A stretch of DNA of 41,137 nucleotides from assembly GCA_026397405.1 (NCBI GenBank), contig JAPLUW010000001.1, positions 1 through 41,137 on the forward strand, given 5' to 3'. The DNA comes from Candidatus Adlerbacteria bacterium. GTDB lineage: Bacteria; Patescibacteriota; Minisyncoccia; Phycocordibacterales; SBAW01. The notes under the pieces were generated by a model. The model did no database searches and was not told the DNA's origin. It was given only the letters and a program-made list of their open reading frames with translations. Positions 1 to 41,137 of this stretch are shown here, in pieces; position 1 is the stretch's first letter; the number at the start of each line of letters is the position of its first letter. The translations under genes were made by a program, and so were the position numbers.

Positions 1-48
1 TACTACGTCTGTGCTTCGTGGACATATTAGTGGTATGTCTTAATTGCT

Positions 49-75
49 AAAGCCGCTGCTCCCGCAGCGGCTTTT
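49..75. terminator. Bidirectional intrinsic-terminator-like hairpin
   Basis: AAAGCCGCTGC-tccc-GCAGCGGCTTT is a perfect 11-bp inverted repeat with a 4-nt loop. It has an A run before it and a T run after it. Confidence 0.6.
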
Positions 76-101
76 AGTATGGCATCGCCTTCAAACGTAC
101 A

Positions 102-125
102 CTCCGGCTAAAGCCGGAGGTTTTT
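102..125 (+). terminator. Intrinsic-terminator-like hairpin
   Basis: CTCCGGC-taaa-GCCGGAG followed by GTTTTT. Confidence 0.55.
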
Positions 126-134
126 AGGGATAAG

Positions 135-160
135 AAAAAGCCCGGCGTTTCCGCCAGGCT
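135..160 (-). terminator. Intrinsic terminator of the 187..513 gene
   Basis: On the minus strand, AGCCTGGCG-gaaa-CGCCGGGCT is followed by TTTTT. It lies 27 nt after the stop codon. Confidence 0.6.
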
Positions 161-186
161 TTGAAATGGGTTCCCGGCGACACATG

Positions 187-513
187 TCACTCGTGCGCAG
201 TAAATCCGCATTCGGAGCAAATCATGAGGTAAAAATCCCACTTGGTCTTGACCTCGGCGATCTTCTCGTCTGAGAACCTAACGACCGTTTCCCGGAACTG
301 CGGCATTCGCTGGAGTTCGCATTCAAAGTCTTCGCACAGACTCCATGTGTCGAGCGAATCGATGGATGAATCCCTAAAGAGCGAGTCCCTCGACATCTCC
401 ACCAACCGGTGGATAGGAGCTCCTAAATCTGGCTCCTGGTCTTTGCTCAGCTTCGAGCCCATCGCTTCGAAGTCGGCGTAGCTGAAAGATCTCACTTGCA
501 ATGCGTCGGGCAT
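187..513 (-). CDS. Small carrier-protein-like hypothetical protein with a DSLD motif
   Basis: 108-aa ORF. A GGAGG site sits 5 nt upstream of the ATG (minus strand cagcaGGGGAGGGCGCG-ATG) and the gene has its own terminator. The internal SSIDSLDTWSLCEDFECEL resembles the ACP Ser-attachment helix (DSLDTVELV..EEEF). The RBS and start context are nearly identical to the gene at 10151. Confidence 0.55.
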   Translation of the reverse strand: MPDALQVRSFSYADFEAMGSKLSKDQEPDLGAPIHRLVEMSRDSLFRDSSIDSLDTWSLCEDFECELQRMPQFRETVVRFSDEKIAEVKTKWDFYLMICSECGFTAHE

Positions 514-612
514 CGCGCCCTCCCCTGCTGAATTGAAAGAACATGTGAAGGATAGTCTTTCGCCCGAAGGAGGTCAATCAAAATAATTTCTAGTGCGTGA
601 TATCCTTACGGG

Positions 613-1176
613 GTGAAAGAAGCTTTTGCAGTTACGGCAGCACTCCTTGCGATTGGCGGCAACCTCCCCTACCTGTTCGACATTGTGCGCGGGCGCGTCA
701 AACCACACCCCTACACCTGGCTCGTGTGGTCGATTGTGTCGTGCATTATATTTTTTGGACAACTTGCAAAAGGGGCCGGCTGGGGCGTCCTGCCCACGGG
801 CGCATCGGAAATTTTTACACTGATTATTTTCGTTTTTTCGCTCCGCTACGGATTTAAAAAAATCACACGGACCGATACAGCTTTTTTGATTGTCGCATTG
901 CTGGGGCTTATTCCCTGGTTGCTGACCCACGACCCGACGCTGTCGGTAATTATTGCCGTAAGCATCGACATGATTGCGTTTGCCCCGACGTTCCGCAAAA
1001 CATGGAAGCATCCTGCGACTGAAACTCCTATTCTTTTTGGTTCAAACGTGCTCCGGCACGCCTTGGCGCTGTGTTCGCTCCAGGCGTACAACATCGCCAC
1101 TACACTCCACTCAATTGTCATGATATTGGCCAACACGGCGATGACTCTTATCATCATGTTGAGGCGCAAAAGGTAA
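613..1176 (+). CDS. Multi-pass integral membrane protein, function unknown
   Basis: 187-aa ORF with about six hydrophobic segments. No family was recognised by eye. Confidence 0.6.
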   Translation: MKEAFAVTAALLAIGGNLPYLFDIVRGRVKPHPYTWLVWSIVSCIIFFGQLAKGAGWGVLPTGASEIFTLIIFVFSLRYGFKKITRTDTAFLIVALLGLIPWLLTHDPTLSVIIAVSIDMIAFAPTFRKTWKHPATETPILFGSNVLRHALALCSLQAYNIATTLHSIVMILANTAMTLIIMLRRKR

Positions 1177-1180
1177 GGTG

Positions 1181-1186
1181 TATACT
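1181..1186 (+). promoter_or_regulatory. TATACT -10-like box 6 nt upstream of ATG 1193
   Basis: Exact TATACT, spacer tcacat, then ATG. It belongs to the recurrent pattern described in the findings. Confidence 0.4.
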
Positions 1187-1192
1187 TCACAT

Positions 1193-1539
1193 ATGGATAC
1201 CGACCTTGACCGCGCGCGCAAAGACGCACTCGCTTTCATTACCCGCCACAAAACAGGCGTGCTTGCGACAGTTTCAGAAACCGGCGACGCACATTCGAGC
1301 CCCCGCTCATTGATGAAGCATTTCTCAGCGGCCTCCTCTCCGAAGGGAAGCTCCTGATGTGCGGCACCATGTACCGTTCTAGCGGCGTGAGACACGCAGT
1401 AGTTCTGTACGGCTCATCAGACCAATACATGCACATCATTGATCCTCTCGAAGGAAAACTCTCCCTGACCGGAAGTAGCTTCGTGAGGATCATGCAAACG
1501 TTCGCCGGAGTGTGGTGTATCTCCGTCGCAACGAAATGA
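1193..1539 (+). pseudogene. Chimeric gene remnant: PNPOx-like N-terminal fragment joined out of frame to a C39/papain-like peptidase C-terminal fragment
   Basis: The frame from ATG 1193 reads MDTDLDRARKDALAFITRHKTGVLATVSETGDAHSSP, which looks like a pyridoxamine-5'-phosphate-oxidase-family N-terminus, and stops at 1355-1357. From about 1300 a different frame reads ...GVRHAVVLYGSSDQYMHIIDPLEGKLSLTGSSF..., which looks like a peptidase C39-type C-terminus, and ends at 1539. Confidence 0.35.
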
Positions 1540-1566
1540 ACGAAACGTGCGCAGATGTGCCACACT

Positions 1567-1594
1567 GGACCCTTCTCAAAAGGGTCCTTTTCTT
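1567..1594 (+). terminator. Intrinsic terminator
   Basis: GGACCCTT-ctcaa-AAGGGTCC followed by TTTTCTT. Confidence 0.65.
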
Positions 1595-1609
1595 ATATAA
1601 CTGCATCAT

Positions 1610-2215
1610 ATGGAAGGTCACGACCATGGTCTACAAAAACACATTCTTTATATTCCCGGTACGAGCGGGCTCGAAGACATGAATCGAATACAGCAACTTG
1701 GTAGGAAGGCCGAGCACGCCGGTTTCAATTTTTCTTTTCTTCAAACTTGGAGCAGTGCTGCAGACTTGCAATCGAAAACCCTGCACCAAATAGTAGAGAG
1801 CCTAGACAACGCAATCGCATCACTACATACGGGTGAACTATATGTAGTAGCGAAGAGTTTCGGCGCAGGGATAATGCTTTTGCATACTTGGCCACGGATA
1901 TCAAAGATGGTTCTGTGGGCTCCTGCCGTAGAGCTCGCAGATAAGAATTCGTTTGACGCTATCAAACAGTCCGAACTGAAGGACCTGACATTTGCTGATA
2001 TCACTACAGATGAAGAAACTTTGAGTCAAATCAAAACTGAAATTTTAATCCTGCGTGGGACAGAAGACGATGTCGTGCCGCTCGCGCCTTTGCAATTGAT
2101 CACTAAGAACCTATCCCGAGGACAATTGAAAGAATTGCCAGGTATGGGGCATTCGCCCAAAACAGAGCAGGAATTAGACTTGCTAATAGAAAATTCCATT
2201 CAATTTTTAAAGTAA
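1610..2215 (+). CDS. Alpha/beta-fold hydrolase
   Basis: 201 aa. It has a nucleophile-elbow-like AKSFGAG, a C-terminal GMGHSP (catalytic His region), and a typical length and layout. Confidence 0.75.
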   Translation: MEGHDHGLQKHILYIPGTSGLEDMNRIQQLGRKAEHAGFNFSFLQTWSSAADLQSKTLHQIVESLDNAIASLHTGELYVVAKSFGAGIMLLHTWPRISKMVLWAPAVELADKNSFDAIKQSELKDLTFADITTDEETLSQIKTEILILRGTEDDVVPLAPLQLITKNLSRGQLKELPGMGHSPKTEQELDLLIENSIQFLK

Positions 2216-2274
2216 GTTTTGGAAACCGATTCTTTGTGCCCACTCCAATACCATCAATTCCCTACTGACTTGTA

Positions 2275-2365
2275 TCCAATTTACGGTTCTGAACCTGTCC
2301 ACGAGCGGGAGCAACTGAAATCTCGTTAATTTTATAGGGTCATTTTTGTATACCTGAGCAGGACT
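2275..2365 (+). repeat. Copy A of a diverged ~90-bp direct repeat
   Basis: Aligns gap-free with 3238..3326 at roughly three quarters identity by eye, for example ACGGTTCT, GAAATCTCGT and GTACCT. Confidence 0.6.
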
Positions 2366-2383
2366 TAGGACTTGCCTGAATGT

Positions 2384-2389
2384 TATACT
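2384..2389 (+). promoter_or_regulatory. TATACT -10-like box 6 nt upstream of ATG 2396
   Basis: Exact TATACT, then cattga, then ATG. Confidence 0.45.
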
Positions 2390-2395
2390 CATTGA

Positions 2396-3175
2396 ATGGA
2401 ATCTGTAACATCTATCGGTCGCCGAATGCTGAACAAAGTACCAGAGGTAACCATTTTCTTCTGGATTATTAAAATCCTCTGCACAACTGTTGGTGAAACC
2501 GCGGCCGACTATCTAAATGAAACTCTAGGGTTTGGACTGACTAATACGACCTATGTGATGGGCGCACTTCTTTTTGCCGCACTCGTCTATCAATTTCTAC
2601 TCCGAAAATATGTACCGTGGATATACTGGCTCGCGGTAGTGCTCATCAGCATTGTTGGCACACTCATCACCGACAACCTCACAGACAATCTTGGCGTATC
2701 ACTGGAAACAACAACTGTTGTATTCAGCATCGTGTTACTGATTGTCTTTGCGCTATGGTATTGGATTGAGAAAACTGTTTCCATCCACAGCATAACCACC
2801 ACTCGCCGCGAAGCATTCTATTGGCTGGCAATTCTTTTCACCTTCGCACTTGGAACTGCGGCTGGCGACCTCTCCGCAGAATATTTCAATCTTGGATACC
2901 TTACGTCGGTTGGCATATTCGCAGGATTGATTGTACTCGTAACCATTCTCTACTACGTCTTCAAACGAAATGCCGTTCTCGCCTTCTGGCTCGCATACAT
3001 CCTCACGCGCCCTCTCGGTGCCTCCATTGGCGACTATCTCTCGCAGGCACAAAGCGACGGCGGTTTGGGTCTAGGAACAACAGCTACCAGCTTTATCTTC
3101 CTCGGTGCCATACTCATTACCGTCGCGTATTTAGCGATTTCAAAGAGAGATGTTATCTCCAATATGGACAGATAA
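2396..3175 (+). CDS. Membrane protein of the COG4705-like uncharacterized membrane-anchored family
   Basis: 259 aa. The N-terminal NKVPEVTIFFWIIKILCTTVGETAADYL and C-terminal LTRPLGASIGDYLSQ blocks are typical of this family. It has multiple TM helices. Confidence 0.7.
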   Translation: MESVTSIGRRMLNKVPEVTIFFWIIKILCTTVGETAADYLNETLGFGLTNTTYVMGALLFAALVYQFLLRKYVPWIYWLAVVLISIVGTLITDNLTDNLGVSLETTTVVFSIVLLIVFALWYWIEKTVSIHSITTTRREAFYWLAILFTFALGTAAGDLSAEYFNLGYLTSVGIFAGLIVLVTILYYVFKRNAVLAFWLAYILTRPLGASIGDYLSQAQSDGGLGLGTTATSFIFLGAILITVAYLAISKRDVISNMDR

Positions 3176-3237
3176 TCTCATCTTAATAATTCCTGTACCA
3201 GCCTCAATGTAAACGCTGGCGCAGGATATTCTTTCAA

Positions 3238-3326
3238 CCAATCCACGGTTCTAAAGTCGTCCACCAGCGTGAGCAATCGAAATCTCGTGAATTTAATAGT
3301 GTCAATTTGTGTACCTCTCGGCAGGA
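3238..3326 (+). repeat. Copy B of the diverged ~90-bp direct repeat
   Basis: See copy A. It has the same orientation and lies 963 bp downstream. Confidence 0.6.
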
Positions 3327-3358
3327 GAAGACAAACAACTATTTGTCTTGTAGAGTTT

Positions 3359-3586
3359 ATGACGAACCGGGGGTACAAAATGTTCTTACGCAGAGGACTC
3401 GAAGATTTTCCTGAAGCTATAGGAATGGAGGTGTACTGCGCTAAGTGTAAAGGCTGGCACAGTTCAGACGACACAATTTCCATTTCTAAATGTCAGCCAA
3501 ATAGACATGGTGGAATTCAGATGGTTCAGTATCTTGCCTGTTTTACTTGCACAACCAAAACAACCGAAGCACAAGGACAATGCTAG
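3359..3586 (+). CDS. Small Cys-rich protein, zinc-ribbon-like (start uncertain: ATG 3359, 3380 or 3424)
   Basis: The ORF ends ...MEVYCAKCKGWHSS...QYLACFTCTTKT, giving CxxC...CxxC spacing. A plus-strand terminator follows. Confidence 0.35.
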   Translation: MTNRGYKMFLRRGLEDFPEAIGMEVYCAKCKGWHSSDDTISISKCQPNRHGGIQMVQYLACFTCTTKTTEAQGQC

Positions 3587-3588
3587 AG

Positions 3589-3622
3589 GCCGTCCCCTCC
3601 CCAAGGTGGCGGCTTTTCTTTT
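3589..3622 (+). terminator. Intrinsic terminator
   Basis: GCCGTCCCC-loop-GGTGGCGGC with one mismatch and one G-U pair, followed by TTTTCTTTT. Confidence 0.55.
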
Positions 3623-3671
3623 ATTCAACACAGGTTCAAACGTCCGCTATGAGGCGGAACAGATATTTAAC

Positions 3672-4094
3672 CTAATTTATTGCCATTGTGATTACTGCAA
3701 AAGATTTATTGTATTCAGAGTAACGTTCAAATAAAAAAGTTGGTAATGCCTCAGAATCTACTTCCCTAAAACCAAGTTGTTCATAAAATTTTTTTAGATG
3801 TGGGTATGGAAGGCAGTAACAAAGTCGTCCTTCTAGATCAGTAATTAAAGCTCGTACAAGTAGTGTTCCAATCCCACGCTGTTGATGCTCTACTGCGACA
3901 TTGAGGGTTCTCATCACAAGCACTTCATGTTCAGGTACAAGACGCACAGCCCCAACGATGCGATCATTCTCCTTCGCAACAAATACAATTTCTGATAGGT
4001 CTAGCACGTCATCTTCTCCAACAGTGTTATAGAAAAGTTCAACCTCCTTATATTCATTAAGTTTTGCTTTTGAAATGGCAAACATCCATCCCAT
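3672..4094 (-). CDS. GNAT-family N-acetyltransferase
   Basis: 140 aa. It has the acetyl-CoA-binding motif QQRGIGTLLVRAL, and AAGGAG lies 5 nt upstream of the ATG. Confidence 0.8.
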   Translation of the reverse strand: MGWMFAISKAKLNEYKEVELFYNTVGEDDVLDLSEIVFVAKENDRIVGAVRLVPEHEVLVMRTLNVAVEHQQRGIGTLLVRALITDLEGRLCYCLPYPHLKKFYEQLGFREVDSEALPTFLFERYSEYNKSFAVITMAIN

Positions 4095-4149
4095 AGTACT
4101 CCTTACTTAAAACAGATTCGAACATCATCTATTTGTACTTCAGAACTGA

Positions 4150-4155
4150 TATAGT
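4150..4155 (+). promoter_or_regulatory. TATAGT -10-like box 6 nt upstream of ATG 4162
   Basis: TATAGT, then atattt, then ATG. Confidence 0.35.
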
Positions 4156-4161
4156 ATATTT

Positions 4162-4374
4162 ATGCATCTAAAAAAGTGGCTTTTGTATATAACAAACAAT
4201 GAAGAAGTTTCTCGTCATGAAGAAGAATTTGATATCGCCTTTTTTATTATTAACACGTTGGCTGTCATAGGTGGGAGTATATACGTTGCCTGTATTGGGC
4301 AATGGGAGTGGATACCGTTTCTTGTTATTGAATATACTTGGGCTATCGACACCATGCGACACAACAGACCTTAG
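4162..4374 (+). CDS. Small membrane protein, hypothetical
   Basis: 70 aa with two hydrophobic segments and a -10-like box just upstream. Confidence 0.4.
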   Translation: MHLKKWLLYITNNEEVSRHEEEFDIAFFIINTLAVIGGSIYVACIGQWEWIPFLVIEYTWAIDTMRHNRP

Positions 4375-4415
4375 TTTGAAACATCTAGAATTAAAAAGCA
4401 CCGCGTACTAAAGAT

Positions 4416-4814
4416 ATGATTCGCCGTTCAATGATACGTTTCGGTCAATACACTGTGATTGGCACAGCTACGTTTGCACTGGATCTGTGTCTGCTGTTTC
4501 TATTAGTGCAGTACGCCGGAGTACCGTTTTACATCGCAACACCATGCTCGTTTCTTATTGCCGTAAGCGGTAACTATGTTTTAAGCCGACGGTTTGTATT
4601 TGTTGGTACACAACGTGGGTGGAACAGCGGCTATGTCTATTTTATATGCATCGCACTCGCAGGCGCTTTTGTGACGACTACTCTTGTCGTATGGCTTGTT
4701 GCCACCTTTCATCTCTTCTACCTTTTGGCCCGAGCGCTTACCGCAGTTGCGGTTGGTGTTACCAACTATTTCATCAATTTATATTGGAATTTTAAAGTGG
4801 TGGGAAAGCACTAA
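4416..4814 (+). CDS. GtrA-family membrane protein
   Basis: 132 aa with four TM segments. FGQYTVIGTATFALDL...NYVLSRRFVF is the typical GtrA signature. Confidence 0.8.
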   Translation: MIRRSMIRFGQYTVIGTATFALDLCLLFLLVQYAGVPFYIATPCSFLIAVSGNYVLSRRFVFVGTQRGWNSGYVYFICIALAGAFVTTTLVVWLVATFHLFYLLARALTAVAVGVTNYFINLYWNFKVVGKH

Positions 4815-4871
4815 CTAGAGCTCGCGGATTTTAGAATATATGGTACCGTGCCTCCAGAGGAGGACGTGGCA

Positions 4872-5156
4872 ATGGCAGGATCGTTCGAGAGAATCGTCAA
4901 TGACGGGGGTGGCGTCGAGGCGGGACAGCCCCGCACACAGAAGTACGGGGAACACCAGGTATTTCCCCAAAACGCCCAGGACATGATCAGGGCTTCGGCT
5001 GTCCTTTTGAAGCTCACGAACGAGCTGGTGAAGCTCTTCTTGCGCCAGCTTAAGGCTGAGAACGAGAAGGATCGGGTGGTATTGGATGTATACCGCCAGC
5101 GGCTCAGCCAAAAGGAGTTGCCGGGCGAGTACACGTTCGCCGACTTTATGCGCTAG
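4872..5156 (+). CDS. Hypothetical protein, GC-rich and SD-led
   Basis: GAGGAGGA (4857-4864) lies 7 nt before ATG 4872, and a strong plus-strand terminator follows the stop. The ORF track opens this frame at 4848. Confidence 0.55.
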   Translation: MAGSFERIVNDGGGVEAGQPRTQKYGEHQVFPQNAQDMIRASAVLLKLTNELVKLFLRQLKAENEKDRVVLDVYRQRLSQKELPGEYTFADFMR

Positions 5157-5191
5157 GTCCTTGCTGAAGCTGGTCATCCGCTGTCGCCCTA

Positions 5192-5227
5192 GGCCGCCTC
5201 ACATGTGAGCGGCCATTTCTTTTTTTA
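5192..5227 (+). terminator. Intrinsic terminator
   Basis: GGCCGCCTCACA/TGTGAGCGGCC stem with one bulge, followed by ATTTCTTTTTTT. Confidence 0.7.
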
Positions 5228-5246
5228 TACAAGAAAATTCTGAGGG

Positions 5247-5252
5247 TATACT
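5247..5252 (+). promoter_or_regulatory. TATACT -10-like box 6 nt upstream of GTG 5259
   Basis: Exact TATACT, then ttcagt, then GTG. Confidence 0.45.
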
Positions 5253-5258
5253 TTCAGT

Positions 5259-5765
5259 GTGAACAAAATTGTACTCATTGGGTGCCCGGGTGCGGGGAAA
5301 ACAACTCTTGCTAGAAAGCTAGGGGCCAAACTCAATATTCCTGTCCACCATCTAGACAAGTATTTTTGGAAAGAAAACTGGACGCCCACACCACAAGCGG
5401 AATTTAGAAAGATACAAGATGAACTAATGAAAGAAGACCGGTGGATAGTCGACGGTAATTTTACTAAGTCCATTGATAACAGGGTGACAAAAGCCGACAC
5501 GGTTGTATTTTTTGATTTTCCAAAAACTACCCTTGTGTGGAGATACCTTAAAAGATTCGTCCAAGACTTTAATAAAGTCAGGCCTGACATGGGCGGAGAC
5601 AATAAAGCCTCATTCAACCCCACTATTATATGGAACCATATTACGTTCGTTCTGAAATTTCCGAGGAACGAAGTTTATACAACTCTAAAAGAGCATGCTC
5701 AAGATAAGAACGTCGTTATTCTGCGTAACACAAAAGAAGTCGCCACTTTCCTAGACAACGCATAA
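5259..5765 (+). CDS. P-loop kinase, adenylate-kinase / topology-modulation-protein-like
   Basis: 168 aa. It has Walker A GCPGAGKTTLARKL at the N-terminus, and its size and layout match small AAA/AK-like kinases. Confidence 0.8.
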   Translation: MNKIVLIGCPGAGKTTLARKLGAKLNIPVHHLDKYFWKENWTPTPQAEFRKIQDELMKEDRWIVDGNFTKSIDNRVTKADTVVFFDFPKTTLVWRYLKRFVQDFNKVRPDMGGDNKASFNPTIIWNHITFVLKFPRNEVYTTLKEHAQDKNVVILRNTKEVATFLDNA

Positions 5766-5811
5766 GCACAGCGGAGCAAATGTTTAGTAACCAACCCACC
5801 GTGTAGCGGGT

Positions 5812-5817
5812 TAGAAT
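5812..5817 (+). promoter_or_regulatory. TAGAAT -10-like box 6 nt upstream of ATG 5824
   Basis: TAGAAT, then ctttat, then ATG. Confidence 0.35.
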
Positions 5818-5823
5818 CTTTAT

Positions 5824-6168
5824 ATGACTATGTCAAAAACAAAATTTGTTATTCTCTTCATCATTTTTGGATTTGCCTTCCTTTTTATCACTACATCACT
5901 TTTAGGGTCAACTGGGCCCCGGGGCTTTCCTCAGCCGCCAGACTCTATCCTTACGACGGGGTCCGATTCGCCTATAGCCTGGAAGAATGCTGTGTCCACA
6001 ATTATTTTACCTATCAAAGTTGTTTTGATAGGTCCGTTGGCCTTGCCCCAAGTTAATTTTTTGAAAGAAGATCCCCCACCCCCATTTGTTGGAATCTACT
6101 TTATTTTCTACTGGACCATACTTGCACTACTTATCCATTATTTTCTCGGCAAACTAAAACACTCTTAA
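5824..6168 (+). CDS. Membrane protein, hypothetical
   Basis: 114 aa with N- and C-terminal TM helices. Confidence 0.5.
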   Translation: MTMSKTKFVILFIIFGFAFLFITTSLLGSTGPRGFPQPPDSILTTGSDSPIAWKNAVSTIILPIKVVLIGPLALPQVNFLKEDPPPPFVGIYFIFYWTILALLIHYFLGKLKHS

Positions 6169-6206
6169 TAGGTTCCTCATATGAGTTTCATTAAGATGTA
6201 GCGACG

Positions 6207-7058
6207 ATGTCGTTTTTTATCCGCCACAGACATGTGGTTATAGCTGCAACAGGATTTGCCGTACTCTTGGCTGCACTATTTCTCTTTGTGTATATACAAA
6301 ACAACTCACATGTTGCGGGCATTGTTCCGGGTGGCGGGCAAACCGCCACAACAACATCGCTTACTGGAGCCCTTCAGCCGCCCCTATTTGAATATCTAGA
6401 AGTCGTTGACGGATGCGGTCCCTATTACAACACTGGCGTCTGTGTAAATATGCGCTCGGGCCCCGGTACAAAATACCCTGCCGTTGCGCGTTTGCGCACA
6501 GGCGTGGTGTTGCGGGTAGAAAAGGAAATAACAATAGACGGCCGTGTGTGGGACAAAATTAAATTTGATAACGAGGTGAAGTACCCAGACCGCCTCCCTC
6601 CGGACTTGTATGTTGCCGCTGAATTCGTGCGCAACTTCTACGACGACGGCAACCACCTACTTGTAAAAGGCAGCGCACCAACAACAAAACGTATCGTCGT
6701 TGATGTAGGCAAGGAAATGCTCTACGCATACGACGGCGACACATTATTTATGCAGGAACCTGTTTCAACAGGGCTCGAACTCACTCCCACCGCGCGCGGT
6801 ACATTTACCGTTTTTAAAATGACACCTGCCCGCTACATGCAAGGGCCCCTACCAGGCACAAGCGACCAAGTGTACGACCTGCCCGGAGTGCCCTGGAACT
6901 TGTACTTCACAAAAGATGGTGCAGTTATACACGGCGCATACTGGCACGACCATTTTGGAGAGCCATGGTCGCACGGGTGCGTAAATCTTCCGCCACAAAG
7001 TGCAAAAAAACTCTACGACTGGGCAGTCGTGGGGACACAAGTGATTGTGAAGGACTAA
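6207..7058 (+). CDS. L,D-transpeptidase (YkuD family) with an SH3b-like domain
   Basis: 283 aa. It has an N-terminal TM anchor, an SH3-like VNMRSGPGTKYPAVARLRTG segment, and the catalytic block HGAYWHDHFGEPWSHGCVNL. Confidence 0.85.
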   Translation: MSFFIRHRHVVIAATGFAVLLAALFLFVYIQNNSHVAGIVPGGGQTATTTSLTGALQPPLFEYLEVVDGCGPYYNTGVCVNMRSGPGTKYPAVARLRTGVVLRVEKEITIDGRVWDKIKFDNEVKYPDRLPPDLYVAAEFVRNFYDDGNHLLVKGSAPTTKRIVVDVGKEMLYAYDGDTLFMQEPVSTGLELTPTARGTFTVFKMTPARYMQGPLPGTSDQVYDLPGVPWNLYFTKDGAVIHGAYWHDHFGEPWSHGCVNLPPQSAKKLYDWAVVGTQVIVKD

Positions 7059-7103
7059 CACAAATAGCTTGTTCATACAGAACACATCTGGAATGATTAC
7101 CGG

Positions 7104-7654
7104 ATGTTATTTACTATCCCCATCCCGCCCGCCATACAGCAGACCCCAATACACGCTACGACCACGGTACCTATGGTGCCGTTTTATTCGCAGTTTAGAG
7201 ACATTGCATCTGCATCGTGGCAAAAAGTTGGGTGTGGTATCACCAGTTTGGCGATGATATTGGACTACTACAAACCCGCAGTGTCAGTGAACACATTGTT
7301 GAAACAAGGCATTGCCGCAGATGCATATAGCGCTGCTGGCTGGACGTACAATGGGCTTATTTCTGTAAGCAAAAATATGGTCTCGACGGCACAAGCTACG
7401 ACCTCACAAAGGCAACTTCTGCGCACGCCTTTGCACAATTTAAAACATATCTCGACGACGGCCCTGTTATCGCATCGGTACACTATAAGTTTGACCCAAA
7501 AAGCACTATCCCCCACCTGGTGGTGATAAACGGCATTGCTGACAATATTGTCTACTACAATGACCCTGCTGCAAAAACGGGCGAAAAAACAATTTCTACG
7601 GCCGACTTTCTTGCCGGTTGGAAAAAAAGGTTCATCGTTATACGGCCAGTGTAG
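7104..7654 (+). pseudogene. Peptidase C39-like (C39_2/BtrH-type) gene split by a 1-nt frameshift in an A5 run
   Basis: The frame from ATG 7104 reads ...VPFYSQFRDIASASWQKVGCGITSLAMILDYY...GLISVSK. The family-typical continuation KYGLDGTSYDL...GPVIASVHYKFDPKSTIPHLVVINGI...FIVIRPV* is in the +2 frame from 7373 to 7654. The switch point is the A5 run at 7371-7375. Confidence 0.7.
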
Positions 7655-7665
7655 GCAACATACGC

Positions 7666-7671
7666 TATACT
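7666..7671 (+). promoter_or_regulatory. TATACT -10-like box 7 nt upstream of ATG 7679
   Basis: Exact TATACT, then gccgtgt, then ATG. Confidence 0.45.
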
Positions 7672-7678
7672 GCCGTGT

Positions 7679-8374
7679 ATGGAACTACAGCGCGGAAATG
7701 AACAGCTTGAGACGTTGAACCAGACTCTTAACGACCCCGAAGAATTGAAAAAATACAAAGAGGCGGGCGACCACTACGACCCCGCACCTCTTCCACGGCT
7801 GCTTGGCGCATGGCTCGTGTGGTGGGGCAACATTGTGTACGGTAGAGAGCCGTCGTATTTAAAATTTCGCGCGGTAGAAGTTATCGCCCGTGTACCCTAC
7901 CACTCGTGGGGTTCGGCCGCGTTTACACTCTTAACACTTTTTTATTCGAACGAACAAAAAGCAATGCACCTGTCCAAGGTAGCAACCTATGCCCGCCTCG
8001 CGGGAGACAACGAAACTATGCATGTTGTTGTTATTTCCGGGCTCGCCAAAAACGAGGAGCATGCGGGGGTCGTTCGGCACACGCTCGTCCCCATGCTATT
8101 TGCGTTCTTTTATTTTTGTTGGTCGTACATTCTGTACTTTGTAAAACCCCGCTATTCGTATGATTTAAACTATATGTTTGAAAACCACGCGTTTGAACAG
8201 TACAGCCGCTTTTTGGAAACGCATGGCGAAGAGTTACAAAAAAAGCCAATGCATAGCGAATTTCTTGCCTGGTATGGCCGCCACCCGCGTACACAGTACG
8301 AGTTTTTTCTTTCCGTACGCAACGACGAGATAATACATCGCAATACGTCTATCCAAGAAATAAATTGTAGGTAA
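7679..8374 (+). CDS. Alternative oxidase (AOX/PTOX-family di-iron carboxylate) homolog
   Basis: 231 aa. The four iron-ligand motifs appear in order: AVEVIARVPY, DNETMHVV (ExxH), FENHAFEQY and RNDEIIHRN (ExxH). These correspond to LET..VP / NERMHL / LEEEA / RADExxH in AOX. Confidence 0.7.
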   Translation: MELQRGNEQLETLNQTLNDPEELKKYKEAGDHYDPAPLPRLLGAWLVWWGNIVYGREPSYLKFRAVEVIARVPYHSWGSAAFTLLTLFYSNEQKAMHLSKVATYARLAGDNETMHVVVISGLAKNEEHAGVVRHTLVPMLFAFFYFCWSYILYFVKPRYSYDLNYMFENHAFEQYSRFLETHGEELQKKPMHSEFLAWYGRHPRTQYEFFLSVRNDEIIHRNTSIQEINCR

Positions 8375-8395
8375 TGGTTAAAAAAGCTCATTTGC

Positions 8396-8401
8396 TATAC
8401 T
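8396..8401 (+). promoter_or_regulatory. TATACT -10-like box 6 nt upstream of ATG 8408
   Basis: Exact TATACT, then agagct, then ATG. Confidence 0.45.
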
Positions 8402-8407
8402 AGAGCT

Positions 8408-8650
8408 ATGACTACAGAACACCAGGAAGAATTTAGCGTAAACGGAAAAGAGCTCGTCAAGAAAGTAAAAGAATTAATACACGCAGGAAATGCTCGACGG
8501 ATTATTATAAAAAATGAAGGTGGCGAGACTGTGGTAGAAATTCCACTCACTATCGGTGCTATAGGCGCCATAGTACTTCCCGTCCTTGCTGCCGTTGGTG
8601 CTATTGCAGCGCTTGTCACTAAGTGCACGATTGTTGTTGTAAAAAAATAA
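8408..8650 (+). CDS. DUF4342-like small protein with a C-terminal hydrophobic tail
   Basis: 80 aa. FSVNGKELVKKVKELIHAGNARRIIIKNEGGETVVEIPLTIG matches my memory of the DUF4342 pattern. Confidence 0.65.
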   Translation: MTTEHQEEFSVNGKELVKKVKELIHAGNARRIIIKNEGGETVVEIPLTIGAIGAIVLPVLAAVGAIAALVTKCTIVVVKK

Positions 8651-8654
8651 CAGA

Positions 8655-8878
8655 TAGTTTAGTACTACGCAGAGATTGACGACTCGGCTTTCCTAAGCGA
8701 GAATTAAGGAAGGTTCGGGTTGGTTAACACCTTCGGGGACAGTCGTCTTACTGTCTAGCTCGACGCTCTTTTTTGTCGAAGCAACACCGTTGTTTAGTGT
8801 CGATGGGCAATGAAGTAGTACGGCAGGATCAGCATGCCTGCCAGAAGTGTCATTGAACCACCCGAACCACCTTTTCTC
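8655..8878 (+). ncRNA. Candidate structured RNA of unknown class, or a structured 3' UTR
   Basis: Non-coding stretch with nested helices. Long-range pairing joins GGTTCGGGTTGG (8712-8723) to CCACCCGAACC (8858-8868). There is a C(UUCG)G hairpin at 8730-8737, GGCAGG/CCTGCC at 8822-8842 and GACAGT/ACTGTC at 8738-8755. A strong plus-strand terminator caps it at 8879-8911. Confidence 0.3.
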
Positions 8879-8911
8879 GCCACATGACTTGTTCTGTGGC
8901 TTTTATTTTTT
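8879..8911 (+). terminator. Intrinsic terminator
   Basis: GCCACA-tgacttgttc-TGTGGC followed by TTTTATTTTTT. Confidence 0.7.
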
Positions 8912-9005
8912 ATTCTTTTGTAACTTTGCAGCCGCACGAGCATGAACCGTCGGCTTCTGCATGTGTGTGGTTGCAAGCGCTGCAGGTTGTTTTTGTTTCT
9001 TCCAT
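8910..9005 (-). CDS. 31-aa Cys-rich micro-ORF (MEETKTTCSACNHTHAEADGSCSCGCKVTKE)
   Basis: Translated by hand from the minus strand. It contains CxxC...CxCxC. No clear SD or -10 box is present and it is not in the ORF track because it is under 60 aa. Confidence 0.25.
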   Translation of the reverse strand: MEETKTTCSACNHTHAEADGSCSCGCKVTKE

Positions 9006-9077
9006 AAAGTTATCTTAATTGGATAATACCTATACATTATGTGCCATAGGGCATGTGTTTTTAATGAACAGGATTGC

Positions 9078-9083
9078 TATACT
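9078..9083 (+). promoter_or_regulatory. TATACT -10-like box 6 nt upstream of ATG 9090
   Basis: Exact TATACT, then tcgata, then ATG. Confidence 0.45.
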
Positions 9084-9089
9084 TCGATA

Positions 9090-9548
9090 ATGCAAAAGGT
9101 TATTAGTGGGTTCCCTGGGGTCGGTAAGTAGTGGTTTTTCAAAAACCCGAACGGGCGCATTATTGCCGACAGCGACTCGACCAATTTTAGTTGGTTAGAC
9201 CAGTCAAAAACAACCAGGCACCCACAGTGGCCAAATAATTATATTGAACACATTCGCTCTGCCGTAGAAACTGCCGACCTAGTGTTTGTCTCGGCACATA
9301 AAGAAGTACGCGAGGCATTGGTGCAGGCCGGCATCCCGTTTACTGTCGTGCACCCTTCGCTTGAAATGAAGGACGAATATATCGGGCGATATATTGCCCG
9401 CGGCAACGCCCCAGAGTTTGTACAACTTTTGGAAGAAAATTATGAGAAGTGGATTACTGACATTATGGTGCAACAAGGGTGCGAACATATTGTTCTAAAA
9501 CCGGGCCAGTACTTAGTAGACGTATTTGACGAAAAAGCTTCTGTGTGA
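9090..9548 (+). pseudogene. P-loop NTPase/kinase gene with an in-frame TAG inside the Walker A motif
   Basis: ATG 9090 reads MQKVISGFPGVGK, then TAG (9129-9131), then continues in the same frame as WFFKNPNGRIIADSDSTNFSW...VFVSAHKEV... to 9548. The stop sits exactly where the Walker A Ser/Thr (GxxGxGK[ST]) is expected. Confidence 0.6.
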
Positions 9549-9575
9549 TATATAAATGCCAGAGGCCCTCTAGCG

Positions 9576-9761
9576 ATGAAAGGATCTGTAGTGTTTACAA
9601 AAGAGCAACGAGACCACTACAACTGGAAGTTGCGTGGGGGCCCAGGGTCCCAAACGACTTCCAAAAAACCAAAACCTGCTCCCAAGAAGCAGGACGCAAA
9701 GAAAAACGACTCCCCCAATCTGTATGAAATGAGGTGCGCGATGATGGGCGAAAAACCCTGA
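9576..9761 (+). CDS. Small basic Lys/Pro-rich hypothetical protein
   Basis: 61-aa ORF followed by a plus-strand terminator. No family was recognised. Confidence 0.35.
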   Translation: MKGSVVFTKEQRDHYNWKLRGGPGSQTTSKKPKPAPKKQDAKKNDSPNLYEMRCAMMGEKP

Positions 9762-9822
9762 CCGCCACCTTCCTTCAAAACTGCTCCCTTTCTCTCCAGA
9801 GAAGGTGAGCGGTTTTTCTTTT
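9762..9822 (+). terminator. Intrinsic-terminator-like long hairpin
   Basis: CCGCCACCTTC ... GAAGGTGAGCGG with one bulge and a ~29-nt apical region, followed by TTTTTCTTTT. Confidence 0.45.
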
Positions 9823-9824
9823 GT

Positions 9825-9856
9825 ATAAAAAAACTCTGCCGTATCATTGGCAGAGT
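9825..9856 (-). terminator. Intrinsic terminator of the 9867..10151 gene
   Basis: ACTCTGCC-gtatcatt-GGCAGAGT, with a T run following on the minus strand. Confidence 0.6.
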
Positions 9857-9866
9857 GCGTAGCGTC

Positions 9867-10151
9867 TCAATTATTTTTTCTCTTCTTTTGGATAAGCGCG
9901 ACAAGGTCGACTCCAGTCTTGATAGCCCCCATTTCCCTATCGGTAACCTCTTGTCCAGTTTCCTCTTCAAACTTTCCAAAGATATCATACCAATCGAGTG
10001 AATCGAGAGCCATTTCTTGTGTCTTATCTTCTGGCCTCATACGGACCAGCGCCAACTGCCCCTTGTCTGATATGTCGGTTTTTGCAGCAAGCTCGACAAG
10101 AAACTCTCTTGCCTTCAAAAACTCGCGTGATAGTTCCGCAATTTTGGGCAT
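9867..10151 (-). CDS. Acyl/peptidyl-carrier-protein-like small protein
   Basis: EMALDSLDWYDIFGKFEEETGQEVTDREMGAIKTGVDLVALI resembles ACP (DSLD..EEEFG..I.DEE...T..D.V.YI). GGAGG lies 5 nt upstream of ATG 10151 (MPKIAEL). The ORF track opens this frame at 10178. Confidence 0.55.
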   Translation of the reverse strand: MPKIAELSREFLKAREFLVELAAKTDISDKGQLALVRMRPEDKTQEMALDSLDWYDIFGKFEEETGQEVTDREMGAIKTGVDLVALIQKKRKNN

Positions 10152-10259
10152 AGCGCCCTCCCTTACCTGGTGAGACAAATCTCGGAAAGAACTACCGAGA
10201 GGGTATATGCTTTTCTTCGGGCGGTCAATGCGGGTTTTTCTTTTCTATACAGTCAGTGC

Positions 10260-10265
10260 TATTCT
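10260..10265 (+). promoter_or_regulatory. TATTCT -10-like box 7 nt upstream of ATG 10273
   Basis: TATTCT, then aaaacct, then ATG. Confidence 0.3.
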
Positions 10266-10272
10266 AAAACCT

Positions 10273-10686
10273 ATGAAAAAAATCGTCCGACATTTTAAAG
10301 CAGCCCCACTCGCCTTGCGTGTTGGGCGCTCGCGCACAGGACGCGGACTTTTTGCGGGTGAAGATATTCCCAAGGGTACCTGCATCATTGAATACACCGG
10401 CCGCCCAGTCCTCGGACAGGAACAATACACCCACCGCGGGAAATATCTTTTTGAAACAGGTAAAGGAACGATGATAGATGGCAACACGTCGACCAACACT
10501 GCAAAGTTTATTAACCATTCGTGCAAACCTAACTGCGAAATAGACATCCGCAGTCGAAGGATATTTGTATTTGCTCTGCGCCGTATAAAAAAAGACGAAG
10601 AATTGACCTACGACTACGACGAAGAATATTTTGACACATACATAAAACCAAAAGGATGCAGGTGCACTGCATGTAGCCCTCATTAA
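10273..10686 (+). CDS. SET-domain protein (lysine methyltransferase fold)
   Basis: It has GRGLFAGEDIPKGTCIIEYTG, NHSCKPNCE, the ELTYDY signatures and a Cys-rich post-SET CRCTACSP. The ORF track opens this frame at 10207. Confidence 0.85.
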   Translation: MKKIVRHFKAAPLALRVGRSRTGRGLFAGEDIPKGTCIIEYTGRPVLGQEQYTHRGKYLFETGKGTMIDGNTSTNTAKFINHSCKPNCEIDIRSRRIFVFALRRIKKDEELTYDYDEEYFDTYIKPKGCRCTACSPH

Positions 10687-10738
10687 CCATACGCTTCTTT
10701 ATTTCTCCTTTTAGGAGTACCGTTAAAGAACTGCGAAC

Positions 10739-11157
10739 ATGGACAAGATATACAACAGTCGTTACATGACATATACACCAAACGCGAATGGCGGATAGCC
10801 GGAGTCTTATTTGTTTCCTATGTTGCTATCCACTGCCTCATTGCATACTTTGTCCCCGCGGCGGCACTGCTCGACCCTGCGTCGGCAGTTGCACTAACGT
10901 CGCTGTACTTTGGCGGCTGGAGGCTGTGGCCCGTTGTGTACATTGCCTCACTCACGGCCAATGCCATAAGCGGCACATCACCCGCGTATATTTTTATCTT
11001 ACCTATTATCGAAGTGCTGCAAGCAACGGCTGGTTCATACCTGTTGCACAAGGCGCATATCGACCCGCTCTTCCGCCGCTACCGTGACACCTTTTACTTT
11101 GTAGGGACCACGGTCGGTATTTCCTTAATTGAGCCGACACTACCACAAGGAATATGA
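10739..11157 (+). pseudogene. Remnant of a MASE1-like sensor (histidine kinase N-terminal membrane domain), frameshifted and truncated
   Basis: ATG 10739 opens a 19-codon frame. The MASE1-like membrane domain (REWRIAGVLFVSYVAIHC...WRLWPVVYIASLTANAISG...EVLQATAGSYLL) runs in another frame with no start codon before 10936 and stops at 11157. No kinase core follows. Confidence 0.5.
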
Positions 11158-11689
11158 CGTTATTATTTTAGACCTTACCCTGCCAGGTATGGACGGTATG
11201 GGCATTACACAGGCGTTGCGTGCCGAGGCTGTGAGCACACCGATTATTATCCTCACCGGCCAAGGACAAACAGAAACTAAAGTCGACTTGCTAAATGCCG
11301 GCGCGGACGACTACGTTGTAAAACCATTTTCGACAGAAGAGCTTGTTGCACGCATCGCCTCCGTTGCGCGCCGGCCAGCAACTGTCCCCACTGTTGTGCA
11401 CACTGTGGGCGACATCACCATAGACACGGCAACTCACAAAGTATTTATCGCAGGCAAAGAAGTAACACTTACGCTCAAAGAATATGCCTTGCTCGAATGT
11501 TTCCTTCGTCGGCCCGGCGAAGTCTGCACGCGAGAAGAGCTTTCCAGCCACGTGTGGGATTTTAACTCCATGACCTGGAGCAACGTGTTGGATGTGCATA
11601 TGAAAAACCTCCGCAAAAAACTAGAACGCACTTCCTCCTCGCCCCGTTTTGAAACAGTACGTGGTGTTGGTTACCGCTTTGTAGCATAG
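11129..11689 (+). pseudogene. OmpR-family response regulator lacking the first ~40-45 residues of the receiver domain
   Basis: The frame is closed by TAA at 11126-11128. The ORF starts in mid-receiver at ...YDVIILDLTLPGMDG. The phospho-acceptor Asp, KPF and the winged-helix C-terminus (VRGVGYRF) are present. The beta1/acidic-pocket N-terminus is absent. Confidence 0.6.
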
Positions 11690-11776
11690 GCACGCAGCCG
11701 CATGGTTGACAAATAAGCCCTAATTCTATACGGTCTAAATTAGAGACTGCACATAGGAAACAGTGGGGATACTGCC

Positions 11777-11917
11777 ATGAAAATTGTCTTGTTTTTGGTG
11801 CTTATTTCTTGCACCCTTACATTCCCAGCTATATACCCGCTCTGGTGTGTAGTTCTCGCGCTATGGTGGTGTCACATCACCATGCATCCTTTGCGCGAGA
11901 CAAGCCGCCGTGAGTAA
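11777..11917 (+). CDS. 46-aa hydrophobic micro-protein (MKIVLFLVLISCTLTFPAIYPLWCVVLALWWCHITMHPLRETSRRE)
   Basis: Translated by hand and followed directly by a terminator. It is not in the ORF track because it is under 60 aa. Confidence 0.35.
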   Translation: MKIVLFLVLISCTLTFPAIYPLWCVVLALWWCHITMHPLRETSRRE

Positions 11918-11923
11918 ACACAA

Positions 11924-11953
11924 CCGTCCCTACCCAGGGCGGTTTTTCTTTTT
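11924..11953 (+). terminator. Intrinsic terminator
   Basis: CCGTCCCT-accc-AGGGCGG with one bulge, followed by TTTTTCTTTTT. Confidence 0.55.
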
Positions 11954-11960
11954 ATACTAA

Positions 11961-12344
11961 CTAGCCGTAGTATTTAAATGCGCGGAAGCCAAGTAAGCAC
12001 AGTGCACCAAAGACGACACACAGCACTAATATAATTATTTTTTCCATACTTGGACTGTTAAATTTTTGCAAAAGAAAAAACGCTGCCACAAAACCAAGCT
12101 GAGCCGTGGCAATGTCACCGAGCGAGTTTGTGTACGCTTCGGTACGCGACATGCGCGTAATACGTTCAAACAACTCCCATCCAATGCCTATTGAAAGTGC
12201 TATCCAAAAACTTACATAAAAACTAAAGTCAAAAAAGAACAGGAGGTATGCAATAACAACACCAGAAATGACGTGCGGCACACTCCAGAGATCAACATAT
12301 TTCCCCCGCCACGTACTTCTGCGCTGTAAAAACTTCCGTGACAT
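11961..12344 (-). CDS. Integral membrane protein, hypothetical
   Basis: 127 aa with four hydrophobic segments. On the minus strand, TATATA plus 6 nt precedes the ATG. Confidence 0.55.
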   Translation of the reverse strand: MSRKFLQRRSTWRGKYVDLWSVPHVISGVVIAYLLFFFDFSFYVSFWIALSIGIGWELFERITRMSRTEAYTNSLGDIATAQLGFVAAFFLLQKFNSPSMEKIIILVLCVVFGALCLLGFRAFKYYG

Positions 12345-12382
12345 ATACTGTATATAGTACTACAGAGCGCTGTTTTACTGAT

Positions 12383-13408
12383 ATGATAAGAAAGATGAAG
12401 TTACGAAAGTCTGCCGTGTTTCGCACTACATGGCGCATGCGGAAATTTTTGTACGGGCTCGGTATTGCCACGGTACTGCTCTCAACTCTTTTTTTTGTAT
12501 TGCCGAGCATGTTGTTTTGGCAGCAGGATACTAGTTCGCAACCACCCTTCCCTGTCACTGTTGACCCTTCAAAAAAAACTATTAAAGAAAGTCCTGCAGT
12601 TGAAGCAATGTTCCAAAAACAGCACACGCCTTTGGTTGCTGCGGTTGCAAGCGCAGGAGCTTTTTTTGAACGTGTCGCACTGCTTATAGCAGCAACGCCC
12701 CTCTACCAAAGCGTTGCTGCCGTGGGAGACGCGCCACAGATTGTGACCATAGACCCCGGAGTACGAAAGGAACAAGTTGTGGCAAAATTTGCCAAAGTAC
12801 TGGGGTGGAACGCAAATACGCAAAAACAATTTTTACAGTTGCCACCCGTTTCGAACGAAATACTTACCGAAGGGAGCATTGCACCTGGAAACTACGCTGT
12901 CTCAAGTGACACATCTATAGGTGCACTACAGCTCGAAGTTGCGGAACGTTTTTCCGACTCTGTGCTGTCACGATACACCAAAGCTGTACAAGAAATTGTC
13001 CCCTTAAACGACGGGCTCACTATGGCGTCTATAATTGAGCGCGAAACAAGCGACCCAGACGAGATGCGGATAATTTCCGGTATTATTTGGAACCGCACAT
13101 TTGTTGGGATGAAGTTACAAATGGACTCGACACTGCAGTACGCAAAAGCAACCGGCAAAGGCCCGTGGTGGCCTATTGTCTACCCAAAGGACAAATACAT
13201 CGACTCGCCATACAACACCTACCAAAACGCAGGACTCCCCCCGGCACCTATTGCCAACCCAAGCGTTGCTGCAGTACTTGCGGCGCTTAACCCTAAAAAA
13301 ACCTCGTGCCTCTTTTATTTCCATGATGACGACGGTAACTTTCATTGCTCGGACACGTACGAAAAGCACGTTGCAATGTTAAAGAAATACTACGGGCAAG
13401 GTAAGTAG
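12383..13408 (+). CDS. mltG: Endolytic murein transglycosylase MltG (YceG-like)
   Basis: It has an N-terminal TM anchor and the YceG core MASIIERETS...GIIWNR...MKLQMDSTLQY...YNTYQNAGLPPAPIANPS. The frame is open from GTG 12338 and ATG 12383 is the likely start. Confidence 0.85.
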   Translation: MIRKMKLRKSAVFRTTWRMRKFLYGLGIATVLLSTLFFVLPSMLFWQQDTSSQPPFPVTVDPSKKTIKESPAVEAMFQKQHTPLVAAVASAGAFFERVALLIAATPLYQSVAAVGDAPQIVTIDPGVRKEQVVAKFAKVLGWNANTQKQFLQLPPVSNEILTEGSIAPGNYAVSSDTSIGALQLEVAERFSDSVLSRYTKAVQEIVPLNDGLTMASIIERETSDPDEMRIISGIIWNRTFVGMKLQMDSTLQYAKATGKGPWWPIVYPKDKYIDSPYNTYQNAGLPPAPIANPSVAAVLAALNPKKTSCLFYFHDDDGNFHCSDTYEKHVAMLKKYYGQGK

Positions 13409-13415
13409 ATACTAT

Positions 13416-13637
13416 ATGAATGAATTTATTATAGGTGGTGGCGTATTTCTTCTTGTACTAGTACTCGCATGTTTGTATGTCTGGGCCACTGCCCCGTTTG
13501 TTGTAGATGGGGAAGAAAAAGATAGTGTTGAAGAACAGACTCCCGGAGAAGCCGCCGAGGAAATAGCTGACGAGCAAGAGGAAGAAGTCGCCCATAGTGT
13601 AGCGGAACGAAAAGAAGAATTTCATTCAGAAAATTAG
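13416..13637 (+). CDS. Small membrane-anchored acidic protein
   Basis: 73 aa with one N-terminal TM helix and a Glu-rich tail. It lies immediately downstream of mltG. Confidence 0.45.
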   Translation: MNEFIIGGGVFLLVLVLACLYVWATAPFVVDGEEKDSVEEQTPGEAAEEIADEQEEEVAHSVAERKEEFHSEN

Positions 13638-13673
13638 GTACTTCACTCCTGCGTGAGTATTTTTTTTATTTGT

Positions 13674-13679
13674 TATACT
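13674..13679 (+). promoter_or_regulatory. TATACT -10-like box 8 nt upstream of ATG 13688
   Basis: Exact TATACT, then agtaactt, then ATG. Confidence 0.45.
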
Positions 13680-13687
13680 AGTAACTT

Positions 13688-14731
13688 ATGCAAAAAAGAA
13701 CACTACCAAACACTGACATGAAGGTCTCTGCAATCTGCCTTGGCAGCATGAACTGGGGCCAGCAAAACACGGAAAGTCAGGCACACGAACAGCTCGACTA
13801 TGCTACCGGACACGGCATAAATTTTATCGACACTGCAGAAATTTACCCAGTTCCCCCGCAGCGCGACCTGCAAGGCACAACGGAAAAATACTTGGGTTCG
13901 TGGCTTGCAAAAACTGGCAAGAGAAAAGACTTAATTATTGCAAGCAAGGTTGCGTGTATGCTTCAAAAAAATTCTATCGGCACACGCCAAGCCTCAGGCC
14001 TTACCCGTGCCGAAATCCGCGAAGCAATAGACGGCTCACTGACACGGCTTGGCATTGACTATCTCGACCTCTATCAACTGCATGGGCCCGACCGCCTTAC
14101 CAATGTGTGGGGGCGCTACGGAGTTGAAGATGTGGACACTGCACAAGATGGCGCCTCAATTGAAGAAACGCTCACTGCGCTCGCTGAACTTGTTAAAGAA
14201 GGCAAAGTTAGGGCTATTGGTGTTTCGAATGAATCACCCTGGGGCGTGATGGAATATCTGCGCCTCGCACGCGAAAAAGGTTTACCGCGTATTTCAACCA
14301 TACAAAATCAATATTCCCTATTAAACCGAAAATTTGAAATTGGCCTTTCGGAAATATGCCTGCGCGAAAACGTTGGCCTACTTGTCTACTCTGCACTTTC
14401 AATGGGTTCGCTTACTGGAAAATATTTGGGTGGCGCGCGGCCTGCCGGCAGCCGCCTTGCATTAACCGACCGCAACGCACACTACAACCCACCGCAGTCG
14501 CAAGCAGCTATTGCCCGTTATGTAGACCTGGCAAAAAAGTATGGGCTCGACCCGGCAGCCATGGCCATTGCCTTTGCGACGTCACGCCCGTTTACTACAA
14601 GCACTATTATTGGCGCAACCACTCTCGAGCAATTGGCCGTAGATATTGAAGCCGGAAACATCTCCCTCCCGGCAGAATTGATGGAGGAAATTGCAGTGGT
14701 CCATCGAGAACTACCGAACACACACGCTTAA
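13688..14731 (+). CDS. Aldo/keto reductase (Tas-like NAD(P)H-dependent oxidoreductase)
   Basis: 347 aa with GSMNWG, INFIDTAEIY, DYLDLYQLH and GVSNES blocks typical of the AKR family. Confidence 0.9.
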   Translation: MQKRTLPNTDMKVSAICLGSMNWGQQNTESQAHEQLDYATGHGINFIDTAEIYPVPPQRDLQGTTEKYLGSWLAKTGKRKDLIIASKVACMLQKNSIGTRQASGLTRAEIREAIDGSLTRLGIDYLDLYQLHGPDRLTNVWGRYGVEDVDTAQDGASIEETLTALAELVKEGKVRAIGVSNESPWGVMEYLRLAREKGLPRISTIQNQYSLLNRKFEIGLSEICLRENVGLLVYSALSMGSLTGKYLGGARPAGSRLALTDRNAHYNPPQSQAAIARYVDLAKKYGLDPAAMAIAFATSRPFTTSTIIGATTLEQLAVDIEAGNISLPAELMEEIAVVHRELPNTHA

Positions 14732-14770
14732 ATAAAGAAAAAGCTTATCGCGTACAAATTAAGACAAAAC

Positions 14771-14840
14771 AAAAACTCCCTGAAAAAAGTCTGGCCTCGC
14801 CCAAGCGAGGAGATCCGAGGACTTTTTGAAGGGAGTTTTT
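14771..14840. terminator. Long compound hairpin between convergent genes (bidirectional terminator)
   Basis: AAAAACTCCC (14771-80) pairs with GGGAGTTTTT (14831-40). AAAAAGTC pairs with GACTTTTT. The apical helix is CCTCGC-ccaa-GCGAGG. Confidence 0.65.
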
Positions 14841-14850
14841 GTGAAGTCTA

Positions 14851-15003
14851 CTACTTTGCTTTGCCCAAGATTTTAAACATCTTTGTACCGCACGTGGTGC
14901 AGGTGCCGGACATTGCGCGGCGGCCTCCTTTCATCTCAACTTCCTTCGGCTCTTTCATTTCGCGCTTTTCGCGGCACTTTACGCAGTATGCAATTTCTTC
15001 CAT
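14851..15003 (-). CDS. DUF5679-like small zinc-ribbon protein (50 aa)
   Basis: Translated by hand as MEEIAYCVKCREKREMKEPKEVEMKGGRRAMSGTCTTCGTKMFKILGKAK, giving CxxC...CxxC. It is absent from the ORF track because it is under 60 aa. Confidence 0.7.
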   Translation of the reverse strand: MEEIAYCVKCREKREMKEPKEVEMKGGRRAMSGTCTTCGTKMFKILGKAK

Positions 15004-15064
15004 AAATATTGTAAAAAAACGTTACTAATTAAAACGACCCGACGGGCAGTGCTTTTATTCTACA

Positions 15065-15532
15065 CTATCCGCGATACCACCTGGCAGCACGTATAGACCT
15101 GTACACAATAAATACCACAAAAAATGCAATGACACCAGCACCTATAATGTCTATATAGTGATGCACGCCGGCTAACACGCGGGCTACGCCCACCACTACT
15201 GCCATAACAAAAAGTAGTATTCCGACAGGACGGTTAAACATCAATACAATAGTTGCCAAGGTCGCCCCAAACAACATATGACTCGATGGAAAGCCGTTGC
15301 TAGCTACGTGGGTAAAGAGTGGCACCACGCCATCTGCAATAAACGGTCGTGGGTTAACGTAAAAAATCCCTGCAATTTTTGCTACGATATAGGCCGCCGG
15401 CAATGCAATAAGCGACAACAGGAGCATTTTTCGCTTCGTGCGTTTGCGTGCATAAAAGAGATAGCCTAGGGACACTGCCACCGCGACCCATATAAGATAT
15501 TGCGCACAGAAAATAATAAGAGCCGTTGACAT
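15065..15532 (-). CDS. PAP2-family phosphatase (undecaprenyl-diphosphatase-like)
   Basis: 155 aa with the three PAP2 motifs NPRP, PSSH and ARVLAGVHHYIDI. On the minus strand, TAAAAT plus 6 nt precedes the ATG. Confidence 0.8.
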   Translation of the reverse strand: MSTALIIFCAQYLIWVAVAVSLGYLFYARKRTKRKMLLLSLIALPAAYIVAKIAGIFYVNPRPFIADGVVPLFTHVASNGFPSSHMLFGATLATIVLMFNRPVGILLFVMAVVVGVARVLAGVHHYIDIIGAGVIAFFVVFIVYRSIRAARWYRG

Positions 15533-15568
15533 CTAGCCATTTTAGCACAAAAAGCAGGTTCTGGGGTA

Positions 15569-15574
15569 TATACT
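15569..15574 (+). promoter_or_regulatory. TATACT -10-like box 9 nt upstream of ATG 15584
   Basis: Exact TATACT, then taggtcatc, then ATG. Confidence 0.4.
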
Positions 15575-15583
15575 TAGGTCATC

Positions 15584-16153
15584 ATGTCCCTCGACCAGGT
15601 GCTTTTGTTGTTACAACACTACGGCTACTATATTCTCTTCCCGCTCGCCATTGTTGAGGGCCCTATTATTACCGTCATTGCAGGTCTGTTAGCAACAACG
15701 GGGATTTTTAACCCCATCATTGCCTACTGTGTTGTTGTTGTGGGCGACCTAGTCGGCGACAGCGCGTGGTACGCAGTTGGCAGGTATGGCGGCGGCCCTA
15801 TTACCCGCTTTTTAGAGCGCGTGTTTGGCGTTAAACAAGAAACAATAGAAAAAGCAAAACACAAAATAGAAAAAAATCGTTTCAAGACGACCGCCGTATT
15901 TAAAGTATCGCAAGGAATAGGTTTTGCAGGACTTATCGCGGCCGGTATCGTACGCGTGTCGTACCCTTTGTTTATATTTGCTTGTTTGTTAGTAACACTG
16001 GTGCAGGCCGCTGTGTATTTAGCGTTGGGCATACTCTTTGGCAGCGCATATGAACGAGTGGGTATATATTTTGACTATGTTGCCTTCGCTACCGTTGCCG
16101 TGTCTGTATGTGCACTGCTAGTATGGTATTTCAGGAAGAGACGCCAAGCCTAA
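15584..16153 (+). CDS. DedA/VTT-domain membrane protein
   Basis: 189 aa with the DedA N-terminal signature YGYYILFPLAIVEGPIITVIAG. Confidence 0.85.
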   Translation: MSLDQVLLLLQHYGYYILFPLAIVEGPIITVIAGLLATTGIFNPIIAYCVVVVGDLVGDSAWYAVGRYGGGPITRFLERVFGVKQETIEKAKHKIEKNRFKTTAVFKVSQGIGFAGLIAAGIVRVSYPLFIFACLLVTLVQAAVYLALGILFGSAYERVGIYFDYVAFATVAVSVCALLVWYFRKRRQA

Positions 16154-16157
16154 AAAC

Positions 16158-17369
16158 ATGAAAGTACTTATCGCATCAGACACCTACTACCCGCACGTAA
16201 ACGGGGCCTCGTATTTTACCCAACGTCTTGCTGCATCTCTTGTTGCGCGCGGGCACGAGGTTGCCGTTCTCTCCCCATCTCAAACTACTGGTAATGAAAC
16301 GCACGTGCGCCATGGTGTAACGCTCTATGGTGTTCGTTCATTCCCGATCGTGTTCGTGCCCAAATTCCGTTTCGTGCTGCCGTGGATAATAAACCGCCGC
16401 ATTGCAAAGGTTATACAAGAATTCAAACCAGACATCGTACATATACAGATGCACTTTTTTGTAAGCCGGCAGACACTCAAAGCCGCACAGAGACAGCATG
16501 TCCCCGTTGTAGCCACTAACCACTTTATGCCCGAAAACTTGAGCCATTACCTGCCCGTGCCTCAGTTTGTACGAGACACTATTAATGCCCTGGCGTGGAA
16601 GGACGCCGTGCGCGTACTCAACAAAACATACGGTGTTTCCTCCCCCACCAAAACTGCAAATACGTTTATCGAACCGTGGATAGGACGGACACTGCCGGCA
16701 ATTTCAAACGGTATAGATCTTGCACTGTTTAACCCCAACAACGACCCTGCACCTGCGAGAGAGCGATATAATTTGCCAAACAAACCGACACTCCTGTTTG
16801 TGGGGCGTTTGGACAAAGAAAAAAACGTCGACATAGTATTGCGCGCGGTGGCAATTGCCCTCGGTCGTAGCCCTACGGGTGAGACACGAAAAGAGGTTGA
16901 TATACATTTTATTGTTGCAGGTCACGGTGCCGAAGATACTAATCTCAAAAAACTAGCGCAGAAATTGGGAGTGGCCGAACATGTCACCTTTACCGGCTTT
17001 GTTCCCGATGAGCTACTTCCTAGCCTCTACGCCGCAGCAGACTGCTTTGTGAACGCAGGCACCGCAGAACTACAATGTATTGTTGCTATGGAAGCCATGG
17101 CAACAGGCCTGCCTATACTTGGCGCAGATGCCGTTGCCCTACCCGAGCTTATACACCATGGCAAAAACGGCTTTTTATTTGAGCCGGGCAATGCCGAAGA
17201 ACTCGCCAGCCGCATTGTGGACATGTTCAGCGACGGTGCAAAACGTGCAAATATGGCGGAGCACAGCCTCGAAATTATCTCCCACCATGATATAAACAAA
17301 ACACTCGAAGCGTTTGAAGAGTTTTACCGGGAAGCCCTTTTCGCGCACAAAAACAACACCTATGCATAA
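16158..17369 (+). CDS. Glycosyltransferase family 4 (GT-B, GT1 clan)
   Basis: 403 aa. It begins MKVLIASDTYYPHVNGAS and has the C-terminal nucleotide-sugar block E...AMEAMATGLPILG...PELI..GKNGFLFEPGN. Confidence 0.9.
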   Translation: MKVLIASDTYYPHVNGASYFTQRLAASLVARGHEVAVLSPSQTTGNETHVRHGVTLYGVRSFPIVFVPKFRFVLPWIINRRIAKVIQEFKPDIVHIQMHFFVSRQTLKAAQRQHVPVVATNHFMPENLSHYLPVPQFVRDTINALAWKDAVRVLNKTYGVSSPTKTANTFIEPWIGRTLPAISNGIDLALFNPNNDPAPARERYNLPNKPTLLFVGRLDKEKNVDIVLRAVAIALGRSPTGETRKEVDIHFIVAGHGAEDTNLKKLAQKLGVAEHVTFTGFVPDELLPSLYAAADCFVNAGTAELQCIVAMEAMATGLPILGADAVALPELIHHGKNGFLFEPGNAEELASRIVDMFSDGAKRANMAEHSLEIISHHDINKTLEAFEEFYREALFAHKNNTYA

Positions 17370-17954
17370 ACTAATTGCTTCACGCTACCGTTCCCAGCTC
17401 AGAAACACCGCGTTCCGTTTTTCTGTAGTGACGTCTTTTGTAGTCTTTGCTATGAGTTTGGTGGTAAATAACCTCGCCATACAATTTAGTTCAGAAAAGG
17501 TTAGTAATTCTGTTACCGACCTTATACTTTCAAATACGCAGGCACTCCCAGTAGACAACTTGTTCGTCTGGGGGACATTTGCACTGATTTTTGTCAGCAT
17601 AGTGCTGTGCCTTGCAGACCCTAAACGTATACCGTTTGCGCTCTATACCACTGCACTGTTTTTTATTATCCGTTCGGTATTTACCTCGCTTACCCATCTC
17701 GCACCGTTTGCCCCACATTTGGCAGACGATTTTGGTACAACCGTAAACCAGGCTTTTTTTGGAGGAGATCTCTTTTTTTCTGGCCATACAGGATTCCCGT
17801 TTTTAGGAGCACCTTTTTTGCAACCATTGTACTGCTTGGGCACATACACTACTCTATAGACGTCGCGTCAGCATTTTTTATCACCTATGGTATTTACCAC
17901 ATAGCACTGTGGCTGTTCCCCGGGGCCCGCGCACTGTTTGTTACTAACAAATAA
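17362..17954 (+). pseudogene. PAP2_C / sphingomyelin-synthase-like membrane protein split by a 1-nt frameshift in a T6 run
   Basis: The frame from ATG 17362 (overlapping the GT4 stop as ATGCATAA) reads ...GGDLFFSGHTGFPFLGAPF and then stops at 17857-17859. The conserved continuation FATIVLLGHIHYSIDVASAFFITYGIYHIALW...* is in the -1 frame and runs to 17954. The switch point is the T6 run at 17814-17819. T7 would restore GAPFFATIVLLGHIHYSIDV. Confidence 0.65.
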
Positions 17955-17973
17955 CCACACCTAACCTATCTCT

Positions 17974-18453
17974 ATGCATACTAAAAAACTTATTTTGGCT
18001 ATTGTTCTCTTTTTTGTCATTATCATCGGACTTGCAGTACTTGCATTTGTCCCTTCGCACAATGCACACGCCCCAACGGGGAATACCCAAGCCACAACTA
18101 CCCCTACTACCGCAACAGAACCTGCGCACCTCGCCGACCTTATTGTAGTAACGTCGCCACTTCCCCACGCAACAGTTACATCGCCACTTGTGGTAACGGG
18201 CCAAGCTCGCGGCAATTGGTATTTTGAAGCCAGCGCGCCGGTTGAACTGCGTAACGCCGCGGGTGCCGTTATTGCACAGGGCCATGTAGAAGCACAGGGC
18301 GACTGGATGACCACCGAATATGTGCCCTTCACTGCAATACTTACGTTTCCTGCCCAAGCACCAGGGTCTGTCGGCATGTTAGTACTCAAAAACGACAACC
18401 CATCGGGCGACCCAGCACGCGAAAAAGAATTGGATATTCCGGTCCATTTTTAA
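17974..18453 (+). CDS. Secreted/anchored Gmad2 immunoglobulin-like domain protein
   Basis: 159 aa with an N-terminal TM/signal anchor, a Thr/Pro linker, then VTSPLPHATVTSPLVVTGQARGNWYFEASAPVELRNAAGAVIAQG...VPFTAILTF. Confidence 0.65.
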   Translation: MHTKKLILAIVLFFVIIIGLAVLAFVPSHNAHAPTGNTQATTTPTTATEPAHLADLIVVTSPLPHATVTSPLVVTGQARGNWYFEASAPVELRNAAGAVIAQGHVEAQGDWMTTEYVPFTAILTFPAQAPGSVGMLVLKNDNPSGDPAREKELDIPVHF

Positions 18454-19474
18454 TTCTTTTGCTCAGTTTATAGGCATTCCCATGCTTCAACATCCCCAGG
18501 TACGACTGCACCGTCGGGCTATCCTCTTCTAAGCCATACGTCCGTTTCAACATCCGCCGTTTTGTAGTAGTACGTAAAACTCTGTAATCTGGGAAATGCA
18601 CCCAGCCCAAAAAATCGACACCAGATGCAACAGTTTCTATAGAAACTTTATTTGGATGCAGTTGGAGGCGTAATTTGTTCCATAAAAAATCTTTAACTTT
18701 CAATAATATAGTTTCGAGATATTTTTTGTCGCGAGAAAGAAATACAAAATCATCCGCGTAGCGGATATAATATTTCACCTTAAGTTTATGCTTTATAAAC
18801 TGGTCGAACTCGTTCATGTAAATGTTTACCAACAGCTGGGAAGTTAGGTTGCCAAGCGGGAGTCCGACTTCAAGGTTCGACCTTGAAGTAAAGCTGGAAA
18901 TAACCGTTTTTAAGAGCCTAAGAATGTCTTGGTCGGAAATATATTTCTCGAGTATTGAAAATAGAATGGTGTGGTCAATGTTTGCGAAGAACTTTTTGAT
19001 GTCGCACTTCAACACCCATACCGTTTTGCTGTGATTGCGTGAACCTTTTCTCGCATATGCGAAAAAATGACACATTGCGCGATGAGTACCCCTTCTTACC
19101 CGAGAAGAATGCGAATCATAAATAAATTTTTTGTCGAAGAATGGATACAAAATTCTATGTATCGCATGATGCAGGAGTCTGTCACGTACAGATGCCTTGT
19201 GGATATCGCGGGGTTTTGGATCACTGATACGGAAATGATAATACGCGCCATGACGGTACGTTTTATTTTTCAAATCCCGGTGGAGTGCCATGACTTGATA
19301 TATCAAGCCATGCTGAAATTCCAGCACATCTTCTTTGTTGCGTTTGCCGTTTAAAAATTCTTTCCATGCAAGAAGCAAATTTTCGACGGAAATGATATCT
19401 TCATAGGTATGAGTAAAAACCGCTTTGAAACGAACCCCCCCCCAACAGATCTTGCCTATCTTGGAGTATATCAA
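18386..19474 (-). CDS. DGR-type reverse transcriptase
   Basis: 362 aa. It has the RT motifs KCDIKKFFANIDH, GLPLGNLTSQLLVNIYMNEFD (the DGR-typical [LI]GxxxSQ) and YIRYADDFVFL (YxDD). It lies adjacent to the TR/VR pair. Confidence 0.92.
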   Translation of the reverse strand: MIYSKIGKICWGGVRFKAVFTHTYEDIISVENLLLAWKEFLNGKRNKEDVLEFQHGLIYQVMALHRDLKNKTYRHGAYYHFRISDPKPRDIHKASVRDRLLHHAIHRILYPFFDKKFIYDSHSSRVRRGTHRAMCHFFAYARKGSRNHSKTVWVLKCDIKKFFANIDHTILFSILEKYISDQDILRLLKTVISSFTSRSNLEVGLPLGNLTSQLLVNIYMNEFDQFIKHKLKVKYYIRYADDFVFLSRDKKYLETILLKVKDFLWNKLRLQLHPNKVSIETVASGVDFLGWVHFPDYRVLRTTTKRRMLKRTYGLEEDSPTVQSYLGMLKHGNAYKLSKRIKNGPEYPILFRVLGRPMGCRF

Positions 19475-19832
19475 ACAGTCCTATCTGCTCTGGCATGAAT
19501 ATTATTCTACACTCCCAAAAGTCCATCGTTATACCGTCGGGGAGAAAATAGACACCCTTTTTATTGAAATAATAGAAGCCACATCAAGTGCGGCATTTCT
19601 CCCGCGTGGTGAAAAAACACCGTGGGTGCGCCTTGCCATACGCAAACTCGATACATTGAAGCTCCTATTAATGATACTTTGGGAAAGCAGTTCTCTTTCG
19701 GATAAAAAATACATCGCTCTTTCTGTAAAAATAGATGCGGTGGGAAAAATGTTCGGCGGATGGAACAGCCAAATCCTTCGACAAGCTCAAGACAAGCAAA
19801 ACTCCTCCGAGAAAAAGTCGGAGGAGAAATGA
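19425..19832 (+). CDS. avd: Avd-like four-helix-bundle protein (accessory variability determinant / 23S-IVS protein family)
   Basis: ILPILEYIKQSYLLWHEYYSTLPKVHRYTVGEKIDTLFIEIIE...KLDTLKLLLMILWE...KKYIALSVKIDAVGKMFGGW matches the four-helix-bundle family pattern. The start is TTG 19425, with alternatives TTG 19452 or 19461. Confidence 0.8.
   Translation: MKRTPPQQILPILEYIKQSYLLWHEYYSTLPKVHRYTVGEKIDTLFIEIIEATSSAAFLPRGEKTPWVRLAIRKLDTLKLLLMILWESSSLSDKKYIALSVKIDAVGKMFGGWNSQILRQAQDKQNSSEKKSEEK
19435..19443. repeat. C9 (plus) / G9 (minus) homopolymer inside the overlapping 5' ends of RT and avd
   Basis: Read directly as cgaaCCCCCCCCCaacag. It spans RT codons 11-14 (TGT TGG GGG GGG GTT) and avd codons 4-7 if avd starts at TTG 19425. 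Confidence 0.9.
19802..19826 (-). other. Perfect 9-bp stem-loop immediately 3' of TR on the minus strand
   Basis: On the minus strand, CTCCTCCGA-ctttttc-TCGGAGGAG is followed by TTTTGCTTG. It lies inside the last codons of avd on the plus strand. Confidence 0.5.
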
Positions 19833-19838
19833 AGAGAG

Positions 19839-19966
19839 TTGCGGGAACGAGGAACGCCGAGGCGCCATTGTCATTCCACTTGTTGCCGGGCTTGTCCCAA
19901 TACGTGTTGACCCAACTCCCGTCATCGTTACGGTTCGAGTTGAGGACGTTCGGGTTGCCGTCGGAA
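19839..19966 (-). repeat. DGR template repeat (TR)
   Basis: Gap-free 128-nt alignment with 20293..20420. All 17 differences fall at plus-strand T in this copy, which is A on the minus strand. Confidence 0.9.
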
Positions 19967-20200
19967 ACGTGCGCGACATCATCTCTATCACCATCCATCG
20001 AGTACTCTCTGGATTGAATCGCATTCGGCATCACAATGCCCCAAAGCCGCGCACCAAGTATCTTCAATTTTTGAAGTGTCTACATATGTCACACTATTCC
20101 AAACGCAGTTCGTCAGGAACACTCTGGACACATGGATACTGGCCTCGGCAGCGGGCAATCCAGTGTCGCCCGCGTATTCGCCTACTGCCACTTTCATTGT

Positions 20201-20239
20201 AACAAAGAAAAATCCGCCGCCCCAAAGCCGGGGCGGCGG
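20201..20239 (-). terminator. GC-rich hairpin plus U tract 45 nt downstream of the target-gene stop
   Basis: On the minus strand, CCGCCGCCCC-ggcttt-GGGGCGGCGG (10 bp, all GC) is followed by ATTTTTCTTTGTT. Confidence 0.6.
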
Positions 20240-20284
20240 AAACAAAGGTCATAGCGTCTAAGTACAAGAGCTGGAGGCCGACGC

Positions 20285-20986
20285 CTAAGCGCTTGCGGGA
20301 ACGAGGAACGCCGAGGCGCCATTGCCACCCCACTTGCAGCCGGGCTTGACCCAAGACGAGTCGACCCAACTCCCGTCAACGCCACGGTCCGAGATGAGGA
20401 CGCGCGGGTTGCCGCCGGAATCCTGGATGGTGTCGTAGAGCGCTACGATATACCAGAAGCCCATCTTCTCCATCTGCTTATCGGAGACCGACTCGCGGAT
20501 GCGTGGGATGACGCCCGCCAGCGGCTTGCCGTAGCCGTACTTCTCCGTGCCGAGCTTCTGCAAGGCCTCCGTGGTACGGTCGGCGTCGCGCTTTATTTCC
20601 TTGTGGGGAACCAGCGCGATTTTGTACTTCTGCCCGGCGACAAGGCGATGCTTGGCGTCATAGCTGTCGGGCTTCGTACTGGTGAGGCAGGACTTGGCGT
20701 AGTCACCGACGCGATACTTCGCGCCGAGGAGCCGTTCCACTTCTTGCCCACCCGTGAGGTCGAGCCCTTTGATGGTGAGCACGATGTGACCGTGCTCGTT
20801 GCGTTCGAAGACGGGCGGCGGAAGCGTCGGGCAACCAGCCTGCAGGAAGGCGGCGAGATTGTCGCGTGCCTTCTTGTCGTTGACCGGCAGCATGAGCTGT
20901 TCGGCATTGATGCCGACCTTATTCATGACACGGAAAAATTTAGCGGCCGCGTCGAGATTGTCACTGAGGGTTGCGATGTCGAGCAT
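20285..20986 (-). CDS. DGR target (variable) protein with an unrecognised N-terminal domain and a C-terminal variable region
   Basis: 233 aa. GGAGG lies 6 nt upstream of the ATG. The C-terminus ...DSGGNPRVLISDRGVDGSWVDSSWVKPGCKWGGNGASAFLVPASA is encoded by the VR. No N-terminal hydrophobic signal is visible. Confidence 0.85.
   Translation of the reverse strand: MLDIATLSDNLDAAAKFFRVMNKVGINAEQLMLPVNDKKARDNLAAFLQAGCPTLPPPVFERNEHGHIVLTIKGLDLTGGQEVERLLGAKYRVGDYAKSCLTSTKPDSYDAKHRLVAGQKYKIALVPHKEIKRDADRTTEALQKLGTEKYGYGKPLAGVIPRIRESVSDKQMEKMGFWYIVALYDTIQDSGGNPRVLISDRGVDGSWVDSSWVKPGCKWGGNGASAFLVPASA
20293..20420 (-). repeat. DGR variable repeat (VR)
   Basis: It occupies the last ~42 codons of the target ORF and ends 2 codons before the stop. 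See TR. Confidence 0.9.
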
Positions 20987-21276
20987 CGGATGCCTCCAAT
21001 TATTGTTGAAATGAGCTGTCCTGAGGCCATATATACGGTCCCATCAGCCATCATAAATTATACATGTAATTGGAGTTTCGTCAAGTTTTGTCGTCGCCAT
21101 ACCTTAAAACTATTTTTAATTTTCCAGTGGGACAAAACTTTCATTTTTAGGCAAAAATGAGGGGTAAAAAATGACTAATCTACAGCTTTTTTAGAGAAGT
21201 TGCGATTTGTGTGTTGCTTTTTATCAAAAAAGTTCTCGGATTTGCTATTCACAGCATAATTTAATGAAAAAAGGAG

Positions 21277-21302
21277 CCTGCCTGCCGGCAGGCAGGTATA
21301 AT
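21277..21302 (+). promoter_or_regulatory. Perfect 20-bp GC-rich palindrome abutting a TATAAT box upstream of nrdA
   Basis: CCTGCCTGCC|GGCAGGCAGG (21277-21296) is followed immediately by TATAAT (21297-21302), about 60 nt upstream of the nrdA ATG. Confidence 0.4.
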
Positions 21303-21362
21303 GTATCTCCCACAGAAGAGTCATCAAAATTTTATTGAGTTTTTATTAGTAAGACACAGCAT

Positions 21363-24300
21363 ATGGCGATAACACAGAAAATAAAGAAGCGAAACGGAGA
21401 AATTGCAGACTTCCAACCAGAAAATATCACCATTGCTGTGCAAAAAGCCTTTGCTGCAACCTTGGGCGACAGCCACGAGGCTGATGCAAAAGACATCACC
21501 CGTGTTGTTGTCGACTCTATAGACTTGCAGTACGGCAACACTGCGTTTATCCCCTCGGTAGAAAATATTCAAGACTTGGTAGAAACGGCATTGATGGTCC
21601 GTAACTACTTTGGCGTTGCAAAGTCGTACATCATTTACCGCTACGAGCACGACAAAATCCGCGAAGAGAAAAAGGAAGAGATTGCCGAAAAAATTGCGGA
21701 CAATGCCCTCCTTATCACCAAGCGCGACGGCTCAAAAGAGCACTTTAGCGAACATAAACTCTCACGCACCCTTGCGCGTGCTGCAGAAGGTATGGAGAAT
21801 CTTATCGATGCAGGCTCTATCATTGCAAAAGTCCGCCAGGAAATGTACGACGGGATGAAGACAAAAGACATCCACGAAGTGCTCATTATGGTCGTCCGCT
21901 CGATGATCGAACGCGACCCGGCCCACTCGACTATTGCGGCGCGCTTGTTGTTGCAGTCCATGTACCGCGAAGTATTGGGCGATATCGACTACACACAAAT
22001 GGAAGAGGCACACCGCCAGGGCTTTGCACGCACTATTGCGCGCGGCGTAGAAATCGGGCAGTACGACCCACGTCTTGCCGACTTTGACCTTAAGGCGCTT
22101 GCAGAAGCGCTTGTGCTTGACCGTGACCGTGACTTTAGATATTTGGGACTCCAAACTCTGCAGGCAAACTATTTGTCTAAAGAACACAGCACTCGCAAAC
22201 TGCTTGAAAGCCCTCAGATATTCTGGATGCGCGTTGCTATGGGCTGTGCGCTTGCAGAAAAAACTCCCGAAGACCGTAACGCCCAGGCAATTGAATTTTA
22301 TGAAGTGATGTCGGCGATGTACTACACGCCGTCTTCCCCCACGCTGTACCACGCAGGACTTAAACTCCCACAACTCTCGTCTTGCTTCCTCTCCACAGTG
22401 CCCGACGACTTGCACGCTATCTTTAAACAGTATTCCGACGGCGCGCAGTTGTTGAAATACGCGGGAGGCTTGGGTACCGACTGGACCCCGATACGCGCAA
22501 CAGGCTCACTTATTAAGTCCACCGGAGTGGAGAGCCAGGGCGTTATCCCATTCCTTAAAATTGCTAACGACGTCACTATTTCTATTAACCGCTCAGGGCG
22601 CCGCAGAGGTGCTGCCGCAGTATATTTGGAATACTGGCACGCAGACATCGAAGACTTTATCGAGCTCCGCAAAAACACCGGCGACGAACGCCGCCGTGCC
22701 CACGACCTAAACACTGCAACCTGGATCCCTGACCTGTTTATGAAGCGCCTGGCCGAAGACGGCCACTGGTCGCTCTTTTCGCCTTCTGACGTGCCCGACT
22801 TGCACGACTTGTACGGAAAGAAGTTTGAAGAAGCCTACATTGCCTACGAACAATTGGGTGAAGCAGGCAAAATGCCAATGTTTAAACGTGTACGTGCCGC
22901 CGATCTCTGGAAAAAACATCTCACCATGTTGTTCGAGTCGGGCCACCCATGGATCACCTGGAAGGACCCGTCGAACGTCCGCTCACCACAAGACCATGTT
23001 GGCGTGGTGCACTCGTCTAACCTCTGCACCGAAATTACACTCAATACATCTGCAAACGAAACAGCGGTGTGCAACCTAGGTAGCATTAACATGTCAGCCT
23101 TTGTGCAGGGCGGAAAATTTGACCGCGAGCTTGTTGCGCGGATTATCCCGGTTGCGATGCGTATGCTCGACAACGTTATCGACGTCAACTTCTACCCAAC
23201 AGAAGACACTAAGCGCTCCAACATGCGCCACCGCCCAGTAGGCCTCGGGCTCCGCGGCTTGCAGGACGCACTGTACAAACTAAACATTAACTTCGACTCG
23301 GAAGCTGCGGTCCGTTTTTCTGACGAAAGTATGGAAACTATCGCCTACCACGCAATCCTTTCTTCTTCCCTGCTTGCAAAAGAACGCGGTACGTACGAAA
23401 CGTACAAGGGTAGCAAGTGGGACCGTGGGATTTTGCCACAAGACACGCTTGCCCTACTTGAACAGGAGCGCGGCACAAAAATAGACGTACCTCGCCACGA
23501 GACACTCAACTGGCAGTTGGTACGCGAAGCGGTGCGTATGTGGGGCATGCGTAACTCCAACACCATGGCAAACGCACCAACAGCATCGACCGCAAACATT
23601 GCCGGTTGCTACCCCACTATTGAACCTATCTACAAAAACTTGTACGTAAAGTCCAACATGGCGGGTGACTTTATGGTCGTCAACGAGTTCTTGGTAGACG
23701 ACTTGAAGAAGCTAGGGCTTTGGGGTGCCGACATGCTCGAGAAGATAAAATACTACGACGGCAGTATCCAAGAGATTTTGGAAATCCCCGAAGGTCTCCG
23801 CAGCAAATACAAAGAAGCGTTTGAGATAGACTCGCAGTGGCTCATTAAAGCAGCTGCACACCGTGGCCGCTGGATAGACCAGTCGCAGTCTTTAAACATC
23901 TTTTATAGTGGCACCTCTGGCAAAGTCCTTTCCGACATCTACCAGTACGCATGGGGCCTCGGGTTAAAAACAACGTACTACCTGCGTACTATGGGCGCGT
24001 CACGTATTGAAAAAGCAACAGTCGACATGAACAAATTTGGCGGCACCAGCAAAACAGACTCTGCTGGCAACATTGGGAGTGGTACTCCATCTACTGTACT
24101 GGTTGAAGAAACGCTTACCGTCACAACCATAAGCGACGTTGCTGGCGTCCCTATGCCGTCGCCACTTATTATGTCTACCGCTCCAGAAGTTGCAGTAGTA
24201 TCTGCGGCGGCAGTAGCCGGGGAGCAGTCACAAGGCATGACCGACCTGCTTGCGGGCGAGGCGGCACGTGAGAGGTTTAGCGCACCAGTGCGCATGGGCA

Positions 24301-24365
24301 AACAGTCTCCTACACTACGCCGCCCGGTTGAGATCTTGGGCGAGTGCGAAAGTTGCAGTGCATAA
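21363..24365 (+). CDS. nrdA: Class I ribonucleoside-diphosphate reductase alpha subunit with two N-terminal ATP-cones
   Basis: 1000 aa. It has two ATP-cone-like repeats (KKRNGEIADFQPENI..., TKRDGSKEHFSEHKL...), the catalytic NLCTEI block and a C-terminal CESC tail. Confidence 0.95.
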   Translation: MAITQKIKKRNGEIADFQPENITIAVQKAFAATLGDSHEADAKDITRVVVDSIDLQYGNTAFIPSVENIQDLVETALMVRNYFGVAKSYIIYRYEHDKIREEKKEEIAEKIADNALLITKRDGSKEHFSEHKLSRTLARAAEGMENLIDAGSIIAKVRQEMYDGMKTKDIHEVLIMVVRSMIERDPAHSTIAARLLLQSMYREVLGDIDYTQMEEAHRQGFARTIARGVEIGQYDPRLADFDLKALAEALVLDRDRDFRYLGLQTLQANYLSKEHSTRKLLESPQIFWMRVAMGCALAEKTPEDRNAQAIEFYEVMSAMYYTPSSPTLYHAGLKLPQLSSCFLSTVPDDLHAIFKQYSDGAQLLKYAGGLGTDWTPIRATGSLIKSTGVESQGVIPFLKIANDVTISINRSGRRRGAAAVYLEYWHADIEDFIELRKNTGDERRRAHDLNTATWIPDLFMKRLAEDGHWSLFSPSDVPDLHDLYGKKFEEAYIAYEQLGEAGKMPMFKRVRAADLWKKHLTMLFESGHPWITWKDPSNVRSPQDHVGVVHSSNLCTEITLNTSANETAVCNLGSINMSAFVQGGKFDRELVARIIPVAMRMLDNVIDVNFYPTEDTKRSNMRHRPVGLGLRGLQDALYKLNINFDSEAAVRFSDESMETIAYHAILSSSLLAKERGTYETYKGSKWDRGILPQDTLALLEQERGTKIDVPRHETLNWQLVREAVRMWGMRNSNTMANAPTASTANIAGCYPTIEPIYKNLYVKSNMAGDFMVVNEFLVDDLKKLGLWGADMLEKIKYYDGSIQEILEIPEGLRSKYKEAFEIDSQWLIKAAAHRGRWIDQSQSLNIFYSGTSGKVLSDIYQYAWGLGLKTTYYLRTMGASRIEKATVDMNKFGGTSKTDSAGNIGSGTPSTVLVEETLTVTTISDVAGVPMPSPLIMSTAPEVAVVSAAAVAGEQSQGMTDLLAGEAARERFSAPVRMGKQSPTLRRPVEILGECESCSA

Positions 24366-24405
24366 ATTTAGAAAAATAAACTTTTATTCTCTCACTCACT
24401 AGATT

Positions 24406-25398
24406 ATGGGTATCATCAACGGCGGCAGCAATACAGACCCGAATAAAATCCTCCCTATGCGCTACCCGTGGGCGCGCGTGCACTATAAAAAAGGCGTTGC
24501 AAACAACTGGGTACCGGAAGAGGTTTCCATGCAGCAAGACGTCGAGCTATGGAAAAAACCAGGCGCACTTTCGGAAGACGAACGTCGCATGATTTTGTGG
24601 AACCTTGGCTTTTTCTCTACTGCCGAGTCTTTGACCGCAAACAACTTGGTGCTGGCAATTTACCGCCACATAACTAACCCAGAAGCGCGCCAATACTTGC
24701 TGCGCCAAAGTTACGAAGAGGCCGTGCACACCGACACGTTCATATACTGCTGCGACACGCTAGGCCTCGACCCCGACGAGATCTACAACATGTACCAGAC
24801 GATTCCTTCCATTAAGGAAAAAGACGACTTTGTTGTCGAAATTACTAAGTCGGTGTTTGACCCGAACTTTACAACTGTCGGGACTGAAAATATCCAAAAG
24901 TTTGTGCACGACCTAGTTGGCTTCTACGTCATTATGGAAGGCGTCTTCTTTTACGCAGGCTTTGCGATGATGCTCTCGCTCTTGCGCAAAAACCGCATGG
25001 TAGGTATTGGCGAACAGTTCCAGTTTATACTCCGCGACGAGTCTATCCACTTGGCCTTTGGTGCTGACCTTATAAATACCATCGTGCAGGAAAACCCAGA
25101 AATCTGGACTCCGGAATTTAAACAGAAGCTTACTGACAACATTATAAAAGGTGCCGAACTTGAAAAAAAATATTCCGACGACGCACTACCACGCGGCATC
25201 CTTGGGCTTACCCCTTCTTCCGTTAAACAATATGTCGAGCACGTAACAGACCGCCGCTTGGAGCGCATTGGCCTTGACCGCCACTACCACAAAGAAAACC
25301 CGTTCCCGTGGATGTCTGAAATTATGGACGTCCCTAAAGAAAAAAACTTCTTCGAAACCCGCGTTACGGAATATAAAACTGGAGAGTTGGATTGGTAA
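24406..25398 (+). CDS. nrdB: Class I ribonucleotide reductase beta subunit
   Basis: 330 aa with di-iron/tyrosyl-radical ferritin-like motifs (EEAVHTDTF, FYAGF, RDESIHL). It lies directly downstream of nrdA. Confidence 0.9.
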   Translation: MGIINGGSNTDPNKILPMRYPWARVHYKKGVANNWVPEEVSMQQDVELWKKPGALSEDERRMILWNLGFFSTAESLTANNLVLAIYRHITNPEARQYLLRQSYEEAVHTDTFIYCCDTLGLDPDEIYNMYQTIPSIKEKDDFVVEITKSVFDPNFTTVGTENIQKFVHDLVGFYVIMEGVFFYAGFAMMLSLLRKNRMVGIGEQFQFILRDESIHLAFGADLINTIVQENPEIWTPEFKQKLTDNIIKGAELEKKYSDDALPRGILGLTPSSVKQYVEHVTDRRLERIGLDRHYHKENPFPWMSEIMDVPKEKNFFETRVTEYKTGELDW

Positions 25399-25422
25399 AA
25401 ATTAATATATAGAAAAACAGAA

Positions 25423-25474
25423 GGTCCGGCAGTCTTATGAGAAGACTGCCGGACCATTTTGCATCTTTTTTTTT
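25423..25474 (+). terminator. Intrinsic terminator of the nrdAB operon
   Basis: 14-bp perfect stem GGTCCGGCAGTCTT-atgag-AAGACTGCCGGACC followed by a T-rich tract. Confidence 0.8.
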
Positions 25475-25495
25475 AAAAGGCGATGCGAACCTTTA

Positions 25496-25585
25496 TTACG
25501 GGGTGAACGCCCCGTTTACAATCGACTGGTAGACCAGCAAGCTGGCCGCCACCAGAAGAATGACCTTGAATACCTTCCAAATCAT
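25496..25585 (-). CDS. 29-aa hydrophobic micro-ORF (MIWKVFKVILLVAASLLVYQSIVNGAFTP)
   Basis: Translated by hand. GGAG lies 7 nt upstream of the ATG on the minus strand and the peptide has a single TM-like segment. It is not in the ORF track. Confidence 0.35.
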   Translation of the reverse strand: MIWKVFKVILLVAASLLVYQSIVNGAFTP

Positions 25586-25680
25586 GAGTCTCTCCAAAGA
25601 GCCGTACAGTCCGGAATGAACTGTATGAAATTATATTATACTCTATTTGAATAGTTATGTCAAGGGTACTAAAACCCTTG

Positions 25681-26490
25681 TTATTTAAGGCTTTTTGAGG
25701 ACTCGTAGTCCCCTACTTTTGTGCGGAGGATGTGCAGGGCAAGGGCCGGGATTCCAAGGTCTTTACCCAACCCGTGTGCAATAGAGCGCGCGTAGGTGCC
25801 CGAAGAGCATGAAATTTTAATAGTTGCACAAGAGAATTCGCGGTCGCCGGTTGCACTCAACTTACGCTTCCACCCTGCGACAATTTCTTCTTGTCTAAAG
25901 TCGCCATGCACTTTGTCGACAGAGGTTTCTATGTAAGAAAGTAGTGCCGGTTCTTTTATTTTATAAATTCCCTCGAGCGTAATGTCATAAATGGTTACTG
26001 TTTTGCGCGGCAACACCAAAGCCCCCAAGGCACCTGCACGAGCCCATTCAAACAGCGACTTCCCTTCCACAGTTTTACTTGAGTACGGCGGATATTCTTG
26101 GCTGACATGCCCGCGGAATTCGTTTAAACCTTTTTCAATTGCTTTTTTTGTGAGCGCGGCCGTGTCGCCATTTTCCATAATGCGGCCAAGTGCGTCGTAG
26201 GTGTCTGTCGCAAATCCAAACAAGACATCAAGCACATATTCTTTGCTCATGTCCAAGTACGCCTCGCGCATTTTGTTTGCCGAACCTACCAAGGTAATCA
26301 TCACGCCTTCGGCCATGGGGTCCAAGCGGCCGGCATAGGAAAGCACTTCGTGCGCGTATTCGGGCTTTTGTGCGCGCAAACGGTCAAGTCTCTCACGTGG
26401 CGTCTCGCCCAGTTGTTTATATAAGTTAAGAACTTTGCCTCCCACCGTGCGGGGTACTACGTCGGAGTCTTTTTTGATGTCGTTCTGCAT
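25681..26490 (-). CDS. truB: tRNA pseudouridine synthase (TruB family)
   Basis: It has the catalytic-Asp motif GRLDPMAEGVM. The frame is open to 26538 and ATG 26490 (MQNDIKK) is the more likely start. Confidence 0.8.
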   Translation of the reverse strand: MQNDIKKDSDVVPRTVGGKVLNLYKQLGETPRERLDRLRAQKPEYAHEVLSYAGRLDPMAEGVMITLVGSANKMREAYLDMSKEYVLDVLFGFATDTYDALGRIMENGDTAALTKKAIEKGLNEFRGHVSQEYPPYSSKTVEGKSLFEWARAGALGALVLPRKTVTIYDITLEGIYKIKEPALLSYIETSVDKVHGDFRQEEIVAGWKRKLSATGDREFSCATIKISCSSGTYARSIAHGLGKDLGIPALALHILRTKVGDYESSKSLK

Positions 26491-26538
26491 AGATCGTGTA
26501 CAGGCTTTGTTTCTGTTACAATACCCGATATCAACCAT

Positions 26539-27798
26539 ATGAGCAAAAACGAGCCTTCAAAAGAAAAACTTTCGACCGAAAGCTATAAAGGCGTCCGCGA
26601 CTTCTACCCCGAAGATCAGGCATTTTTAAATTATTTATTTGCAACCTGTCGCACTGTTGCCAAGCGTTTTGGCTATGTCGAATACGGCGCGTCGATTCTC
26701 GAACCTGCAGAACTGTATAAAGCAAAAGGTGCCGACAACGAAGAACTCGTAAACGAACAGACGTACACCTTTACAGACAGGGGCGGCCGCGAGGTGACAC
26801 TGCGCCCTGAAATGACACCCACCGTGGCTCGCATGGTTTCGGCAAAGCGCCGCGAGCTTGGCTACCCACTACGCCTCTTTTCTATACCAAACCTCTTTCG
26901 CTACGAAAGGCCGCAACGTGGCCGCCTGCGCGAACACTGGCAGCTAAACGTCGACCTCTTTGGTTCACAAACGCGTGCTGCCGATGCCGAAATTATCCAA
27001 GTTGCCTACGAAATTTTGAAGGCCTTTGGTGCTGAGGAAAAAGATTTCGTCATAAAACTTGGCAGCCGCGCGTATATAGAGGCGCTTGCTGCGGAATGCG
27101 CATTGACCGAAGAAGATACTAGAAAATTGGTAGGGCTCCTCGACCGCAAAAACAAAATTGAGAAGAGCGAATTTGAAGCAGGTCTGGCAGAGCTGGGTGT
27201 CCCTCTAGAGAAATTAAATGGCGAACAAGTGCCGGCAGATGTGCAGGCAGTACTCGACACGCTCGCAGCAGGGGGCGTGGGCAATGCAGTATTTGACCCG
27301 TCTATTGTCCGTGGCTTTGCATACTACACAGGCGTGGTGTTTGAAGTGTACGACACGCACAAAGACAACAACCGCGCGCTTTTTGGCGGCGGCCGCTACG
27401 ACAACCTAACAGCCCTTTTTGACGACACTCCAATTGTTGGCGTTGGCTTTGGTATGGGCGACACGATGGTCTACCACTTTTTGGAAGTTCGCGGCCTCTT
27501 GCCAGCGTACAGCGCACCCACGCACGCATACCTGGCAGTTGCGACAGAGGCAGAAGTCCCGCACGCACTGGCAATTGCTGGCGAGCTACGTGCCGCAGGA
27601 GTAAATGTTGCAGTGGACTTTGGAGAAAAAAAGCTCGCCGACCAAATTAAAACAGCGGTTAAACACTCAATTCCCTACCTTATTGTTGTCGGGGCGAATG
27701 AGATAGCGTCAGGTACATTTGGTATCCGTAATTTGCTCAATGGTACCGAAGCGCCTCATACACGGGAAGAGCTTGCTGCATTTTTCCTTTCGCTCTAA
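26539..27798 (+). CDS. hisS: Histidine--tRNA ligase
   Basis: 419 aa with class II motifs including LFRYERPQRGRLREHWQ and GGGRYDNL, plus a C-terminal anticodon-binding domain. Confidence 0.93.
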   Translation: MSKNEPSKEKLSTESYKGVRDFYPEDQAFLNYLFATCRTVAKRFGYVEYGASILEPAELYKAKGADNEELVNEQTYTFTDRGGREVTLRPEMTPTVARMVSAKRRELGYPLRLFSIPNLFRYERPQRGRLREHWQLNVDLFGSQTRAADAEIIQVAYEILKAFGAEEKDFVIKLGSRAYIEALAAECALTEEDTRKLVGLLDRKNKIEKSEFEAGLAELGVPLEKLNGEQVPADVQAVLDTLAAGGVGNAVFDPSIVRGFAYYTGVVFEVYDTHKDNNRALFGGGRYDNLTALFDDTPIVGVGFGMGDTMVYHFLEVRGLLPAYSAPTHAYLAVATEAEVPHALAIAGELRAAGVNVAVDFGEKKLADQIKTAVKHSIPYLIVVGANEIASGTFGIRNLLNGTEAPHTREELAAFFLSL

Positions 27799-27815
27799 TC
27801 TAGCTCTTTTGTTGT

Positions 27816-28391
27816 ATGAGGATCATTACCTTTGATATTGAAACAACTGGCTCGACTGTTGGTGGTGCGTTCGACTTTGCGAGCCAAGAACTGACCATTT
27901 GTTGTGTGCATGACTCGGAGACCGGCGAATATTCGAGCTACCTAAAAGAAGAGCTGCCAAAAATGTGGGGTCTGTTTGAACGTGCAGACATTTTAGTTGG
28001 ATACAACTCCGACCACTTTGACATCCCAATTTTAAATAAATATTACTCCGGCGACCTGACCAAAATAAAAAGTGTCGACCTGCTTAAGGAAGTACGCGCC
28101 GTACTTGGCCGCCGCTTAAAAATGGACAACATTGCCGAAGCAACGCTTGGCCGCAATAAAACAGCGAGTGGCATGCAGGCAGTCACCTGGTGGGCCGAAG
28201 GCAAAGTCGACTTGGTGCGCCAGTACTGTATCGAAGACGTAAAAATAACAAAAGAACTGTACGACTACGCCAAAAAGCATAAGTCGCTAAAATACAAAGA
28301 CTTCGACGGTCCTCGCGAAATTAAACTAGACCCCTCGGGCTGGGAAAAACTGACCGAAGTAGCGGCCCTAAACCACACCCTCCCGTTTTAG
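27816..28391 (+). CDS. DnaQ-like / RNase H-fold 3'-5' exonuclease domain protein
   Basis: 191 aa with ExoI ITFDIETTG, ExoII YNSDHFDIPIL and a YCIEDV block. Confidence 0.7.
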   Translation: MRIITFDIETTGSTVGGAFDFASQELTICCVHDSETGEYSSYLKEELPKMWGLFERADILVGYNSDHFDIPILNKYYSGDLTKIKSVDLLKEVRAVLGRRLKMDNIAEATLGRNKTASGMQAVTWWAEGKVDLVRQYCIEDVKITKELYDYAKKHKSLKYKDFDGPREIKLDPSGWEKLTEVAALNHTLPF

Positions 28392-28434
28392 TGGGGCTGT
28401 GCTAAAATGCCTGTACTAGCCTAATTATAGACAT

Positions 28435-29142
28435 ATGAAATCCCAATACGTACTTCCTATTACTATTGTTGTCGCAGGGGCGCTTATCGCAGGAGCAGTC
28501 TTTTTTGTTGGTAAAAGTGGCGCTCCAAAAACAGACGGCACGTCAACCAAGATATCGGCGCGCGAATACGACTCATCAATTGACCACATTCTAGGCAACC
28601 CAGCAGCAGAGGTAAAAGTTGTGGAATATGCCGACCTCGAATGCCCGTTCTGCAAAACGTTTAACACAACCATGCACCAAATCATGGACTACTACGGTAC
28701 GTCGGGTAAAGTCGCGTGGGTATACCGCCCGTTCCCTCTTGGACAGCTCCACTCTAAGGCACCAAAAGAGGCTGAAGCGGCCGAATGTGCTGCAGACCAA
28801 GGAGGCGATGTTTCGTTCTATAAATATATCGACGGAGTGTATGCAATAACCCCGGGCGAAAATAACTTAGACCTTGCACAGCTCCCCGTTATTGCCAAAC
28901 AAATTGGTTTGAATGTCGACACCTTTAACCAGTGTCTTTCGAGTGGCAAATACACCAGCAAAATCCAGAAGAGCTACACAGAGGCAATTAACGAAGGCGG
29001 CCAGGGCACACCGTTTATCCTTATCATGATAGGTGGCGAAGCAGTAACCCTAAACGGCGCACAGCCATACGACTCGATGCGCGCAGCAATTGACGCAGTG
29101 CTCGGCAACCCAGTTACAACAGCCTCAACTACGGCACAGTAG
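28435..29142 (+). CDS. DsbA-family thiol:disulfide oxidoreductase, membrane-anchored
   Basis: 235 aa with an N-terminal TM anchor and the thioredoxin-fold active site CPFC. Confidence 0.8.
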   Translation: MKSQYVLPITIVVAGALIAGAVFFVGKSGAPKTDGTSTKISAREYDSSIDHILGNPAAEVKVVEYADLECPFCKTFNTTMHQIMDYYGTSGKVAWVYRPFPLGQLHSKAPKEAEAAECAADQGGDVSFYKYIDGVYAITPGENNLDLAQLPVIAKQIGLNVDTFNQCLSSGKYTSKIQKSYTEAINEGGQGTPFILIMIGGEAVTLNGAQPYDSMRAAIDAVLGNPVTTASTTAQ

Positions 29143-29240
29143 AGAAAATAGAAGCTACGGAGCGACAAAGAGCTTAAAAAGAGGGTTAGACTTGGGCTAG
29201 CGCCCCGGAGCGCACTCTTTTTAGGCTCTTTTCGCGTAAG

Positions 29241-30122
29241 CTATTTGTCGGGCCTAAAATGCGCGTCGTAGGCTTCTGGGGGTAAGTTGATGCGGTAAAT
29301 GTCGAACGAGTTCTCCCCTTCAAACATGTCCGACGGGTTTGGCAAAAAGACGGGGTTACGCTCAAGCGCAGCCGTTGCATCGCGCACCAGGCGGTTAAAA
29401 ATAATAAATTCTTGTTTAAAGGTGCGGAAGTCGATAACATATTTGCGCATTTGCGGCTTACCGTCTGCGTTGCGCGACTTTTTACATTCGTGCACCACAA
29501 AACGTCGCACTGGTTTATTAAAACTTTTTTTGACCGTGTAGTAGTTAAATATCGCTTGTATCACAAAAAGCGACTTATTTGCCCCCAGCCCGCTAAAATG
29601 GTCGACAAATTTGTGGTCTATAACATCAACCCCTTTCGGGTCTACGGCCGACTGCACCACCAGGTCGGACACGGCTTTAATCGGCAGTGGCAGACCCTCC
29701 ACCTGTGCCATACCTTTAAACTCGACACCAAGCACTTTTTTGTATCTAGGCGGCTTGGCCAAGTAAAACCCTACGGCCTGCAGGTAGTCGCGCTCCATCT
29801 GTTCGCGCTTCTTTTTTATTGCGGTTTTTGTTTTTGCTTTGCCAAAATTAATTTCAAAATCAGCAACGTTGCGCAGATATTCCATCCCCAGCTCAACCGC
29901 GCCTTCTTTAGGTATACCTCCGTAGTAGTGCTGCAAGGCTACATGCCCTGCCCGCCCAACAACGGACGACGGCCCGGACGGCATGTCATACACTTGCTCG
30001 ACATAGCGCTTGTACCACGCCAGCGGGTTGCGCAGATACGCCATAAGCGAGCTGTGGCTCCAGTGCTTGATAGGTACTTCCAGCAATTTTTGTTTCTTCT
30101 TGGTAGCGCCCTTTTTTGCCAT
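29241..30122 (-). CDS. PD-(D/E)XK nuclease-superfamily protein (RecB/Cas4-like fold)
   Basis: It has WSHSSLMAYLRNPLAWY, GRAGHVALQ, DLVV...GVDVIDHKF (D...D/ExK) and QAIFNYY. On the minus strand, TATACT plus 6 nt precedes ATG 30122 (MAKKG). The ORF track opens this frame at 30137. Confidence 0.65.
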   Translation of the reverse strand: MAKKGATKKKQKLLEVPIKHWSHSSLMAYLRNPLAWYKRYVEQVYDMPSGPSSVVGRAGHVALQHYYGGIPKEGAVELGMEYLRNVADFEINFGKAKTKTAIKKKREQMERDYLQAVGFYLAKPPRYKKVLGVEFKGMAQVEGLPLPIKAVSDLVVQSAVDPKGVDVIDHKFVDHFSGLGANKSLFVIQAIFNYYTVKKSFNKPVRRFVVHECKKSRNADGKPQMRKYVIDFRTFKQEFIIFNRLVRDATAALERNPVFLPNPSDMFEGENSFDIYRINLPPEAYDAHFRPDK

Positions 30123-30182
30123 GTCTTTAGTATACAAAATTCAAGAACCTACAGTAGCAAGGACTACCCTTGCTAGTTTTTT

Positions 30183-30220
30183 CCAAAAGAAAAACCTCTC
30201 CTGGAGAGCGGGAGAGGTTT
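30183..30220 (-). terminator. Intrinsic terminator of the 30227..30730 gene
   Basis: On the minus strand, AAACCTCTCC-loop-GGAGAGGTTT is followed by TTCTTTTGG. Confidence 0.65.
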
Positions 30221-30226
30221 GGTAGG

Positions 30227-30730
30227 CTAGGACATTGACACTTTGAACAAGACGCGCACTTCTCTCACGAATTCTTCTAGTGCCGAAGCATCGTGCTCCC
30301 AGAGCGGGTGGCGGAAAATAGAGGAGGAATCCAGGCGTTGAAATTCCAAAAGTCCACCTCCCTCTAGAGTAAGAAGCAGACCATTCTTCCCTGGGCAATA
30401 AACACGGATAATTTCGACCTGGGCACAACCGGGCTTTTGGTTCAGTGTGTACTGTATGGACACACCCGCGTAGCTTGCGCTGGCACTAGCTCTCGTCCAA
30501 GGTCCAAGCTTGTAGAGATAATTCTGCACCTTGAACTCTGCCTTCTCCTCCAGGAGCCCTGGGAGGTCCCTGAACCCGAGGTTGGGTGTCCCGTTGGCAT
30601 ACCGCCACAGACGGCCTACCCATGCGAACATCGACAGACACTTGCTCCCAACATAGGTAACAAGAATCAAAGCCGGAGCATTACGGAAATACCAACGCTG
30701 GAAACGATTCTGGAAAGACTGTAGCGACAT
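30227..30730 (-). CDS. Hypothetical protein, SD-led, no family recognised
   Basis: 167-aa ORF. AGGAGG lies 5 nt upstream of the ATG and the gene has its own terminator. Confidence 0.55.
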   Translation of the reverse strand: MSLQSFQNRFQRWYFRNAPALILVTYVGSKCLSMFAWVGRLWRYANGTPNLGFRDLPGLLEEKAEFKVQNYLYKLGPWTRASASASYAGVSIQYTLNQKPGCAQVEIIRVYCPGKNGLLLTLEGGGLLEFQRLDSSSIFRHPLWEHDASALEEFVREVRVLFKVSMS

Positions 30731-30815
30731 GGCCGCCTCCTGTTGCGTATGTTAAACCCCTGAACAACTGCCGAAAGATTACGGCAAAATAGTATGTCTG
30801 TCGAGAGACAGAAAT

Positions 30816-32084
30816 TTAGTAGCTGCGGAGGCGTTTTGCTTTGTCGTGGGTGCGGATACGCTCCAAGGCCTTTGCTTCAATTTGGCGGATGCGCTCGCGG
30901 GTAACACCAAACTTCTTTCCTACTTCTTCAAGTGTATGATAAATGCCGTCTTCCAAGCCATGGCGGAGTTTCAAAATTTCGCGCTCTTTGGGCGAAAGTT
31001 CGTCCAAAATTTCATGCAGCTGGTCACCCAAGATGCGGCGCGACACTTCCTGGTCGGGGGCCAATATTTTGTCGTCTTTTATAAAGTCGCCAAGGACTGA
31101 CTTTCCGTCATCGTCGTCCGAGCCAACAGGGCTTTCGAGCGACACGGTGTCCTGGTCGATTTTTTCGATTTGGTAAATTTTGTCTACATCAACACCCATT
31201 TCCAAGGCAATTTCCTCGGCAAGCGGGTCGCGACCTAGGTCCTGTGCCAAACGGCGCGACACTTGTTTGTATTTGGCGATAGTTTCAACCATGTGCACAG
31301 GGATGCGGATAGTGCGGCTCTGGTCGGCAAGCGCGCGGGTAATAGCCTGGCGTATCCACCAAGTGGCATAGGTCGAAAATTTGTACCCCTTGGTGTAGTC
31401 AAATTTGTCGACGGCCTTAAAGAGGCCGAGGTTCCCTTCCTGAATGAGGTCGAGCAAGGTGAGGTCGGGCGAGCGGCCAACGTATTTTTTAGCAATGGAA
31501 ACTACCAAGCGGAGGTTAGCCCGGGCAAGCAAGTTGCGCGCTTCATCATCGCCGTCGACGATACGCTTAGCGTAGTCACGCTCTTGCTGGGCGTTAAGCA
31601 GTGGGTAGCGACCGATTTCGCGCAGGTACATTTGGATAGAGTCGTACTGCGAGTCACTGCGAGCATAACCTTTTTCTGGAACCTCTTCGGCAATTTCGAG
31701 CATACCGCCGCCTTCAAGCACGTCGATGTGCGCAGTGGAAAATTTGTCGTACAACTCTTCCAAAAACATCACGTCCGACTCAATGGTTGGGAAGCTCTTT
31801 AAAATTTCGTCATAGGTAACAAAGCCGCGTTCACGCCCACGCGCCATCAATTGTTCGGCTTTTTTGCCTTGCTCGTCGGCTTTTTTAGCAACTTTTGGAT
31901 TTGCCTTAGTAACTGGAGCTGCTTTTGTTTTTTTTACTACAGCTTTTTTAGGAGCCAACTTGGTGCGGCGCTTTGCAGCTGCGGCACGAAATTGTTTTGC
32001 TTTAAGGACAGCGTTTTTAGCCTTTTTTGCAGGCTTTACCACTTTCTTTACTGCCTTTGGTGCCTTCTTCTTAGGTTTTGCCAT
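30816..32084 (-). CDS. rpoD: Primary sigma-70 factor with a Lys/Ala-rich N-terminal tail
   Basis: Regions 1.2-4 are recognisable ([44 protein letters not shown], region 4 [19 protein letters not shown]). The likely start is MAKPKKK at 32084. The ORF track opens this frame at 32102. Confidence 0.92.
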
Positions 32085-32108
32085 TGGCACACAGTATATC
32101 ACAAAAAC

Positions 32109-33806
32109 CTATTTCCGCAATTCCTGCTGGCGCTTTTTAAGTGTAGAAAGCCTCTGAACTAACTCCCCTTCAGTCCCAGGCGTCGCCACATGCAGCGCAT
32201 CGCGCACCTGCGACATTTCCTCGTCGAGTGTTGCTCGCTCTATCGCGTCAAACAGTGCGTGTACGATGGCAGCGTGGTCGTCGCCTAGTGTTTCAAATTC
32301 AAATTTAAAGCGTTCGGCATCGTCTTTGTATTTTTGCTCAAGCAAGCTGTAACGCTCTGCCCCTACAAGATGCGCGAGCTTTTCCTGTACGCCCGCGTCT
32401 GTAGGGAAATAAAACCGCAACAATGCGGCGGCACGTTCAAGCTGTGTCGGGACCGCAGTATGTGTGGGCTGGGTAATGACTGGCTCTTCTACACTATCTT
32501 CCGTGGGCAACGCGGGGCGTTTGGCAACTTCGGCACGTATAGCATCTTCGGGCACACGCAAGCGCTCGGCTATAATACGCACAAAGTGTGCTTGCTCTAT
32601 TTTACTTTCCATCGCCGCAACAAGCGGCAAGACCTGCTGCTCGACTGCTTTTTTATACATACGCTCGTCACGTGCGGCAGGACGCAGTGCGTCTAAGAAA
32701 AACTCGACAGCAGTTTTTGAAGACCGTATAGCAGTTTTTAACAGTTCCGGATCTTCTTTTGCTAGGTCGGCAGGGTCTTTGCCGCCGGCAAATGTTGGCA
32801 CCTTTACATCAAACCCCATCTTTAAAGCCATCGCAGCACTCTTTAAGCCTGCACGTACACCAGCTGCGTCACCATCGAGAGCCAACACCAAGCGTTTGGA
32901 AAGGCGCGAAAGCAGATGCAGATGCTCTTCCGTAATAGCAGTACCCGAGGAAGCAACTGCAAAGGTTAGACCACTTTGGTGGGAAAGTACGACGTCAAAC
33001 TGGCCTTCAACAAGCAACACGCAGTCGGCTTTACGTATCGCATTTTTTGCACGGTCATACCCATAGAGGACTTTCGACTTTTTAAACAATGGAGTCTCCG
33101 GAGAATTTACATACTTCGCTGGTTCGCCTCCGTCATCTTTCTGGCCTTCAACTTTTTCGAAAAATCTTCCTGAAAAGGCAATGACTTTCCCGCCCGCATC
33201 AAACAACGGGAACATAATCCGCCCACGGAAGCGGTCGTACACTTCCCCCGGTTTGTGCTGCGAATTTGCAACAAGCCCTGCCTCTGCCATCAAATCTTTT
33301 GTATGCCCGAGCTTTGCCAAATGCTCGGCTAGGTCGTGCCACGACGCAGGTGCGTAGCCTATGCGCCACGAAGAAACAGTCTCTTCTGTTGTCCCTCTAC
33401 CCTTCAAATATTCGAGTACATCATTCCGCTCTTTAAGTTGTGTTTCAAAAAATGCTGTTGCATGTTCGCACACATCGTACAGCTGTTCGTTCTTTTCTTT
33501 ATTTTCAGGTTTTTGTACAAACCCTGTTTTGAGCACCACTCCAGCTTTTTCTGCCAACTGCTGCAGGGCAGTTTTAAAGTCGATGTTTTCCATCTTTTGA
33601 ACGAACGAAAAAATATCGCCCTTTTCGCCGCAGCCGAAACATACGTAACTTCCTCGCTCGGGTGAAATCATAAATGACGGCGTTTTTTCTTTATGAAACG
33701 GGCACCTCGCACGCCAATTGCGTCCTGCTTTTTCCAGCTTTACATAATTCCCCACCACTTCGTTAATGGAAAGTTTGTCTTTAATTTCCTGTACCTGCGA
33801 GTCCAT
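32109..33806 (-). CDS. dnaG: DNA primase
   Basis: 565 aa with the zinc ribbon CPFHKEKTPSF...CFGCG and TOPRIM (LVEGQFDV, ALDGDAAG). Confidence 0.93.
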   Translation of the reverse strand: MDSQVQEIKDKLSINEVVGNYVKLEKAGRNWRARCPFHKEKTPSFMISPERGSYVCFGCGEKGDIFSFVQKMENIDFKTALQQLAEKAGVVLKTGFVQKPENKEKNEQLYDVCEHATAFFETQLKERNDVLEYLKGRGTTEETVSSWRIGYAPASWHDLAEHLAKLGHTKDLMAEAGLVANSQHKPGEVYDRFRGRIMFPLFDAGGKVIAFSGRFFEKVEGQKDDGGEPAKYVNSPETPLFKKSKVLYGYDRAKNAIRKADCVLLVEGQFDVVLSHQSGLTFAVASSGTAITEEHLHLLSRLSKRLVLALDGDAAGVRAGLKSAAMALKMGFDVKVPTFAGGKDPADLAKEDPELLKTAIRSSKTAVEFFLDALRPAARDERMYKKAVEQQVLPLVAAMESKIEQAHFVRIIAERLRVPEDAIRAEVAKRPALPTEDSVEEPVITQPTHTAVPTQLERAAALLRFYFPTDAGVQEKLAHLVGAERYSLLEQKYKDDAERFKFEFETLGDDHAAIVHALFDAIERATLDEEMSQVRDALHVATPGTEGELVQRLSTLKKRQQELRK

Positions 33807-33836
33807 AGATACGCCTAGTTTACAGCTTTTTGCACG

Positions 33837-33870
33837 AAAAAACCCGCCCCTGTTTTGGGGCGGGTTTTTT
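33837..33870. terminator. Bidirectional intrinsic terminator after rpoBC
   Basis: AAAAAA-CCCGCCCC-tgtttt-GGGGCGGG-TTTTTT. Confidence 0.75.
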
Positions 33871-33881
33871 CTCTAAAACGC

Positions 33882-36800
33882 TTACGCGACTTCTTCTTTT
33901 TTAACTATCGGTGCTGCTTGCTCGCCGGTGCCTGGTGCGTAGCGGTTGACCAATTTTTCTTTTGGAGAACCCTTAAACCCGGTACCTGCAGGAATGAGCC
34001 GACCGATGATAACGTTTTCCTTCAAGCCTTCAAGTTTGTCGACGCTACCGTACATCGACGCTTTGATAAGCATGCGCGTGGTGTTTTGGAACGATGCCGC
34101 AGAGAGGAAGCTCTGGCGTGACAACGAGACATCCAAAATACCCATGACAAGCGGCTCGCCTTTTGCCTCATCGCCACCTGCCTCTGTAGCTACTACGTTT
34201 GCAGCATTCAAGTCGCTTTCGTTTGCAACATCACCCACAGAGAGTTCTGTTCCACCCGAACTTGTAACACGCAAACGGCTAAACATCTGACGGATAATTG
34301 TTTCCAAGTGCTTGATAGAAATGCTTGCACCCTGGAGTTCGTAGATTTTTACAATTTCGCTAATGATGTACTCTTGCGCGCGCTCCTTGCCTGCGTATTT
34401 GAAGAGCTCCGAAAGGTCGGCCGAACCGTCGGTCAACAACTGACCCTTGGTAACCGGGTCGCCAACTTTGACAGTCGGTACGCGGCGTACGTGTGCCGAG
34501 TATTCGATAAACTCTTTTTTGCTCTTCGTGCGGTACTCGAGGTCTGGAGCCACCACAATAACTTTTTCTTTTTGGTCGTTTCTAATTTCAGTAACATGAC
34601 CCGACACTGTTGCAACAACGGCTGGGTTGCGAGGCATGCGGCGTTCGAAGATTTCTTCAACACGAGGCAAACCTTGTGTGATGTCGCCACCAACACTTGC
34701 TGCACCTCCGGCGTGTTTTGTGTTCATCGTCAGCTGCGTACCTGGCTCGCCGATTGCTTGTGCGGCAACGGTACCTACAGCTTCGCCGAGTGCGACAGGC
34801 TTGTCAGTTGCCAAGTCTGCGCCATAACAGTGGACGCACAAACCGCGGACAGACTTACATGCAACTGGCGAGCGTACGTAGACCGACGGCACTCCGAGCT
34901 CTTCCAAGTGGCGCGCATCTGTTGTTGTAAGGAAGTGGCCCTTTTTGTAGAGCACTTTACCGTCGTGTTCAATGTCTGCAGCTGCATAGCGGCCCTTGGT
35001 GTTTGTTGCCAAGAATGTGCCGATGCCCGATGCCGACTCGCGTTTAATAGTGAGACCTTCTTTGGTACCGCATTCGTCTTCAACAATCACAACGTCCTGT
35101 GCGACGTCAAAGAGGCGGCGCGTAAGGTACCCGGCTTTTGCTGTGGAAAGTGCAGTAGACGCCAAGCCCGAACGTGAACCGTGCGTGGTGATGAAGTATT
35201 CAAGCGGCGAAAGACCTTCTTTCATCGACTTAGTAATTGGGAACTCGAGCGCGTCACCCATAGGGCTGGCGATAAGACCTTTCATACCGGCCATCTGCGT
35301 TACTTGTGCAATAGAACCGCGGGCACCCGAGTGAAGCATGTCAGAGACTGAGCCGTTGACGGCAAGAGTGCTTGGCATAAGTTTTTCAACTTCTGACTTT
35401 GCCGCGTGCCATATTTCGATGTTCATGCGGTAACGCTCTTCTTCCGACAGCAAACCTTCCTGCCAGTGCTTCATAATCTCGCCCGACTTCCCTTCTGCAC
35501 GTGCGACAATTTCATCTTTTTCAACTGGGACACGGATGTCGTCGAGCGACCAGGTGATACCCGACTGTGTGACATAACGGAAGCCGAAGTTCTTAATGCG
35601 GTCCATTATTTCGGGGATCCTTTCAAGGCCGTAGCGGGCAATAAGGTCGTCGACCAATTTTGCCAAGCTCTTCTTGTGAATTGGCGCGTTGATGAACGGG
35701 TAGTCAGTTGGGAAGACGGTGTTGAAGAGCAAACGTCCAACGGTAGTTTCAAACAACTGGCCACCGAACGCTGCATATTTTTCTTTTTCAGACGGCATAA
35801 CTTTAACCTTTGCCTGGAAGCCTACGTGGCCGTAGTCGTATGCCAAGATTGCCGCGTTGGGTGTTGGGAATGCAAGCCCTTCGCCTTTCATACCTTCTAC
35901 TTCTTTTGTCATCCAGTAGGTACCGAGCACAATGTCGAGGAGTTTAAGTGCCACCACAGGCTCGCCGTTACCAGGTTTCAAGATGTTTTTAGATGCGGAC
36001 ATAATCTCGCGTGCTTCTGCCTGCGCTTCAGGGCTAAGCGGCACGTGGACTGCCATCTGGTCGCCGTCGAAGTCTGCGTTAAATGCAGCACAGACAAGCG
36101 GGTGCAACTGGATAGCGTTACCTTCGATAAGAATAGGCTGGAAGGCCTGGATACCAAGGCGGTGCAATGTCGGTGCGCGGTTCAACAGTACGTACTTGTC
36201 GCGGATGATATCTTCGAGAATTGCCCAGACTTCTGGAACACCTTCGTCGATAAGGCGACCTGCACCACGGATGTTGAACGCCAATTCTTTTTCAAGCAGT
36301 TTACCAATGACGAACGGACGGAAGAGTTCCAGCGCCATGTGTTTTGGCAGACCGCATTGGTTGAGTTTAAGTTCTGGACCCACAACGATAACTGAACGGC
36401 CCGAGTAGTCGACGCGCTTGCCGAGCAAGTTCTGACGGAAGAGACCGTGTTTACCCTTCAAGTTGTCAGACAACGACTTAAGCGGACGGGTGCGAGCCTG
36501 TGTGGTTGCGCTAAATGCAGCACCACCGTGACGGATAGAGTTGTCTATGAGTGCGTCAATTGCTTCCTGCAAGATGCGCTTTTCGTTGCGCAGAATCACG
36601 TCTGGCGCATGGATTTCGATAAGCTTCTTCAGGCGGTTGTTGCGGTTGATAACGCGGCGGTAGAGGTCGTTAACGTCCGACGTTGCGTGGCGGCCGCCGT
36701 CCAAGGCAACCATAGGGCGTAGACCTGGTGGGATAACCGGGATGCGTGTGAGGAACATCCATTCTGGGCGAACTCCAGACTTGATCATGCCGCGGAGCAC

Positions 36801-39800
36801 CGAGAGACGCTTGCCGAGTTTTTCGCGTTCTGCTGCGCCACACTTAACAAGTGCTGCTTCGGTTTGCGCAACCATCTCCTTCAAGTTCAAGTTTTTGCAG
36901 AGGTTGTAAATTGCCTCGGCACCGATGCCTGCTTCAAACATTGCACCGTACTTAATAGCGTAGCGGTGATATTTTGGCTCGTCCAAAACTGAACCGACAA
37001 AGATATTGTCGATGTCGTGCTTTGCCTCCAAGAACAATTCTTTCATTTTGTCCTTCGACTTTTCGTCCTGGAGGTTTTTAACCTTCATTTTATATTCTGC
37101 TTCGAGCTCAGAAATGATGCGCTCTTTTTCAGACTTATGGACCTGGCTCACAATGTAGCCTGCAAAGTAGACAACTTTTTCAAGTTCACCACCGCTAATA
37201 CCAAGCACCATTGCCAAGCGTGACGGAATTGCGCGGAGGAACCAGACGTGTGCGACCGGCACTGCCAAGTCGACATGGCCCATACGTTCGCGGCGGACAA
37301 TTGCGCGTGTAATTTCCACACCGCACTTTTCGCAGACAATACCTTTGTAACGGATACCGCGGTATTTACCGCAATAACATTCGTAGTCTTTTTCAGGACC
37401 AAAGATCTTTTCGTCAAAGAGTGAGTTTTTCTCTGGGCGCTGGGTGCGGTAGTTGATAGTTTCTGGCTTGGTAACTTCACCATGTGACCATTCCAAGATT
37501 TTTTCAGGTGATGCTGGGCGGATGCGTACTGCGTCGAAGTCAGCGACTTCGGCACCTGGAGTTTTGCGTGCATTTGTAAGAGCAGAACCGCTGCGCATCA
37601 GTTCGACATCGAGCGCCAACCCACGAAGTGTGTGGAGGAGCACGTTAAACGACGCCGGTGCGTAGTGGTGGGAAATGCGTTCGCCGCGGACGATAGAGTC
37701 AAAGGCAGCTGAGCGGCCCATGATGTCGTCGGACTTAATAGTGAGCATCTCGCGGAGCGTGTATGCCGCGCCGTAACCAAGGAGTGCCCACACTTCCATT
37801 TCTCCAAAGCGTTGGCCGCCTCCCTGAGCTTTGCCGCCGAGTGGCTGCTGGGTGATAAGAGAGTACGGTCCGATAGAGCGCATGTGGATCTTGTCTTCTA
37901 CCATGTGGTGAAGTTTCAAGATGTACATGTACCCAACGGCAATGTCCTGCTCGTACGCCTCGCCGGTGCGGCCGTCGTAGAGTTTTATTTTTCCGTTTTC
38001 GTTAAAGCCAGCTTTTTTAAGTTCCTGGCGGATTTCAACTTCTGTTGCACCTGCAAACGGTGGGCAGATTGCCTGGTAGTTAAGTGTGTTTGCAGCAAGC
38101 CCCAAGTGGAGTTCCAATATCTGCCCCAAGTTCATACGGCTTGGCACACCGAGCGGTGTCAAAATGACGTCAACTGGGCGACCGTCTGCCATGTATGGCA
38201 TGTCTTCTTCAGGCAAGATGCGCGAAATAACACCCTTGTTACCGTGGCGGCCTGCGAGTTTGTCGCCGACAGACACTGTGCGGAGCTGTGCAATTTCAAT
38301 ATGGATGCGCTTAATGATGCCGGACTCCAAGTGGTGCCCTGCTTCGCGTGAGAATACTTTGACGCTAATGATACGGCCGCGTTTGCCGTTTTCCATGCGG
38401 AGCGAGCTGTCTTTAACATCGCGAGCTTTGTCGCCGAAGATAGAACGCAAAAGGCGTTCTTCTGGTGTGAGCTGAGTTTCCCCTTTTGGAGTAATTTTAC
38501 CAACAAGGATGTCGCCTGGGCGAACTTCGGAACCAGTGCGGATAATACCGTCTTCGTCCAAGTTGCGGAGTTTTGTTTCAGAAACGTTCGGGATGTCGTG
38601 GGTTGTTTCTTCGGGTCCAAGTTTTGTGTCACGTACGTTGCAGACGAACTCTTCAATATGTACCGACGAGAACTTACCATCTTTTACGAGACGCTCAGAA
38701 ATGATAATTGCGTCTTCGTAGTTGGCCCCCGACCAGCACATAAACGCAACGAGCGCGTTCTGTCCAAGTGCGAGCTGGCCGTCTGCGGAGCTTGAAGTGT
38801 CTGCAAGCAAATCACCTTTCTTTACTTTTGTTCCAACAGAAACTGCCGGGCGACCATGCAACATGGTAAAGCCGTTGGTGCGGACAAAGTTAACAAGTGG
38901 ATACTCGAGGTCTTTACCTTTTGCATTTTTAACAATGATGCGCTTGCCGTCTGCTTGCACCACGACACCTTCTTCTTTTGCAACAATAAGGCGGCCGGTG
39001 TCACGCGCAGCGCGTTCCTCCATACCGGTTGCGACAAGCGGTGCCTCGGGCAAGATAACAGGCGTTGCCTGCTTCTGCATGTTCGAACCCATGAGCGAGC
39101 GGTTTGCGTCGTCGTGTTCCAAGAACGGGATCATCGATGTCGCGATAGAAAATGGCTGTGCTGGGTCGACGTCGATGTAGTTAACTTCCTTTTTTGGTAC
39201 GCGGGTTGGGGCGCCGCTCAAGCGGACTTCAACCATATCTTCGGTGATTTGCCCGTTGTCTTCAACTTTTGTTGCACCGTGCGCGATTATTTGTTTTTCT
39301 TCCTCAGCTGCGTTTAAGAACACAACTTCGCCAGTCACCTTACCGTTTGCAACTTTTACATACGGTGTTTCGATCATACCGAACTCGTTGACGCGTGCGA
39401 ATGTTGAGAGACGCAAAATAAGGCCGATGTTGGGGCCTTCTGGTGTGTGGATCGGGCAGAGGCGGCCGTAGTGGGACGGATGCACGTCGCGGACCTCAAA
39501 GCCTGCGCGTTCGCGAGTTAGACCTCCCGGGCCAAGGGCTGAAAGTGTACGCAAGTGCTCGAGTTCTTCAAGCGCATTCGTTTGCTGCATGAACTGCGCA
39601 AGCTGGTTGGTGGTGAAAAATTCTTTAATACGTGCCTGCAGCGGGCGTGGGTTAACAAACTGCTGTGGCATCGTTGCGTCGGTGTCGATAGTCGACATGC
39701 GGTCCTGGATGTTGCGCTTCATGTGGGTCAAACCAACACGGAGGCGCTGCTGCAACATTTCGCCAACGTAGCGGACACGGCGGGAGCCAAGGTGGTCGAT

Positions 39801-40733
39801 GTTGTCTTCCATCGCTTCAGGATCGTTTTCGAGCGTCAACACATGGTCGAGCACCATCGCAACGTCTTCAAGCGACAAGGTTTTGCGGCCTAAGTCCTTT
39901 TCGTCGAGAGACTTGCCAAAGCGCTGGTTAAAGCGGTAGCGGCCAACACGGGAAAGGTCATAGCGTTCTTCGCTAAAAATAGAGTTGATATATTCGCGGG
40001 CGTTTGCAGCTGTTGCCAAGTCGCCGTCGCGGAGGCGCTTGTGGATTTCGACATAGGCGTCGTCTAAGTTTTTAGCAGGGTCTTTTTCGATAGAAAGTGC
40101 TGCCCATGTCTTACCATGTTCAGACTTAAAGAGTGCCTTAATGTCAGCGTCGGTGTGGGCACCAAGAACACGGAGCAGTGATGTTGCGGGGAATTTGCGC
40201 TTGCGGTCGATGCGGACCTGGAGCATGCCGTCGGCATCGGCCTCAATTTCTATCCATGCGCCGCGGGCTGGGATCACTTTGGCACCAAAGTGGCGCTTAC
40301 CCTTTACTTCGTCAGCGGTAAAAAACACGCCGTATGAGCGTGCGAGCTGTGGGACGATAACACGTTCAACTCCGTTGATAACGAAGGTACCGTGTTCGGT
40401 CATCACAGGAAAGTCCGCAAGGAAAATCTCCTGCTCTTTTTCTGTGCCCTGTGCTTTGTTCTTCAAACGGACAATTGCGCGGAGCGGGATGTCGAGCGAC
40501 ATCTTTTGTGCTTTTGCGTAATGCTCGTCGTACTTTGGCTCGCCGAGTTCGATTTTTACAAACTCCAGGTCAAACTTTTTGCCGGAGTAGTCTTTAATAG
40601 GTGTGAACTCTTTAAAAATTTCCTTCACTCCTTCTTTTAAAAGAAGGGAGAAAGAGTCGACTTGCGCCGCTACGAGGTTTGGAGTCTCGGTGCGGGGTGC
40701 GCGGAAGCGGCCGAAGAACTTTTGTTCACGCAT
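33882..40733 (-). CDS. rpoBC: Fused DNA-directed RNA polymerase beta-beta' subunit (single 2283-aa ORF)
   Basis: The beta module spans residues 1 to ~1048 and ends ...[22 protein letters not shown] ~17-aa linker ([16 protein letters not shown]) follows. The beta' module starts at [32 protein letters not shown], with the zinc site CYCGKY...CEKCG and NADFDGD. There is no stop or frameshift between the modules. Confidence 0.95.
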
Positions 40734-41003
40734 ATGATTGTAGAAGAGTGAGCTTAGTAATGGAGCACGGGCTAATAAAAGTGCGCTGCGATACTAACAT
40801 GCAAAAAAGTAGGCGCGTAAAACGCTCCCCTCGCTTGGGCTCTGTGCCTTTTGCTTGCGCGACCTGGTGTCGCTATGTGGTTTTGAAACTAGCGCACTCA
40901 AAACTCACTCTGTCCCCGGTTAACCCCTTGGGACGCCCCGCTCTGGTTTCATATACAAGTATACTCACACAAAACTCACAGTCAAGGCCCAAAACGGGCT
41001 TAT

Positions 41004-41038
41004 CCACAAAGAAAAAGGCCGTCCCGAGGGGGACGGCC
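41004..41038 (-). terminator. Intrinsic terminator of the upstream minus-strand gene
   Basis: On the minus strand, GGCCGTCCC-cctc-GGGACGGCC is followed by TTTTTCTTTGTGG. Confidence 0.65.
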
Positions 41039-41063
41039 GCTGTATTCGGGGCCCGCAAATGCC

Positions 41064-41137
41064 CTACTTGCCAGTCGAGACGACCCTAAGGCCATTCCCC
41101 ACTGAAGGCTCGCAAGCCTGGCATTTGGGTGGAAACA
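41064..41137 (-). CDS. 3' end of an unidentified gene, partial at the window edge
   Basis: The open frame ...FPPKCQACEPSVGNGLRVVSTGK* ends at TAG 41064-41066, and a terminator follows 25 nt later. It is too short to name. Confidence 0.25.
   Translation of the reverse strand, partial: FPPKCQACEPSVGNGLRVVSTGK

Follow-up and report, generated by a model that had tools for sequence, protein, structure and literature searches.

Genes and features of the locus

The window, by which we mean the entire 41,137-nt stretch of the Candidatus Adlerbacteria contig JAPLUW010000001.1, carries a retroelement cassette that reads, along the minus strand, as a target gene with a C-terminal variable repeat (VR), a terminator, a promoter, a structured RNA leader, a template repeat (TR), a 3′ box, a stem-loop with a U-run, avd in reverse orientation, and a reverse transcriptase (RT) gene, with all components of a diversity-generating retroelement (DGR) present and intact (Table 1). 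The host belongs to the Patescibacteria (CPR), which are tiny uncultured bacteria. The promoter-like site of the target gene, found by a consensus scan, lies 71 nt upstream of its ATG at position 20986. The 5′ 50 nt of the RT gene overlap the start of the divergent avd gene, and its 3′ 68 nt overlap a convergent gene with a Gmad2 domain. A G8 run does not represent a frameshift, because the RT N-terminus (MIxSK..GG) is conserved in relatives.

Table 1. Features of the cassette, listed in minus-strand order (positions refer to the window)
Feature	Position	Strand	Remarks
Promoter-like site of target gene	21057..21084	minus	TTGACG-16-TATAAT, 11/12; by consensus match alone
Target gene (variable protein)	20285..20986	minus	ORF, 233 aa
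VR	20293..20420	minus	Last ~42 codons of target; 17 differences from TR, all at TR adenines
Intrinsic-terminator-like hairpin ending target gene	20213..20240	minus	12-bp stem and T-run
Extended -10-like element TGTTACAAT	20196..20204	minus	Putative promoter of leader-TR RNA; pattern in related leaders
Structured RNA leader	19967..20192	minus	Directly 5′ of TR; alignments A3, A4, A6, RNAalifold, CM
Leader P1	20189-20164 / 20160-20141	minus
Leader P2	20134-20111 / 20105-20083	minus
Leader helix-6 strand AAUUGAAGA	20069-20061	minus
Leader linker UACUUG	20060-20055	minus	Invariant
Leader P3, 5′ strand	20054-20043	minus
Leader P3a hairpin	20040-20027	minus
Leader P3b hairpin	20014-19993	minus
Leader P3, 3′ strand	19980-19969	minus	Ends 2 nt short of TR
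TR	19839..19966	minus	128 nt, 32 adenines; scripted re-alignment and repeat search
Conserved 3′ box CTCTCTTCATTTCTC	19824..19838	minus	Directly past TR
Helix 6, box part UCUUCAUUU	19835-19827	minus	Pairs with leader strand 20069-20061
Stem-loop and UUUUG run	19793..19826	minus	9-bp stem 19826-19802; resembles intrinsic terminator
avd (accessory variability determinant)	19425..19832	plus	135 aa; strand opposite to RT, TR and target; Pfam/NCBIfam
DGR reverse transcriptase	18386..19474	minus	362 aa, TTG start; Pfam RVT_1, PDB match, motifs

Template and variable repeats

Scripted re-alignment of TR (19966→19839) and VR (20420→20293) on the minus strand reproduced the gapless 128-nt match at an offset of 454 that had been claimed in the initial annotation, together with its 17 mismatches. 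The TR base is A in 17/17 of these (10 A>G, 5 A>T, 2 A>C), so that 17 of the 32 adenines are affected, while none of the 96 non-A positions (39 C, 35 G, 22 T) differs between the repeats; the chance of all 17 mismatches falling on 32 adenines among 128 positions is 9.2e-13 (hypergeometric). The likeness breaks off abruptly at both ends, where 30 of 43 compared flanking positions are mismatched. A separate repeat search of the window also returned this pair, and no additional VR-like copy was found on either strand of the window.

The TR and VR peptides given initially were correct, as was the count of 13 differing codons out of about 42, and all 13 are amino acid changes. Adenines of TR occupy codon positions 1 or 2 in 31 of 32 cases, and the AAC/GAC-type codons noted earlier at the variable sites amount to 7 AAC, 2 AAT and 4 GAC; a stop codon can be reached by adenine mutation from two AAG codons of TR only. 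Between the variable positions of the target C-terminus, the Trp/Gly/Pro scaffold is invariant. In the general DGR layout, an IMH is located at the 3′ end of VR, an IMH* at the 3′ end of TR, and a GC-rich inverted repeat past the IMH. Here, the final 32 nt are GC-rich, adenine-poor and identical in TR and VR, making IMH and IMH* the same in sequence, and the flanks part immediately beyond GCAA. A 4-bp hairpin (AGGC-GTCG-GCCT, 20286-20275) lies 6 nt past VR; in relatives, inverted repeats of varying form appear to follow VR.

Reverse transcriptase, Avd and assignment of the element

RTs of the DGR clade carry [I/L]GxxxSQ instead of QGxxxSP, plus YxDD, and the 362-aa ORF contains both LGNLTSQ and YADD, as had been annotated. 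It belongs to Pfam RVT_1 (E 5e-27), and its closest solved structure is the Bordetella phage DGR RT, bRT (8ub7, E 4.5e-45), whereas retron-type and group II intron RTs reach only ~1e-19 in the PDB comparison. In NCBIfam, the protein scored below cutoff for the group II, Drt, retron and Abi models; neither a maturase/X nor an endonuclease domain was found in it, and Rfam searches were negative for group II intron and retron RNAs. Judged from its sequence, this is a DGR-type RT.

Avd is not universal among DGRs. The presence of an Avd-like gene, already proposed in the initial annotation, was confirmed by Pfam bAvd (PF22296, E 4.2e-10, 40.5 bits versus a cutoff of 40) and by NCBIfam DivGenRetAVD (NF033474, E 4.6e-12, 46 bits, under the cutoff of 80); its placement on the opposite strand had been overlooked. 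We regard this avd as real by homology, with scores at or below the curated cutoffs, and its position and orientation are identical in all related cassettes. The order TR 19966→19839 (-), avd 19425→19832 (+), RT 19474→18386 (-) is that of architecture B3, defined as TR-(avd)-RT with avd reversed and found in 90% of CPR DGRs (Wu et al. 2018, PMC5758913).

The adenine-confined TR/VR pair, the location of VR in a coding gene, the RT nearest to bRT, Avd, and the recurrence of the same pattern in related cassettes all support the earlier claim of a complete DGR, and we consider the region very probably to be a complete chromosomal DGR of the Patescibacteria (CPR) type, which, to judge from its sequence, appears to be working. 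CPR DGRs of B3 architecture have been catalogued since 2017 (PMC5758913, PMC8144416), and a CPR-restricted cellular “DGR clade 2”, with targets lacking recognisable domains, was defined by Roux et al. (2021, PMC8144416); from taxonomy and architecture, we infer that the present element is a member.

At least 591 relatives of the RT can be found in metagenomes; RT relatives are 57-67% identical, and elements of this kind occur in groundwater and sediment metagenomes. Ten related cassettes, all in other genomes, each contain a TR/VR pair in which nearly every mismatch is at an adenine, and 35 loci representing several target families total 562 A versus 21 non-A mismatches. A search for near-identical relatives yielded no sister contigs or strain pair with differing VRs. 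Many related target genes are orphan or are found beside decayed cassettes, which retain half a leader in L024 and L032 and an RT fragment in L025, and the TR and VR of L026 and L028 are ~97% identical, with non-A changes present.

The target protein

The target has no evident signal peptide or transmembrane segment and no match in Pfam, NCBIfam, PADLOC or PDB. Its 238 homologs, mostly from Paceibacteria/Parcubacteria, are up to 75% identical to it, and no other database record of the exact protein was found; it belongs to a widespread and highly conserved protein family that is apparently cytoplasmic, with a role that is probably ligand-binding by analogy. The GC content of the target gene is 0.61, versus 0.41 for RT, and that of the target family is anomalously high in every host.

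A C-type-lectin-like fold had been expected for the target C-terminus, and this expectation was not borne out. The AlphaFold (AF2) model is confident (pLDDT 87.3) and predicts beta strands at residues 194-200, 207-212 and 223-228 of the VR region. Foldseek of this model against 350,542 PDB chains gave a best E of 2.1, with no DGR variable protein among the 82 matches listed, and nothing significant was found in BFVD (best E 0.11); a profile search against PDB sequences likewise gave no match. Sub-threshold overlaps of 35-45 residues involve C-type lectins (3gpr_C, E 4.4; 3whd_C, E 6.5). It should be kept in mind that Foldseek may miss strongly divergent variants of this fold, so that the null result weakens the fold claim, short of excluding it.

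A structured RNA leader adjoining TR

The 326-nt spacer between VR and TR contains, besides a structured RNA leader of ~225 nt, an extended -10 element and a terminator, and it is this content of the spacer that is new here. In related loci, the leader is preceded by a hairpin with a T-run equivalent to that ending the target gene. The extended -10-like element was not picked up by a generic sigma-70 scan; among 47 related leaders, TAnnnT is found in 47 and TGnTAnnnT in 35, and the element ends ~4-7 nt upstream of the first conserved leader base.

In the alignment, 95.2% of cells are paired versus 39-49% in slid controls, 52 of the 64 pairs of the leader and TR flanks show changes on both sides, and the observed value was reached by 0/500 shuffles. 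The 12-bp P3 has double changes in 10 pairs. Helix 6, which joins the leader to the box and starts 3 nt past TR, has 9 bp that are 90.8% paired, with double changes in 7/9, and was recovered unaided by RNAalifold. TR sits within a unit of ~400 nt, and the flanks of this unit form a structure supported by covariation. The stem-loop past the box falls within the final avd codons of the opposite strand; in related loci, the stem is kept despite a different sequence, often with a UUCG loop, and is followed by GAGUUUUG.

By nhmmer, the leader is present in 62 of 68 related loci independently of the target family, accompanying the RT/avd lineage, and is missing from L005-7, L026, L045 and L097, of which L097 is recovered by the covariance model (CM). 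The score of CM R1 on 19967-20072, 105.8 bits, is the highest of all loci. The CM also finds the leader in relatives of 49-54% RT identity, and in 0/40 distant phage DGR loci. The leader matches no family in Rfam 15, and we found no description of it in the CPR DGR literature, in which Paul et al. 2017 may cover these flanks.

A model for the leader-TR RNA and its alternatives

If the Bordetella phage paradigm applies, RT-Avd would bind the leader-TR RNA and reverse-transcribe it, misincorporating bases at random opposite adenines, and the cDNA would replace VR, rewriting up to 22 codons with about 5e17 possible peptides. In Bordetella phage BPP-1, the DGR is organised as mtd-avd-TR-brt, and its RNA consists of an avd segment, TR and Sp (Handa et al. 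2018; bioRxiv 10.1101/2023.10.23.563531). We somewhat favour the view that the leader supplies functions that are located downstream of TR in Bordetella. Helix 6, formed by leader AAUGAAGA and box UCUUCAUU, would serve as the template:primer duplex from which cDNA synthesis begins at the 3′ end of TR; P3, 2 nt short of TR, would act as a stop duplex fixing the 5′ limit of cDNA; and the stem-loop past the box may be the Avd-binding hairpin. On this view, the RNA would be the Bordetella DGR RNA in circularly permuted form, which fits with avd occupying the DNA 3′ of TR. More tentatively, and with slightly less confidence than doubt, we propose that such a permuted RNA directs priming and termination of mutagenic reverse transcription throughout this large Patescibacterial lineage, as an undescribed class of structured, self-contained ~400-nt transcripts that carry their RT/Avd-organising domain on the 5′ side of the template, with cDNA synthesis cis-primed at the invariant UACUUG linker beside helix 6 and halted at P3. 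If true, this would explain how avd can lie antisense directly behind TR.

The reading without any DGR, in which a partial gene duplication or pseudogene lies beside an unrelated RT from a group II intron, a retron or a defence system, could draw on the generic nature of RVT_1 and on the best NCBIfam model being that of a group II intron RT, but the present data contradict it, and it can hardly be entertained: the 144.6 bits are far under the cutoff of 300, the group II and retron domains and RNAs looked for were not found, the best PDB match is a DGR RT, Avd is present, and the adenine-only pattern (P ~1e-12) recurs in independent loci. It is also improbable that the element is a fossil, with parts that look intact, diversification ended, and VR differences left by past activity. 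Orphan targets, the decayed cassettes (L024, L032, L025) and the non-A changes in the ~97% identical repeats of L026 and L028 would agree with such a fate; here, however, neither the RT nor the avd ORF is truncated, the catalytic motifs are kept, no differences are found at the 96 non-A positions of TR, and the leader has the top CM score.

Within a genuine DGR, the leader could act outside reverse transcription, as a 5′ UTR or stability element, as a protein-binding site for homing, or as a regulatory RNA that senses a signal or controls read-through into antisense avd and RT. We consider this rather unlikely. The case for the proposed leader function is one of topology, the leaderless L005-7 still show 15 adenine-only VR differences, and functional RNA elements are located downstream of TR in most DGRs (Handa et al., bioRxiv 10.1101/2023.10.23.563531). 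On the other hand, the leader goes with the RT/avd lineage over different target families, each TR boundary coincides precisely with the end of one of its helices, its strand order matches Sp47-56 / 2 nt / Sp59-70 of Bordetella, and L005-7 represent a clean deletion with identical VRs in three copies, as expected if these were frozen.

As a DGR, the element is a further member of a class that is already well catalogued, and it changes little. The leader/TR/box RNA is strongly covarying, lineage-wide and absent from Rfam, and it marks both template boundaries. Should it indeed be the permuted counterpart of the Bordetella spacer RNA, it would separate the topological necessities of the DGR RNP from accidents of gene order, and could serve engineered DGR mutagenesis systems as a compact self-terminated template RNA. 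The target family, with its confidently predicted but unmatched fold and high GC content, bears on what CPR bacteria diversify, and why.

Comparison with known systems

Comparison with the CPR B3 DGRs of Wu et al. 2018 shows the same order and orientation of target/VR, TR, reversed avd and RT. Both are cellular and chromosomal, occur in groundwater and sediment metagenomes, and have a C-terminal VR and AAC-rich TR codons, and, as in clade 2 of Roux et al., the target is devoid of a transmembrane segment or recognisable domain. There is no essential difference, and the leader goes without mention in Wu et al. 2018 and Roux et al. 2021. The target resembles the C-type-lectin-fold DGR variable proteins Mtd, TvpA, AvpA and TaqVP in its C-terminal VR, invariant Trp/Gly/Pro scaffold and predicted beta strands, but has no sequence match to solved structures and no Foldseek PDB match with E <2.

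In common with BPP-1, the element has a homologous RT (E 4.5e-45), Avd and adenine-specific mutagenesis. Unlike in BPP-1, avd is on the other strand, between TR and RT; the leader-TR RNA apparently possesses a promoter of its own and a terminator-like end; IMH has the same sequence as IMH*; and the target shows no demonstrable C-type-lectin fold and does not belong to the phage tail-fibre proteins. The structured RNA domain lies upstream of TR (19967-20192), as opposed to the downstream Sp of Bordetella, and downstream of TR there is nothing but the box, a single stem-loop and antisense avd. The primer duplex presumably takes its template strand from the box just outside TR, whereas in Bordetella this strand lies inside TR. 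A stem-loop is found directly 3′ of the template in both: stem-loops of ~9 bp are located just 3′ of TR in 207/278 DGRs (Handa et al., bioRxiv 10.1101/2023.10.23.563531), and the one described here, also of 9 bp, occupies the position that the Avd-binding stem-loop has in known DGR RNAs. Each RNA has one duplex with a strand just 5′ of TR, corresponding in Bordetella to the cPRT stop, and, where the template ends on its 3′ side, a second duplex that serves there as template:primer; we infer that these duplexes are functionally equivalent. In both, the two non-template strands are adjacent and follow in the same 5′→3′ order, with the strand-linker-strand succession of the leader matching Sp47-56 / 2 nt / Sp59-70 of Bordetella, although the linker has six invariant nucleotides (UACUUG) here versus two there.

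The cassette and its repeat pair with adenine-only differences

Scripted re-alignment of the template repeat (TR, 19966 to 19839) and the variable repeat (VR, 20420 to 20293) on the minus strand gave a gapless match of 128 nt, the two copies being offset by 454 throughout, with likeness collapsing immediately beyond both repeat limits, and a separate repeat search of the window recovered the same pair. At all 17 mismatches the 19839-19966 copy carries A (10 A>G, 5 A>T and 2 A>C), and the probability that all of them would land on the 32 adenines among 128 positions is 9e-13. The initial annotation, which had described a complete diversity-generating retroelement (DGR) in this region, was right in all of its TR/VR numbers, coordinates and peptide strings, and its reading is upheld by the presence of all parts in intact form and by the adenine-only pattern. 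In the frame of the target ORF, 31 of the 32 TR adenines occupy codon positions 1 or 2; the TR contains seven AAC, two AAT and four GAC codons, only the two AAG codons are stop-capable, and all 13 codon changes between TR and VR are non-synonymous. No further VR-like copies or targets were found on either strand of the 41-kb window. By the Bordetella paradigm, the reverse transcriptase (RT) and the accessory variability determinant (Avd) would copy the TR RNA into cDNA, misincorporating opposite A, and the cDNA would take the place of the VR, so that as many as 22 codons could be rewritten and about 5e17 peptides come within reach.

Features of the cassette, in minus-strand order
Feature	Position	Strand	Remarks
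Target promoter-like site	21084-21057	-	
Target gene	20986-20285	-	
VR	20420-20293	-	
Terminator hairpin, then T-run	20240-20213	-	
Extended -10-like element TGTTACAAT	20204-20196	-	
Leader	~20192-19967	-	
P1	20189-20141	-	in leader
P2	20134-20083	-	in leader
Helix-6 strand	20069-20061	-	in leader
Invariant linker UACUUG	20060-20055	-	in leader
P3 5' strand	20054-20043	-	in leader
P3a	20040-20027	-	in leader
P3b	20014-19993	-	in leader
P3 3' strand	19980-19969	-	in leader
TR	19966-19839	-	
3' box CTCTCTTCATTTCTC	19838-19824	-	conserved, directly 3' of TR
Stem-loop	19826-19802	-	GC-rich in relatives
UUUUGCUUG	19801-19793	-	after stem-loop
avd	19425-19832	+	opposite strand to all other parts; Pfam bAvd, NCBIfam DivGenRetAVD
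RT	18386-19474	-	362-aa ORF; RVT_1

Past the VR, at 20245-20292 on the minus strand, there are repeated YTTRG motifs (CTTAG, CTTGG, CTTTG) spaced by about 7-16 nt, as well as short inverted repeats, and an AGGC-GTCG-GCCT inverted repeat at 20286-20275 overlaps the target stop codon. Such motifs and short inverted repeats are also seen within the first ~60 nt past the VR in related loci, and may represent candidate target-recognition elements.

By far the closest solved relative of the RT, which carries the LGNLTSQ and YADD motifs, is the Bordetella phage DGR enzyme bRT (8ub7; E 4.5e-45), while retron-type and group II intron RTs match it at ~1e-19 only, and against the group II, Drt, retron and Abi models it scores well under their curated cutoffs; its proposed typing as a DGR RT, rather than as one of the group II, retron or Abi type, is supported. 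The Avd-like gene is likewise real, with 40.5 bits for Pfam bAvd (cutoff 40) and E 4.6e-12 for NCBIfam DivGenRetAVD, the latter below the cutoff of its model. The 5' ends of avd and RT overlap divergently by 50 nt (19425-19474), and therefore each promoter has to lie inside the coding sequence of the other gene; this overlap recurs in relatives. A frameshift at the G8 run, at about 19440 and close to where the RT begins, was considered and is ruled out by conservation of the MIxSK..GG N-terminus in relatives, and the same conservation makes TTG a plausible start codon. At its 3' end, the RT gene overlaps a convergent Gmad2-domain gene (17974-18453, plus strand) by 68 nt (18386-18453).

Chromosomal setting and related loci

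The cassette is ordered as target with VR, spacer, TR, reversed avd and RT in all RT-retaining loci among 35 genome loci. Wu et al. 2018 (PMC5758913) named such an arrangement “Architecture B3, TR-(avd)-RT”; it accounts for 90% of DGRs in Patescibacteria (CPR) and hardly occurs outside them; a CPR-restricted clade of cellular DGRs, the targets of which typically lack a recognisable domain, was also described by Roux et al. 2021 (PMC8144416). Adenine mismatches dominate the TR/VR pairs of related loci, making up 13/13 in L001, 16/16 in L002, 13/13 in L003, 19/20 in L004, 15/15 in L005, 22/22 in L008, 12/12 in L012, 21/21 in L019 and 17/18 in L022. A search for near-identical loci that would inform on population-level VR variation yielded no pair with TR identity >92%.

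A prophage or other mobile setting was also considered. Metagenome contigs, the greater part of them of groundwater and sediment origin, contain at least 591 RT relatives, and 2.9 million viral contigs yielded only three close RT relatives, with the remaining matches at ≤38% identity. The neighbouring genes code for the ribonucleotide reductase (RNR) large and small subunits, TruB, HisRS, DnaG, a fused rpoB-rpoC, a GT4 glycosyltransferase and an aldo-keto reductase. The housekeeping neighbours and the near-absence of close relatives from viral contigs rule out such a setting and, together with the B3 order, identify the element as an ordinary chromosomal CPR-type DGR of an already known kind. 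The rpoB-rpoC neighbour is a single 2283-aa ORF (33882-40733, minus strand) in which the full set of RpoB domains precedes the full set of RpoC domains, and is a fused RNA polymerase beta-beta' gene.

The target protein

The 233-aa target yielded no match in Pfam, NCBIfam, PADLOC, or PDB sequence and profile searches, and inspection by eye revealed no signal peptide or hydrophobic segment. Its 238 detectable homologs belong mostly to Paceibacteria, Parcubacteria and other Patescibacteria, with a few in proteobacterial or other records, and their alignment displays a fixed scaffold (…VL.A.R…G.W..A.W..P…W…GAFAF.VPAS) with hypervariable positions in between. AlphaFold2, supplied with a 119-sequence alignment, returned a confident model (pLDDT 87.3, pTM 0.72) with a helical N-terminal part, an alpha/beta body and a VR that makes up the final three strands. 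The C-type-lectin fold expected by the initial annotation is not demonstrated, since Foldseek gave nothing significant against PDB (best E 2.1, with sub-threshold C-type lectin overlaps of 35-45 residues) or against BFVD (best E 0.11). The protein may nonetheless be a very divergent CLec variant, of the sort anticipated for CPR targets by Roux et al. (PMC8144416).

Target GC content is 57-62% in most of the related loci (L001-L110) and 48-52% in the three with the lowest GC, and always exceeds that of the accompanying avd/RT (28-50%) and flanking DNA (35-58%) by 4-22 points; the target may have spread horizontally in recent times, or its composition may be under constraint. Homologs at 52-62% identity occur in the 3.78-Mb genome of Methylocystis hirsuta, as well as in MAGs recorded as Methylococcales, Chitinophagaceae, Bdellovibrionales and Azotimanducaceae. 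These non-CPR homologs (P0057 and P0054, and those in loci L002, L018, L019 and L031, with L019 carrying the entire cassette) would be due to either horizontal transfer out of CPR or binning contamination. In one homolog of 386 aa, P0007 on a 206-kb JGI contig, the gene call runs from the VR through the spacer into the TR; the resulting chimera with both peptides is an annotation artefact, which could mislead family alignments.

A covarying RNA structure around the template

What goes beyond the known DGR kind is a structured RNA, supported by covariation and absent from Rfam, which is formed by the leader and the 3' box. In an alignment of the VR-TR spacers of 12 loci, a terminator hairpin and a -10-like element are followed by ~220 nt of non-coding sequence that is strongly conserved and reaches as far as the TR, and RNAalifold predicted 55 pairs from the 12 leader sequences, 37 of them with compensatory changes. 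In a profile search, the leader was present, with no variation in position or strand, in 62 of the 68 related loci with avd and sufficient upstream sequence. The majority of leader-bearing loci have no homolog of the window's target, and the leader is therefore a property of the RT/avd lineage, not of the target family. To verify that the interval from leader to box is the template, VR copies of it were sought; 35 leader loci have one, located 400-530 nt upstream and read from the same strand, with summed TR/VR differences of 562 at adenines versus 21 at non-adenines.

When leader and 3' flank were aligned for 34 loci with the TR interior cut out, a long-range helix that pairs GAAGA of the leader with UCUUC of the box (helix 6) emerged from RNAalifold unaided. 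The full structure has 9 helices with a total of 64 pairs, and 95.2% of its cells are paired, versus 39-49% in controls with pairing partners slid by 1-3 columns; 52 of the 64 pairs changed on both sides, compensatory cells numbered 350 versus 41-73 in the slid controls, and none of 500 shuffles matched the observed values on any measure. Helix 6 itself is 90.8% paired, with double changes in 7 of its 9 pairs. The P3 3' strand stops 2 nt short of the TR, and the helix-6 partner in the box begins 3 nt past it. Beyond the box, related loci have a GC-rich stem-loop that varies in sequence but retains the stem, often with a UUCG loop, followed by GAGUUUUG; in the window, the stem-loop and U-run fall within the terminal codons of avd, which is encoded on the opposite strand. 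A coding function for the leader is ruled out by insertions at hairpin tips with lengths that are not multiples of three, and by compensatory variation between paired columns.

Rfam 15 returned no family for the whole window at the gathering threshold, and only terminator-like noise around the TR at E≤10. A covariance model (CM) of the 107-position leader core scores 105.8 bits at 19967-20072 and also detects the core in L097, L116 and L118, relatives at 49-54% RT identity, whereas 40 distant phage DGR loci gave no hit. No description of the leader/box RNA was found in the literature surveyed, the coverage of which did not extend to Paul et al. 2017 (PMC5436926).

In the 47 related leaders with enough upstream sequence, TAnnnT is present in 47/47, ending ~4-7 nt ahead of the first conserved base, and TGnTAnnnT in 35/47; the target terminator precedes the -10-like element in each. 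With the terminator and then a promoter-like element ahead of it, the leader-TR unit looks like an independent transcript of ~400 nt.

Leaderless, decayed and doubled cassettes

One Adlerbacteria MAG harbors three ~3.6-kb cassette copies (L005-7; CAVVLG010000003/5/6) which are 99.6-99.7% identical. They share a clean ~220-nt deletion from the terminator to the last ~25 nt of the leader, with box and stem-loop retained and with identical VRs, in which all 15 differences from the TR are at A; in L007 an indel splits the RT. Such features would fit frozen, inactive copies but are no proof of them. With its filters off, a CM search detected no leader elsewhere in the leaderless L005, L045 and L026.

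Many target homologs are orphans. L024 (6665-6776) and L032 (6623-6720) preserve only the 5' half of the leader after an orphan target without RT, and L025 (6723-6923) a C-terminal RT fragment after an orphan target; these are remnants of decayed cassettes. In L026 and L028, TR and VR are ~97% identical and non-A changes are present. Decay which leaves behind a fixed target thus seems to be common. A 4.8-kb Patescibacteria MAG locus, L010, has two tandem leader+TR units and two VRs, one pair with 18/18 A-mismatches and the other with 18/22 and an aberrant 3' flank without a box.

Comparison with the Bordetella DGR RNA

In the Bordetella ribonucleoprotein (Handa et al. preprint, bioRxiv 10.1101/2023.10.23.563531), the RNA passes from the upstream strand of the stop duplex through the TR, the Avd-binding stem-loop, the primer strand (Sp47-56, with A56 priming), 2 nt and the other stop-duplex strand (Sp59-70) to further RT-binding elements. 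The window RNA runs through P1, P2, the helix-6 strand, six invariant nt, the P3 5' strand, P3a, P3b and the P3 3' strand into the TR, and then into the box, as helix-6 partner, and the stem-loop. Because the neighbour relations are the same and the chain is opened at another point, the window RNA may be viewed as a circular permutation of the Bordetella DGR RNA with its organising domain upstream of the template, a functional reading towards which we lean slightly. Placement of this domain upstream of the TR fits with avd occupying the DNA on the 3' side. The survey in the same preprint extended no further than 40 nt on the 5' side and 100 nt on the 3' side of a TR, and would therefore miss an upstream domain of this kind. 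The two RNAs differ in that the presumptive template strand of the primer duplex sits outside the TR in the window, and the linker is longer, with 6 invariant nt as opposed to 2 nt in Bordetella.

Follow-up and report, generated by a model that had tools for sequence, protein, structure and literature searches.

Reverse transcriptases (RTs) of diversity-generating retroelements (DGRs) form a clade defined by the motifs [LIV]GxxxSQ and YxDD. Retrons possess a non-coding RNA (msr-msd) whose structured protein-binding part lies 5' of the templating part, the RT gene being separate. The gene orders of DGRs have been surveyed by Wu et al. (2018, Nucleic Acids Res 46:11; PMC5758913), who named the layout TR-(avd)-RT Architecture B3 and assign to it 90% of their CPR DGRs. 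In Bordetella phage BPP-1, avd is co-directional with TR and lies upstream of it, and a 140-nt scaffold 3' of TR provides the primer strand, a stop duplex, a thumb ring and an RT-binding stem-loop (Handa et al., bioRxiv 10.1101/2023.10.23.563531; PDB 8ub7 and others). Of 278 DGRs, among them CPR elements, 207 have a putative Avd-binding stem-loop according to the same authors, most commonly one of 9 bp with a tetraloop. The BPP-1 spacer between TR and RT is known as RT-10, one of the RT RNA motifs that adjoin bacterial RT genes (Weinberg et al. 2017, PMC5737381). Contingency loci with poly-G/C or CAAT repeats, finally, have been described in Neisseria, Haemophilus, Campylobacter and Bordetella (PMC2831843, PMC1891110).

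The DNA investigated here, a stretch of 41,137 nt from Candidatus Adlerbacteria bacterium (contig JAPLUW010000001.1; hereafter the window), contains a diversity-generating retroelement, as seen from an adenine-specific TR/VR pair, a VR at the 3' end of the target gene and an RT with an RVT_1 domain. Its chromosomal core has the order target/VR - TR - (avd) - RT with avd reversed, and consists of the following features:

20285..20986, minus strand: target gene, an ORF of 233 aa with VR in its last codons
20293-20420, minus strand: VR, 3' end of the target ORF
20203..20240, minus strand: GC-rich hairpin (12 bp, 10 of them GC) and T-run, 52 nt after VR
19839..19966, minus strand: TR, in gapless alignment with VR
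19409..19832, plus strand: avd, with an open frame from TTG 19425, 19452 or 19461 to the stop codon 19830-19832
18386..19496, minus strand: DGR RT, the assembled ORF 18386-19474 being open from TTG 19474

Over 133 nt, TR and VR align without gaps and with 19 mismatches, 17 of which fall on TR adenines; the final 32 nt of TR equal VR exactly and the sequences diverge beyond, leaving a GC-rich, IMH-like segment at the 3' end of the target gene. The target ORF (20285-20986) had no match in Pfam or NCBIfam. The hairpin downstream of it was picked up as terminator-like, and the family consensus likewise has a hairpin with T-run here; this element is the terminator of the target gene and may also be the GC-rich inverted repeat known downstream of IMH. 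The RT ORF (18386-19474) matches RVT_1 in Pfam (5e-27) and carries the motifs GNLTSQ (residue 208) and YADD (residue 239), which is what would be expected from a member of the DGR clade. Profile matches of the plus-strand ORF 19425-19832 are marginal (Pfam bAvd, 4e-10 and 40.5 bits, barely over the cut-off of 40; NCBIfam Avd, 5e-12 and 46 bits, under the cut-off of 80), and searching the PDB sequences with the Avd profile returned no match. Its AlphaFold model is a four-helix bundle (pLDDT 88.5) with Bordetella phage Avd (4dwl) as the top PDB match (TM 0.89, rmsd 1.5 Å); judged by this predicted fold, the ORF is an Avd.

The first-pass annotation had placed VR, TR and RT on the minus strand and avd on the plus strand, the avd stop codon (19830-19832) 6 nt from the last TR base (19839) and 364 nt between TR and the RT start, all of which agrees with the ORFs, the profile matches and the TR/VR alignment, provided that the last distance is measured to 19474. 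It had further called this layout non-canonical and considered an assembly inversion. [quoted passage not shown] Since avd occupies the opposite strand between TR and RT, what lies here is the central part of a Patescibacteria (CPR)-type DGR of Architecture B3, to which the survey assigns most CPR elements. Relatives were confirmed in GTDB genomes in 477 cases, and the architecture was compared in 80 Patescibacteria loci: RT adjoins avd divergently in 79 of these 80, and TR follows the avd stop codon in about 72, most commonly after a gap of 6 nt, with opposite-strand mismatches that are adenine-specific. Among the compared loci, TR-(avd)-RT is thus the family norm and neither an artefact nor non-canonical for the lineage; as a catalogued CPR layout, the inverted avd as such adds nothing new. 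An inversion or chimera generated during assembly, in favour of which no point was found, can practically be dismissed in view of these 79 independent genomes and of Logan contigs from seven runs and two studies, which are identical to the window in this region, including the C9 tract described below. Such contigs stop at the TR/VR repeat and lose rare variants; one of 12,992 nt, present in two of the seven runs, joins RT, avd and the start of TR.

Beyond gene order, the locus appears to carry its RNA elements on both sides of TR. Those on the 3' side lie within the last codons of avd:

19827..19838, minus strand: conserved 3' flank CTCTCTTCATTT, holding the avd stop codon on the plus strand
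19802..19826, minus strand: stem-loop just 3' of TR, complement of the avd codons N-S-S-E-K-K-S-E-E
19793..19801, minus strand: U-tract TTTTGCTTG, complement of the avd codons K-Q-N

The flank is nearly invariant in the alignment of relatives. As already noticed in the first-pass annotation, a hairpin with a perfect 9-bp stem and a 7-nt loop follows, starting 12 nt after TR and running into TTTTGCTTG; it folds with -15.7 kcal/mol (z = -4.0; none of 200 shuffles folds as well), and the minus strand is terminator-like by pattern match. The covariation analysis proposed there for the region 3' of TR gave a clear outcome in 74 loci: 93.8% of the cells are paired, seven of the nine pairs show compensatory changes, and double-change cells number 90 against 28 +/- 5 in shuffles. 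The modal form in the family is a 9-bp stem with a tetraloop.

Could this stem-loop be a mere by-product of a conserved Avd C-terminal peptide? The tail motif KQNSP..GEK is indeed preserved as protein sequence among 42 aligned homologues; the tail, however, extends past the approximately 110 residues (about 111 alignment columns) shared in the alignment with BPP-1 Avd, and the confidence of its model is low. Among loci, the stem differs freely in sequence and the loop in length, and compensatory changes keep the pairing while altering the peptide: relative to the family consensus, the window itself bears two amino-acid-changing stem substitutions, P to S paired with G to E. Moreover, the codons for K, Q, N and E are fixed at the third position in the tail (in the U-tract, AAA in 70/76, CAA in 71/73 and AAC in 72/72), whereas the same residues elsewhere in avd use mixed codons. 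We consider an origin from peptide conservation very improbable and regard stem-loop and U-tract, as demonstrated by sequence comparison, as a conserved nucleic-acid element in antisense to the last dozen avd codons. This explains the conservation of a tail peptide that is probably unstructured: its bases double as the TR terminator.

With a GC-rich stem directly before a U-rich tract, the element has the composition of an intrinsic (Rho-independent) terminator and is predicted to act as one. The family consensus, GAG-UUUUGUUUU, is held at wobble positions, and nucleotide constraint reaches precisely as far as the last base of the U-tract, from which we infer that the tract marks the 3' end of the TR RNA. 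The window's own version, UUUUGCUUG, is weaker than the consensus, four U being followed by GCUUG. In its length (about 9-11 bp), strand and position immediately 3' of TR, the stem-loop also falls into the putative Avd-binding class.

On the other side of TR, the alignment revealed a second and larger set of elements:

20196..20204, minus strand: extended -10 element TGTTACAAT, candidate TR RNA promoter
19967..20189, minus strand: structured 5' leader of 215 nt (RNAalifold, covariation)
20141-20189, minus strand: leader Domain I
20083-20134, minus strand: leader Domain II
20055-20082, minus strand: invariant linker of the leader, including AAAUGAAGA
19969-20054, minus strand: leader Domain III, made of P1, P2 and P3
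20043-20054 pairing with 19969-19980, minus strand: helix P1
20027-20040, minus strand: helix P2
19993-20014, minus strand: helix P3

The consensus fold of the leader (RNAalifold, 57 loci) contains 55 pairs, 43 of them with compensatory changes; 97.6% of the cells are paired, and the 529 double-change cells compare with 149 +/- 17 in shuffles, slid controls being far lower. The frequent G-U pairs assign the structure to the minus strand. The first TR base and the 3' end of P1 are 0-3 nt apart in 41 of 53 loci. Covariation thereby demonstrates, at the level of sequence, an RNA structure of 215 nt 5' of TR, the closing helix of which abuts the TR boundary. A TAnnnT element ends 6-7 nt upstream of the 5' motif of the leader in 59 of 62 loci, 37 of these having the TG extension, which suggests that TGTTACAAT is the TR RNA promoter with a transcription start near 20189. 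A search of Rfam 15 with positions 19300-20400 of the window returned no family at an E of 1 or less except two chance terminator-like matches. To our knowledge, the supply of an RNA scaffold has not been described in B3 DGRs before; an earlier description of the leader itself is possible.

Less was gained from the search for further pairings. The 3' flank CTCTCTTCATTT is complementary to AAAUGAAGA in the linker, and this leader-to-flank pairing is weakly supported among relatives (90.0% paired against 87.6 +/- 0.4% with shuffled partners). A local hairpin in the linker, CUUC-A6U-GAAG, was rejected because its 5' arm varies without compensation. When the last 35 nt of TR were compared column-wise with the leader and the 3' region, no conserved antiparallel run that could act as primer strand for the TR 3' end appeared, and therefore no priming site was identified; RNAduplex on whole segments was uninformative on the pairing of this end. 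Likewise, GAGYUG, which is antisense to Q-L in avd, was dismissed as a pairing partner of CGCAACUC, since CAA and CAG encode this Q with about the same frequency.

A further conspicuous feature resides where the 5' ends of avd and RT meet:

19435..19443, no strand assigned: C9/G9 homopolymer inside the avd/RT 5' overlap

This is the sole run of C or G of at least 7 in the 41-kb window. Of 65 C/G runs of at least 8 in 587 kb of related loci, 62 are found at this one spot, with tract lengths from C6 to C13, and other repeats may occupy the site, namely (CAAT)7 in locus L055, (GA)6 in L040 and also (CAAC)3. As assembled, only TTG codons are available as in-frame starts (19425, 19452 and 19461 for avd, 19474 for RT); the conserved ATGs of the nearest relatives correspond to 19409 for avd and 19496 for RT, and the C9 tract puts each of them out of frame by one base. 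If the tract were C8 or C11, the avd ATG would open an Avd of 140 or 141 aa starting with MSKNRFETNPP, as in the in-frame loci L002 and L004. The RT ATG is in frame only with G8 or G11, and C8 would yield an RT of 369 aa whose N-terminus matches those of the same two loci. The first-pass annotation had given the overlap of the two genes as 22 nt if avd starts at 19452, yet 19452-19474 spans 23 nt; the genes do overlap, but any size depends on the start chosen, which is uncertain as long as the C9 tract leaves TTG codons only.

The sequence thus has the hallmarks of a phase-variable locus, that is, a simple repeat that closely follows an ORF start and determines the reading frame by its length, and the tract is a candidate for a hypermutable element controlling the frame of both genes. 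Whether it acts as a switch has to be judged with caution. Homopolymers are error-prone, and the assembler may have miscounted; alternatively, the tract may be decoded by transcriptional slippage or frameshifting, or avd may have a weak downstream TTG or GTG start. The Logan contigs show C9 in all seven runs, and a scan of metagenome contigs found no strain variants of the window's tract and only three extra sequences for the L030 group. Helix 1 of the Avd model begins only at ORF residue 11, and an in-frame TTG, GTG or ATG still exists at or ahead of this helix in 38 of 45 out-of-frame loci. Against these explanations stand the concentration of long C/G runs at a single spot, the replacement of the homopolymer by other repeat types and the variation between near-identical sequences (C8, C9, CCAC8). 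In addition, the upstream avd ATG is in frame in 26 of 71 loci (37%), which fits one third (binomial p = 0.61), as opposed to seven of nine loci lacking the tract, and a change by a single base would restore both conserved ATGs in the window. We give the absence of a switch close to an even chance. In most out-of-frame loci, a TTG or GTG remains where helix 1 begins, and the tract may modulate avd instead of acting as an on/off control.

With both sides of TR and the start region at hand, the expression of TR can be considered. A search of RNA runs returned none that contains the locus. A BPP-1-like reading would assume one long minus-strand RNA running from TR through antisense avd into RT, with the 364 nt as a functional spacer and the hairpin merely as a protein-binding site. 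It has its precedent in BPP-1; the window's U-run comprises four U only, and no recognisable RT promoter was found in the window's subclade, so that read-through from the TR promoter is possible there. Nevertheless, synonymous sites of avd are saturated except in the last 12 codons (entropy of 1.8-2.0 bits at four-fold sites), so that no RNA element is conserved in the body of the gene, which argues against a BPP-1-like spacer; by sequence comparison, avd outside its tail is shown to be under no extra nucleotide constraint. The constraint ends at the U-tract, and the covarying scaffold is located 5' of TR. Furthermore, RT has an ATG of its own in 51 loci, most often 13 nt past the tract, and a -10-like element just past the tract in 34 loci ends 7 nt before an ATG in 25 of them. 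An idea that the poly-G length offsets the rest of the RT promoter spacer was rejected (correlation only -0.20, the sum being at least as variable as its two parts). We therefore deem a BPP-1-like transcript unlikely, and the earlier suggestions that the 364-nt antisense stretch serves as spacer and that avd mRNA and a TR-RT transcript are fully antisense to each other find no support in the avd body or in the 5' position of the scaffold. Of the two roles proposed earlier for the hairpin, the end of a short, separately terminated TR transcript fits better, as inferred from the point where the constraint stops; the other, a part of the hairpin in the RT complex, is compatible as well, given its position just 3' of TR as in the putative Avd-binding class and its modal form in the family.

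Our preferred reading, to which we assign a probability of roughly 0.7, is a B3 DGR with a self-contained TR RNA, a 5' scaffold and divergent avd and RT genes sharing a frame-setting tract. TR would be expressed as a non-coding RNA of approximately 395 nt (about 0.4 kb), starting at about 20189 from a conserved promoter of the extended -10 type that immediately follows the terminator of the target gene, and ending at about 19795 at the hairpin/U-tract terminator, the hairpin of which would double as the Avd-binding stem-loop. The 5' leader would take over the role of BPP-1's 3' spacer as scaffold for RT binding and priming, and helix P1 would bring cDNA synthesis to a halt. The genes avd and RT would be expressed divergently from overlapping 5' ends, and the slippage-prone tract in the overlap would set the frame of the conserved ATGs, both being out of frame with C9. 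A broader proposition, which we advance tentatively and with odds clearly below even, is that the template RNA of Patescibacteria B3 elements has an order opposite to that of BPP-1 and similar to that of retrons, with the elements for RT/Avd binding, priming and stop in the 5' leader and the terminator in antisense to the avd tail, and that the tract, being hypermutable, acts as a heritable and reversible throttle on diversification, so that at any time about two thirds of genomes would lack an in-frame conserved avd ATG.

A leader supported by covariation, with P1 abutting TR, offers a concrete and testable RNA for nature's most numerous DGR class, and the avd tail and the TR terminator, using the same bases on opposite strands, make a clear case of dual coding. 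If true, a frame-setting tract for avd, and for RT in the window's subclade, would be a simple way for bacteria with tiny genomes to limit a mutagenic system to part of the population; in this sense the repeat may throttle the DGR. For annotation, attention should be drawn to the arbitrary TTG starts that gene callers choose at these loci. The 5' scaffold, the dual coding and the frame-setting tract would interest DGR specialists.

How, then, does the locus relate to known systems? From Architecture B3 it does not differ in order, orientation or CPR host, as far as the layouts given by Wu et al. (2018; PMC5758913) are concerned; that survey deals with gene-order classes, and in this treatment RNA elements, the avd/terminator overlap and the repeat tract apparently are undescribed. 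With the BPP-1 ribonucleoprotein (Handa et al.), it shares the Avd bundle, the DGR-type RT, adenine mutagenesis, a stem-loop just 3' of TR and a duplex at the upstream edge of TR, which in BPP-1 stops cDNA synthesis. In the window, by contrast, avd is inverted, about 45 nt are conserved 3' of TR and the structured leader of 215 nt lies 5' instead, the helix at the TR edge, P1, being made wholly of upstream sequence; a 3' spacer of the BPP-1 type (Sp / RT-10) was not recognised by Rfam match, by constraint beyond the U-tract or by a conserved strand pairing with the 3' end of TR. Like the other RT motifs of Rfam, RT-10 is a structured RNA beside an RT gene, and none of these motifs matches 19300-20400 of the window. 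The retron ncRNA resembles the proposed TR RNA in the order of its parts, although the window gives no sign of a branched priming guanosine or of terminal inverted repeats, and retrons keep their msDNA while DGR cDNA homes into VR. In the library searched, no paper linking DGRs to repeat-mediated switching was found. Compared with contingency loci, the tract differs in its weak alternative starts and in length differences known between genomes only; shared with them are the homopolymer of 7-13 nt just after the start codon, lengths that differ between close relatives, alternative repeat types at the same site and about one third of loci in frame.

The elements described in the first-pass annotation (VR, TR, RT, Avd-like gene and hairpin) were all recovered at the positions it had assigned, and together they form a diversity-generating retroelement (DGR) with an accessory variability determinant (Avd):

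20285-20986, minus strand: target ORF, whose 3' end is the variable repeat
20293-20420, minus strand: variable repeat (VR), 128 nt, gapless match to TR
19839-19966, minus strand: template repeat (TR), the partner of VR
19425-19832, plus strand: avd ORF, identified by profile matches and fold
18386-19474, minus strand: reverse transcriptase (RT) ORF (RVT_1, 5e-27), with GNLTSQ and YADD present

Seventeen of the 19 TR/VR mismatches in a 133-nt aligned block fall on TR adenines, and the final 32 nt of the two repeats are identical. The avd ORF matches Pfam bAvd at the cut-off (4e-10) and NCBIfam Avd below the cut-off of that model (5e-12); its AlphaFold model (pLDDT 88.5) consists of four helices and has as top PDB match the Bordetella phage Avd (4dwl; TM 0.89, rmsd 1.5 Å over about 111 alignment columns). 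Its stop codon (19830-19832) lies 6 nt from the TR end. The G+C content is about 60% around the target gene (20200-21000) and about 40% over RT and avd (18400-19800), with a window mean of 48.7%; the target gene may have a history distinct from that of the RT/avd module, or be under another compositional constraint. A plus-strand gene (17974-18453) converges with the RT and overlaps the end of its ORF by 68 nt; its product is a small protein that combines a hydrophobic segment at the N-terminus with a Gmad2 immunoglobulin-like domain (Pfam, 7e-16).

Avd homologues were detectable in 445 cases; the few with a source name are given as Paceibacterota, Adlerbacteria, Giovannonibacteria or plain "bacterium". 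When GTDB was scanned at one genome per species, at least 477 related loci were confirmed; the best 80 of these, almost all of which bear the label of metagenome-assembled genomes of Patescibacteria, were compared with the window. The RT is opposite in strand to avd, with abutting or overlapping 5' ends, in 79 of these 80, the lone exception being broken by a contig end. In about 72 of the 80, TR follows the avd stop (the commonest gap is exactly 6 nt), VR lies 430-560 nt beyond TR, and almost all TR-VR mismatches are T on the avd strand, that is, A on the TR strand. The inverted avd is thus kept in related cassettes, and the layout is that defined as Architecture B3, TR-(avd)-RT with a reversed avd, in Wu et al. 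2018 (PMC5758913). The first-pass term "non-canonical" therefore holds relative to the Bordetella phage BPP-1 only; for this lineage the layout is the norm, already catalogued and not new. An assembly inversion of avd is excluded by the divergent order in 79 of 80 loci and by Logan contigs of seven runs, drawn from two studies, which are identical to the window at the RT, avd and TR places; in two of these runs a single 12,992-nt contig covers the RT, avd and the TR start.

On the minus strand 3' of TR, CTCTCTTCATTT is followed by a 9-bp stem free of mismatches that closes a 7-nt loop (19826-19802; -15.7 kcal/mol, z = -4.0; terminator-like by pattern scan) and by TTTTGCTTG. The same order recurs on the TR strand of every locus: the TR end CGCAA, CUCUCUUCAUUU, a stem of 7-12 bp (the modal form being 9 bp with a tetraloop) and GAG-UUUUGUUUU. 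Covariation in this region, a check suggested in the first-pass annotation, was assessed in 74 loci aligned by plain MAFFT, with shuffled and slid controls: 93.8% of the hairpin cells are paired (37-67% in slid controls), seven of nine pairs show compensatory changes, and double-change cells number 90 versus 28 ± 5 in shuffles. On the TR strand, the 3' stem-loop and U-tract are selected for their structure. Read on the other strand, the same nucleotides encode the C-terminal motif common to the Avd homologues, K-Q-N-S-P-(x)n-G-E-K-stop, and the codons used there are fixed (AAA 70/76, CAA 71/73, AAC 72/72, GAG 56/56), whereas the rest of avd uses mixed codons for these amino acids. In the window itself, S and E replace the consensus P and G through two compensatory substitutions, which alter the peptide and keep the stem. 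The Avd tail is a low-confidence part of the model and lies outside the region superposing on BPP-1 Avd. What is conserved in the avd tail is an RNA/DNA element, not a peptide.

A set of 81 codon-aligned avd genes speaks against the antisense-avd stretch as a BPP-1-like spacer: third positions are saturated across the avd body (four-fold sites, about 1.8-2.0 bits; two-fold sites, 0.8-1.0 bits). Entropy drops sharply in two places only, the final dozen codons and the 5' C-tract, and avd shows no further antisense constraint. Nucleotide constraint runs to the 3' end of the U-tract and no further, the adjoining stretch being variable in length and sequence. A stem, nine conserved and mostly U residues and no constraint beyond correspond to the anatomy of an intrinsic terminator, for which reason we infer that the TR RNA ends here; the window's own U-run is weaker than the family consensus. 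Past the hairpin, the plus strand reads AAAUGAAGAGAG, and no terminator for avd itself was found in the region 19833-20240, so that its transcription would continue antisense to TR and leader. The TR RNA and the avd mRNA would converge over the final ~40 nt of avd.

All 320 nt between VR and TR are conserved across the family, and contain the following features:

20240-20213 with T-run, minus strand: strong terminator-like site, assigned to the target gene
20204-20196, minus strand: extended -10 element TGTTACAAT, overlapping the T-run of the target terminator
about 20189 to TR, minus strand: leader, 215 nt, three folded domains (19967-20204 with the candidate promoter)
20043-20054 pairing with 19969-19980, minus strand: helix P1 of Domain III, 12 bp

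The conserved motif GG(Y)AGUAGG(Y)GAAUA lies 6-7 nt downstream of the end of a TAnnnT element in 59 of 62 loci, 37 of these 59 having the TG extension as well, which points to a TR RNA start near 20189. For the leader, RNAalifold on 57 loci gave 55 pairs, 43 with compensatory changes; 97.6% of cells are paired in a sequence-only alignment, double-change cells number 529 versus 149 ± 17 in shuffles, and the covariation score is 0.554 versus at most 0.18 in slid controls. Frequent G-U pairs assign the structure to the TR strand, on which the leader is under structural selection. No family in Rfam 15, including the RT motifs of Weinberg et al., matches it. Contigs of other organisms from the same freshwater metagenomes match the window over 20053-20085 only, diverging on both sides; this 33-nt stretch is the near-invariant leader linker, which is thus probably common to many co-occurring DGRs. 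Several loci (L022, L033, L042, L040, L061 and others) carry 10-30-nt insertions in the P2 or P3 loops or at the P2-P3 junction; these seem to be places in Domain III where the leader RNA tolerates expansion.

The distance from the end of P1 to the first TR/VR-homologous base is 0-3 nt in 41 of 53 loci, so that TR is bracketed exactly by P1 on one side and by the 3' flank and stem-loop on the other. The leader segment that varies least, AAAUGAAGAUACUUGG, could pair with GCAACUCUCUUCAUUU, the invariant end of TR and its flank, through nine contiguous pairs in the consensus; pairing is, weakly, above that with shuffled partners (90.0% versus 87.6 ± 0.4%). This complementarity is a lead towards a retron-like or BPP-1-like priming duplex rather than a result; a search for another partner of the TR 3' end found none.

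A further feature is a repeat tract at the avd/RT junction, specific to this place and variable in length. The C9 at 19435-19443 is the sole C or G run of at least 7 in the window; C6-C13 occupies the same place in 71 of 80 related loci, and 62 of the 65 C/G runs of at least 8 in 587 kb of related loci lie at this junction. Loci without a C-tract can have other repeats in its place: (CAAT)7 in L055, (CAAC)3 in L047, (GA)6 in L040 and (CCG)3 in L016. All 71 tract-bearing loci have a frame that begins at an ATG and stays open as far as the tract; it agrees with the Avd body in 26 (37%, indistinguishable from one third, p = 0.61), versus seven of nine tract-less loci (Fisher p = 0.03). An in-frame RT ATG is present in 51 loci, most commonly 13 nt beyond the tract, which there lies outside the RT ORF; a -10-like element directly follows the tract in 34 loci, in 25 of them 7 nt before an ATG. 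In the window's subclade the tract lies inside both ORFs. With C9 as assembled, the conserved ATGs of avd (19409) and RT (19496) are both one base out of frame, ending after 29 and 31 codons, respectively. C8 or C11 would give an Avd of 140 or 141 aa (MSKNRFETNPPQQILPILEY...) and an RT of 369 or 370 aa (MPEQIGLFDILQDRQDLLGGVRFKAVFTHTYEDIIS...), like the in-frame loci L002 and L004. The TTG starts, from which the first-pass annotation had measured the overlap, are therefore fallback starts of a frameshifted state; with both genes in frame, the true overlap would come to about 87 nt. Six nearly identical sequences have C8, C9 (four times) or CCAC8. Transcriptional slippage or a systematic homopolymer error may also lie behind the tract; C9 was found in all seven runs, in contigs, where minority lengths cannot show. 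Avd helix 1 starts only at residue 11 of the AlphaFold model, and in 38 of 45 out-of-frame loci a canonical start of some kind is retained upstream of helix 1 or right at it; the tract may thus modulate avd rather than abolish it.

Taken together, TR would be expressed as a discrete RNA of ~395 nt, whose 3' stem-loop could be terminator and putative Avd-binding element at once and whose leader could be an RT scaffold, while the junction tract might act as a switch or throttle. The literature searched held no account of avd-tail/terminator dual coding, of an avd/RT junction repeat or of the 5' leader; the analysis of Handa et al. (bioRxiv 10.1101/2023.10.23.563531) took in only the 40 nt before TR and the 100 nt after it. 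In BPP-1, the "cPRT Stop" duplex lies at the upstream edge of TR (Handa et al.), and by analogy we propose that P1, as a cDNA stop, halts cDNA synthesis at this edge.
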